In this document: piece by piece, positions 1 to 32,000 of the stretch
Numbering within the stretch: the stretch's first letter is position 1
Layout: every line of letters starts with the position of its first letter
DNA from: Candidatus Methanoperedens sp.
GTDB lineage: Archaea > Halobacteriota > Methanosarcinia > Methanosarcinales > Methanoperedenaceae
NCBI GenBank assembly: GCA_027460535.1
Contig: JAPZAR010000011.1
Location: forward strand, 150,001-182,000
DNA length: 32,000 nucleotides
Direction: 5' to 3'
The notes under the pieces: generated by a model
Database searches by the model: none
What the model saw: only the letters and a program-made list of their open reading frames with translations
Told to the model about the DNA's origin: nothing
Position numbers and translations under genes: made by a program

Positions 1-210
1 GAATAATGAGTATAATAATTAATAGATGCATATCATGAAAAATATGGAATGTAATCAGTTCGTCTAAAAATCGGCAGGTGCCAGATAGCTTCTTATGGTG
101 AGGACTCCTTGAGTTACAAGGAGTTTGTAGTGTCAAAAATCAATGTAAAAATCAAGGAAAGGCTCATATATGATTAATGCCCTTTTTCATAAAAAAACCG
201 GGGTGATTTC

Positions 211-1698
211 ATGAAAACAACGAAATCGTTGTGTCCTGAATGCCTTTCTGTGATCGACGCCACAATATTCGAAGAGCATGGAAAAATGATGCTCGAAAAA
301 ACATGCAGCAAGCATGGTTCCTTTAAAGATATTTACTGGTCTGATCCTGAACAGTTCAAAAGGTTTGACCAATACTGGCATGATGGGACCGGAGTTGAAA
401 ACCCGAACGTATCCATCGATGGAAATTGCCCCAAATCATGCGGGTTATGCCCTTCCCACAAAACAACCACCATCCTGGCAAATATAGATGTCACCAACAG
501 ATGCAACCAGACCTGCCCCGTATGCTTCGCGAATGCCGAAGCCGCAGGTTATCTGTACGAACCCTCGCTGGAGCAGATAAGGGCAATGATGCAGATGCTC
601 CGGAATGAGAAACCAGTTCCATGCCCTGCCATCCAGTTCGCAGGAGGCGAACCGACGGTACGCGAGGACATAGTCCAGATAGTAAAGATGGCAACGGAAT
701 TCAAATTCACACAGGTGCAGATGGCAACTAATGGCATTAAAATTGCCAAAAGCCTGAAATTTTGCCAGGATTTAATGGCTGCAGGCTTGCACACGGTCTA
801 TCTGCAATTTGACGGTGTAACCGAAGAGCCGTACAAGATCAACCGGGGGTTCAATGCCCTCCAGATCAAGCTCAAAGCCATAGAGAACTGCAGGGCTGCA
901 GGCCTGAACAGTGTTTCCCTTGTACCCACGCTTGCAAAAGGTGTGAACGATATGCAGGTAGGGGATATAATACGATTTGCGGTCAAGAACGTGGATACCG
1001 TCAAAGGCGTCAATTTCCAGCCCATTTCGTTCGCGGGCAGGATAAATATGAAAGAGAGGATGGAAAAGAGGATAACAATACCTGATCTCTTCAAGCTTAT
1101 CGAAGAACAGACAGACGGGGCCATCGTAGCAAAGGACTTTTATCCCGTTCCTTTCGTTGTGCCGATCTCGCATTTTACTACTGCCCAGGGGGGAATCCCC
1201 AATATAGAGTTCACCGTGCATCCTCACTGCGGCACAGGAACATACATCTATGTCGAGAATGGAAAAATGATACCGATTACACGCTTTATTGATGTGGAAG
1301 GGCTTATTGAACATGTCGAAGAGCTTGCTAATACCGGAGATAACTGGACGGGCAAATCCATCGGCAATATAAAAAGGATGGGCAGTCTGATCTCTGCGCT
1401 GCCTAAGTACATCGACCTGGCGAAAGCCCCGAAGTCAGTGGATGTGAAAAAGCTTTTTGTTGATGTCCTGAAAGAGGGAACGGGGGACGCTATCAAGGAA
1501 TTCCATCGCCACACGCTCTTTTTAGGGGCCATGCATTTCATGGACCTGTATAACATGGATCTTGAAAGAGTAAAACGATGCGGCGTCCACTACGCTACCC
1601 CCGATGGCAGGGTCATCCCGTTCTGCACTTATAACACGATACACAGGGTTGAGGTCGAACGGAAGTTCGCTGTGCCGCTTTTAAGGGCAAGGGTTTAG
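211..1698 (+). CDS. Radical SAM enzyme, COG1964/MJ0619-like (candidate tetraether lipid synthase Tes / GDGT-MAS family)
   Basis: 495-aa ORF. ATG at 211 with GGGGTGA a few nt upstream. Canonical CxxxCxxC motif (NRCNQTCPVCF). N-terminal CPEC...CSKHG Cys/His pair and additional C-terminal Cys (HPHCGTG, RCGVH...FCTY). The family call rests on remembered architecture, not an alignment. Confidence 0.55.
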   Translation: MKTTKSLCPECLSVIDATIFEEHGKMMLEKTCSKHGSFKDIYWSDPEQFKRFDQYWHDGTGVENPNVSIDGNCPKSCGLCPSHKTTTILANIDVTNRCNQTCPVCFANAEAAGYLYEPSLEQIRAMMQMLRNEKPVPCPAIQFAGGEPTVREDIVQIVKMATEFKFTQVQMATNGIKIAKSLKFCQDLMAAGLHTVYLQFDGVTEEPYKINRGFNALQIKLKAIENCRAAGLNSVSLVPTLAKGVNDMQVGDIIRFAVKNVDTVKGVNFQPISFAGRINMKERMEKRITIPDLFKLIEEQTDGAIVAKDFYPVPFVVPISHFTTAQGGIPNIEFTVHPHCGTGTYIYVENGKMIPITRFIDVEGLIEHVEELANTGDNWTGKSIGNIKRMGSLISALPKYIDLAKAPKSVDVKKLFVDVLKEGTGDAIKEFHRHTLFLGAMHFMDLYNMDLERVKRCGVHYATPDGRVIPFCTYNTIHRVEVERKFAVPLLRARV

Positions 1699-1709
1699 AA
1701 ATTGGCGAA

Positions 1710-2747
1710 ATGAAAAGCGCCTCTGGGGAACCGCTCTATCTCTCTAGATATTTTGACGTAATTAGCGATAAACTTCCTTCGCAGTTCATTATCTCCGGGT
1801 CGGTTAAGATTGATTTCAAAAGGGATGCTCCCCTTTCCGAACTCTGGGAATTGCATGACAAAGCGATGATGTCTTATCGCGAGAGATTTGATGAGACCTT
1901 CTCATTGGCCGGACTCGTGCGGGCCCAGCCCTCGCTGCTTGACCTGAAATCCGCCATCGCAGATAGGATCCTTGAGAGCTGCCTTTTCTGCGAGAGGCGG
2001 TGCGGGGCGAACCGCAGAAAAAAAGAGGTGGGATACTGCAGGTGCGAGGCTGTTTCACATTATTCAGCGGAGTTCCTGCACCACGGGGAGGAGCATGAAC
2101 TTGTGCCTTCGCACACGATATTCTTCACGGGCTGCGATTTTTCCTGCGTTTACTGCCAGAACTGGGAGATCTCCACGGCGCCACAGAGCGGGATTTCCAT
2201 ACTGCCCCAGGAGCTTGCGGGAGTTATCACGCTCCGGCGCAAATACGGCTCGCGGAATGTTAATTTCGTGACCCCGACCCCTCATACCCATATAATACTG
2301 AAGATCCTGAACGGCCTGAAGGTCAATATTCCTGTGGTATGGAATTCCAACATGTATTATTCAGAGGAGATAGCACGGCTGCTTGAGGGCGTCGTGGATG
2401 TGTACCTCGGGGATTTCAGATATGGAAATGATGGATGCGCAAAGAAGTATTCAAACGCGCCCGATTATTTGAGAGTTGTGAAAAGGAATTTCAAACTGGC
2501 ATATTCGAATGGTGAGATCCTGCTAAGACAGCTCGTTCTTCCAGGGCATCTTGATTGCTGCACGAAGCCGATAGTGGAGTGGACGAAAGAGAATATCCCG
2601 AAAGTCAGGTTCAACCTGATGTTCCAGTATCGCCCTGAGTACAGGGCTTATGAGTATCCAGAGATAAACCGAAGCCTCACTGCAGAGGAGATGCAGAGGG
2701 CTCTTGACATGGTGAAAGAGGGGGGGCTTGAGGATGTGCTGGTCTAA
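1710..2747 (+). CDS. Radical SAM protein, PflX-like (COG1313, homolog of glycyl-radical activating enzymes)
   Basis: 345-aa ORF starting 11 nt after the upstream stop. Radical SAM motif FTGCDFSCVYCQNWE. Upstream Cys cluster CLFCERRCGANR...GYCRC is typical of the PflX-type N-terminus. Confidence 0.6.
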   Translation: MKSASGEPLYLSRYFDVISDKLPSQFIISGSVKIDFKRDAPLSELWELHDKAMMSYRERFDETFSLAGLVRAQPSLLDLKSAIADRILESCLFCERRCGANRRKKEVGYCRCEAVSHYSAEFLHHGEEHELVPSHTIFFTGCDFSCVYCQNWEISTAPQSGISILPQELAGVITLRRKYGSRNVNFVTPTPHTHIILKILNGLKVNIPVVWNSNMYYSEEIARLLEGVVDVYLGDFRYGNDGCAKKYSNAPDYLRVVKRNFKLAYSNGEILLRQLVLPGHLDCCTKPIVEWTKENIPKVRFNLMFQYRPEYRAYEYPEINRSLTAEEMQRALDMVKEGGLEDVLV

Positions 2748-2803
2748 TTACGGTACCATGTCAAAAATTCACTTCAAGATAAAGAGATTGCAAGAATATA
2801 GCT

Positions 2804-3157
2804 TTATAATTTATGTCTCGCAAGATTGAGTAATATCATGCTCAGAATGATGCCTATCGAAATGGCATAAACAAGAGTATCAGTGCCCAATGCCGTGAAG
2901 CCCATTTTCCAAAGATAAATCATCCCGCCAACCGCTGCTGTAATTATGAATGATAAGATCGCTGATGCTATCGCCCCGCCTAAAAGTGACCAGGGAAAGA
3001 CAGCTCCCCTTTCTTTTTCAAAGTACACAGAGAAAAGCACGAAACTGATAGCGAAAATCAGAAGGATATAATAAGGCTCGAAAGGGAAGGGATCAATATA
3101 GAGAATGTATCTTATACCATACGCCACAGAGATCATGACAAAGGCCATCCCCACCAC
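2804..3157 (-). CDS. Small integral membrane protein (about 4 TM helices), unknown function
   Basis: The 117-aa ORF is almost entirely hydrophobic helices. The ORF-track start at 3157 is GTG; an ATG at 3148 is an alternative start. Confidence 0.5.
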   Translation of the reverse strand: MVGMAFVMISVAYGIRYILYIDPFPFEPYYILLIFAISFVLFSVYFEKERGAVFPWSLLGGAIASAILSFIITAAVGGMIYLWKMGFTALGTDTLVYAISIGIILSMILLNLARHKL

Positions 3158-3314
3158 TATGATAAGGACTTTGACAAAATCGTTGGATTTTAGATCGATA
3201 GTATCCCTCGAGAGAAAAATATAATTAAAAGTATTTAAACATTGGCGTAAGGTTAGAGATTATTGGGTAGAATACGATTTCTATGCTCCGGAACACTAAA
3301 AAGACAAAAGAGTT

Positions 3315-3860
3315 TTATTCCAGAAACACCGCTGCTGCAAACACCGTTGTCCACAACCCGTCCTTGTCGCCTTCCGCAGATTGGCATATGTTGGTCGTCC
3401 TGAATATGTGGCCGCTGGCTTTGTATATCTGCTTCCTTTCATCCCATGCCTGGCCTATGTCAAACTCGATGCCCATTGTTGTCGCGAGCATCGTAGCTGC
3501 AAGGTCTTCTGCATGTTCCCCCGCCTTTTTGGCCACCTCACCGAAGGAATGATGCTCGGATAAATAACCATAGATACTAGTATCTTTTGGAACGGCTATC
3601 CCGACAGCTGCGGAGATCAATCGGTTGGGCTCGTTGGTCTCGTTCCTGGCAAATACACAGAAGATTATCTGGCCCGGATTCAAAAGCTTCAGGCCCTCGT
3701 CTTTCGATATTATCTTGCAGTATGGGGGCAGGATACTCGAAACGGGAACAAGGTTGCATTTCTCTATACCGGCCATTCTTAAAGCAAGCTCAAATGAGGC
3801 GAGTTTGTCTTTATGTATGCCTACCCCTTTTGTCAAAAATACTTTTTTTGGTATGTACAT
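3315..3860 (-). CDS. pdaD: Pyruvoyl-dependent arginine decarboxylase
   Basis: 181 aa with an ATG start. N-terminus [14 protein letters not shown] and the self-cleavage region [10 protein letters not shown] match the PdaD family. Confidence 0.85.
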
Positions 3861-3911
3861 GAATCATTCACTCCCTTTGCCTCAATAACAGGTGACGCGA
3901 ATACATATCTG

Positions 3912-4868
3912 TTATGGGTAGTCTGATAAAGTTGAATTAAGGCTATTATCACCTTTTATATCTTTTACCCATTTATCGGATTCCACTTTTGTATAACCCA
4001 GGAACGCAGCGCTTCTATCATGGCTCCGGAACCTGGCTTCTGCTACTTTTTTGTTGGTGTTCGCATAGCAGTAGATGCATCCATGCGGACATGTATCATA
4101 AGCGCCGATATCCACGCTTTCGGTGCAGCCGCATTCTTTTCTTGTGGGCCTTTCACCGTACCTGAAACCATCCTCATAGAACAGTTCTTCTATTAGCTTC
4201 CCATCGACACAGTGCGCTTTTGCAATCTTGTGACCGAGAAGATAATCGCCGCAGCAACTGAACATTGTGATGCCATGCCTTGCCGCGATATCCGCAAACT
4301 CATTTGCGAGTTTGATCCTTGAACTGTTATCCGGATCAGTGACATTTATTCCACTCTCGCTCCGTAATTTTTCGAAATTTCTTTTTACTTTTCCATAACG
4401 GAATACATAACTGATGATACAGCGCTCAACATGACCTTCCAGCACGGAAGCGATGTTCTCAAAATTCCTGATATGGAAATCGTAATCGGTAATTTCTGAA
4501 ATGATAATGGGATCGTATCTCCAGTTGATATGCTTCGTCGAATATGAATTGCTCAACTCTTTCAGGGCTTCGATGGCGATCTCTTTTTCGTTGCATTCAA
4601 AGATCTTTGGCAAACCTGTGATCGTGTAATTGAAATAGAATTTGTAACCCAGGTCTTCGATTACCTTCAGTTTTTCAATGAAAGGTTTGAAATTCTTTGA
4701 CCAGAAAACAAAGCAGGACACGTCCTCAGGCTTCAATGATACGGTGTATTTCTGTCCCCCGAACGGGTTCACGTAGCCTGCAAAGCCTTCTTTCAGCCTG
4801 TTCATGAACCAGTCGCCGTAGAATGCAGGTATGTCGGTGCGGCGGGAAACAGATATGATGCGGGGCAT
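3912..4868 (-). CDS. DUF1848 domain protein (putative Fe-S protein, function unknown)
   Basis: 318 aa. N-terminus MPRIISVSRRTDIPAFYGDWF and the C-terminal Cys cluster CGCTESVDIGAYDTCPHGCIYCYAN are characteristic of DUF1848. Confidence 0.7.
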   Translation of the reverse strand: MPRIISVSRRTDIPAFYGDWFMNRLKEGFAGYVNPFGGQKYTVSLKPEDVSCFVFWSKNFKPFIEKLKVIEDLGYKFYFNYTITGLPKIFECNEKEIAIEALKELSNSYSTKHINWRYDPIIISEITDYDFHIRNFENIASVLEGHVERCIISYVFRYGKVKRNFEKLRSESGINVTDPDNSSRIKLANEFADIAARHGITMFSCCGDYLLGHKIAKAHCVDGKLIEELFYEDGFRYGERPTRKECGCTESVDIGAYDTCPHGCIYCYANTNKKVAEARFRSHDRSAAFLGYTKVESDKWVKDIKGDNSLNSTLSDYP

Positions 4869-4895
4869 TTTTAAGTGAGAATAAGATATCCGGGG

Positions 4896-5141
4896 TTAAA
4901 GAAATTTTGAAAACTCATCATCGCTAACTTTTGCCAATTTCAGGACTCCTTTCAATGTTCCTATTTTCAACTCATCATGGATAGGGACAACAGTACCAAT
5001 TTTTCCTTCAGATGTTTCTTTTGATAACCTAACATGACTGCCTGTTCTCCCACTGATTTTAAAACCCATTTTATTGCAGAGAATTTTGATGACTTTTTCT
5101 CCTGAAACCACTCTAAGCTTTGGCGCCAACGGCAACCTCAA
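4896..5141 (-). CDS. hicA: HicA-family toxin (mRNA interferase)
   Basis: 81 aa. KLRVVSGEKVIKIL...GF...GSHVRL...VPIHDELKIGTLKGVLK matches the HicA pattern. The ORF-track start is TTG and overlaps the hicB 3' end by 29 nt, so the exact start is uncertain. Confidence 0.75.
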   Translation of the reverse strand: MRLPLAPKLRVVSGEKVIKILCNKMGFKISGRTGSHVRLSKETSEGKIGTVVPIHDELKIGTLKGVLKLAKVSDDEFSKFL

Positions 5142-5334
5142 ATGTTGTCATCAGAGTTTTACTCATTTCTTTTAGTGGAAACTCTTCAAGATAGAGTTCA
5201 GTAGCTTCTTTAAGACTGTTCAAAGCTTCATCGATAGTTTTTCCTTGGCTAACAGTGCCTACTTCGGGGCACTCAGCAACATACATATCTTCTTCTTTAT
5301 GGAGAATTGCAGTAAAAGTACTCATTTTTGTCAT
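5113..5334 (-). CDS. hicB: HicB-family antitoxin (UPF0150-type)
   Basis: 73 aa. FTAILHKEEDMYVAECPEVGTVSQGKTIDEALNSLKEATELYLEE is the typical HicB N-domain signature. It lies immediately upstream of hicA. Confidence 0.75.
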   Translation of the reverse strand: MTKMSTFTAILHKEEDMYVAECPEVGTVSQGKTIDEALNSLKEATELYLEEFPLKEMSKTLMTTFEVAVGAKA

Positions 5335-5423
5335 AATGATTTAGAATGTACAGTATATTACTTAAACCTGTATCCGGAAATGATTCCCCTAATTAATAAT
5401 AAAAAAGGGCACCCCGTGCCCTC

Positions 5424-5993
5424 TCACTTCATCTTCACCGACTCCAGAGCCATCCCCACCACCTCGCGATACTGCTCCACATTCGTAGCATAATGCTCCC
5501 TCGCCTTCACAGCATCCGGCTCCGTGCCCTGCAATTTCGCAAGGCGCGCCAGGGTGTGCTTGGCTGCATCAGCCACCCATCTGTCGCGTGTGGCGCCGTC
5601 CACTATCTGAAGGGATTCTGCCCTGATGGAGGTCAGGACATTCCCTTCTTTTGTGGTGTATGTGGTTGGTTTTCCTATCACAGCGATGAACTCCGGCGGC
5701 GCTGTCCTGGCAAGCACCTGCGCAGCTTCGGGCTGGTACTGACCCGCGGTCACGAAGAACGCACCCGTGGGATCAACGATGCGCCCGCGCCAGAATTCGT
5801 TGTCTGTGCCCACATCTTCCTTCTCCGTGAGCGTGCCCACGATGAATACGCGGTTACATTTTGCGCCCGTGGGCGTGAGGAGATACTGCGGTGAATACTG
5901 ATCCTGCCCCTCACGTGCCTGGAGATTTGAATCCTTGAACTCGAATGCGAATATGCGATGCGCTACTTCACGAACAAATCCACTGTCTGCCAT
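5424..5993 (-). CDS. RPA-associated protein (Rpap, COG3390-like OB-fold protein)
   Basis: 189 aa starting 3 nt after the stop of the upstream RPA gene. The N-terminus REVAHRIFAFEFKDS resembles euryarchaeal Rpap proteins encoded in rpa-rpap operons. Confidence 0.6.
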   Translation of the reverse strand: MADSGFVREVAHRIFAFEFKDSNLQAREGQDQYSPQYLLTPTGAKCNRVFIVGTLTEKEDVGTDNEFWRGRIVDPTGAFFVTAGQYQPEAAQVLARTAPPEFIAVIGKPTTYTTKEGNVLTSIRAESLQIVDGATRDRWVADAAKHTLARLAKLQGTEPDAVKAREHYATNVEQYREVVGMALESVKMK

Positions 5994-5996
5994 GAT

Positions 5997-6932
5997 TTAC
6001 GCCTCCTGTGCCACTGGTGAAGCGCTAAGCAACCTGTTTATCTCTTCTTCAATCGGCCTTGCATCCTGCTTTATCGAATCCACGAGGATGAACCTGTCAA
6101 GCTTCGCTCCCTGTACCACAAAATACCTGCCCACGAGCTTGCTCTTTATCATATCAAGCACAACAGCCTGGTCAAGTGCTTCCGTAGCCATCTCCCTGGC
6201 TTTTTCAAGGGTAATGCCAATCAGAGCTTCTGTAATTTCCCTGTTGAGCAGGATATCTTGCACCCGCTCGCCGTCATCCATGACAGCTTTCACTCGCAGG
6301 TCGTATGTACCTTCCACCTTGCCATGTTCGCCGCATGCACCTTTCACCAGCGCCCTGTTGCATTCAGGGCAGCGCTTTATCAATCCAGAACCACTCTGGA
6401 TATCCACGATCGCGCCTGTGAATTCGGTAAGTGTTGAGCCTACTTCGATATCTTCTTTTATCGGGACGATCTCGCTTGTCTTGTTGAGCTTTACGCTGAA
6501 CTGCCCCTGCCACTCGGAGGTTGTGACATTTTTGAAGAGGTAACTTTTACCCTCTTCTACCTGAGGCAGATTTGCCTTCGTCCACTTTGTGAACTTTATA
6601 GTTCCTGACTCATCTCCCAGCAGTCCCACCTGCGAAATGGATTCGTGGTTTGTCTCCCACAGCTGCACGACTTTGCCACGCAGTGTTACCCACTTCCCAT
6701 CCTCTTTGATATCGGATGCCTTAACCTGGGGTGTCTCGCGCTGTGTAAAGAATTCCGTCTTCGGGATATTATGCTGTTTTAGAAAATAGTTGATGACGTT
6801 CCGGCGCGCTTCTTCTGGAGGGACCTTGTATTTATTTATCAGCTGGTCCAATCTTGTTTCGATTTCGCTTGGCTGTACTTTAACGCCCAGTTCTGAGAAT
6901 CGGGCTTCTATCTTTGCTGCTATTTCACTCAT
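5997..6932 (-). CDS. rpa: Replication protein A (single-stranded DNA-binding, OB fold plus zinc finger)
   Basis: 311 aa. OB-like segment VTLRGKVVQLWE...GLLGDESGTIKFTKW and zinc-finger CPECNRALVKGACGEHG. Confidence 0.75.
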   Translation of the reverse strand: MSEIAAKIEARFSELGVKVQPSEIETRLDQLINKYKVPPEEARRNVINYFLKQHNIPKTEFFTQRETPQVKASDIKEDGKWVTLRGKVVQLWETNHESISQVGLLGDESGTIKFTKWTKANLPQVEEGKSYLFKNVTTSEWQGQFSVKLNKTSEIVPIKEDIEVGSTLTEFTGAIVDIQSGSGLIKRCPECNRALVKGACGEHGKVEGTYDLRVKAVMDDGERVQDILLNREITEALIGITLEKAREMATEALDQAVVLDMIKSKLVGRYFVVQGAKLDRFILVDSIKQDARPIEEEINRLLSASPVAQEA

Positions 6933-7126
6933 ATTTTCCTCAAGCCTCTTGTTTGATTTTTAATTGAGAGGCAAATCACACTTTCATCTGTGGATACATA
7001 AAGCTTCCCGGAGCGGGGTGAAACTATTCATGAACCTGATGGTTCATAGATACTGTATGAAAAAATTCAATTTTCATAGGAAGTAATATTACCAAAAATA
7101 GATAAGAGAAGCTCTTCATGAAATAG

Positions 7127-7903
7127 ATGAAAATGAACCAGGATTATCATAACATAAGAGATAAGATCGTCGCTTTCATAAGCTCCAAAGTCTCGGAAGC
7201 CGGCACCAGCGGCGCAGTCATCGGACTGAGCGGAGGTATTGACTCAACCCTGACCGCGTATCTTGCGGTGGAAGCGCTTGGCCGTGAAAATGTGCTCGGG
7301 CTGCTTCTTCCTGAGAAGGGTATTACTTCTGACCTGGATATCGATGATGCAAAAGAGATCGCAGACATCCTGGGAATCGATCATAAGCTCATTGAGATCT
7401 CAGAGATCCTGGCCTCTTACTCGAAGGTCCTGCCCGATTTCGATGAAAAAAATCTAACTGCGAACGGGAATCTGAAGGCACGCATTCGCATGTGCATCCT
7501 CTATTACCATGCCAATCTGATGCACCGGATGGTCGCAGGAACAGGGAATAAGACAGAACTGCTGCTTGGATATTTCACGAAATACGGCGACGGCGGGGTT
7601 GACATAGAGCCGATAGGAGGTCTCTATAAAACCCAGGTTCGGGGGCTTGCGCGTTATATGGGGGTGCCTGCCCATATAATAGACAAAACACCCACTGCAG
7701 GGCTGTGGCCAGGGCAGACAGATGAGGGTGAGCTCGGAGTTTCCTATGAAGTCGCTGACCTGATCCTCTCAAAACTTGTGGATGAAAAACAGAATGTCGC
7801 TGATCTCAGGAAAATTTTTCCCGCTTCCCATGTGGACAGGTTAGTTGCGCTGTCTCGAATTAATCAGCATAAGCGGATGCCTCCACAGGCATTTGAAATC
7901 TGA
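7127..7903 (+). CDS. nadE: NH3-dependent NAD+ synthetase
   Basis: 258 aa. PP-loop motif GLSGGIDS. The pattern YFTKYGDGG...P..GLYKTQVR is typical of NadE. Confidence 0.9.
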   Translation: MKMNQDYHNIRDKIVAFISSKVSEAGTSGAVIGLSGGIDSTLTAYLAVEALGRENVLGLLLPEKGITSDLDIDDAKEIADILGIDHKLIEISEILASYSKVLPDFDEKNLTANGNLKARIRMCILYYHANLMHRMVAGTGNKTELLLGYFTKYGDGGVDIEPIGGLYKTQVRGLARYMGVPAHIIDKTPTAGLWPGQTDEGELGVSYEVADLILSKLVDEKQNVADLRKIFPASHVDRLVALSRINQHKRMPPQAFEI

Positions 7904-9122
7904 AAAGTGGTTTTGCAAGGTGCCTTCGGGCGCTCGGCGGAACCTCGTAGAATCCGGGTGCAAGGTCTCTATGCAATGTCTCCATGACCTGTTCTCTTTT
8001 TGTTGCCCCGCATTTCTCGCACCTGTAACCCTGCTCCCTTCCCATGGATTTCATTCTTTTGCCGCAGCAGAGCGGGTTACGCGCTTCATGCAAATTCAAC
8101 TCTTTGACCTTTATCTTCTCAAGGTTCATAGTCCCACCTCTCACGCTTCCGCAGGCGGTTATCTCATCCCCGATATGGAGCTGTGTGATAATCTTTCGGA
8201 ACCCTTTTGTAGGCTCAAAAGCGGCGCATTCCAGGCTGTGGTCGTCCGTCATTTCAAAGATTACATGGCCCCCTTTAATTGTTCTTGGAGTTTTGCTTAC
8301 CCTTCCTTCTATGATGTACGATCTCTCATCCATAACTTCGCATATTTTTGCATGGATCAGGTGCATATCCGTATTCTGGTTGGTCATGTAAATGACATGT
8401 CTTTCCACAGGCTCGCTTTTTACCAATGAAAATGCATTCTTCACTGCGTTTTCACTTTTTCCACGAATGCCAAATAGGATGGGGTCAGGCGAGTGGGGCG
8501 CGAACACGATACGCCTGTTGTCCCGGTCAACAGTGTCCCATGTATCCGGGGTGGTCGATGCTGCCCAAACAGAATCTTCATTTATGACCCTGGGCGTACC
8601 CCATCTGTTTTTCTCCCTGTAAGCGATCAGCTCGTATGTATGATCGGGAAGACCACATAGCGCAAAACCTGCAGCTGCAAGTGCTCCGATGAGACCTCTT
8701 TCATTCTTAAATCCTTTATGACTTATATCATAGCGAGCAAGTAATTCCTTCGCCTCATTGATTTCCAGCACATCCTGCACCGCACGCAGGGAAAACCGAG
8801 CAAGTTCGTCCTGCATCTTTTCTGAGGTCCCTTCGATGAAAACCACACCTGGATTCGTATTCTCATCCGAAAAAACAGCCATATTGTTAACAGTTTCAAT
8901 GACTAACTCCTTGACCCGCACAGCATCTTCATTGCTGTTCATTTCAAGAGGGAGTGCAAGGGCTGCGTTCCCCCGTGTTTTATATCTTATATTCGGGTTT
9001 AGACGCACCAACAATGGACTTTCTACCGATCCATATTTTTGGAGTCTCTCGATAAGCACGGCTGCAATATATGTCGTGCACATTCCTTCTTTTGAATCCG
9101 TATCATCGAGACCGATAATCAT
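7860..9122 (-). CDS. tiaS: tRNA(Ile2) 2-agmatinylcytidine synthetase
   Basis: 420 aa. N-terminus MIIGLDDTDSKEGMCTTY and C-terminal zinc ribbon CCGKRMKSMG...YRCEKCG match TiaS architecture. Confidence 0.85.
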   Translation of the reverse strand: MIIGLDDTDSKEGMCTTYIAAVLIERLQKYGSVESPLLVRLNPNIRYKTRGNAALALPLEMNSNEDAVRVKELVIETVNNMAVFSDENTNPGVVFIEGTSEKMQDELARFSLRAVQDVLEINEAKELLARYDISHKGFKNERGLIGALAAAGFALCGLPDHTYELIAYREKNRWGTPRVINEDSVWAASTTPDTWDTVDRDNRRIVFAPHSPDPILFGIRGKSENAVKNAFSLVKSEPVERHVIYMTNQNTDMHLIHAKICEVMDERSYIIEGRVSKTPRTIKGGHVIFEMTDDHSLECAAFEPTKGFRKIITQLHIGDEITACGSVRGGTMNLEKIKVKELNLHEARNPLCCGKRMKSMGREQGYRCEKCGATKREQVMETLHRDLAPGFYEVPPSARRHLAKPLFRFQMPVEASAYAD

Positions 9123-9197
9123 GAATCGCTAATCTCTATGCCTTGGATAATAAATCTTGGCAACTGTTTATATAGACGTAGAAACAATCAAATTTTG

Positions 9198-10178
9198 ATG
9201 AACAAGGAATTGCTTCTCAACCGGGCAATCGCTATTTTGAACAAGGCTGGCTTCATTATTTCCGACCGTTGCGATATACGTCCCAGAAGTTTTGATATGG
9301 CAGCGAGGCGTGATAACCTTCTACTCTTAATAAAAGTGCTGTATAATATCGATGGCTTGAATGAAGAAACTGCTCAGGAGATGCTGTTCCTCTCGAAACA
9401 TTTGCGGGGAAATCCCCTGGTATTAGGTGAAAAAACCCGGGATCATTCCCTGGAGACCGGAGTGGCTTATTTCAGGTACGGGATCCCGGCTTTCGATATG
9501 AACACCCTGAACGATTATCTTATTCAGAATGTCCCGCCGCTGATTTATGCAGAACACGGGGGTTTATATGTTAAAATAGATGGGACAATTCTGAAGGAAG
9601 AACGCACCGGAAAAAATATTTCCCTCGGCGCCCTCGCTTCCTTGCTTGGTGTTTCAAGGAGAACTATTAGTAAATATGAAGAAGGGGAGATGTCGGCAAG
9701 TGTTGATGTTGCCCTCAGGCTCGAAGAAATACTTGACAGAGGGTTTGCCGTGGCTGTCGGCTTGTTTGATAAAGGTGATCTGCAGGAAACCCAGATTCCT
9801 GATACTTTAAAAGAGACTGTTAAAACAGAATCCTCAAATATCCTTTCCCTCCTTAAAGATATGGGATTTAATGTGTTGCCAATTTCGCAGGCACCCTTCG
9901 ATGCAGTATCCATCTCAACTAACCGAAGGGATGAAAATTCCACAATATTGACAGGCGTTGGCGAGTACACAAATACGATGGTAAAAAAAGCCCGCCTGAT
10001 GAGTAGCATATCTGAGGTCGCATGCACACAGTCGCTCCTTATAGTGCATGGTATAACTAAGATGAAAAATATCGAAAGGACAGTGCTCGTTGAGGATAAG
10101 GAGCTTAAAAAGTATAGTGATAAAGAGGATTTTATAGACCTTTTGCAGAGTCGAGGCCGGAGAATCGAAGTTTCATAA
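9198..10178 (+). CDS. Putative HTH-type (XRE-like) transcriptional regulator, MJ1164/MTH967 family
   Basis: The conserved family N-terminus begins at the internal Met (MNKELLLNRAIAILNKAGF..RC.IRPRSFD). HTH segment ISLGALASLLGVSRRTISKYEEGE. TTTATATA at 9167-9174, about 25 nt upstream of the ATG at 9198, suggests a leaderless transcript, so the ORF-track start at 9138 is rejected. Confidence 0.7.
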   Translation: MNKELLLNRAIAILNKAGFIISDRCDIRPRSFDMAARRDNLLLLIKVLYNIDGLNEETAQEMLFLSKHLRGNPLVLGEKTRDHSLETGVAYFRYGIPAFDMNTLNDYLIQNVPPLIYAEHGGLYVKIDGTILKEERTGKNISLGALASLLGVSRRTISKYEEGEMSASVDVALRLEEILDRGFAVAVGLFDKGDLQETQIPDTLKETVKTESSNILSLLKDMGFNVLPISQAPFDAVSISTNRRDENSTILTGVGEYTNTMVKKARLMSSISEVACTQSLLIVHGITKMKNIERTVLVEDKELKKYSDKEDFIDLLQSRGRRIEVS

Positions 10179-10252
10179 CGTGATCCAATATTCTCTCCCT
10201 CTTCTGTATTTTACATAATTAATGATCCTTTACCATATGTCAAGGTGTTCAA

Positions 10253-11545
10253 ATGGCAGAAAAAATTGACTGGTACGATGAGTTTGTGGATCTCAATTAC
10301 ACTCCGGCAAAAAATGAAGTGATCTGTTTATATTATTTTGAACCTGCGAAGGGTATCAGTGATGGTGAGGCCATAGGGAGAATTGCCTCCGAAAGTTCCG
10401 CCGGCACATGGACCACCCTCCATAAATTACCCGAAATGGTGGCAAGGATCAAGGCGCATGCTTTTGAATTGAGGGGGAGATATGTAAAAGTAGCATATCC
10501 ATTAGACTTATGGGAACCCGGGAATGCGCCGCAGCTGCTGAGCGGCATAGCGGGGAATATTTTCGGAATGAAAGCATTGCGAAATCTGAGATTGCTTGAT
10601 GCTTCCTTTCCAAAAGAATATATTGAACATTTCAAAGGGCCTGGATATGGCGTCGAGGGAATAAGAGCAAAACTGAAAATCAAAAAAAGACCGGTTACAG
10701 GTGCTGTGCCAAAGCCCAAAATAGGGTTCACTGCAAAAGAACATGCAGAAGTCGCTTTTGAAACATGGATGGGCGGATTTGATCTCGTAAAAGATGATGA
10801 GAACCTCACCTCACCTTCCTTTAACCGATTTGAGGATAGGGTAGAGCAGATGGCGAAATTGCGGGATAAAGTAGAAAAGCAAACCGGAGAAGAAAAGGAT
10901 GCCCTGTTGAACATCACAGGTGAAACAAAGGAGATGATCCGCAAAGCAAAATTACTTCACGACTACGGATTCAGGTTTGCCATGATCGATGTCGTTACCT
11001 GCGGCACGGCAGCGGTGCAGACACTCAGGCAGGAATGCGGCGATCTGGGTCTGGCGATTCATGCACACCGCGCTATGCATGCAGCTTTTGACCGGAATCC
11101 CAGGCATGGGATTTCCATGTATTTTTTGGCCAAGATAATGCGACTGATCGGTGTGGATGAAATTCATGTGGGTACTGCCATCGGTAAGTTGGTGGGCAGT
11201 AAAAAAGAGGTTTTGAGTATTGCGGATATGCTGCGTGCGTCCAGAACAGAGAATGTAAATGTTCTTGCACAGGACTGGGGCCCGATAAAAACCGTACTTC
11301 CCGTGTCTTCGGGAGGATTGCATCCTGGTCTAATCCCTGCGGTTATGAATCTTCTTGGAAATGATTGCACGCTTCTTGTGAGCGGCGGAATCCATGGGCA
11401 TCCCGAGGGGACACGCGCAGGTGCCAGAGCTGTGATGCAGGCAATAGATGCTGTAATGGAAGGCACAGAGTTGCAGGAATATGCCATAGCGCACAAGGAA
11501 TTGAAGCAAGCGATGGAAAAATGGGGTTATTTCAAGCCCAAGTAG
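10253..11545 (+). CDS. rbcL: Ribulose-1,5-bisphosphate carboxylase/oxygenase large subunit, archaeal form III
   Basis: 430 aa. Catalytic motifs are intact: GGFDLVKDDENL (carbamylated Lys region), IHAHRAMHAA and SGGIHGHPEG. No small subunit is adjacent. Confidence 0.9.
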   Translation: MAEKIDWYDEFVDLNYTPAKNEVICLYYFEPAKGISDGEAIGRIASESSAGTWTTLHKLPEMVARIKAHAFELRGRYVKVAYPLDLWEPGNAPQLLSGIAGNIFGMKALRNLRLLDASFPKEYIEHFKGPGYGVEGIRAKLKIKKRPVTGAVPKPKIGFTAKEHAEVAFETWMGGFDLVKDDENLTSPSFNRFEDRVEQMAKLRDKVEKQTGEEKDALLNITGETKEMIRKAKLLHDYGFRFAMIDVVTCGTAAVQTLRQECGDLGLAIHAHRAMHAAFDRNPRHGISMYFLAKIMRLIGVDEIHVGTAIGKLVGSKKEVLSIADMLRASRTENVNVLAQDWGPIKTVLPVSSGGLHPGLIPAVMNLLGNDCTLLVSGGIHGHPEGTRAGARAVMQAIDAVMEGTELQEYAIAHKELKQAMEKWGYFKPK

Positions 11546-11569
11546 GCTAAATGCCGCTTCATAGACAAC

Positions 11570-11577
11570 TTTTTTTT
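11570..11577 (+). terminator. Oligo-T tract (T8) downstream of rbcL, archaeal-type terminator signal
   Basis: A run of 8 T begins 25 nt after the rbcL stop codon. Confidence 0.45.
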
Positions 11578-11585
11578 AGAATAAG

Positions 11586-11801
11586 TTATCCTTTTACAGT
11601 ATAGATTTCATTGTACACCATGCACATCACTAGAGCGGCAGGAGGGGCCAGAAGAAAAGCAGCAATGAACGCCCCCAAAATGTCTCTCCCGAAAACAAAA
11701 TATTCGTTTAATAGGTCTGATAAGGAGAATATAAACATAAAAGAGATCACATATCCTAAATAATAATGCTTTCTGGGTATCCTTTTGTATTTTTCTCCCA
11801 T
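11586..11801 (-). CDS. Small membrane protein (2 TM), unknown function
   Basis: The ATG at 11801 follows the stop of the upstream gene (11804-11806) by 2 nt. Hydrophobic segments HYYLGYVISFMFIFSL and ILGAFIAAFLLAPPAALVMCMV. The ORF-track start at 11855 would overlap the upstream gene. Confidence 0.4.
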   Translation of the reverse strand: MGEKYKRIPRKHYYLGYVISFMFIFSLSDLLNEYFVFGRDILGAFIAAFLLAPPAALVMCMVYNEIYTVKG

Positions 11802-11803
11802 AA

Positions 11804-12208
11804 CTATTTTTTTATCTTTGCTCCAAAGACCTCCCCTTCTGCTATTTTTCGGCATGGACTATCTGCAAAATTGTTGAGCTCCCGCGGGAGAGCCTTTCTG
11901 TACGCGTAGGGCTTTAAGGTCGAATACCAGCTGTAAACAAATAGTATCACGCTGATTAATGCTAACATCTCAAAAATTTCAAAATATTTTTCTTCAAAAA
12001 ATTGCTGGACCATTAATAACGTGCCGAATGAAAAAACATAAATGCTGTTTTTCTTGAAAAAGAGATCATTAACAAATGTCTTAGGAACTAATTGATCTGG
12101 GTCGATGTCCTTCCATAGAAACCATATTTGAATGAATAAGAAAATGAAAATTAAATACGATGAAAAAATTACAAGTTCTATATATTTATAAATATTATAT
12201 TCATCCAT
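11804..12208 (-). CDS. Membrane protein, unknown function (AT-rich gene)
   Basis: About 134 aa from the ATG at 12208 (the ORF-track TTG is at 12214). Several hydrophobic helices. Very AT-rich codons. Confidence 0.4.
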   Translation of the reverse strand: MDEYNIYKYIELVIFSSYLIFIFLFIQIWFLWKDIDPDQLVPKTFVNDLFFKKNSIYVFSFGTLLMVQQFFEEKYFEIFEMLALISVILFVYSWYSTLKPYAYRKALPRELNNFADSPCRKIAEGEVFGAKIKK

Positions 12209-12543
12209 TTCCAACCACTTCCTACCTTATTATTCTAATGATGATTTGGTGTAATAAAGATTTCGGAACATATGTTTGTTGCTTAATATAACGCTAAGAA
12301 AAGTTGTTGGATTGCCTTTTAATTACCAGGGAAGGACAAAACTGAAATGAGCGCTCCAAGAAAGTCTTATGTCAAATTCTTTAATAAGGTTATATCGACC
12401 TGATAAAATAAAACGTGGATAAACTCTGATGAATGCTGATAATCACACCCGCCATTATTTGCGTACATTGGCGACTAAATATTGCGAAAAATTATGAGCT
12501 TTGTTATAGACGAGATATTGGGAATAAAATATGAAAATATGGC

Positions 12544-14358
12544 TCAAACTGTTGATTCTTTTTGCACAGGAACTTTTTTCTCTGTCCCCCTTCCTTTCTT
12601 AATTTTCTCTCCTGTTTCCTCTTCTATAATATTTTCATCGATTGCTTTGGGGGCCTCTTTAACCGGCTTTTTCATTTCATTGCCTTTTCTTTTGGTTAAG
12701 ATTTTTGTTCCCTTTTCCATGTCTTCAACGGCAACTTCAGGTTCTTTTTTAACAAGCTTTCTCTTGCTCACTTTTTTCCGCGGTGTTCCATCCAACACCG
12801 TTATTTCATCTTCCAAACTTACCCCTTTTTCCTGGATTGCCGGTTTGAATTCTGAGCGTGTAACTGGTTTCTTTGAACCAGGGGTCATGGCAATTAGTGA
12901 CACTCCGGATTGCGGCTCAGGGGTTTTAGGCGCCTTTGATTCGGGGGTCTTGGCCATTAATGGCACTCCGGGTTGCGGCTCGGGGGTTTTAGGTGCCTTT
13001 GAATCAGGGGTCTTGGCAATTAATGACACTCCGGGTTGCGGCTCGGGGTTCTTAGGTGCCTTTGATTCGGAGCTCTTGGCAATTAATGACGCTCCGGATT
13101 GCGGCTTTGGGGTTTTAGGTGCCTTTGATTCGGGATTCTTGGCCATTAATGACACTCCGGATTGCGGCTTTGGGGTTTTAGGGGCCTTTGATTCGGAGCT
13201 CTTGGCAATTAATGATACTCCGGGTTGCACCTTTGGGGTTTTAGGGGCCTTTGATTCGGAGCTCTTGGCAATTAATGACACTCCGGGTTGCAGCTTTGGG
13301 GTTTTAGGTGCCTTTGATTCGGAGCTCTTGGCAATTAATGATACTCCGGATTGCGGCTTTGGGGTTTTAGGTGCCTTTGATTCAGGAGTCTTGGCCATTA
13401 ATGACACTCCGGGTTGCAGCTTTGGGGTTTTAGGTGCCTTTGATTCAGGAGTCTTGGCCATTAATGACACTCCGGGTTGCACCTTTGGGGCTTTAGGTGC
13501 CTTTGAATCAGGGGTCTTGGCAATTAATGACACTACGGGTTGCACCTTTGGGGTATTAGGTGCCTTTGATTCGGGGGTCTTGGCGATTACTGACACCTCA
13601 CGAACTACCGGTTGCGGCTCAGGGTTTTTAGGAGCCTTTGATTCGGGATTCTTGGCAACTAATGACCCTTCACGAACTCCGGGTTGCGGCTCTGCGGTTT
13701 TAACCGGGGCCTTTGGTCCAGGGTTTTTGGCAATTAATGACACTACGGGTTGTGGCTCTGCGGTTTTAGATGCCTTTGATTCGAGATTCTTGGCGATTAA
13801 TGACACTCCGGGTTGCGACTCTGGGGTTTTAGGTGCCTTTGATTCAGGGTTCTCGGCGATTAATGACACTCCGGGTTGCGGCTCTGGGGTTTTAACCAGG
13901 ACCTTTGATTCAGGGTTCTTGGTGATTAATGACCCTTCACGAACTACCGGTTGCAGCTCCGGGGTTTTAGGTGCCTTTAATTCGGGGTTCCTGGCGATTA
14001 ATGACCCTTCACGAACTCCGGGTTGCACCTCGGGGTTTTTAGGTGCCTTCAATTCGGGGTTCTCCACAATTCTTCCTTCCTCCCCTGTTTTCATCACAGA
14101 GGGTGTTGGTTTTGCGGAAGGGATTGTTTCATTTTTTTCCTGAGGAATGGCATCCTGTGTTGCCATTTGAAATCTCGCAGGCTTGAACTCATCTTTTGTT
14201 ATGTCCGCAATTCTGGAAACATCTAAAGCATGCTCTTTTTTCAATTGGTGATTGTTCCTTGATTTTCTAATTCTGATTAAGAGAAAAAGCCCAATTATGA
14301 TCAGAATTGCAATGCCTAACAAAATCAAGGGGTATCTTGAGAGTAAATCAATGGCCAT
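12544..14358 (-). CDS. N-terminally membrane-anchored Lys/Pro/Ser-rich tandem-repeat protein (predicted disordered), unknown function
   Basis: 604 aa. ATG at 14358 preceded by AGGAG. N-terminal TM helix PLILLGIAILIIIGLFLLI followed by RIRKSRNN. About 19 repeats with consensus TPESKAPKTPKxQPGVSLIAK, then a K/E-rich tail. The opposite-strand ORF lacks an SD and starts at TTG. Confidence 0.6.
   Translation of the reverse strand: MAIDLLSRYPLILLGIAILIIIGLFLLIRIRKSRNNHQLKKEHALDVSRIADITKDEFKPARFQMATQDAIPQEKNETIPSAKPTPSVMKTGEEGRIVENPELKAPKNPEVQPGVREGSLIARNPELKAPKTPELQPVVREGSLITKNPESKVLVKTPEPQPGVSLIAENPESKAPKTPESQPGVSLIAKNLESKASKTAEPQPVVSLIAKNPGPKAPVKTAEPQPGVREGSLVAKNPESKAPKNPEPQPVVREVSVIAKTPESKAPNTPKVQPVVSLIAKTPDSKAPKAPKVQPGVSLMAKTPESKAPKTPKLQPGVSLMAKTPESKAPKTPKPQSGVSLIAKSSESKAPKTPKLQPGVSLIAKSSESKAPKTPKVQPGVSLIAKSSESKAPKTPKPQSGVSLMAKNPESKAPKTPKPQSGASLIAKSSESKAPKNPEPQPGVSLIAKTPDSKAPKTPEPQPGVPLMAKTPESKAPKTPEPQSGVSLIAMTPGSKKPVTRSEFKPAIQEKGVSLEDEITVLDGTPRKKVSKRKLVKKEPEVAVEDMEKGTKILTKRKGNEMKKPVKEAPKAIDENIIEEETGEKIKKGRGTEKKVPVQKESTV
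12881..14065. repeat. Tandem direct repeat array, 63-bp unit (some 66-72-bp variants), about 19 copies, in-frame within the CDS
   Basis: Adjacent central units are near-identical: 13201-13263 versus 13264-13326 differ at 3 of 63 positions. Units near the 14-kb end are more diverged and carry 9-bp insertions (REG in the protein). Confidence 0.9.
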
Positions 14359-14425
14359 AATATCTCCTAAACCTTATTTAATATTAATATTATAATACTT
14401 AACTTTTTTGTTTGTCGTGACCTTT

Positions 14426-14805
14426 TTATCTTATTCCGCCTTTCTTCACGCTTTCATGAGGAAACACTTTTTCATCCCCCGGGCGCCAGGCGATATCCAC
14501 GATGCACATGAATATCAATCCGATTCGCCGGTATTCCGGATATACTTTCTTAATCCCGGCGGGATGCAAACTGCTTGGCCGGGATGTACATTTGCAGATT
14601 CTTCGTTGATACGCATTATGCCTTCCCCCTTCAGGATATAATACACCTCTGAATTTTTCAGGCTATGCTGCCGGGCAGCCCGACCCGGATTTACGACTGC
14701 ATGGGCCAATCTATAAAGGATGGCCAGGTCTTCCTTATCAGGATGAAAAAGTTTACGAATATGGGAATCATCTCCCCCGGTACAACCTGGAGCATACCAG
14801 CCCAA
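14426..14805 (-). pseudogene. Cupin-domain protein interrupted by a 1-nt frameshift
   Basis: The 96-aa ORF (TTG start at 14805) ends at a TGA at 14515-14517 right after ...IRNTGESD. The frame starting at 14518 continues LIFMCIVDIAWRPGDEKVFPHESVKKGGIR to a TAA at 14426-14428. This is the expected cupin C-terminal strand pattern. Confidence 0.6.
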
Positions 14806-14854
14806 CCGAAAACAATAATACCACGCTCTTATATCCTATATTTGAGGTTCAATA

Positions 14855-15001
14855 ATGGCATTTGAAAAATGTAATTTCTGCTCAGGAGATAAATGCACTG
14901 CCGCGGACCTGGAACCCTGCGACTTCCATGGAGATAATTTCAAGGAGTGCCTGCGCTATCGCCTTCATTTCATAAGACCCCAGGTCATGCAGCTCCGCTA
15001 G
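14855..15001 (+). CDS. Candidate small Cys-rich protein (48 aa), unknown function
   Basis: ATG at 14855 preceded by TGAGGT with a 7-nt spacer. Sequence MAFEKCNFCSGDKCTAADLEPCDFHGDNFKECLRY... has 5 Cys. Below the ORF-track cutoff. The 3' end overlaps the fprA 3' end by 17 nt. Confidence 0.3.
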   Translation: MAFEKCNFCSGDKCTAADLEPCDFHGDNFKECLRYRLHFIRPQVMQLR

Positions 15002-16190
15002 AGACCATCTGGGCCAATTTTTTTCCAAGCGCTTGGCAGTTTGCCAGATCAGTCCCATCTGGTCTGAAATTCACTTCGAGCGACTCCACGGGCTCGTATC
15101 CCGATACCTTTAATTTTTCATTTATTGCTCTCACCGCGCCCCCCGCCCACCCATAAGAACCAAAGCTTGCCCAGAGCTTGTCCTTTGGACGCAGGCCCAT
15201 AAGATACGTTAAAAATCCCCCAACTGTAGGGAACATGCCGTTATTCAACGTGGGTGAACCTATAATAATCGCTTTTGCCTCGAGCACTTCCTTCACTATT
15301 TCACTCCATTCATTCCTGCGCAGGTGAAAAAGCGATACCTCAATTCCAGAGTCTGACACTCCTTTCAGGATTTCATTTGCCATTATCTCGGTACTGTTCC
15401 ACATGGTGTCATAGATCACCAGGACCTTCTTTTTTGATGTGCCGCTTGCCCAATTTATATAAGCTTTGACTATTTTATCAGGGTTTTTCCATATCATGCC
15501 GTGGGATGGAGCGATCATTTTTATCTCGATACCCAGTTTTTGGATTTCCTCGAGTTTTTTAAGAATTATCCCACCGAAAGGCATCAGGATATTGGCGTAA
15601 TACTTAGCAGCCTCCTCAATTACCGTATCGCACTCATACCCAATAAGACTGCACACTTCCTCATCAAATCTGAACGAAGTGGCAAGATGCTGCCCAAAAC
15701 CATCATTTGACAGGAGTATCTTATCTTCCTTCAGATAGGTGAACATACTGTCTGGCCAGTGAAGCATCGGCGCGCCAATGAAGAAAAGGGTTTTTTTGCC
15801 GAGCTTGAGTTCATCACCAGTTCTGACGGTTCTGAATTTCCAGTTACCTGCGTAATGTCTCTTAAGCCCTTCTTTTCCTTTTTCCGTCGAGATTAACTCT
15901 GCATTGGCTGCCAGTTCCATGATCTCAGGCAGCGAACCCGAATGATCCATTTCTACATGATTGGAGATCACATAATCGATCTTTGACGGGTCTACTATCT
16001 CCTTTATCCTGTCGATCATCTCCCCTGCAAAACCTTTTTTTACAGTATCCACAAGAGCGATTTTTTCGTCAACGATCAGATATGCGTTGTACGTTCCTCC
16101 ACGCGGCGTGGTGTACCCATGGAAATCCCGCAGGTTCCAATCTACAACACCGACCCAGTAGACTCCATTTGTCAATTCGATTCTTGTCAT
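14985..16190 (-). CDS. fprA: Flavodiiron protein FprA (F420H2 oxidase-type; metallo-beta-lactamase plus flavodoxin domains)
   Basis: The ATG at 16190 (MTRIELTNGVYWVG) is preceded by GGGAGG; the TTG at 16208 in the ORF track is rejected. Di-iron motif ISNHVEMDHSGS. C-terminal flavodoxin-like segment KVLVIYDTMWNSTE. Confidence 0.85.
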   Translation of the reverse strand: MTRIELTNGVYWVGVVDWNLRDFHGYTTPRGGTYNAYLIVDEKIALVDTVKKGFAGEMIDRIKEIVDPSKIDYVISNHVEMDHSGSLPEIMELAANAELISTEKGKEGLKRHYAGNWKFRTVRTGDELKLGKKTLFFIGAPMLHWPDSMFTYLKEDKILLSNDGFGQHLATSFRFDEEVCSLIGYECDTVIEEAAKYYANILMPFGGIILKKLEEIQKLGIEIKMIAPSHGMIWKNPDKIVKAYINWASGTSKKKVLVIYDTMWNSTEIMANEILKGVSDSGIEVSLFHLRRNEWSEIVKEVLEAKAIIIGSPTLNNGMFPTVGGFLTYLMGLRPKDKLWASFGSYGWAGGAVRAINEKLKVSGYEPVESLEVNFRPDGTDLANCQALGKKLAQMVSSGAA

Positions 16191-16289
16191 TTTTAACCTC
16201 CCTGACAATAGTTATTTAACCCAATGGAATTAAAAACTATTGGTAATATGAACCGTTAAGAATGAAGTCATTTACCAAGTGGAGGACAT

Positions 16290-16445
16290 ATGATAAAATA
16301 TCGATGCACCGTCTGCGGATATATCTATGACCCGGAAATAGGGGACGCACCTCGAATCAAACCCGGTACAGCTTTTGAAGACTTGCCGGATGATTGGGTA
16401 TGCCCCCAGTGCGGCGTAGGCAAAGACATGTTTGAAAAAATTTAA
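16290..16445 (+). CDS. Rubredoxin
   Basis: 51-aa ORF not in the ORF track: [51 protein letters not shown]. It has both CxxCG knuckles and the conserved DDW. GGAGG lies 5-9 nt upstream of the ATG. Confidence 0.9.
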
Positions 16446-16691
16446 CGGAGGCAAATATGTTCAGTGTGTGTTATGTTGGTTTTGGATATCAGGTGACCGG
16501 AAATGTGCGAATATGTACTTCGGAAAAGTGTTCAAGGGGATAGGGAAGAACCTGCATGCCATTCAATGAACGGGAGGGTTAAATAATCGGTAGATTTATT
16601 AAAGAAAAAAGTGTGTTGGCAGACAATTGGGAAAATACCTATATAGTTCTAACTCCAATAGTTCGTATAATCACGAATAAACGAGGACAAT

Positions 16692-17582
16692 ATGAAACAG
16701 GAACGCTGGGGCAACATCGGGTCCAAATTCGCACACCTGACCAGTGTGCACCCGTGTTACAATGAAAAAGCACACTTCACGACAGCAAGGATACACTTAC
16801 CTGTGGCGCCGCGCTGCAATATCCAGTGCAACTACTGTATCAGGAAACTGGACAAATGCGAACACAGGCCCGGTGTGGCCTCAAGTATTTTGAATCCCCG
16901 TGAAGCACTTGTAAGGGTTGATAAATACGCAAAGGAAATGCAAAATCTAAAGGTTGTGGGTATCGCCGGACCTGGCGAGGCTCTTGCGAATGAAGACTCC
17001 TTAGAAACCATGCGACTTGTGCATGAAAAATATCCTGACCTTATAAAATGCGTGGCGAGCAACGGTCTTTTGCTTTCTGAAAAAGTGGATGATCTTGTCA
17101 AAGCAGGAGTGACAAGCGTAACTGTTACGATAAATGCGGTTGACCCTGAAGTCGGAGCAAAGATATATTCCTTTGTTCGCTACCATGATAAGACCTATAG
17201 AGGCGTGGAAGGTGCAAAACTTTTGATCGAGAAACAGTTCGAAGGCATAAAGAAGGCAAGCGAAGCAGGATTGAACGTTAAAGTCAACACAGTCCTTATC
17301 CCCGAGATCAATTTCGAGCAGGTGAAGGAAATAGCAAGAAGAGCCGCAGAAAACGGGGCGATAATTATGAACATCATTCCCCTGATACCCCTTAACAGGT
17401 TTGAGAAAGAAAGACCGCCGGAGTGCGATGAGCTTAACATGGCAAGGACGATCGCTGAAGAGTTCCTGCCCCAGTTCAGGCTGTGCAGGCAGTGCCGCGC
17501 GGATGCGATCGGGGTCCCAGGTCAAGAACCATGTGGTTCTCCCGTGCAGGCGCATTCGACAGGCGAATATTACCATGCATAA
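16692..17582 (+). CDS. nifB: NifB-type radical SAM protein (stand-alone SAM domain, methanogen type)
   Basis: 296 aa. HPCYNEKAHFTTARIHLPVAPRCNIQCNYCIRK..CEHRPGV and C-terminal CRQCRADAIG match NifB. GAGGA SD upstream. Confidence 0.75.
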   Translation: MKQERWGNIGSKFAHLTSVHPCYNEKAHFTTARIHLPVAPRCNIQCNYCIRKLDKCEHRPGVASSILNPREALVRVDKYAKEMQNLKVVGIAGPGEALANEDSLETMRLVHEKYPDLIKCVASNGLLLSEKVDDLVKAGVTSVTVTINAVDPEVGAKIYSFVRYHDKTYRGVEGAKLLIEKQFEGIKKASEAGLNVKVNTVLIPEINFEQVKEIARRAAENGAIIMNIIPLIPLNRFEKERPPECDELNMARTIAEEFLPQFRLCRQCRADAIGVPGQEPCGSPVQAHSTGEYYHA

Positions 17583-17658
17583 TCCGCGCGTACAGCGTTT
17601 CAGGTTTATACTTCCACATTAATAAATATCTCCAAGGTAATATCAAATCATCGACATA

Positions 17659-17670
17659 TTTATTATATAA
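17659..17670 (+). promoter_or_regulatory. TATA-box-like element upstream of aIF5A
   Basis: TTTATTATATAA lies 30-41 nt upstream of the aIF5A ATG, and AGGAGA lies 7-12 nt upstream of the ATG. Confidence 0.35.
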
Positions 17671-17699
17671 GAAGGTATCTTGGAACCAGGAGAATTGCA

Positions 17700-18086
17700 A
17701 TGAAGGAACAAGTTGAAATACGCTCATTAAAGGAAGGAAAATACATCCTGATAGATGATGAACCCTGCGTCATCAAGAGCATGACCCATTCAAAAACAGG
17801 AAAGCACGGTTCAGCGAAATCCAGGATCGATGCCATCGGCATATTCGACGGGATGAAGCGGTCGATCATAGCCCCGGTGACAGAAAAGACTTACATACCT
17901 ATCGTTGAAAGAAAGAACGGGCAGGTGTTGGCAGTTTCCGGGGAAGTTGCCCAGATAATGGATTTGGCGGATTATTCCACACTGGAACTTAAGATACCAG
18001 ATGACCTCAAAGGCAAAATAGAAGCGGGAAAAGAGATTTCCTATCTGATCTCGATGGGAAAAATGAAAATAGATATGCGAACATAG
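17700..18086 (+). CDS. eif5a: Translation initiation factor 5A (aIF5A)
   Basis: 128 aa. The hypusination loop HSKTGKHGSAK is present. Confidence 0.9.
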   Translation: MKEQVEIRSLKEGKYILIDDEPCVIKSMTHSKTGKHGSAKSRIDAIGIFDGMKRSIIAPVTEKTYIPIVERKNGQVLAVSGEVAQIMDLADYSTLELKIPDDLKGKIEAGKEISYLISMGKMKIDMRT

Positions 18087-18947
18087 ATGCAAAGAACCAG
18101 TTTTGCTGACGCAACATCGGATTATAAAAACGCACGGTACGTGATTTGTGGGGTGCCTTTTGACGGCACTTCCTGTTTCAGGCGTGGAAGTAAAATCGCG
18201 CCTCAGGAAATGAGGAATAACTCATATAATTTCGAGACATACAACTATTTTTTCGATATAGACCTGCGCGATGTCGAAATACATGATGCGGGAGATCTTG
18301 AGATAGCTTCGGATGTGGATTCAACCCTGGATATGATTTCAGTCCATGCCGGGAATTTTGTAGCTGACGGAAAGATCCCTGTAATGCTCGGGGGTGAGCA
18401 TTCCCTCACACTGCCTTTTGCCAAAGCCTGTAAAAAGAAATATCCGGAACTGGGATTCGTGGTCTTTGATGCACATATGGATATGAGGAAAGAATATGAA
18501 GGCGAAAAAAACAGCCATGCATGTATCTCACGGCACATCATTGAAAATGTGACGAAAAAATATGCAGCCGTGGGCATTAGAAGCGGAGCACGCGAGGAAT
18601 ATGAGTATGTGAGCAATAACGGGATCAAGATGTTCTCGGCAGAAGACGTGTTTTCCTCTGGCATCGAGAGAATAATCCATGAAATTCGCCATTATATCGA
18701 TGGGCCATTATATTTGTCCATCGATATGGACGCCATTGACCCTGCTTATGCCCCCGCTCTGGGAACACCTGAGCCCTATGGGCTGGCACCTCGCGATATC
18801 AGGGAAGCGATTTCATGTCTGGCGCCTGATATTGTTGGTTTTGACATTGTCGAGATTGCTCCTCCATATGATTCCGGAGGGACGGCCCTCCTGGGCACAA
18901 AGCTTGTGCGCGATTTCATAGCCGCCAGCGCAAAGGCCCGGTCATAG
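18087..18947 (+). CDS. speB: Agmatinase (arginase/ureohydrolase family)
   Basis: 286 aa. Metal-binding motifs GGEHS, DAHMD and SIDMDAIDP. The ATG directly abuts the aIF5A TAG stop. Confidence 0.85.
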   Translation: MQRTSFADATSDYKNARYVICGVPFDGTSCFRRGSKIAPQEMRNNSYNFETYNYFFDIDLRDVEIHDAGDLEIASDVDSTLDMISVHAGNFVADGKIPVMLGGEHSLTLPFAKACKKKYPELGFVVFDAHMDMRKEYEGEKNSHACISRHIIENVTKKYAAVGIRSGAREEYEYVSNNGIKMFSAEDVFSSGIERIIHEIRHYIDGPLYLSIDMDAIDPAYAPALGTPEPYGLAPRDIREAISCLAPDIVGFDIVEIAPPYDSGGTALLGTKLVRDFIAASAKARS

Positions 18948-20225
18948 GTTCCCACGCAATCTTTCGGCGTGAAGTATTCTCTTTACCGCGAGCTGGTAAG
19001 CCGCCCTTCGCAAACCGCAGTTTTCTTCAATGCAGAGCGCATGGACATCATTGAATGAGCTCACCATTATCTTATCCAATTTTTCAAGAACCCTCTCTTC
19101 CTCCCAGTAATCGTTATTAAGGTTCTGTATCCATTCAAAATAACTCACAACCACGCCACCGGCATTGGCCAGTATATCAGGTATGAGCATAATTTTTTTC
19201 TCGGCGAGTATTTCATCCGCTTCTATCGTAGTCGGGGCATTGGCAAGCTCAAGGACTATCTTCGATTTAACATCTCCGGCATTGCCCTCATGAAGCTGCT
19301 CCGAAAGGGCCGCAGGGACCAGGATATCGCATTCACAGGTAAGCAGTTCCTCGTTGGTGATATTGGTACTCCCTGCAAAATCGACCACGCTACCTGTCTG
19401 GTTCTTGTGCTTCATGACCTCAGGGATGTCAAGACCCTCTTTATTTATTATTCCACCTTTTGAGTCGCTCACTGCAATGACTTTATATCCTCTCTCATGA
19501 AGTATTCTGGCTGCGTTCTCACCCACGTTCCCGAACCCCTGGACCGCGAGATCCACCTGGGACCTATCCAATCCTTTCTTCTTCAGGGCTTCTTCGAGAA
19601 CAAGTATTCCGCCCAGGGAAGTTGAATAACTCCGGGCTTTGCTGCCCCCGAGCTCGATGGGTTTTCCTGTCACTACCGCAGGCACATGTTCTCCCTTTAT
19701 CCGCTCATATTCATCGAGTATCCAGACCATGATCTTTTCATCGGTATAAACATCGGGGGCGGGTATGTCCTTGTAAGGCCCGATATAGTCCGCTATTGCA
19801 CGGATAAAACTGCGTGTTACCATCTCAAGCTCGTTCCTGCTGAGTTCCTTGGGGTTCACCACAACACCCCCTTTTGACCCCCCGAAAGGTATGTTCACCA
19901 CGGCGCATTTGAGTGACATCAGAAAGGCAAGGTCTTTGACATCATCGAGTGTGAGTTCAGGATGGAACCTTATTCCCCCTTTATTAGGGCCCCTTGCATC
20001 GTTATACTGCACCCTGTAACCCACGAACATCTTTACTTTCCCTGAATCCATCCTTACCGGGAAGTGGACGGTAAACGTACGTCTGGGCATATCCAGCAGG
20101 TCGAGTTCTTCCCTTGAAAGTTCAAGGTAACTGTATAAATCCTCCAGTTCGCCGATGCATTTCTTGCAGAGATTTTCTTCATCTGCATGAATTCTTTCAT
20201 GATGTTTTATTACCAAAACTTCCAA
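18942..20225 (-). CDS. gdhA: Glutamate dehydrogenase (Glu/Leu/Phe/Val dehydrogenase family)
   Basis: 427 aa. Catalytic region GPNKGGIRFHP and dinucleotide fold VQGFGNVG. There is no N-terminal ATG. The start is TTG at 20225 or, more consistent with the AAGGAGGT SD spacing, TTG at 20216. Confidence 0.85.
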   Translation of the reverse strand: MEVLVIKHHERIHADEENLCKKCIGELEDLYSYLELSREELDLLDMPRRTFTVHFPVRMDSGKVKMFVGYRVQYNDARGPNKGGIRFHPELTLDDVKDLAFLMSLKCAVVNIPFGGSKGGVVVNPKELSRNELEMVTRSFIRAIADYIGPYKDIPAPDVYTDEKIMVWILDEYERIKGEHVPAVVTGKPIELGGSKARSYSTSLGGILVLEEALKKKGLDRSQVDLAVQGFGNVGENAARILHERGYKVIAVSDSKGGIINKEGLDIPEVMKHKNQTGSVVDFAGSTNITNEELLTCECDILVPAALSEQLHEGNAGDVKSKIVLELANAPTTIEADEILAEKKIMLIPDILANAGGVVVSYFEWIQNLNNDYWEEERVLEKLDKIMVSSFNDVHALCIEENCGLRRAAYQLAVKRILHAERLRGNL

Positions 20226-20455
20226 CCTCCTTTATCAATATTTGATTTACCTGTCGATTTAAGAAGTTTTGCTTTGCCCTGTACCCGCAAGCAACACATC
20301 AGGAATGGCGTGCATACCCGGGCATTAAAATATGGATTACACCCTGACACCCGGATTATCAGGTTTATAAGCAACGTTTTCAAGCTGACAAACTATATAT
20401 ACTCCTATTTTCCTATGAAAAGCACCGTAGATTTTAATTCTGAGGTGAAAATAAA

Positions 20456-20686
20456 ATGACACAACAGGTATTGCCCGTGCTCCCCCTTGCACCTGTGGAG
20501 CGCATAATAAGAAAGGCAGGGGCGGACAGGGTAAGCGAAGATGCAGGTATTGAACTCGCAAAAGTGCTTGAGGATTACGGACTTGAGGTCTCAAGGGAGG
20601 CCATTACGCTTGCCAAACATGCAGGCAGGACCACGGTCAAGCAGGAAGATGTGAGGCTTGCTGTAACGAGAATAAAGAAGGGATGA
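20456..20686 (+). CDS. Archaeal histone (HMf family)
   Basis: 76 aa. LPLAPVERIIRKAGADRVSEDAGIELAKVLEDYG...AKHAGRTTVKQEDVRLAV is a histone fold. GAGGTGA SD upstream. Confidence 0.9.
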   Translation: MTQQVLPVLPLAPVERIIRKAGADRVSEDAGIELAKVLEDYGLEVSREAITLAKHAGRTTVKQEDVRLAVTRIKKG

Positions 20687-20705
20687 AATCTTCTTTTACA
20701 ATTTG

Positions 20706-20712
20706 TTTTTTT
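20706..20712 (+). terminator. Oligo-T tract (T7) downstream of the histone gene
   Basis: T7 run 20 nt after the stop codon, within a T-rich stretch. Confidence 0.4.
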
Positions 20713-20772
20713 GTTTTATCTATTACGAAGAACCAAAATCCTTATATTACTTTACATCCATCGTAAAATAAG

Positions 20773-21216
20773 ATGCTATCAAAGAAGTGGATCCTCGTAT
20801 CGCTCGCAGCGCTCGTGTTATTTTCAGGTTATCTGGCTCAATCCAAGAATTTCCAGTCCGTTGATGACGGGAAGATGACGCTGCAGGAATTGAAATTCTA
20901 TACGAATCTCACCCCGGCACTTGAGGCAGCAAAAGCGCAGAGCAAACCTGTATTTTTATACGCAAGGTCTGAATCATGCGGCTGGTGCAAGAAATTCGAA
21001 GAAGAAACCTTCACGAACCAGAGCGCCATCAAGAAACTAAACGAAAACTTCATATTGGTTTCAATCGATGTGTACAAGCAAAAAAATGAAACCCGAAATT
21101 TTATGATACGAGGTACACCCACTGAGATATTTCTTGACTCATCTGGCAAGGAAATAAGAAGAATACCTGGATATGCAGATACGGAAACATTTCTCAACAC
21201 AATAAATGAATTATAA
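20773..21216 (+). CDS. Membrane-anchored/secreted thioredoxin-fold protein (CGWC active site)
   Basis: 147 aa. N-terminal hydrophobic anchor WILVSLAALVLFSGYL. CxxC motif in SESCGWCKKFEEE, with a cis-Pro-type RGTPT downstream. Confidence 0.7.
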   Translation: MLSKKWILVSLAALVLFSGYLAQSKNFQSVDDGKMTLQELKFYTNLTPALEAAKAQSKPVFLYARSESCGWCKKFEEETFTNQSAIKKLNENFILVSIDVYKQKNETRNFMIRGTPTEIFLDSSGKEIRRIPGYADTETFLNTINEL

Positions 21217-21238
21217 AAATAGAGAGGCCTGAAGAAGA

Positions 21239-22543
21239 ATGAAGCCTGAAAAGAAAGAAAAAAATGTAAAAGCAAAGAGAGAAAAAATTTCGAAAAAGAA
21301 AGGTAACAGTACGTTAATTATCGGCATCGTTGCGGTAATTGTCCTTGCCGGAATAGCGTATGCTGTTTTCTCCGCTGGACCAGCAACAAAAAAAACACAA
21401 GACACCGGGGTAAAACTTCCAAGTTTTGCTTATACGAACCCGATAACATTAAAAGCTTATAAATACGCAACCGAACATCCAGAAATACTTGAACAGATAC
21501 CATGCTACTGCGGCTGTGGATCTCACGGCAGTGAAGCTTCGGATTACAGGCCGCATCGTTTTCTGAGGGACTGCTATATTAATGATAATTGGCAATATGA
21601 CGAACACGCCTCATTCTGTGACGTCTGCGTAGGAGAAGCCACTAAAGTTCAGGAATATCTCGCCGAAGGCAAGACGCTCACGGAGGCAAGGGCACTGATA
21701 GACCAGGAGTACAGCAAAATAGGGGCAATGATGACAAATACACCCCCTGTAAGTGATAATTATATACCAATCCTGAAACCGAAACTTGCCGGAACGCTGG
21801 CAACACCAGCACCGACACCGACAATCGACTTATCCGCACTCTCCCTGCCTGATAACTTCAGATCGTTAAGTGACGGTTTGAAACTTATTCCACCCGGGAT
21901 TACATGGGCATATTTTGCGAATCTGAAACAGGGAATCGGAGTCGAGCAGAAATTTATGCATGATACGAATTTTTACGGCATACCGATTATAGGAATGCTG
22001 AATTCAGAATATCCCGACGGCTCATGGGTAGAACTGCATGATGTTGGCAAAGCAAACGCAAATGTTATATCAAATGCTGGAGCAGATGCTGACAATATCG
22101 TTTCTACACGACCATTTATATTTGATTCCAAAGATAAAACAAACAGTGTGCAGGCTCTCTTTAAAAATTCTGCAACTAATGCGAATGCATATGACTCATT
22201 TAAATCCATCCTGGAAAAAGTGGACGATGAAAATGCGGGATTTGCAAAGATAAATACCACAGCACCTCCATTTGCGGATGCAAGTTATATTGGAATAATA
22301 AAATCCGAAACCGGCATACTGGGAGAAGTAAAGGGAGAAATCGCGTTTAGAATCAAGGATAACAGCTCAGTTCCGCTGGCACAATATAACGAATTGAAAA
22401 GTTCAAGCCTATCTCGCGGGTTTAAGTCTTATGAAGTGAGCCAGGAAAATAATATATTAATTATAAAAACGACCTCTAACCTGAATAATTTTATTGCTGA
22501 AGCCACTCAGCAGTACGGAATTGATATTTCAGTCTTCGGTTAA
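21239..22543 (+). CDS. Membrane-anchored PCYCGC-motif protein with an uncharacterised ~250-aa C-terminal domain
   Basis: 434 aa. Lys-rich N-terminus and TM helix LIIGIVAVIVLAGIAYAVF. PCYCGC at nt 21500-21517, followed by H..S....H and CDVC. The rest has no motif I recognise. Confidence 0.6.
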   Translation: MKPEKKEKNVKAKREKISKKKGNSTLIIGIVAVIVLAGIAYAVFSAGPATKKTQDTGVKLPSFAYTNPITLKAYKYATEHPEILEQIPCYCGCGSHGSEASDYRPHRFLRDCYINDNWQYDEHASFCDVCVGEATKVQEYLAEGKTLTEARALIDQEYSKIGAMMTNTPPVSDNYIPILKPKLAGTLATPAPTPTIDLSALSLPDNFRSLSDGLKLIPPGITWAYFANLKQGIGVEQKFMHDTNFYGIPIIGMLNSEYPDGSWVELHDVGKANANVISNAGADADNIVSTRPFIFDSKDKTNSVQALFKNSATNANAYDSFKSILEKVDDENAGFAKINTTAPPFADASYIGIIKSETGILGEVKGEIAFRIKDNSSVPLAQYNELKSSSLSRGFKSYEVSQENNILIIKTTSNLNNFIAEATQQYGIDISVFG

Positions 22544-23259
22544 TGCCCGCACCTTCCATATTCCTGGTTTTCATCGCAGGCATGGCAACAGTGATAACGC
22601 CGTGCGTTCTCCCCATCCTGCCTGCGGTGTTGTCTGGCTCCATAGGGAGCAGACTGCGCCCCTTAGCCATAGTCATGGGCATGACAATAACCTTTACTCT
22701 GATGGGCGTCCTCATTTCAGCGGTTGCGTCTTTTTCTTTTTTCGCTGATTACCTGCGATGGCTCTCGATCTTTTTTATTATCGGCATGGGCGCTGTCTTG
22801 TTTGACAATGATATAAATCAGGCATACGTGAATGCTTCAAGCTCGATTTTGAATTTCGCAAGGCAGCGTTTCTCTTATATGGGAAACATTGAATCATTCG
22901 CGCCCAGGGAAGGGCTGCTCGGAGGTCTTTTCCTGGGTGTATCCCTCGGCATCCTCTGGATACCATGCGTGGGCCCTATTCTCGGGGCAGTATTTGCTTT
23001 CGTCGCCGCAGGTTCTGCCAATCTTTTTCAAGGGAGTATTCTTCTCCTGGTATATTCTCTCGGGGTTGGAATTCCCATGCTTGGCATTGCATATTCGGGA
23101 AAAAGAGTTTCGGGCCGTGTCACCTGGTTGGCGAAAAGAGGTCATTTTTTTAAGAAGCTCTCAGGCTTGATCCTGATAATCGTAGGATTAATGATGCTCT
23201 TTGAGATCGATAGATATCTCAAGAAAATACTGTTGCCCTATTTCCCTGTTTATTTCTGA
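22543..23259 (+). CDS. ccdA: CcdA/DsbD-family transmembrane thiol-disulfide electron transporter (paralog 1)
   Basis: 238 aa, polytopic. Conserved Cys in TPCVLPILP and WIPCVGPILGA. The start ATG overlaps the upstream stop (TAATG at 22541-22545). Confidence 0.8.
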   Translation: MPAPSIFLVFIAGMATVITPCVLPILPAVLSGSIGSRLRPLAIVMGMTITFTLMGVLISAVASFSFFADYLRWLSIFFIIGMGAVLFDNDINQAYVNASSSILNFARQRFSYMGNIESFAPREGLLGGLFLGVSLGILWIPCVGPILGAVFAFVAAGSANLFQGSILLLVYSLGVGIPMLGIAYSGKRVSGRVTWLAKRGHFFKKLSGLILIIVGLMMLFEIDRYLKKILLPYFPVYF

Positions 23260-23266
23260 GGTCGCA

Positions 23267-24649
23267 ATGAATAAGAACGATGTTGAAAACGACGAAAAAT
23301 TCGATCTGCTGGATATCTATTTTTTCAGGAGCCTTGTCAAGAACAGGTTTTTCAGGCCAGTGATCAATCTGCTTTTCTTCATCTTCCTTTTAGTCATCAT
23401 ATACTTCGGGCTTTCAAGCAATCCAGACCTGCGTTTCCACGGCGGGATCCCTTTCTCTACGACAATGATATGGGACCTCTGGCATCCACTGCTCGTCTTC
23501 ACCCTCATAATTTTCGGGAGGCTCTGGTGTTTTGCATGCCCCATAGGCGCAGTCGGGGACTGGACGCAGTCGCTCTTCAGCTTCAAGAAGAAATATCCTG
23601 AAAAGTACCGGAACCTCTGGATCGCTGTCATTCTCTTCCTGTTCATTTTCGCTGCCGAGAGGCATCTTTTCATGTTTACGCGGAATCCCCCGAATACTGC
23701 ATATCTCCTTTTATTCTTCACCGGGCTGGCAGTGGTAATGGCGGTTGTGTATGAAAAGCGGTCATTTTGCAGGTACATCTGTCCAATCGGGCTTGTGCTG
23801 GGTGTTTTCTCCATGCTCTCGGCAATTGAACTTCGCTGCAAGTCAAAGAAAACCTGCGCAGACCACAACATTAAAGAGTGCGTCATCGGCAACGAAGCCG
23901 GGAAAGCATGCCCAGTCGGCGAGTTCCCGCAAACGATGGAGCGGAACAACTATTGTATAATGTGCATGGAATGCGTGAAATCTTGTTCCAAAGGGAATAT
24001 CCGACTAAGCCCAAGGCTTCCCGGTGCGGATATCGTAAAAGCAAAAAAGATACATCTGGATGAAGCATATCTTGTCCACGGGATAATCATTATGTTCCTT
24101 TTTGTCATGGGGATGGAACGCTTCCAGTTCAGGAATACGATCATCAATTTCGTGAAATCCACGCTTCCTGTTAATTCGGTGACCTTCCTTGACCTTTACT
24201 GGAGGAACATGTGGGCGATAATAATTTTTAGCCTGATAACGCTTGGTGCCGCAGGTCTCCTCTACCTTTCCACCCGGGCATCCCTTCCCGGAAAAAACAC
24301 AAAGCAAAAGTTCATGGAATTTTCCTATGCATTCATACCCCTGGCCCTTTCTGTCTACCTTGCAGAAAACACCTTCAGGCTGCTGAAAGGATTATTCTTT
24401 CTTTTGGAGAATGCGGGTAAGGTCTTTGGTGGGGTATGGCAATTCGATGTTAATTTTGACACCATTAATCAGGCGCAGATCCTCATTTTGCTGGCAGGGT
24501 TCATTTTTTCCGTATGGGCAGGGTATCTTATCAGCAAAAGGCAATCGATTGATCATAAGGAGTTCAGGCAAAGCATGACTGCAATAAGTGTTACCGCAAT
24601 TATTTATCTCTTCATAGGGGTGATAATTCTAACGCTCCCGATAGTATAA
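23267..24649 (+). CDS. Polytopic membrane polyferredoxin, NapH/CcoG(FixG)/NosR-like
   Basis: The ATG at 23267 (GAGG upstream) follows the ccdA stop by 7 nt. Membrane-embedded WCFACPIG and FCRYICPIG motifs. Ferredoxin-type CIMCMECVKSC plus CADHNIKEC...ACP. Followed by about 5 more TM helices. Confidence 0.6.
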   Translation: MNKNDVENDEKFDLLDIYFFRSLVKNRFFRPVINLLFFIFLLVIIYFGLSSNPDLRFHGGIPFSTTMIWDLWHPLLVFTLIIFGRLWCFACPIGAVGDWTQSLFSFKKKYPEKYRNLWIAVILFLFIFAAERHLFMFTRNPPNTAYLLLFFTGLAVVMAVVYEKRSFCRYICPIGLVLGVFSMLSAIELRCKSKKTCADHNIKECVIGNEAGKACPVGEFPQTMERNNYCIMCMECVKSCSKGNIRLSPRLPGADIVKAKKIHLDEAYLVHGIIIMFLFVMGMERFQFRNTIINFVKSTLPVNSVTFLDLYWRNMWAIIIFSLITLGAAGLLYLSTRASLPGKNTKQKFMEFSYAFIPLALSVYLAENTFRLLKGLFFLLENAGKVFGGVWQFDVNFDTINQAQILILLAGFIFSVWAGYLISKRQSIDHKEFRQSMTAISVTAIIYLFIGVIILTLPIV

Positions 24650-24755
24650 TTATTTTACACATCTCGTAAAGTATAATGTATAAACATGTAAAAAAAAAGA
24701 AAAATAATAGCGCAAAACCATATAGCTTATATAGGAAACAAATCAGGATTGAGTT

Positions 24756-25235
24756 ATGAAAACCAAAAAATTGCAGTCAATACTTGTTTTGATACTGATC
24801 ATAGCCTTCGCATACGGCTCTTACACTATCTCCCTCAAGGATTTCAGGCTGAGCGATAAGAACAACAGTTACCTGGGAGGGCTCACCTGGTCAAGATCGC
24901 TGGATAAATCGATAGAACTGGCCGGGCAGGAAAACAAGCCTGTAGCGATATATTTCTGGGCCATATGGTGCCAGTACTGCGCAAAGTTCCAGAGCGACAC
25001 GCTGGGGAGCCCGCAAGTTAAGAAAATACTTGAAGATGATTTTGTTCTTGTAGCGATGGATCTCGATGTTGACAGGGACGTTGCGAACAAATATCGCGTC
25101 CAGGCTCCGCCTGCGGTAATTTTCCTTGACAATAAGGGAAACGAAATGAGGGATTTCAGGATAAATGGCGCCGTGGATGCCAGTACGTTCCTGCCCGTAG
25201 TTACTGAGGTAAGAAAACAGGTCAGGGGAAAATAG
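24756..25235 (+). CDS. Membrane-anchored thioredoxin-fold protein (WCQYC active site), CcmG/ResA-like role possible
   Basis: 159 aa. Signal-anchor ILVLILIIAFAYG. CxxC in FWAIWCQYCAKF. The gene ends 2 nt before the ccmF ATG. Confidence 0.7.
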   Translation: MKTKKLQSILVLILIIAFAYGSYTISLKDFRLSDKNNSYLGGLTWSRSLDKSIELAGQENKPVAIYFWAIWCQYCAKFQSDTLGSPQVKKILEDDFVLVAMDLDVDRDVANKYRVQAPPAVIFLDNKGNEMRDFRINGAVDASTFLPVVTEVRKQVRGK

Positions 25236-25237
25236 AT

Positions 25238-27568
25238 ATGACGACTTTAGGCAATGAATTACTTTATGCAAGTCTCGCTGTAAGCGTGATTGCGCTAATT
25301 GGACTTTTATTGAAAGAATTTAAGAACAGGGATATTTTATCAAGAGCAATAACACCTCTGATTCTCCTGGGGACAGGCCTTCTCACTTTGGCCTATCTGC
25401 TTCTCACTTATTATTTCGTTGCGAGCGACTTTACCTATGAATACGTTTGGCAGTACTCAAGCCGCGATCTGCCGCTTATCTATAAAATAAGCGGGGCATG
25501 GGCAGGTCAGCCGGGCACTTACCTATTATGGGCATGGGTGATCTTCCTTTCCGCAGCATGGCTCGCCTACACCACCAGACATGCAAAACCCCTGGCTATA
25601 AGAACGCAGATAATAACCCTGATTATAGGCCTATATCTCATAATTCTCACTCTTGTCCAGACCCCGTTCAAATCCATATACGAGGGCAGACCCGATCTTA
25701 TTGGTTTCGTGCCTCCGGACGGCAGCGGCCTGAACGCCCTGTTAGTAAACTTCTGGATGATAGTCCATCCTCCCCTGATGTTCATAGGCTATGCCGCCAT
25801 GACAATACCCTTTGCCGCCGCCATCGTGTACCTGCTTACAAAAGACGATGGGTGGGAAGAGTTGAGCAGGCAGTGGGCAAGGTTCACCTGGTTATTCCTG
25901 GGCATGGGCATTGCTGTGGGCGGTGTCTGGGCATATCTTGTACTGGGATGGGGCGGTTTCTGGGCCTGGGACCCAGTGGAGACAGCCTCGTTCATACCCT
26001 GGCTCACGCTTACAGGTTTCCTTCATGCGGCAGCTCTGCACAGGAAGAACAAGACGACATTCTCAATAGCAGCCCCAATGCTGGCTGCAGTTTCTTTTAT
26101 TTTAGTACTGTATGCAGCCATCGTTGTCCGAAGCGGGCTTTTTAATTCTGTCCATGCCTTCGGGGACACTTCTACAGGTTCGCTTCTTCTCATATCTATA
26201 CTGATAATCTCAGTCGTATCCATCGTCCTTGGCATGAGGCGCTACCTTGCCGAGTCTGAAAAGGCTGAAGAAGAGTGGGGATTATGGAGCAAGAGGAATA
26301 TCTTCTATGTATCCCTGCTATTATTCGTTATCCTGGCTTTCATTTCCTTCTGGGGCATCACTTACCCGGCATTCATCCAGATCACACAAAATCTGAAGGT
26401 AAATGTCGCCTCCGATACCAAGAACTTCTTCAATTTATGGAGCTACCCATTCACTATAATACTGCTCCTTGGCCTGGGATTCTGCCTGAACTACAAGGAA
26501 TCGCAAAAGGATAAGCAGAAACAAACGCTTTTCATCGTGGCTGCAATCACCGTTATAGCCATGTTCCCACGGACAGAGCACTTCTATGTTCTCGATCATA
26601 CAAGTCCCTTTTTTGTCAGGGAACCAACTCTCTATAAACTGATAGGCTCAATTTCGGTATTGTCTATTTTCCCGCCCATGGTATACGCACTTATATCCAC
26701 ATTCCAGCGCCTGGCAGATTTCCTTCGCCTGGGCAGCCTTCGGCCGAAGATCAAAGGCATAGGTCTGGCTGCAGTTCACTTTGGCGTGGTGTTCATTCTC
26801 TTTGGCGCTATCATCAGTTCCAGTTTCACGCAAACCATAGACAGGATAAACATCCCTCTCGCGGCAAAAGGAGAGCAATTTGATGTCGGGAACGGTTATG
26901 GCATTAAGGTCCTGGATTTATCAACCAGCAGCCTGGTTGAAACCGGTGTTCCCGCCGGCGCTACCAGGATATCGGATATAATCAGCAATCCTGAAAATTA
27001 CGCCAATAATGCAGTGCAGGTCAGCGGTCAAATCACAAGTGTGCAGAATGCACAATCCAAAACTCCACCCATCACCTACACAACGTATTTCGAGCTCAAC
27101 GACGGTACGGGAAATATCTGGGTGGCAACCCAGAGCAATGTACCTGTAGCCATCCCCGAGGGAATTCAGGTGACAGTAACTGGAGCCCTGATGGCTGGTT
27201 TTACGAGTCCTTCAACCAACACCACATATCCCCTGATCATTTTCTCAAGCCCGGATGAAATCAGTGAAACATCAGCTTCCGGTCAGTATAAAGTCCAGAG
27301 CCTCAGGCTTGAAGTCTACCAAAATAACAGGAAGATCGGAAGCGGAGTCGCAGAGTATCTTGAAGGAAAAGGAAGCGGGACTTTCCCGATGGTGGACAGC
27401 AGCATAACAGGAACTGATGTCTATGTGATATTCCAGGGTGTGAGCAGCGGTATTGTGCCATTGAGTCTAAAAATAATACCTGCGGTAAACTTCGCCTGGG
27501 TTGGCATCCTGCTGTTCGCTGCGGGAATAATCCTGATAATGGCAATGAAAACAAAAAAGGGCGAATGA
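25238..27568 (+). CDS. ccmF: Cytochrome c maturation heme lyase CcmF (System I) with an extra OB-fold-like insertion in the extracytoplasmic C-terminal domain
   Basis: 776 aa. Trp-rich WWD motif WGGFWAWDPVETASFIPWL. Many TM helices. Canonical CcmF C-terminus (DVYVIFQGV...LKIIPAVNFAWVGILLFAAG). Confidence 0.8.
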   Translation: MTTLGNELLYASLAVSVIALIGLLLKEFKNRDILSRAITPLILLGTGLLTLAYLLLTYYFVASDFTYEYVWQYSSRDLPLIYKISGAWAGQPGTYLLWAWVIFLSAAWLAYTTRHAKPLAIRTQIITLIIGLYLIILTLVQTPFKSIYEGRPDLIGFVPPDGSGLNALLVNFWMIVHPPLMFIGYAAMTIPFAAAIVYLLTKDDGWEELSRQWARFTWLFLGMGIAVGGVWAYLVLGWGGFWAWDPVETASFIPWLTLTGFLHAAALHRKNKTTFSIAAPMLAAVSFILVLYAAIVVRSGLFNSVHAFGDTSTGSLLLISILIISVVSIVLGMRRYLAESEKAEEEWGLWSKRNIFYVSLLLFVILAFISFWGITYPAFIQITQNLKVNVASDTKNFFNLWSYPFTIILLLGLGFCLNYKESQKDKQKQTLFIVAAITVIAMFPRTEHFYVLDHTSPFFVREPTLYKLIGSISVLSIFPPMVYALISTFQRLADFLRLGSLRPKIKGIGLAAVHFGVVFILFGAIISSSFTQTIDRINIPLAAKGEQFDVGNGYGIKVLDLSTSSLVETGVPAGATRISDIISNPENYANNAVQVSGQITSVQNAQSKTPPITYTTYFELNDGTGNIWVATQSNVPVAIPEGIQVTVTGALMAGFTSPSTNTTYPLIIFSSPDEISETSASGQYKVQSLRLEVYQNNRKIGSGVAEYLEGKGSGTFPMVDSSITGTDVYVIFQGVSSGIVPLSLKIIPAVNFAWVGILLFAAGIILIMAMKTKKGE

Positions 27569-27846
27569 ACATTACTGGATAGTTCTCGATGTCAGGATAT
27601 TGACCCAGCCTTTTGGAGAAAAGAAGGTGGCTTCCGGGAGATGGGAAAGTAATCCATGACATGCTTAGCCACAATCAAGAGCCGTCTGACAGCTGCTAGA
27701 GTGATGTCAGGAAATTCACATTCGATCTTGATAATACTCGCCATACAGGAAGCCATTCTCAATGTGATTGAAGGGCCTCACTTGCCTAGGAGCATCCGAG
27801 GATAAATGCAGAGAACTCCAGGCAAAAACCTGCAAAGTGACTGGCC

Positions 27847-28578
27847 TTATATACCATAAAAAGTGGTCGGGAAATAAGGAGAAAGTGCTCTGATTATCAG
27901 CTTGTCTATGTTGAACAGCAGCATAATGCCAATAACGATGAGCACAAGTCCGGAGAGTTTCTTGAGAATAGGCCCGCGCTTAACGAACCACTGGTATCTG
28001 TTCGTGACTTTCTTGCCATAATAGGCTATGGACAGCATGGGAAGGCTCATGCCGACAGAGTAAACGAACAGCATCCATGCGCCGTATGACATGTTGCCTA
28101 CCGAGGCCACATATGCAAGCACTGCTCCCAGTATGGGCCCAACGCACGGGATCCACAGGATGCCAAGGGACATGCCCAGGAAAAATCCACCTGCCAGGCC
28201 TCCCTGAGGGATGCCTGATGAATACCCGCTCATCGAGCCGAAATTCTGCCTCAATCCCTGGGTTATCGAGCTTGAAATCTTTATGAACTCCATGTTTATG
28301 TCGTCATCAAAAAGCACAGCACCCATACCTATGATAAATAGAATGGCCAGGCTGCGCAAGGAGTCGGTGTATGCTGTGAACGTGGCGCCGAAAGCTGATA
28401 CCAGCACTCCCATTGCAGTGAAGGTCAATGCCAGTCCAGAAACGATAGCAAAGGGGCGCAGCCTGTGCCCTCCTGAGCCAGAGAATATCACAGGCACTAG
28501 CGGAAGGCAGCACGGCTTCAGTATTGTAACCACGCCTGCTATGAAAACCAGAATAATGGAGGGTGCTGTAGGGTTCAT
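27847..28578 (-). CDS. ccdA: CcdA/DsbD-family transmembrane thiol-disulfide electron transporter (paralog 2)
   Basis: 243 aa, collinear with paralog 1 (KPCCLPLVP, WIPCVGPILGA, LFIIGMGAVLFDDDIN). Convergent with ccmF. Confidence 0.8.
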   Translation of the reverse strand: MNPTAPSIILVFIAGVVTILKPCCLPLVPVIFSGSGGHRLRPFAIVSGLALTFTAMGVLVSAFGATFTAYTDSLRSLAILFIIGMGAVLFDDDINMEFIKISSSITQGLRQNFGSMSGYSSGIPQGGLAGGFFLGMSLGILWIPCVGPILGAVLAYVASVGNMSYGAWMLFVYSVGMSLPMLSIAYYGKKVTNRYQWFVKRGPILKKLSGLVLIVIGIMLLFNIDKLIIRALSPYFPTTFYGI

Positions 28579-28616
28579 GAGTGCATCAATCTTTCAAAGC
28601 GTTATAAGTCGGGGGT

Positions 28617-28624
28617 TATATAAA
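28617..28624 (-). promoter_or_regulatory. TATA-box-like element upstream of ccdA paralog 2
   Basis: The minus strand reads TTTATATA about 39-46 nt upstream of the ATG at 28578. Confidence 0.3.
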
Positions 28625-28630
28625 AACCTT

Positions 28631-28651
28631 ACTTTACATACAGTGTAAAGT
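28631..28651 (-). terminator. Hairpin (8-bp stem, 5-nt loop) followed by T5 on the minus strand, downstream of the proline dehydrogenase gene
   Basis: ACTTTACA (28631-28638) pairs with TGTAAAGT (28644-28651). The minus strand then reads AAGGTTTTT. The element lies 20 nt after the stop at 28671. Confidence 0.4.
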
Positions 28652-28670
28652 AATAAAAAGCTTCTCTTTC

Positions 28671-29510
28671 TTAAAAATCGAATACAGACCGCAGGATCAA
28701 CAGTATATTCCTTTTACGTTCCCTCAACCTGCGGGTGGTATAGGGAAACCAGATCTTTCCGTATGGGATGTAATCCACGACTGTTAAACCTTTCTCTACA
28801 AGCTGGTTTTTAAGCTCTTCTCTCACTCCCATCAGCATCTGGAATTCAAGCTTCTTCCTGTGGATTTTATTAGCCTCTATCGCCTCATTTATCAGCAAAT
28901 CGTCATGGGTTGCGATGGCAAAGAAGGGGCTTCTGTAGAAAAGGTTGTCCATGAGCTTTGAGAAATTAACAGTAATTTCTTTGCGGCTCCTATAGGCTAT
29001 CCCGCTTTTCTCGCTATATGCACCCTTGACAAGGCGGATGAATCCCCCAGCTGCTGCAATTCTCTTTACATCATTTTCGCTTCTTTTCAGGTTGGACTGA
29101 ATGGCAATGCCCGTGTTCCCATATTTTCTTAAAATCTCAAGATAGAGGTCAATGGTATCCTCTGTAAAGGGAGAGTTCTCCATGTCGAACCAAATAAAGA
29201 TGTTCTTTGAAGCTGCGCTGGTTGCGATCTTTTCCACATTCGATGAACAGAGCTTTTTTTCGATAACAAGCCCGAGCTGGGTAAGCTTAATTGAAATTGA
29301 AGCGCCAACTTTTGATTTTTCAATATTGTCCAGGAGCCTCAGGATCTCCATAAGATTCTGTTCCGCTTCCAACCGCTCTCGCACATGCTCCCCCAGATAA
29401 TTGATGATGGTACCCATGCCTGAATTGTTTGCTTTTTTCGCGCGTACAATGGCATCATCCAGGGTCTCGCCTGCGATCCAATGGCGCGCAAATCTGATTA
29501 AAAAACTCAT
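28671..29510 (-). CDS. Proline dehydrogenase family protein (monofunctional PutA-like)
   Basis: 279 aa. N-terminus ARHWIAGETLDDAI...GMGTIINYLGEH and later IAIQSNLKRS, LVKGAY, MLMGV match the PRODH barrel pattern. Confidence 0.7.
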   Translation of the reverse strand: MSFLIRFARHWIAGETLDDAIVRAKKANNSGMGTIINYLGEHVRERLEAEQNLMEILRLLDNIEKSKVGASISIKLTQLGLVIEKKLCSSNVEKIATSAASKNIFIWFDMENSPFTEDTIDLYLEILRKYGNTGIAIQSNLKRSENDVKRIAAAGGFIRLVKGAYSEKSGIAYRSRKEITVNFSKLMDNLFYRSPFFAIATHDDLLINEAIEANKIHRKKLEFQMLMGVREELKNQLVEKGLTVVDYIPYGKIWFPYTTRRLRERKRNILLILRSVFDF

Positions 29511-29564
29511 TTTCCCTGATGAAGGAATAGATCTGGAACTACTTAAAGGATTAAGATAAGAATC

Positions 29565-30413
29565 TTAAGCAAGCGGTTTTGGCTGCTTGTGTTCAGGAAG
29601 CACAGGCAATTTCATAGTATTTACCAGAATTGGCGAATCCACCTCTTTTGCCCTCTCGCATAGTAATTCTTTACCTTTCTGCGTTATTGCGAACATGGGC
29701 ACTGACGTACCCACCTGGAGAATGGGTTTCACTATATCACGCACAGTCCTTGAGGCGCATCCGGTTACGATATCAAGTGCCGCAATGAAAGTCCTGGCTT
29801 CCCCGGTCTGTAATCCCGTAAGATGCGCACCTATTAAAGTCAATTCAACTCCATATTCTCTCTCCATTTCACGGAGCTTTCCCGCATCCTCCGGACGCAC
29901 CACACTCACTGCGATATTCTTATATCCAAGTTCACACGCTTTCCTGAAACCCTCCATCTGGTCAATGCTTGCCTTTTCCTTATCAAGCACAATCCCCCCT
30001 CGTGCCTCTATTCCCGCGATTATTTCACGTATGGGTTCTGTCTCTATCAGCCCCGACATCAATGCGCCCATCCCCTGCACAAGCTCCGGATTATCTGTGA
30101 CCACTGTCCCTGCACCGTCGCATACTGTTACCGTGGAGTCTATAATTCCACGCCGCAGGGCAGTCATCATTATCTCGCTTGCCCCGAAATTCACAAAAAC
30201 GCCATAGTCCAACCTCCTCTGCGGGGTGAACATCCCCAGCTCGCGGATCCTGTACTCCATGTTCTTTTTCGCCTCCTCCGGTGTGAGCTTCGAAACACCT
30301 GCGACTTTGCTGAACACCGGGCACCAATCAGCGACAGGTTCACCCACTTCGACAACTTTACCGTTCTTCACCACCACGCGAGTTTTCCCGAAGAGTTCCA
30401 TTATATGGGGCAT
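29565..30413 (-). CDS. Methanogenesis marker protein 8 (DUF2099 family)
   Basis: The ATG at 30413 is preceded by AGGTGA; the TTG at 30443 is rejected. MPHIMELFGKTRVVVKNGKVVEVGEPVADWCPVF resembles the marker-8 N-terminus. The family call is from memory. Confidence 0.55.
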   Translation of the reverse strand: MPHIMELFGKTRVVVKNGKVVEVGEPVADWCPVFSKVAGVSKLTPEEAKKNMEYRIRELGMFTPQRRLDYGVFVNFGASEIMMTALRRGIIDSTVTVCDGAGTVVTDNPELVQGMGALMSGLIETEPIREIIAGIEARGGIVLDKEKASIDQMEGFRKACELGYKNIAVSVVRPEDAGKLREMEREYGVELTLIGAHLTGLQTGEARTFIAALDIVTGCASRTVRDIVKPILQVGTSVPMFAITQKGKELLCERAKEVDSPILVNTMKLPVLPEHKQPKPLA

Positions 30414-30414
30414 T

Positions 30415-30753
30415 TCAATCACCTGCGAACTTATAGAATTCAAGCAGTTCGGTCGCTTTTACTTTTGAGAGGCGCATGCTAACAACCTCAATGAGGGCGT
30501 CCACATGTTCTTTTTTGACGCAGTGAAGGCTTTCCATCCCTTCGAAGATGAGATCAACAAGATAATTTAATTCCTCTTCCGAGAGTTTCAGAAGACGTTC
30601 CCTGAAATCCTCCTTTGCCCTGGAAAAATGCTGCGATACAGGAGGAAGCACCGACCTGAATTCATGCCCCGCGTGTGCACAGGTAGGATCGACAAGCTCA
30701 GGTGCGAGTTTTTTTAAAATGAGCAGATCCGAAGGACCAAGTTTTCGTGCCAT
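30415..30753 (-). CDS. Conserved-looking hypothetical protein (112 aa), helical
   Basis: The ORF ends 1 nt before the marker-8 ATG. ATG at 30753 with an AT-rich TATA-like stretch about 25-35 nt upstream, so possibly leaderless. No motif recognised. Confidence 0.4.
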   Translation of the reverse strand: MARKLGPSDLLILKKLAPELVDPTCAHAGHEFRSVLPPVSQHFSRAKEDFRERLLKLSEEELNYLVDLIFEGMESLHCVKKEHVDALIEVVSMRLSKVKATELLEFYKFAGD

Positions 30754-30867
30754 CACCTGGATATTTGGCCGGGCTTCTAATAATATTTCCCCTCTTCAAA
30801 AAATCATCTTAACTAAATCTATATATATTTACAAGTATAACTGTTATCAAATATCAGAGGTGGATCA

Positions 30868-31188
30868 ATGGATGCAAAAGATGTCGGGCTTGCTGGCGTT
30901 ATGGTATTGTCTTCGATAGTGTTAACGTATAAATGGCTCACTCGGCTCGGCCATGATTATGACCCGGTCATTCTTATGGCAGCCATGCTCCTGATCGGTT
31001 CTCTGGCAATGATGATTCTATTGCTCAATACAAGAGTGCGGGTCTTGGAAGAATCTTTAAATGCGAAAGAGCGCTCCATAAGGATAAACATCAAAGGCGT
31101 TGAGGAGAACCTGGGACGAAAGATAGAGGACGTGTCCAACAAAACCAGCAATACTATAGGGGAATTCTCTAAGAGGATTTATCGCTGA
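30868..31188 (+). CDS. Small membrane protein (2 TM) with a C-terminal coiled-coil-like segment
   Basis: 106 aa. GAGGTGGA SD. Hydrophobic segments GLAGVMVLSSIVL and ILMAAMLLIGSLAMMILLL, then a charged helical tail. Confidence 0.45.
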   Translation: MDAKDVGLAGVMVLSSIVLTYKWLTRLGHDYDPVILMAAMLLIGSLAMMILLLNTRVRVLEESLNAKERSIRINIKGVEENLGRKIEDVSNKTSNTIGEFSKRIYR

Positions 31189-31471
31189 AAGCCTCTTCAA
31201 CCATATCCATTATCCTTCCCATCACGTCTCTTGCCTCGTCAGTGCTCCTGATTCGCCTGATATCCACGCGGCCACTCTTGTATATCATCACGCTCTTTCC
31301 TTCCATTTCAAAGCGCGCAACCCCAAGTTTCACTGAGCATTTCAAATCCTTTGCTTCTATGTTGCGCAAGAATTCGCATAATCTCTCCATGGCAACTTTT
31401 CTCCCGAGATTACATTCTGCTATATACCTGGTGGGGTCTTCAACGCAGGGACGGGATAAGCGGACATCCAT
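31169..31471 (-). CDS. Hypothetical protein (100 aa)
   Basis: ATG-initiated ORF of 100 aa. No motif recognised with confidence. Confidence 0.35.
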   Translation of the reverse strand: MDVRLSRPCVEDPTRYIAECNLGRKVAMERLCEFLRNIEAKDLKCSVKLGVARFEMEGKSVMIYKSGRVDIRRIRSTDEARDVMGRIMDMVEEAFSDKSS

Positions 31472-31507
31472 TAAGGCATGTAATAGTAGAAAGGCATATA
31501 TAATGAC

Positions 31508-32000
31508 TCAAGGCTCACCAAATTCTCTTTCGATCTTATCCAGCAGCAGATTCAGGATTCTCCGCATCTCATTCACCATGCTGATCTGAGATAGGATCTC
31601 CCCGGGCTTCTGTATATATTTCCCCTCCACTATCTCATCCCCGCAATTCTTGAACATGAGGTCGATGCTCCTTTCAGAATATTCAAGATGGAACTGCAAT
31701 CCAATAACCCTCCCGGATTCAAATGCCTGGTTCGCGCAGCCCTCACTTTCAGCTATTCTTAATGCGCGGGGAGGTATTTCGAAGGAATCACCATGCCAGT
31801 GGAATGCAGTGAATTTTTCCGGGAATGATCTGAAAATAGTGGAGTCTCCGGCCTCCTTTGTCAATGTCACCGGGAACCAGCCGATCTCCTTATACCTGTT
31901 CCTTCGCACCCTGCCGCCCAGGACATCTGCAATGAGCTGAGATCCAAGACATACTCCGAGAATTACCTTATTTTTGCATATCGCTTCTTCAATGAATTTC
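31508..32000 (-). CDS. Class I glutamine amidotransferase-like protein (partial, 5' end beyond the window)
   Basis: The reading frame stays open upstream of the ORF-track GTG at 31909 to the window edge: ...KFIEEAICKNKVILGVCLGSQLIADVLGG. It contains the GxCxGxQ nucleophile elbow, and downstream HWHGD and LQFHLE match GATase1. Confidence 0.7.
   Translation of the reverse strand, partial: KFIEEAICKNKVILGVCLGSQLIADVLGGRVRRNRYKEIGWFPVTLTKEAGDSTIFRSFPEKFTAFHWHGDSFEIPPRALRIAESEGCANQAFESGRVIGLQFHLEYSERSIDLMFKNCGDEIVEGKYIQKPGEILSQISMVNEMRRILNLLLDKIEREFGEP

Follow-up and report, generated by a model that had tools for sequence, protein, structure and literature searches.

ZipA, a bacterial division protein, joins a type Ib bitopic membrane anchor to a charged, P/Q-rich unstructured tether, and TonB and TolA carry spacers that are Pro-rich or K/E/A-rich. 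The K-S-P-rich side-arms of the neurofilament/MAP type form a eukaryotic 'entropic brush', and EPYC1, CsoS2 and CcmM are linkers that cluster form I RuBisCO. Amino-acid tandem repeat (aaTR) proteins have been described from Borgs, extrachromosomal elements associated with Methanoperedens (Schoelmerich et al. 2023, PMC9879509). In that study disordered regions made by repeats are presented as a Borg hallmark that is 'virtually absent' from Methanoperedens hosts, which have just one to four perfect TR regions per draft genome; the filter called for perfect units, at least 50 nt, at least three units and no mismatch (PMC9879509). Among Borg repeat proteins, extracellular and membrane proteins are overrepresented, and TolA repeats occur in Borgs (PMC9879509).

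The window, by which we mean the whole 32,000-nt stretch of Candidatus Methanoperedens DNA analysed, encodes a protein whose repeats resemble those of the Borg aaTR proteins in several respects. They are in-frame nucleotide repeats whose units are multiples of three in length, the coding strand is A-rich and T-poor (A 33%, C 31%, G 21%, T 16%), one flank carries a partial repeat (here unit 19), and the number of units varies between close relatives. As in Borgs, moreover, the repeats give a membrane protein a region predicted to be disordered and originate from local sequence, independently in each lineage. The initial annotation had drawn this parallel with Methanoperedens-associated elements, and for the kind of repeat it stands; the setting and the quality of the units, however, differ. 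Because it carries housekeeping genes on both strands (TiaS, RuBisCO III, eIF5A, NAD synthase, histone and glutamate dehydrogenase among the window genes) and is syntenic with chromosomal contigs of Methanoperedens MAGs, the window is host chromosome rather than an extrachromosomal element, and a Borg origin was rejected on the same grounds. Unlike Borg repeats, the units are imperfect (83% matches), and the array fails the 'perfect, at least 3 units' filter of PMC9879509. Since the units are imperfect and no three copies are identical, the array is older or diversifying.

The array is a genuine in-frame, lineage-specific expansion within a gene on the Methanoperedens chromosome whose product is a bitopic membrane protein; we think that it probably acts for the most part as a flexible spacer or brush under weak constraint.

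The gene, its topology and its family

The gene and the flanking elements of its product are laid out as follows.

12544–14358, minus strand: 604-aa repeat-protein gene, ATG at 14358–14356, stop at 12546–12544 (ORF list; frame conserved in orthologs)
14377–14409, minus strand: AT-rich promoter-like stretch (aaaaaagttaagtattataatattaatattaaat), identical in the sister species L041 despite ~87% coding flanks
14364–14368, minus strand: AGGAG, Shine-Dalgarno-like (SD), 5 nt upstream of the ATG (read from the sequence)
14275–14328, minus strand: TM helix, aa 11–28 (LILLGIAILIIIGLFLLI), KD19 maximum 3.17
14251–14274, minus strand: basic cluster RIRKSRNN, aa 29–36, positive-inside determinant
14170–14217, minus strand: conserved juxtamembrane motif SRIADITKDEFKPARF, aa 48–63 (family alignments A1 and A2)
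12790–12822, minus strand: VSLEDEITVLD, aa 513–523, counterpart of LKLEDELPEVE, then TPRKKVSKRK (alignment A1)
12547–12789, minus strand: K/E-rich C-terminal tail (composition; pLDDT <50)
12482–14143, plus strand: antisense 553-aa shadow ORF with a TTG start and no SD, not a gene

In orthologs, aaGGAGa lies at the same distance from the start, and the aaaaaagttaagtattataatattaatattaaat stretch is probably an archaeal BRE/TATA element with a putative promoter function. A sigma-70 and terminator scan returned counts at or below shuffle expectation, with models that are uninformative for an archaeon. The array had been read on the minus strand, and the orthologs uphold this choice, conserving both the frame and its flanks as the same gene: the minus frame is found in P0003/L041, in P0001/L001 and in ~25 more distant members, and a profile built without the window protein matches the minus frame only (E = 6e-11). 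The plus-strand ORF was rejected as a gene because the equivalent frame in L041 is broken into 127- and 45-aa pieces, it lacks an SD, its product yielded no homologs, and the minus frame matches a conserved family. Similar antisense ORFs accompany K/E-rich orthologs.

Residues 11–28 are the sole hydrophobic segment of the protein, no other KD19 window exceeding 1.6, in agreement with the single N-terminal TM helix of the initial annotation. Six K/R residues lie in the 15 residues after this helix, as against one before it. A single TM helix and an R/K cluster (RxRK) are present in all 31 family members, and the K/R bias across the helix (0–1 before, 4–8 after) likewise holds in 31/31. By the positive-inside rule, the protein is predicted to be N-out/C-in with a cytoplasmic tail, the location that had been proposed for the repeats. 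An archaeal pilin or signal-peptide N-terminus was rejected, a basic n-region being absent.

AlphaFold assigns the window protein a pLDDT of 80–95 over aa 1–40 and below 50 beyond aa 55, with no confident fold, and the L041 ortholog P0003, modelled with the family alignment, stays below 60 past the helix; no helix is predicted in the Pro-rich units. Relative to the charge-hydropathy boundary, every tail segment lies on the disordered side. The two AlphaFold runs accord with the disorder suspected from the outset, and the tail is predicted to be intrinsically disordered. Its C-terminal part was rightly described as K/E-rich, aa 492–604 containing 21% K and 15% E with a fraction of charged residues (FCR) of 0.44.

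The window protein belongs to a previously undescribed and unannotated family found only in Methanoperedenaceae. Members begin with a short outside N-terminus, one TM helix, the basic RxRK cluster, GIADITPxEFKPERF and a hypervariable stretch, which in the window protein is occupied by the array, and end with a conserved LKLEDELPE + PRKK motif and a K/E-rich tail. At aa 513–534 of the window protein, VSLEDEITVLDGTPRKKVSKRK is diverged but alignable with the LKLEDELPEVE motif and the PRKK basic cluster. That no domain had been recognised proved correct: neither the protein nor its orthologs nor the family profile gave a meaningful match in Pfam, NCBIfam or PDB sequences. Rfam gave no match anywhere in the 32,000-nt window, and by exact look-up neither the window protein nor P0017 is on record. 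An exhaustive HMMER search of 1.84 billion representatives produced 11 matches, comprising two close fragments or orthologs, six family members and three unrelated proteins. These three (P0004–P0006) are low-complexity repeat proteins and were rejected as compositional, and P0025 (100 aa, with a weak 3-dehydroquinate synthase II match) was set aside because it looks like a contig-edge chimera. The family locus was not found in metagenome contigs (single-protein and profile A2 scans) or in viral contigs (one scan).

Structure and history of the repeat array

The elements of the array are listed below.

12886–14061, minus strand: 18-unit in-frame array, aa 100–491 (Tandem Repeats Finder, ORF parsing and unit comparison); units 1–7 are of 21–25 aa and 'E-type', units 8–15 of 21 aa and 'K-type' (TPK), units 16–18 of 21 aa and E-type
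12823–12885, minus strand: degenerate terminal unit 19 (TPGSKKPVTRSEFKPAIQEKG), aa 492–512, a partial flanking repeat (ORF parsing)
13356–13481, minus strand: identical consecutive 63-bp pair (13356–13418 = 13419–13481; exact-repeat scan)
13492–13534, minus strand: left copy of the 43-bp exact identity bounding the L001 deletion (exact-repeat scan, L001 alignment)
12988–13030, minus strand: right copy of the same 43-bp identity (exact-repeat scan, L001 alignment)

Tandem Repeats Finder reports a main row at 12881–14005 (period 63, 17.3 copies, 83% matches, score 1251) and a second, overlapping row with a 72-bp period at 13538–14063. Together with parsing of the minus-strand ORF, this confirms the tandem 63-bp array that the initial annotation had placed at about 12881–14065 and refines its 'about 19' repeats to 18 full head-to-tail units and one degenerate unit; its count of 3/63 differences between 13201–13263 and 13264–13326 is exact. 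Units measure 63, 66, 72 or 75 bp, all divisible by three, every length difference is a multiple of 3 (3, 9 or 12 bp), and the ORF is intact. Nine extra base pairs (REG/REV) are found in units 1, 2, 6 and 7 and three in units 3 and 6. The greater length of units near 14 kb had thus been seen correctly, but what were called 9-bp insertions are the retained ancestral 75-bp length of L041, which window unit 6 keeps.

The sister species L041 has the same gene order, FDP-cupin-X-133aa-71aa-RuBisCO, at ~87% nucleotide identity, and its ortholog of 258 aa contains only two (plus one degenerate) units of 25 aa. Unit 19 of the window is 78% identical to the corresponding degenerate unit of L041, and units are more similar within than between the two genomes. 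The array has expanded from two (plus one degenerate) 25-aa units, as in L041, to 18 (plus one). The 63-bp unit is derived: deletions of 9 + 3 bp shortened it from 75 bp, and amplification followed. The eight central units have switched from Glu to Lys at unit position 11. Mutual identity is 84–95% among units 8–15 and 75–90% among units 1–7. No three copies in the array are identical, and the sole perfect 63-bp pair, at 13356–13481, is its youngest duplication. Unit positions S4, K5, A6, Q13, L18 and A20 are invariant in 13/13 63-bp units, which may indicate something beyond a passive spacer, for example repeated binding or a weakly structured motif, or alternatively may reflect the mere youth of the units.

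Copy-number variation, which had been thought potentially meaningful, is seen in a near-identical contig, L001, whose flanks are 99.8% and 99.0% identical to those of the window and whose gene is 100% identical save for a clean 504-bp gap, equal to exactly eight units (units 9–16) fewer. The breakpoint of this gap lies inside 43 bp of exact identity, and the resulting 10-unit allele lacks most K-type units; its contig was assembled from short reads (k141), and the array may have collapsed there instead of truly varying. No other assembly has the 18-unit allele on record. In other lineages the corresponding region carries unrelated, lineage-specific repeats, again with variation in length, and family alleles of 330, 278 and 233 aa are 99% identical to one another. 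The repeat expansion is still changing; units would come and go by slippage during replication or by unequal homologous recombination of one unit with another.

What the array may do

If the array is mainly a flexible spacer or brush, it would determine how long and how charged the membrane-tethered tail is, and specific binding would be done by the few conserved short motifs rather than by the array. The argument is one of analogy with the unstructured tether of ZipA and of absent charge conservation, the net charge of the tail ranging from −56 to +42 across the family. The dN/dS values given below speak for the weak constraint that this reading assumes. With ZipA the window protein shares a predicted N-out/C-in single-pass anchor, a basic juxtamembrane region and a long, Pro-rich flexible cytoplasmic linker, but it lacks a C-terminal globular FtsZ-binding domain (ZipA_C), its tail having a pLDDT below 50. 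There is also no sequence similarity (no Pfam match); the protein is archaeal with family-specific motifs, and its linker arose from tandem repeats. The neurofilament/MAP side-arms are comparable in their Lys/Pro/Ser/Glu-rich tandem units, tethered to a surface at one end and predicted to be disordered, whereas they are eukaryotic, show no homology to the window protein and carry a KSP motif that it lacks.

The array could instead be a functionless by-product, a tolerated slippage product in a dispensable, fast-evolving tail, with copy number under neutral drift and without consequence for the phenotype. Rapid evolution would suit such an origin: the non-repeat flanks have dN/dS values of 0.39 and 0.47, compared with 0.06 for the neighbouring FDP and RuBisCO genes, and the value among units is 0.62. 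The unrelated repeats and length variants of other lineages, the unconstrained tail charge and a decaying cupin gene next door point the same way. However, the 1.8-kb frame is still open, the small length differences are all in frame, six unit positions are invariant, the gene, SD and promoter-like region are conserved across the family, and the dN/dS values of 0.4–0.6 are still below 1. We consider this account unlikely.

A further possibility is that the Lys/Pro-rich units contact an acidic surface on the cytoplasmic side of the membrane, with DNA or RNA, ribosomes or anionic lipids as candidate ligands, in the manner of a histone-H1 tail or an S/TPKK-type contact. The initial annotation had suggested that the protein may bind nucleic acid or act as a phase-separating scaffold; the strongly acidic tails of some orthologs weaken any role that depends on charge. 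The repeat region is indeed basic (pI 10.0, 15% K, 18% P, net +31), the central units carry a net +3 each with TPK occurring seven times, and the central K-type block seems to be the latest amplified. H1 tails, however, have a charge density far above that of this array, and the L001 allele is without most K-type units. Since orthologous tails are neutral to strongly acidic, the function of the family cannot depend on positive charge. An S/TPKK-type DNA-binding tail was rejected, the single S/TP[KR][KR] site (TPRK) lying outside the array and none of the seven TPK having a second basic residue. Overall, we think polycationic binding doubtful, with only a slim chance of being correct.

An exported tail that acts like the Pro-rich rods of TonB/TolA, or like a surface-layer stalk bridging the membrane to the S-layer, is improbable. 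It would fit the layout shared with TonB and TolA, in which a long, extended and repetitive region rich in Pro/Lys/Glu (KP/EP-like) comes after an N-terminal membrane anchor, and the extracellular and membrane enrichment of Borg repeat proteins (PMC9879509). But the K/R bias seen in all family members is the opposite of that of a signal peptide or type II anchor, so that the predicted topology is opposite to that of TonB/TolA (N-in/C-out). No C-terminal globular domain (TonB_C/TolA_C) was found by Pfam, NCBIfam or PDB, and no energising partner genes of the ExbBD/TolQR type were recognised among the neighbours examined.

By analogy with EPYC1 and CsoS2, described as RuBisCO linker proteins (bioRxiv 10.1101/708164; bioRxiv 10.1101/2020.08.16.252809), the basic, disordered tail might bind the adjacent form III RuBisCO multivalently, clustering the enzyme or, as a membrane-anchored tether, holding it or AMP-salvage enzymes at the membrane. 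We judge this highly improbable. The family gene, usually placed convergent to form III RuBisCO, adjoins it in ~14/24 Methanoperedenaceae loci examined, in L011 and L017 it lies 43–75 nt downstream of an IF-2B-family (ribose-1,5-bisphosphate-isomerase-type) gene, and a repetitive, disordered protein of high pI recalls the known linkers (bioRxiv 10.1101/708164). Yet in the M. nitratireducens Mnv1 genome the two genes are no longer neighbours, so that adjacency is not universal in the family, and the entire block is syntenic anyway. In the window, the RuBisCO gene (10253–11545, plus strand) is convergent to the repeat gene with two small ORFs between them, and the two are therefore not co-transcribed. 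Multivalent repeats are missing from most orthologs, and acidic versions occur; no recognisable RuBisCO-binding motif, of the W[RK]xx[LIVA] type or any other, is present, and the exhaustive HMMER search found no homology to EPYC1, CsoS2 or CcmM. The protein is also unlike EPYC1 and CsoS2 in being membrane anchored and in its form III neighbour. To our knowledge, units so rich in proline cannot adopt the helical motifs with which known linkers bind RuBisCO. If the tether were real, it would be an archaeal counterpart to the disordered RuBisCO linkers in pyrenoids and carboxysomes, with repeat number setting valency and each Methanoperedens lineage evolving its own linker.

That the array is an assembly artefact, or the long plus-strand ORF the real gene, has a very remote chance of being right: the 604-aa product is not on record elsewhere and the sole other assembly has 10 units, but every unit is marked by substitutions of its own and no exact repeat exceeds 63 bp, which is less than a read length, so mis-joined identical copies cannot invent extra units, and the antisense ORF fares as described above.

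The locus alone reveals no new mechanism or function. What is new is a host-encoded example of the known phenomenon that tandem repeats create disordered regions, in a small, unannotated, clade-specific membrane protein family with a few conserved short motifs. At this locus the various lineages have each evolved, independently, in-frame repeats of their own, and copy number varies even between near-identical strains. The host chromosome, too, holds at least one hot-spot for in-frame repeats that make disordered regions, and the locus offers a tractable host-side comparison for the origin and decay of such repeats, setting imperfect, older arrays against the perfect arrays of Borgs.

The array and its coding strand

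The 63-bp head-to-tail array described in the initial annotation is real and far beyond chance: Tandem Repeats Finder, applied to the 32-kb window, returned a single strong array at 12881-14005 (period 63, 17.3 copies, 83% matches, score 1251), with rows of 72- and 138-bp period overlapping it across 13538-14063. Parsing of the window protein yields 18 complete units (aa 100-491; nt 14061-12886, minus strand) and a degenerate 19th (aa 492-512). The complete units fall into four lengths:

Units 4, 5 and 8-18 (n = 13): 21 aa each
Unit 3: 22 aa
Units 1, 2 and 7: 24 aa each
Unit 6: 25 aa

The 21-aa consensus is (T/S/N)(P/S)ESKAPKTP(K/E)xQ(P/S)GVSL(I/M)AK, with S4, K5, A6, Q13, L18 and A20 shared without exception by the 13 units of 63 bp. 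Pairwise identity is 84-95% among units 8-15 and 75-90% among units 1-7, and the neighbouring pair compared earlier does differ at 3 of 63 positions. No two units are identical in the parsed register; an exact-repeat scan found one perfect 63-bp duplicate in a shifted register (13356-13418 = 13419-13481), all remaining exact repeats being ≤50 bp. Eight consecutive units, 8-15, carry Lys in place of Glu at position 11, which accounts for their higher net charge (+23 over 168 aa, versus +6 over 161 aa for units 1-7).

The array is enclosed by a minus-strand ORF (12544-14358, ATG start, 604 aa); on the plus strand, an ORF with a TTG start (12482-14143, 553 aa) is also open. AGGAG lies 5 nt upstream of the minus-strand ATG and is preceded by a 33-nt AT-rich stretch (14377-14409, minus strand) that is identical in L041, the syntenic locus of a sister species, although the coding flanks are only ~87% identical; this stretch is probably an archaeal TATA/BRE promoter. 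No comparable AGGAG or AT-rich signals were found upstream of the plus-strand ORF, its L041 counterpart is split into 127- and 45-aa pieces, and similar antisense ORFs lie opposite K/E-rich orthologs in other genomes. We therefore rejected it as a compositional shadow, and the minus-strand reading holds.

An orphan family with a disordered tail

With the non-repeat N- and C-terminal parts as queries, tblastn against Methanoperedens loci matched proteins of 123-330 aa encoded just downstream of RuBisCO and convergent with it, and exhaustive HMMER and profile searches brought further members, all from Methanoperedens-type sources or unnamed "hypothetical protein" entries. None has a relative in Pfam, NCBIfam or the PDB, in agreement with the earlier statement that no enzyme domain is recognisable. 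In the family alignment the order of parts is fixed: ~7-15 residues, one TM helix, RxRK, GIADITPxEFKPERF, a variable stretch, LKLEDELPEVE, PRKK and finally a K/E-rich tail, for which -(E/D)(T/S)LF is a frequent ending. All of these modules occur in the window protein (SRIADITKDEFKPARF; VSLEDEITVLDGTPRKK), and a profile built without it matches it at E = 6e-11, the sole match in a six-frame translation of the window. This is a previously undescribed, clade-specific orphan family.

In 31 of 31 members, 0-1 K/R residues precede the helix and 4-8 occupy the 15 residues after it. Under the positive-inside rule the K/R-rich side of a TM helix is the cytoplasmic side, and the tail is therefore predicted to be cytoplasmic, as was proposed for the repeat region. 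AlphaFold2 run on the single sequence gave pLDDT 80-95 for the helix alone and <50 for the remainder of the window protein; beyond the helix, the 258-aa L041 ortholog (P0003) stayed below 60 with an 11-sequence alignment. In the charge-hydropathy analysis every tail segment falls on the disordered side of the boundary, so that the disorder suspected initially stands as a prediction.

The stretch that holds the array is prone to repeats throughout the family. A second species has four alleles, of 330, 323, 278 and 233 aa, and those of 330, 278 and 233 aa (P0014, P0018 and P0017; locus of L003 11300-12292, RifSed-type Methanoperedens) are 99% identical and differ by clean in-frame gaps of 51 and 97 aa within a duplicated, strongly acidic ~49-aa unit, so that repeat number has varied independently in this part of the protein as well. 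In further lineages the repeats are (AEEIVKEEK)n, (DIQKAVKE..)n, three ~22-aa units or three ~30-aa units. The ortholog comparison suggested initially thus finds shared motifs and lineage-specific repeats: conservation extends to the anchor, the short motifs and a disordered character prone to repeats, but not to the chemistry of the variable stretch.

Ancestry and copy number of the units

L041 shares the gene order FDP-cupin-X-133aa-71aa-RuBisCO-HTH with the window at ~87% nucleotide identity. In its positional ortholog the repeats comprise two units of 25 aa (NPDSKVPVKTPEPQPVIPKESVIAK; NQDSKAPVKTTEPQPVIPKESVIAK) plus the degenerate unit also present in the window. The 75-bp length is retained by window unit 6; units 1, 2 and 7 are 3 bp shorter and unit 3 is 9 bp shorter, and the amplified 63-bp units lack both pieces. 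The 63-bp unit is thus a derived form, later amplified, and what had been called 9-bp insertions is retained ancestral sequence, since the L041 units and window unit 6 are 75 bp long. The two L041 units are 89% identical to each other and the window units are 65-85% identical to them; this closer relationship within than between genomes indicates independent amplification or concerted evolution.

The sole other record of the repeat gene (P0001) lies on a 108-kb contig, L001 (ENA ERZ27247940), which matches the window at 99.8% and 99.0% identity in its two flanks. Within the gene, identity is 100% apart from a clean 504-bp gap corresponding to exactly units 9-16, with a junction resolvable only to 43 bp, identical at 13492-13534 and 12988-13030. 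Because the eight missing units diverge mutually by 5-19% and the rest of the gene is free of substitutions, sequence comparison implies that the short form must derive from the long one by deletion or by collapse in assembly; a recent expansion from the short form to the long is excluded. With k = 141, longer than 43 bp, collapse is not the obvious expectation. Copy-number variation, anticipated initially, is recorded in this eight-unit-shorter form, with collapse as the alternative for L001.

A further contig, L042 (1-330; ENA ERZ27247945 k141_257464), starts within the array. Over its first ~150 nt it equals window units 7-8 apart from a 1-nt deletion that shifts the frame, and downstream it is ~89% identical to the window, with just two more units. 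Either this is a third allele or the contig end is chimeric, and as a possible chimera L042 was left out of the copy-number argument.

Chromosomal setting and possible role

The neighbours of the repeat gene are housekeeping archaeal genes on both strands, among them:

10253-11545, plus strand: form III RuBisCO
14985-16208, minus strand: flavodiiron protein (FDP)

The others encode TiaS, eIF5A, an arginase-family protein, glutamate dehydrogenase, a histone and NAD synthase. The best matches of the RuBisCO among species-representative genomes are Methanoperedens/Methanoperedenaceae MAGs, the top one at 82% aa identity, so that the exact species is absent from the representatives. The window is Methanoperedens host chromosome; the link drawn earlier to Methanoperedens-associated elements holds for the kind of repeat and fails for the window as a Borg-like element.

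Several other loci in the window deserve mention. A 96-aa cupin ORF (14515-14805, minus strand, TTG start) between the flavodiiron and repeat genes has a 141-aa L041 ortholog with a Cupin_2 match; the window copy has a diverged N-terminus and, following what looks like a 1-nt frameshift, terminates ~25 aa early. L001 retains an identical remnant that was not called as a gene, and the cupin gene is probably decaying. The interval separating the repeat gene from RuBisCO holds two orphan ORFs for small hydrophobic proteins (11804-12214 and 11586-11855, minus strand; 136 and 89 aa; 52-nt overlap), which have zero Pfam or NCBIfam matches and are present only in the closest relatives, L001 and L041; in more distant genomes the family gene lies directly against RuBisCO without them. 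Pyruvoyl-dependent arginine decarboxylase (3315-3860), TiaS (7860-9122) and eIF5A with the adjoining arginase-family gene (17700-18947) are scattered agmatine-, polyamine- and hypusine-related genes of ordinary archaeal housekeeping content. A same-strand run of thioredoxin, PCYCGC-domain, DsbD-like and Fer4-type genes (20773-24649, plus strand; annotation transferred from the near-identical L001) may form a cluster for redox chemistry or metal handling.

We propose that units would be gained and lost through slippage or unequal recombination between them, a process that left direct traces in the 43-bp junction and the perfect 63-bp duplicate. The product would be a membrane-tethered disordered chain facing the cytoplasm, an architecture comparable to the ZipA tether, in which the conserved short motifs would make specific contacts and the array would determine reach and charge as a flexible spacer or brush. 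We infer this spacer or tether function over several alternatives. That the array is a neutral by-product without consequence is unlikely. Between window and L041, dN/dS is 0.39 and 0.47 in the N- and C-terminal parts of the repeat gene (0.06 for FDP and RuBisCO, 0.21 for the 136-aa ORF), it is 0.62 among the 63-bp units, and all length changes preserve the frame; the protein is fast-evolving yet partly constrained. Polycationic binding of nucleic acid or lipid would suit the Lys-rich units, but seems improbable in a family whose tail net charge runs from -56 to +42. An extracellular TonB/TolA-like rod is very doubtful given the K/R bias, and an artefactual array or a gene read on the wrong strand is barely credible. 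Equally hard to credit is a RuBisCO linker: the family gene adjoins RuBisCO III in ~14 of 24 loci, and two lineages place it between RuBisCO and an IF-2B-family gene, but the orientation is convergent, M. nitratireducens Mnv1 lacks the adjacency, most orthologs lack multivalent repeats, and the window protein has no recognisable binding motif. In those two more distant Methanoperedenaceae loci (L011 3562-4964; L017 11280-12755) the IF-2B-family gene, of ribose-1,5-bisphosphate-isomerase type, lies 43-75 nt upstream of the family gene, itself convergent to form III RuBisCO and thus flanked by two AMP-salvage-type genes.

Borgs carry perfect, recently formed, A-rich tandem repeats that make disordered regions; the proteins concerned are often membrane or extracellular ones, the arrays have partial repeats at their flanks, and unit number varies, whereas host Methanoperedens draft genomes hold only 1-4 perfect TR regions each (Schoelmerich et al., PMC9879509). 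The window array shares with them the in-frame arrangement, the A-rich/T-poor coding strand, the flanking partial unit, variable copy number and predicted disorder; unlike them it is host-chromosomal and imperfect, and hence invisible to the filter of that study. The initial interpretation is supported overall, once the 9-bp segments are taken as ancestral and the locus as host chromosome. The array is best filed as a host-encoded example of Borg-type repeats within a newly described protein family and, while not a new mechanism, it offers a useful counterpart, on the host side, to the repeats of Borgs together with an orphan, clade-specific family.

What the first reader, a model, noticed from the sequence alone, without database searches (positions are those of the whole stretch)
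20773..28578. Two-module extracytoplasmic thiol-redox / cytochrome c maturation island with non-canonical partners
Seven consecutive genes all point to redox chemistry on the outer face of the membrane. Module A is Trx-fold(CGWC), the PCYCGC protein, CcdA-1 and a NapH/CcoG-like polyferredoxin; these are tightly packed, with a TAATG stop/start overlap at 22541-22545 and a 7-nt gap before 23267. After a 106-nt promoter-like gap comes module B: Trx-fold(WCQYC) and CcmF (2-nt gap), with CcdA-2 convergent. The two CcdA paralogs are collinear, share long identical blocks, and sit in inverted orientation around the cluster. Canonical System I partners (CcmABCDE, CcmH) are not in the window. The PCYCGC protein and the polyferredoxin are not standard System I components. 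This suggests either a streamlined or alternative archaeal maturation/reductant-delivery pathway for multiheme cytochromes, or a combined heme and metal (Cu) handling unit.
Basis: partly seen in the sequence, partly recalled or inferred. Interest (0 to 1): 0.7.

Follow-up and report, generated by a model that had tools for sequence, protein, structure and literature searches.

The report
Co-regulated cytochrome c maturation island
In a methane-oxidising archaeon (Candidatus Methanoperedens), a heme-attachment enzyme and its thiol-reducing helpers sit beside two uncharacterised redox proteins, and all three transcription units share one operator-like DNA motif, which points to new accessory parts of cytochrome c maturation, possibly tied to copper.

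Summary
All seven genes, their junctions and their motifs are at the stated coordinates. The window comes from a Candidatus Methanoperedens (ANME-2d) genome.

- **Module B** (Trx2, CcmF, convergent CcdA2) is the ordinary heme-lyase and thiol-reduction part of archaeal System I.
- **Module A** (Trx1, PCYCGC protein, CcdA1, NapH/CcoG-like polyferredoxin) is uncharacterised but not a chance neighbour.

Four results support that:
- The order Trx1-PCYCGC-(CcdA1)-polyferredoxin-Trx2-CcmF recurs in 36 loci from 33 Methanoperedenaceae assemblies. In a deep-branching relative it lies between ccmE and ccmF.
- The palindrome TTTAC-N7-GTAAA occurs exactly three times in the 32-kb window (0.02 expected). 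One copy lies in front of each transcription unit. In relatives it also precedes a ccmE-ccmF'-ccmH operon and an AsnC/TRASH regulator gene.
- PCYCGC lies directly upstream of a polyferredoxin homolog in nine bacterial loci. In seven of them selenocysteine replaces the first Cys of its CxxC motif, which marks a redox-active site.
- Outside the archaea, PCYCGC lies in copper or heavy-metal islands.

"Streamlined pathway" is not supported, because relatives carry ccmC, ccmE, ccmH and a second ccmF elsewhere. "Accessory reductant delivery, possibly linked to copper" is supported. I rate it a new variant of a known kind, interest about 0.6.

The parts
20751..20767 (.). Operator-like palindrome 1 (TTTACATCCATCGTAAA), 6 nt upstream of the Trx1 ATG and directly after a CTTATAT TATA-like element
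   Evidence: 3 matches in the window against 0.02 expected; the same site lies upstream of Trx1 in 33 related loci, median 14 nt from the ATG.
20773..21216 (+). Trx1: membrane-anchored extracytoplasmic thioredoxin-fold protein, CGWC motif, related to the DsbD-gamma/DsbH type
21239..22543 (+). PCYCGC protein (434 aa): N-in anchor, Cys/His-rich helical domain (PCYCGC...H...HRFLRDC...H...CDVC), and a C-terminal domain of about 260 aa seen only in Methanoperedens
   Evidence: The CxxC motif at C127/C130 aligns with UxxC in bacterial homologs.
22543..23259 (+). CcdA1: DsbD_TM-family thiol-disulfide transporter. Its start overlaps the PCYCGC stop (TAATG).
   Evidence: Absent from 7 of 36 related loci.
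23267..24649 (+). NapH/CcoG(YccM)-like membrane polyferredoxin (460 aa): CFACP and CRYICP motifs, two 4Fe-4S motifs, and an extra C-terminal region of several predicted TM helices
   Evidence: hhalign gives 98.1% to NapH and 98.5% to YccM.
24654..24670 (.). Operator-like palindrome 2 (TTTACACATCTCGTAAA), just after the polyferredoxin stop and upstream of Trx2
   Evidence: 20 related loci
24724..24733 (+). Conserved proximal TATA-like element (GCTTATAT) about 25 nt upstream of the Trx2 ATG, followed by an AGGA ribosome-binding site
   Evidence: Alignment of this intergenic region from 32 related loci plus the window
24756..25235 (+). Trx2: anchored extracytoplasmic thioredoxin-fold protein (WCQYC), works like CcmG. 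Its 1-3 nt gap to CcmF is conserved.
25238..27568 (+). CcmF heme lyase (776 aa): WWD domain, invariant H177, H263, H306 and H514, and an enlarged periplasmic C-terminal region that contains an OB fold
27569..27846 (.). Spacer of 278 nt between convergent CcmF and CcdA2. It is probably the decayed site of an AsnC/TRASH regulator gene.
   Evidence: The gene is intact at this position in L013 and truncated in L011. The window keeps only a faint trace at 27706-27741 (E 0.011), which is weak evidence.
27847..28578 (-). CcdA2: DsbD_TM-family thiol-disulfide transporter, convergent with CcmF
   Evidence: Its orthologs lie beside ccmF or beside ccmC in relatives.
28633..28649 (.). Operator-like palindrome 3 (TTTACATACAGTGTAAA), 55 nt upstream of the CcdA2 ATG and flanked by TATA-like elements
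   Evidence: 15 related loci

Best explanation
The island is one part of a regulon in Methanoperedenaceae that matures exported c-type cytochromes.

**Module B** works like the late steps of System I.
- CcdA2 passes reducing equivalents from cytoplasmic thiols across the membrane to the anchored thioredoxin Trx2.
- Trx2 keeps the CxxCH cysteines of incoming apocytochromes reduced.
- CcmF, with its WWD domain and four conserved histidines, attaches heme.

**Module A** is a second, accessory route for delivering reductant to the outer face.
- It is built around a conserved pair. The NapH/CcoG-like polyferredoxin takes electrons on the cytoplasmic side through two [4Fe-4S] clusters and two membrane-edge Cys motifs. 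The anchored extracytoplasmic PCYCGC protein has a CxxC (elsewhere UxxC) motif that is redox-active.
- Trx1 and CcdA1 form a parallel dithiol route that keeps PCYCGC's many cysteines reduced.
- I infer that reduced PCYCGC protects or prepares cofactor-ligating thiols and binds or reduces a thiophilic metal, most likely copper, which is known to poison cytochrome c assembly.

**Regulation.** All three units are switched together through the palindrome TTTAC-N7-GTAAA. The likely regulator is an AsnC-type protein with a metal-binding TRASH domain.

**Shown:** gene identities, motifs, synteny, the shared palindrome, the Sec/Cys substitution, and the gene contexts.

**Inferred:** the direction of electron flow, PCYCGC's substrate, the metal involved, and the identity of the regulator.
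For: **Identities**
- Family assignments.
- CcmF matches the solved structure 6ZMQ over aa 4-453 and is 32% identical to E. coli CcmF.
- The WWD motif and H177, H263, H306 and H514 are invariant in 18 homologs.

**Synteny**
- 36 loci from 33 assemblies keep the order Trx1-PCYCGC-(CcdA1)-pFd-Trx2-CcmF while the flanking genes vary.
- In L040 the order is ccmE-Trx-PCYCGC-CcdA-pFd-Trx-ccmF-ccmE'-ccmF'-ccmH-...-TRASH regulator.
- A second operon, ccmE-ccmF'-ccmH-Ig-like-cupredoxin-DsbD-like-short PCYCGC, again links PCYCGC and a DsbD-type protein to a heme lyase.

**Co-regulation**
- The palindrome occurs three times in the window against 0.02 expected, and no shuffle reaches three. No further site appears even with two mismatches allowed.
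- There are 101 hits in 1.19 Mb of related loci: 33 upstream of Trx1, 20 of Trx2, 15 of CcdA2, 6 of ccmE, and at least 8 at the start of the AsnC/TRASH regulator gene.
- An intact regulator gene lies 3 nt after ccmF in L013.

**The PCYCGC-polyferredoxin pair**
- PCYCGC lies directly upstream of a polyferredoxin homolog in nine bacterial loci.
- Seven of these have an in-frame TGA at the first CxxC cysteine. The reading frame stays conserved downstream and a SECIS-like hairpin follows.
- This matches the NCBIfam name 'CYCXC family (seleno)protein'.

**Polyferredoxin.** It is homologous to the NapH and YccM cores. NapH-like proteins are modular transmembrane electron conduits (PMC8238504).

**Copper link**
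- Bacillus nitratireducens plasmid: ArsR-ATPase-SCO-DsbA-DsbB-PCYCGC.
- Exiguobacterium plasmid: ATPase, PCYCGC, a copper-binding four-helix protein and a multicopper oxidase.
- Anaerolineae locus: CopB-like ATPase-PCYCGC-cupredoxin-pFd.
- Literature: CcoG is a cupric reductase (PMC7558416), copper targets cytochrome c assembly (PMC4600104), and the Scs system links copper and thiol redox (PMC10907172).
Against: - No experiment or expression data were available. All functional links are guilt by association.
- In M. acetivorans, CcmABCEF alone suffice, and ccmG and ccdA are dispensable in the laboratory (PMC9084895). Accessory parts may therefore be conditional or unrelated to heme attachment.
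- Bacterial PCYCGC-polyferredoxin pairs are not next to ccm genes. They lie beside cytochrome c and b or cupredoxin genes.
- The copper ATPase CopA near the paralogous cluster lacks the palindrome, so the copper link does not extend to the regulon's operator.
- The polyferredoxin fails the NapH and CcoG family cutoffs.
- Neither PCYCGC nor the polyferredoxin has a solved or fold-level relative.
- The side on which the Fe-S domain sits rests only on the positive-inside rule.
- CcdA1 is missing in 7 of 36 loci, so it is not essential to module A.
Confidence: 0.5

Rival explanations
1. Module A is purely a copper (or other soft-metal) homeostasis unit. The polyferredoxin is a CcoG-like cupric reductase. 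PCYCGC is an extracytoplasmic copper chaperone or sequestering protein kept reduced by Trx1 and CcdA1. The unit serves cuproprotein assembly or detoxification, and it only shares location and regulation with ccm genes because both serve exported redox proteins.
For: - PCYCGC lies next to heavy-metal P-type ATPases in 4 of 6 Firmicute plasmids inspected. Partners there include SCO, a multicopper oxidase and a copper-binding four-helix protein.
- An Anaerolineae locus reads CopB-like ATPase-PCYCGC-CuA-like cupredoxin-pFd.
- The polyferredoxin profile matches YccM (CcoG type) slightly better than NapH.
- The paralogous polyferredoxin lies near CopA and a TRASH regulator.
- Met/His-rich small exported proteins occur in L035.
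- A cupredoxin-like gene sits beside the short PCYCGC.
- CcoG's function is described in PMC7558416.
Against: - The island is embedded between ccmE and ccmF in L040 and shares its operator with ccm operons, while CopA lacks that operator.
- No CcoG-specific domains (Fer4_18, FixG_C) or TIGR02745 hit were found.
- Sec at the CxxC motif suggests catalysis more than chaperoning.
- No cuproenzyme gene lies in the window.
Confidence: 0.27
2. The polyferredoxin feeds electrons directly to the heme-handling step. It either reduces the b-heme of CcmF, and so the heme carried by CcmE, or it acts as an Fe-S-dependent reductase of CcdA in place of cytoplasmic thioredoxin. PCYCGC would then be a functional substitute for CcmH.
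For: - The polyferredoxin is the best-conserved gene of the island (73-95% identity in all but four of the 36 related loci) and stays next to Trx2-CcmF in all the Methanoperedenaceae loci whose contig reaches that far.
- All three polyferredoxin paralogs lie beside CcdA, ccmC or ccmF genes. CcdA1-pFd have a 7-nt gap, pFd'' is divergent from CcdA2 with palindromes between them, and there is a CcdA2-ccmC-regulator-F1-pFd' arrangement.
- The reductant of CcmF's b-heme and the absence of CcmH in archaea are open questions (PMC9084895).
Against: - PCYCGC shows no homology to CcmH (hhalign probability 1%), and Methanoperedens has a real CcmH.
- Bacterial homologs of the pair are not linked to ccm or CcdA genes.
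- No precedent exists for Fe-S-driven CcdA reduction.
- M. acetivorans matures cytochromes without such a protein (PMC9084895).
Confidence: 0.15
3. The seven genes are independent housekeeping redox genes that happen to be adjacent. The 'island' is an annotation coincidence.
For: - Flanking genes are unrelated housekeeping genes.
- CcdA1 and the CcdA2 position vary among relatives.
Against: - The order is conserved in 36 loci with variable flanks.
- Junctions are translationally coupled.
- The palindrome is specific to the three promoters, with 0.02 expected.
- The PCYCGC-polyferredoxin adjacency recurs across phyla.
Confidence: 0.03

Closest known systems
Archaeal variant of System I cytochrome c maturation (CcmABCEF plus optional CcmG/CcdA; Allen 2006; Gupta, Shalvarjian and Nayak 2022, PMC9084895; ANME CcmF paralogs, Chadwick 2022, PMC9012536)
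   Same: - CcmF with a WWD domain and four histidines.
- An anchored thioredoxin next to the lyase.
- CcdA-type thiol transporters.
- ccm genes scattered over several loci.
- CcmE with the CxxxY motif in relatives.
   Different: - CcmF is unsplit and carries an enlarged periplasmic OB-fold region.
- There are two Trx/CcdA sets.
- A NapH/CcoG-like polyferredoxin and a PCYCGC protein are inserted in the operon.
- CcmH and a second CcmF are present elsewhere.
- All units share an operator-like palindrome. I found none of these features described in the papers I read.
NapH-like modular transmembrane electron-transfer systems (NapGH, NosR, PceC; Meheust, Light et al. 2021, PMC8238504)
   Same: - A membrane protein with two Fer4_5 Cys motifs and two [4Fe-4S] motifs, homologous to the NapH core.
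- It is paired with a dedicated extracytoplasmic redox partner encoded next to it.
   Different: - The partner is a Cys/Sec-rich PCYCGC protein, not an FMN-binding domain or NapG.
- There is an extra C-terminal region of several predicted TM helices.
- No nap, nos or pce genes are nearby.
- It scores far below the NapH/MauN cutoff (30 against 213 bits).
CcoG/YccM cupric reductase with the Sco/PCuAC/TlpA-CcdA copper-delivery network (PMC7558416)
   Same: - The same core architecture, with the best profile match to YccM (98.5%).
- A thioredoxin plus CcdA keep a Cys-rich extracytoplasmic metalloprotein candidate reduced.
- Family members sit in copper contexts.
   Different: - No FixG_C or Fer4_18 domains.
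- No cco genes.
- PCYCGC is unrelated to Sco or PCuAC.
- No copper binding or reduction has been tested.
Scs (suppressor of copper sensitivity) system: ScsB (DsbD-like) with ScsC and ScsD thioredoxin-like proteins and ScsA (PMC10907172)
   Same: An accessory envelope thiol-reducing system that works alongside the canonical one. It combines a DsbD-family transporter, thioredoxin-fold proteins and a small extra protein, and it links copper stress to thiol protection.
   Different: - Different protein families: CcdA rather than ScsB, and PCYCGC rather than ScsA.
- It includes an Fe-S polyferredoxin.
- It is archaeal.
- It is embedded in ccm operons.

Membership tests
CcmF/NrfE heme lyase (System I) | Match to the Cytochrom_C_asm / CcmF family models | tested here: met
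   - PF01578 scores 109 bits against a cutoff of 29.9.
- 6ZMQ CcmF matches at E 1e-44.
- E. coli CcmF is 32% identical, E 2e-47.
- NCBIfam TIGR00353 scores 233 bits, below its strict cutoff of 569, so this is a divergent member.
CcmF/NrfE heme lyase (System I) | WWD domain flanked by two periplasmic histidines, plus two transmembrane histidines that ligate heme b | tested here: met
   - W238, W242, W244, D245, H177, H263, H306 and H514 are invariant in 18 homologs.
- The first three histidines align with 6ZMQ and E. coli.
- H514 is assigned by position only.
CcmF/NrfE heme lyase (System I) | Heme attachment activity with holo-CcmE | not testable with these tools
   Needs biochemistry or genetics.
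CcdA / DsbD transmembrane core | DsbD_TM model match and two conserved membrane cysteines | tested here: met
   - PF02683 scores 39.7 bits (CcdA1) and 67.3 bits (CcdA2) against a cutoff of 27.1.
- The motifs TPC/KPCC...IPCVGP are present in both.
CcmG/DsbE/ResA apocytochrome thioredoxins | Match to DsbE/ResA family models | tested here: not met
   - Trx2 scores 17 bits on TIGR00385 (cutoff 123) and 30 bits on ResA (cutoff 170).
- It is 27% identical to E. coli CcmG over 91 aa.
- Both Trx proteins are closer to the DsbD-gamma/Thioredoxin_7 type.
- They may work like CcmG (anchored, CxxC, next to ccmF) without being members.
NapH/MauN quinol-dehydrogenase ferredoxins | Family model above cutoff, with NapG and nap gene context | tested here: not met
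   - TIGR02163 scores 29.9 bits against a cutoff of 213.
- No nap genes are in the window.
- The core is homologous: hhalign 98.1%, E 9e-14.
CcoG/FixG/RdxA cupric reductase | Two Fer4_5 Cys motifs plus two [4Fe-4S] motifs | tested here: met
   - Two Fer4_5 domains.
- Invariant C88, C91, C168, C172, C197, C205, C215, C230, C233, C236 and C240.
- hhalign to YccM gives 98.5%, E 3e-15.
CcoG/FixG/RdxA cupric reductase | Fer4_18 and FixG_C Ig-like domains, a TIGR02745 match, and ccoNOQP/ccoHIS context | tested here: not met
   None of these models hit the protein. There are no cco genes in the window.
CcoG/FixG/RdxA cupric reductase | Cu(II) reductase activity | not testable with these tools
   Needs purified protein.
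PCYCGC (PF13798) / CYCXC (seleno)protein NF041379 | Family model match and conserved Cys motifs | tested here: met
   - PF13798 scores 64.4 bits against a cutoff of 25.
- NF041379 scores 64 bits, below its equivalog cutoff of 90.
- Invariant P88-C-Y-C-G-C93, H96, H106, C112, H123, C127 and C130.
- Sec replaces C127 in bacterial homologs.
CcmH (for the PCYCGC protein) | Sequence or profile homology to CcmH | tested here: not met
   hhalign probability is 1.1% against E. coli CcmH. A genuine CcmH (PF03918, E 2e-14) exists elsewhere in relatives.
AsnC/TRASH-controlled regulon (proposed here) | A shared operator in front of each unit, and a cognate regulator that binds it | tested here: inconclusive
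   - The operator is shown statistically and by position.
- The regulator gene carries the site and lies in the island in L013 and L040.
- Binding is untested, and the window itself lacks the regulator gene.

The most novel reading that the evidence does not exclude
PCYCGC and the NapH/CcoG-like polyferredoxin form a previously unrecognised two-component transmembrane reductase that uses Cys or Sec chemistry. It occurs in archaea, Methylomirabilota/Rokubacteria and Chloroflexi. In Methanoperedenaceae it has been recruited, together with its own Trx/CcdA pair, as an essential accessory of System I heme attachment for very large multiheme cytochromes. It would protect or reduce CxxCH thiols against copper, or supply the long-sought reductant of the heme lyase. 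The whole maturation machinery would be governed by a metal-sensing AsnC/TRASH regulator through the TTTAC-N7-GTAAA operator.
Probability: 0.3. Interest if true: 0.8.

Novelty: new variant of a known kind. Interest (0 to 1): 0.6.

Why it matters
- **Ecological role.** Methanoperedens and other ANME archaea depend on exceptionally many and very large multiheme cytochromes for extracellular electron transfer during methane oxidation.
- **Open questions.** How archaea attach heme without the full bacterial toolkit is unresolved. It is not known what replaces CcmH, CcmI and CcmD, or what reduces the lyase's b-heme (PMC9084895).
- **What this island offers.** It names concrete, conserved and apparently co-regulated candidates: a NapH/CcoG-like polyferredoxin, a Cys/Sec PCYCGC protein, and a TRASH-domain regulator with a defined operator. 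Each can be tested in the M. acetivorans genetic system.
- **Wider use.** It gives the first functional context for the widespread but uncharacterised PCYCGC family. It also suggests a mechanistic link between copper stress and cytochrome c maturation in archaea.

Tried and rejected
- **Bacterial promoter and terminator scan.** Counts were at shuffle level and the method does not suit an archaeon.
- **Rfam and tRNA scan.** Nothing found in the window.
- **Solved-structure searches.** Sequence and profile searches for PCYCGC and the polyferredoxin found no relatives. Only generic 4Fe-4S motifs matched.
- **Foldseek on the PCYCGC model (pLDDT 72).** No hit with E below 0.001, so the fold gave no functional clue.
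- **PCYCGC as a CcmH analog by homology.** Rejected.
- **CcmF C-terminal domain as a fused CcmE.** The Pfam CcmE hit is weak (E 0.008). The model shows a generic OB fold whose best matches are RPA-type domains, with CcmE at rank 19. Not accepted.
- **N-terminal extensions of bacterial polyferredoxin homologs.** No FMN-binding or PCYCGC domain in the 10 tested, so no Rosetta-stone fusion was found.
- **CopA as a member of the palindrome regulon.** Rejected.
- **Cytochrome c structural genes in the window.** None found.
- **Two CcdA genes as a recombination-prone inverted repeat.** The DNA match is only 100 nt at 73%, so this is plain paralogy.
- **Literature on copper enzymes in Methanoperedens.** Nothing useful. 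A search for 'PCYCGC' returned only two papers, neither functional.

Full report
**Source and observation**

The window comes from a Candidatus Methanoperedens (ANME-2d) genome. The PCYCGC protein and the polyferredoxin are 100% identical to proteins of an NCBI Methanoperedens MAG. The same DNA was recovered on ENA and Logan contigs.

All seven ORFs lie at the stated coordinates and belong to the stated families:
- Trx1: CGWC motif, Thioredoxin_2/7, related to the DsbD-gamma/DsbH type.
- PCYCGC protein: 434 aa, with the PF13798 match covering only aa 58-169.
- CcdA1: DsbD_TM.
- Polyferredoxin: 460 aa, two Fer4_5 domains, weak NapH/MauN hit.
- Trx2: WCQYC motif.
- CcmF: 776 aa.
- CcdA2: convergent with CcmF.

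The junction details are exact. They are the TAATG overlap at 22541-22545, a 7-nt gap, a 106-nt gap and a 2-nt gap. CcdA1 and CcdA2 are 57% identical, and Trx1 and Trx2 are 30% identical. Hydropathy places Trx1, Trx2 and the body of PCYCGC outside the membrane on single N-terminal anchors.

**CcmF**

- It matches the solved Thermus CcmF structure over residues 4-453.
- It is 32% identical to E. coli CcmF.
- The WWD motif and H177, H263, H306 and H514 are invariant in 18 homologs.
- Its periplasmic C-terminal region of about 215 residues is larger than in bacteria. It models as a generic OB fold. The weak CcmE hit is not specific.

**Conservation**

I scanned one genome per GTDB species with a polyferredoxin alignment and mapped the window proteins onto the resulting loci.

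- The order Trx1-PCYCGC-CcdA1-pFd-Trx2-CcmF appears in 36 loci from 33 Methanoperedenaceae assemblies.
- 23 loci are complete. 6 are cut by contig ends but consistent. 7 lack CcdA1.
- Flanking genes vary.
- PCYCGC occurs in a long form of about 400-440 aa and a short form of about 165-190 aa.
- CcdA2 is convergent downstream in 10 loci.
- Some MAGs carry two copies of the cluster.
- The 1-3 nt gap between Trx2 and CcmF holds in all but two of the loci that include both genes. The pFd-Trx2 spacer of about 47-145 nt (311 nt in the apparently error-ridden L032) carries a conserved proximal TATA-like element and a ribosome-binding site. Two transcription units are therefore plausible.

**The other ccm genes exist elsewhere in relatives**

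Relatives encode:
- a CcmC (Cytochrom_C_asm);
- a CcmE with the archaeal CPSKY motif;
- a genuine CcmH;
- a second CcmF.

These form an operon, ccmE-ccmF'-ccmH-Ig-like protein-cupredoxin-like-DsbD-like-short PCYCGC (L053, L035, L052, L076).

In the divergent lineage UBA10536 (L040) everything is collinear. The order is ccmE-Trx-PCYCGC-CcdA-pFd-Trx-ccmF-ccmE'-ccmF'-ccmH-...-AsnC/TRASH regulator.

So "streamlined" is not the right reading. This agrees with published work showing that archaeal ccm genes are scattered (PMC9084895) and that ANME-2d has CcmH and several CcmF paralogs (PMC9012536). What does appear new is that PCYCGC and the polyferredoxin sit inside ccm operons.

**Shared operator**

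- The palindrome TTTAC-N7-GTAAA occurs exactly three times in the 32-kb window, against 0.02 expected. No shuffle out of 100 reaches three.
- No further site appears even with two mismatches allowed.
- The sites lie 6 nt upstream of the Trx1 ATG, just after the polyferredoxin stop upstream of Trx2, and 55 nt upstream of the CcdA2 ATG.
- In 1.19 Mb of related loci there are 101 sites: 33 before Trx1, 20 before Trx2, 15 before CcdA2, 6 before ccmE, and at least 8 at the start of an AsnC-HTH/TRASH regulator gene.
- At the Trx1, CcdA2 and regulator promoters the palindrome directly follows a TATA-like element. I read that as a repressor-type layout (inference).
- The regulator gene is intact 3 nt downstream of ccmF in L013. 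It closes the super-operon in L040, is truncated in L011, and leaves at most a faint trace in the window's 278-nt spacer.
- CopA genes nearby lack the site.

This is in-silico evidence for co-regulation of module A, module B, CcdA2 and the second ccm operon.

**Module A beyond Methanoperedens**

*Polyferredoxin*
- It belongs to a broad family: 1889 representatives at E ≤ 0.001.
- Its core is homologous to both E. coli NapH (98.1%) and YccM, the CcoG type (98.5%).
- It fails the curated cutoffs of both families and lacks the CcoG-specific domains.

*The PCYCGC-polyferredoxin pair*
- In nine bacterial loci a PCYCGC gene lies directly upstream of the polyferredoxin homolog. The loci come from Methylomirabilota/NC10, Rokubacteria and Chloroflexi.
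- In seven of them an in-frame TGA replaces the first Cys of the CxxC motif that corresponds to window residues C127-C130. The downstream frame is conserved and a SECIS-like hairpin follows.
- This fits NCBIfam's 'CYCXC family (seleno)protein'. A Sec/Cys pair of this kind usually marks a redox-active site.
- Neighbours are cytochromes c and b in the NC10-type loci. In Chloroflexi they are CuA-like cupredoxin/cytochrome c fusions and a CopB-like ATPase.

*PCYCGC on Firmicute plasmids*
- PCYCGC lies beside heavy-metal P-type ATPases in 4 of the 6 plasmids inspected.
- One operon reads ArsR-ATPase-SCO-DsbA-DsbB-PCYCGC. Another plasmid places it in a copper island with a multicopper oxidase.

*Polyferredoxin paralogs in Methanoperedens*
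- Two further paralogs lie beside CcdA2, ccmC, the TRASH regulator and CopA.

**Interpretation**

Module B works like the CcdA to CcmG-like thioredoxin to CcmF branch of System I. By family cutoffs, however, Trx2 is not a DsbE/ResA member.

Module A is best read as an accessory route delivering reductant to the outer face:
- a NapH/CcoG-like Fe-S conduit is paired with a Cys-rich redox protein;
- a private Trx/CcdA pair supports them.

NapH-like proteins are known modular transmembrane electron conduits (PMC8238504). CcoG is a cupric reductase (PMC7558416). Copper specifically poisons cytochrome c assembly (PMC4600104). The Scs system shows that accessory DsbD/Trx systems link copper and thiol protection (PMC10907172).

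I therefore propose that module A protects or prepares cofactor-ligating thiols, probably against or together with copper, during the maturation of the many multiheme cytochromes of this organism. A metal-sensing AsnC/TRASH regulator would control it.

Electron-flow direction, substrate, metal and regulator identity are all inferences. A purely copper-handling role, and a direct role in reducing the lyase heme or CcdA, remain viable rivals.

**What gave nothing**

- PDB sequence, profile and fold searches for PCYCGC and the polyferredoxin.
- Rfam and tRNA scans.
- The bacterial promoter scan.
- A test of PCYCGC-CcmH homology.
- A search for domain fusions.
- No cytochrome c structural gene lies in the window.

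**Verdict**

This is a new variant of a known kind: archaeal System I with conserved, co-regulated, uncharacterised accessory components. Interest is about 0.6.

Noticed in passing
L041, L042, L049, L054, L061, L062, L078 (about 1 kb upstream of the polyferredoxin match in each): Bacterial PCYCGC homologs carry an in-frame TGA at the first Cys of the conserved CxxC motif (HAAT-U-DICMDEAL). The frame stays conserved for 33-42 aa afterwards, and a hairpin starts about 17 nt downstream. These are probably selenoproteins encoded next to NapH-like polyferredoxins.
   Followed up: partly
L053 4711-10877 (minus strand); L035 94-6311; L052; L076: A second ccm operon in Methanoperedens: ccmE-ccmF'(35% to the window CcmF)-ccmH-large Ig-like exported protein-Cupredoxin_1 protein-DsbD_TM-like-160-aa PCYCGC. 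It is preceded by the same palindrome.
   Followed up: partly
L040 800-13450: A deep-branching Methanoperedenaceae genome (UBA10536) has a collinear super-operon: ccmE-Trx-PCYCGC-CcdA-pFd-Trx-ccmF-ccmE'-ccmF'-ccmH-Ig-like x3-AsnC/TRASH regulator. The PCYCGC gene is interrupted by masked N bases.
   Followed up: partly
L044, L046, L048, L052, L058, L072, L077: A paralogous polyferredoxin (33% identical) is always preceded by a secreted repeat protein of about 470 aa with no Pfam family and by the AsnC/TRASH regulator. ccmC, a CcdA2 ortholog and a Cu(I)-type CopA (three HMA domains, CPC motif) lie close by. A third polyferredoxin paralog (28%) is divergent from CcdA2.
   Followed up: partly
window 26825-27490 (CcmF aa 530-751): The periplasmic C-terminal region of CcmF is about twice the bacterial size and contains an OB fold (AF2 pLDDT 75). 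It shows no specific match to the Thermus CcmF structure and only generic similarity to CcmE.
   Followed up: partly
window 27569-27846; L013 10284-10886; L011 14350-14598: The 278-nt spacer between convergent ccmF and ccdA2 corresponds to the position of an intact AsnC/TRASH regulator gene in L013 and a truncated one in L011. The window retains only a 12-aa trace (E 0.011), which suggests gene loss.
   Followed up: partly
L035 6785-8302: Between the two ccm clusters of the METP1 genome lie four small genes: a Met/His-rich exported protein (118 aa), a Cys/His-rich 61-aa protein, an exported rhodanese-like protein (149 aa), and a 75-aa zinc-ribbon protein preceded by the palindrome. Trx1 is absent there.
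   Followed up: no
window 12881-14005 (within ORF 12544-14358, minus strand): There are 17 tandem copies of a 63-nt unit (83% matches). On the minus strand they encode a 604-aa protein with 21-aa PESKAPKTP-type repeats and an N-terminal anchor. It has no Pfam family. The local composition is unusual (GC 0.51, AT skew -0.34).
   Followed up: no
L005+L020 (JBAZOV01), L009+L034 (JAPMTR01), L016+L019 (JBAQLI01): Three MAGs carry two diverged copies of the whole cluster on different contigs, one with CcdA1 and one without in two of the three MAGs. This could be real duplication or mixed-strain bins.
   Followed up: no
window 21239-22543, aa 200-434: The C-terminal domain of about 235 aa in the long PCYCGC form has no Pfam, PDB or fold match. 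It has invariant residues such as D197, L198, S199, P204, N206, F207, E265, H267, D268, R291 and P292. Five related loci with a short form lack it.
   Followed up: partly
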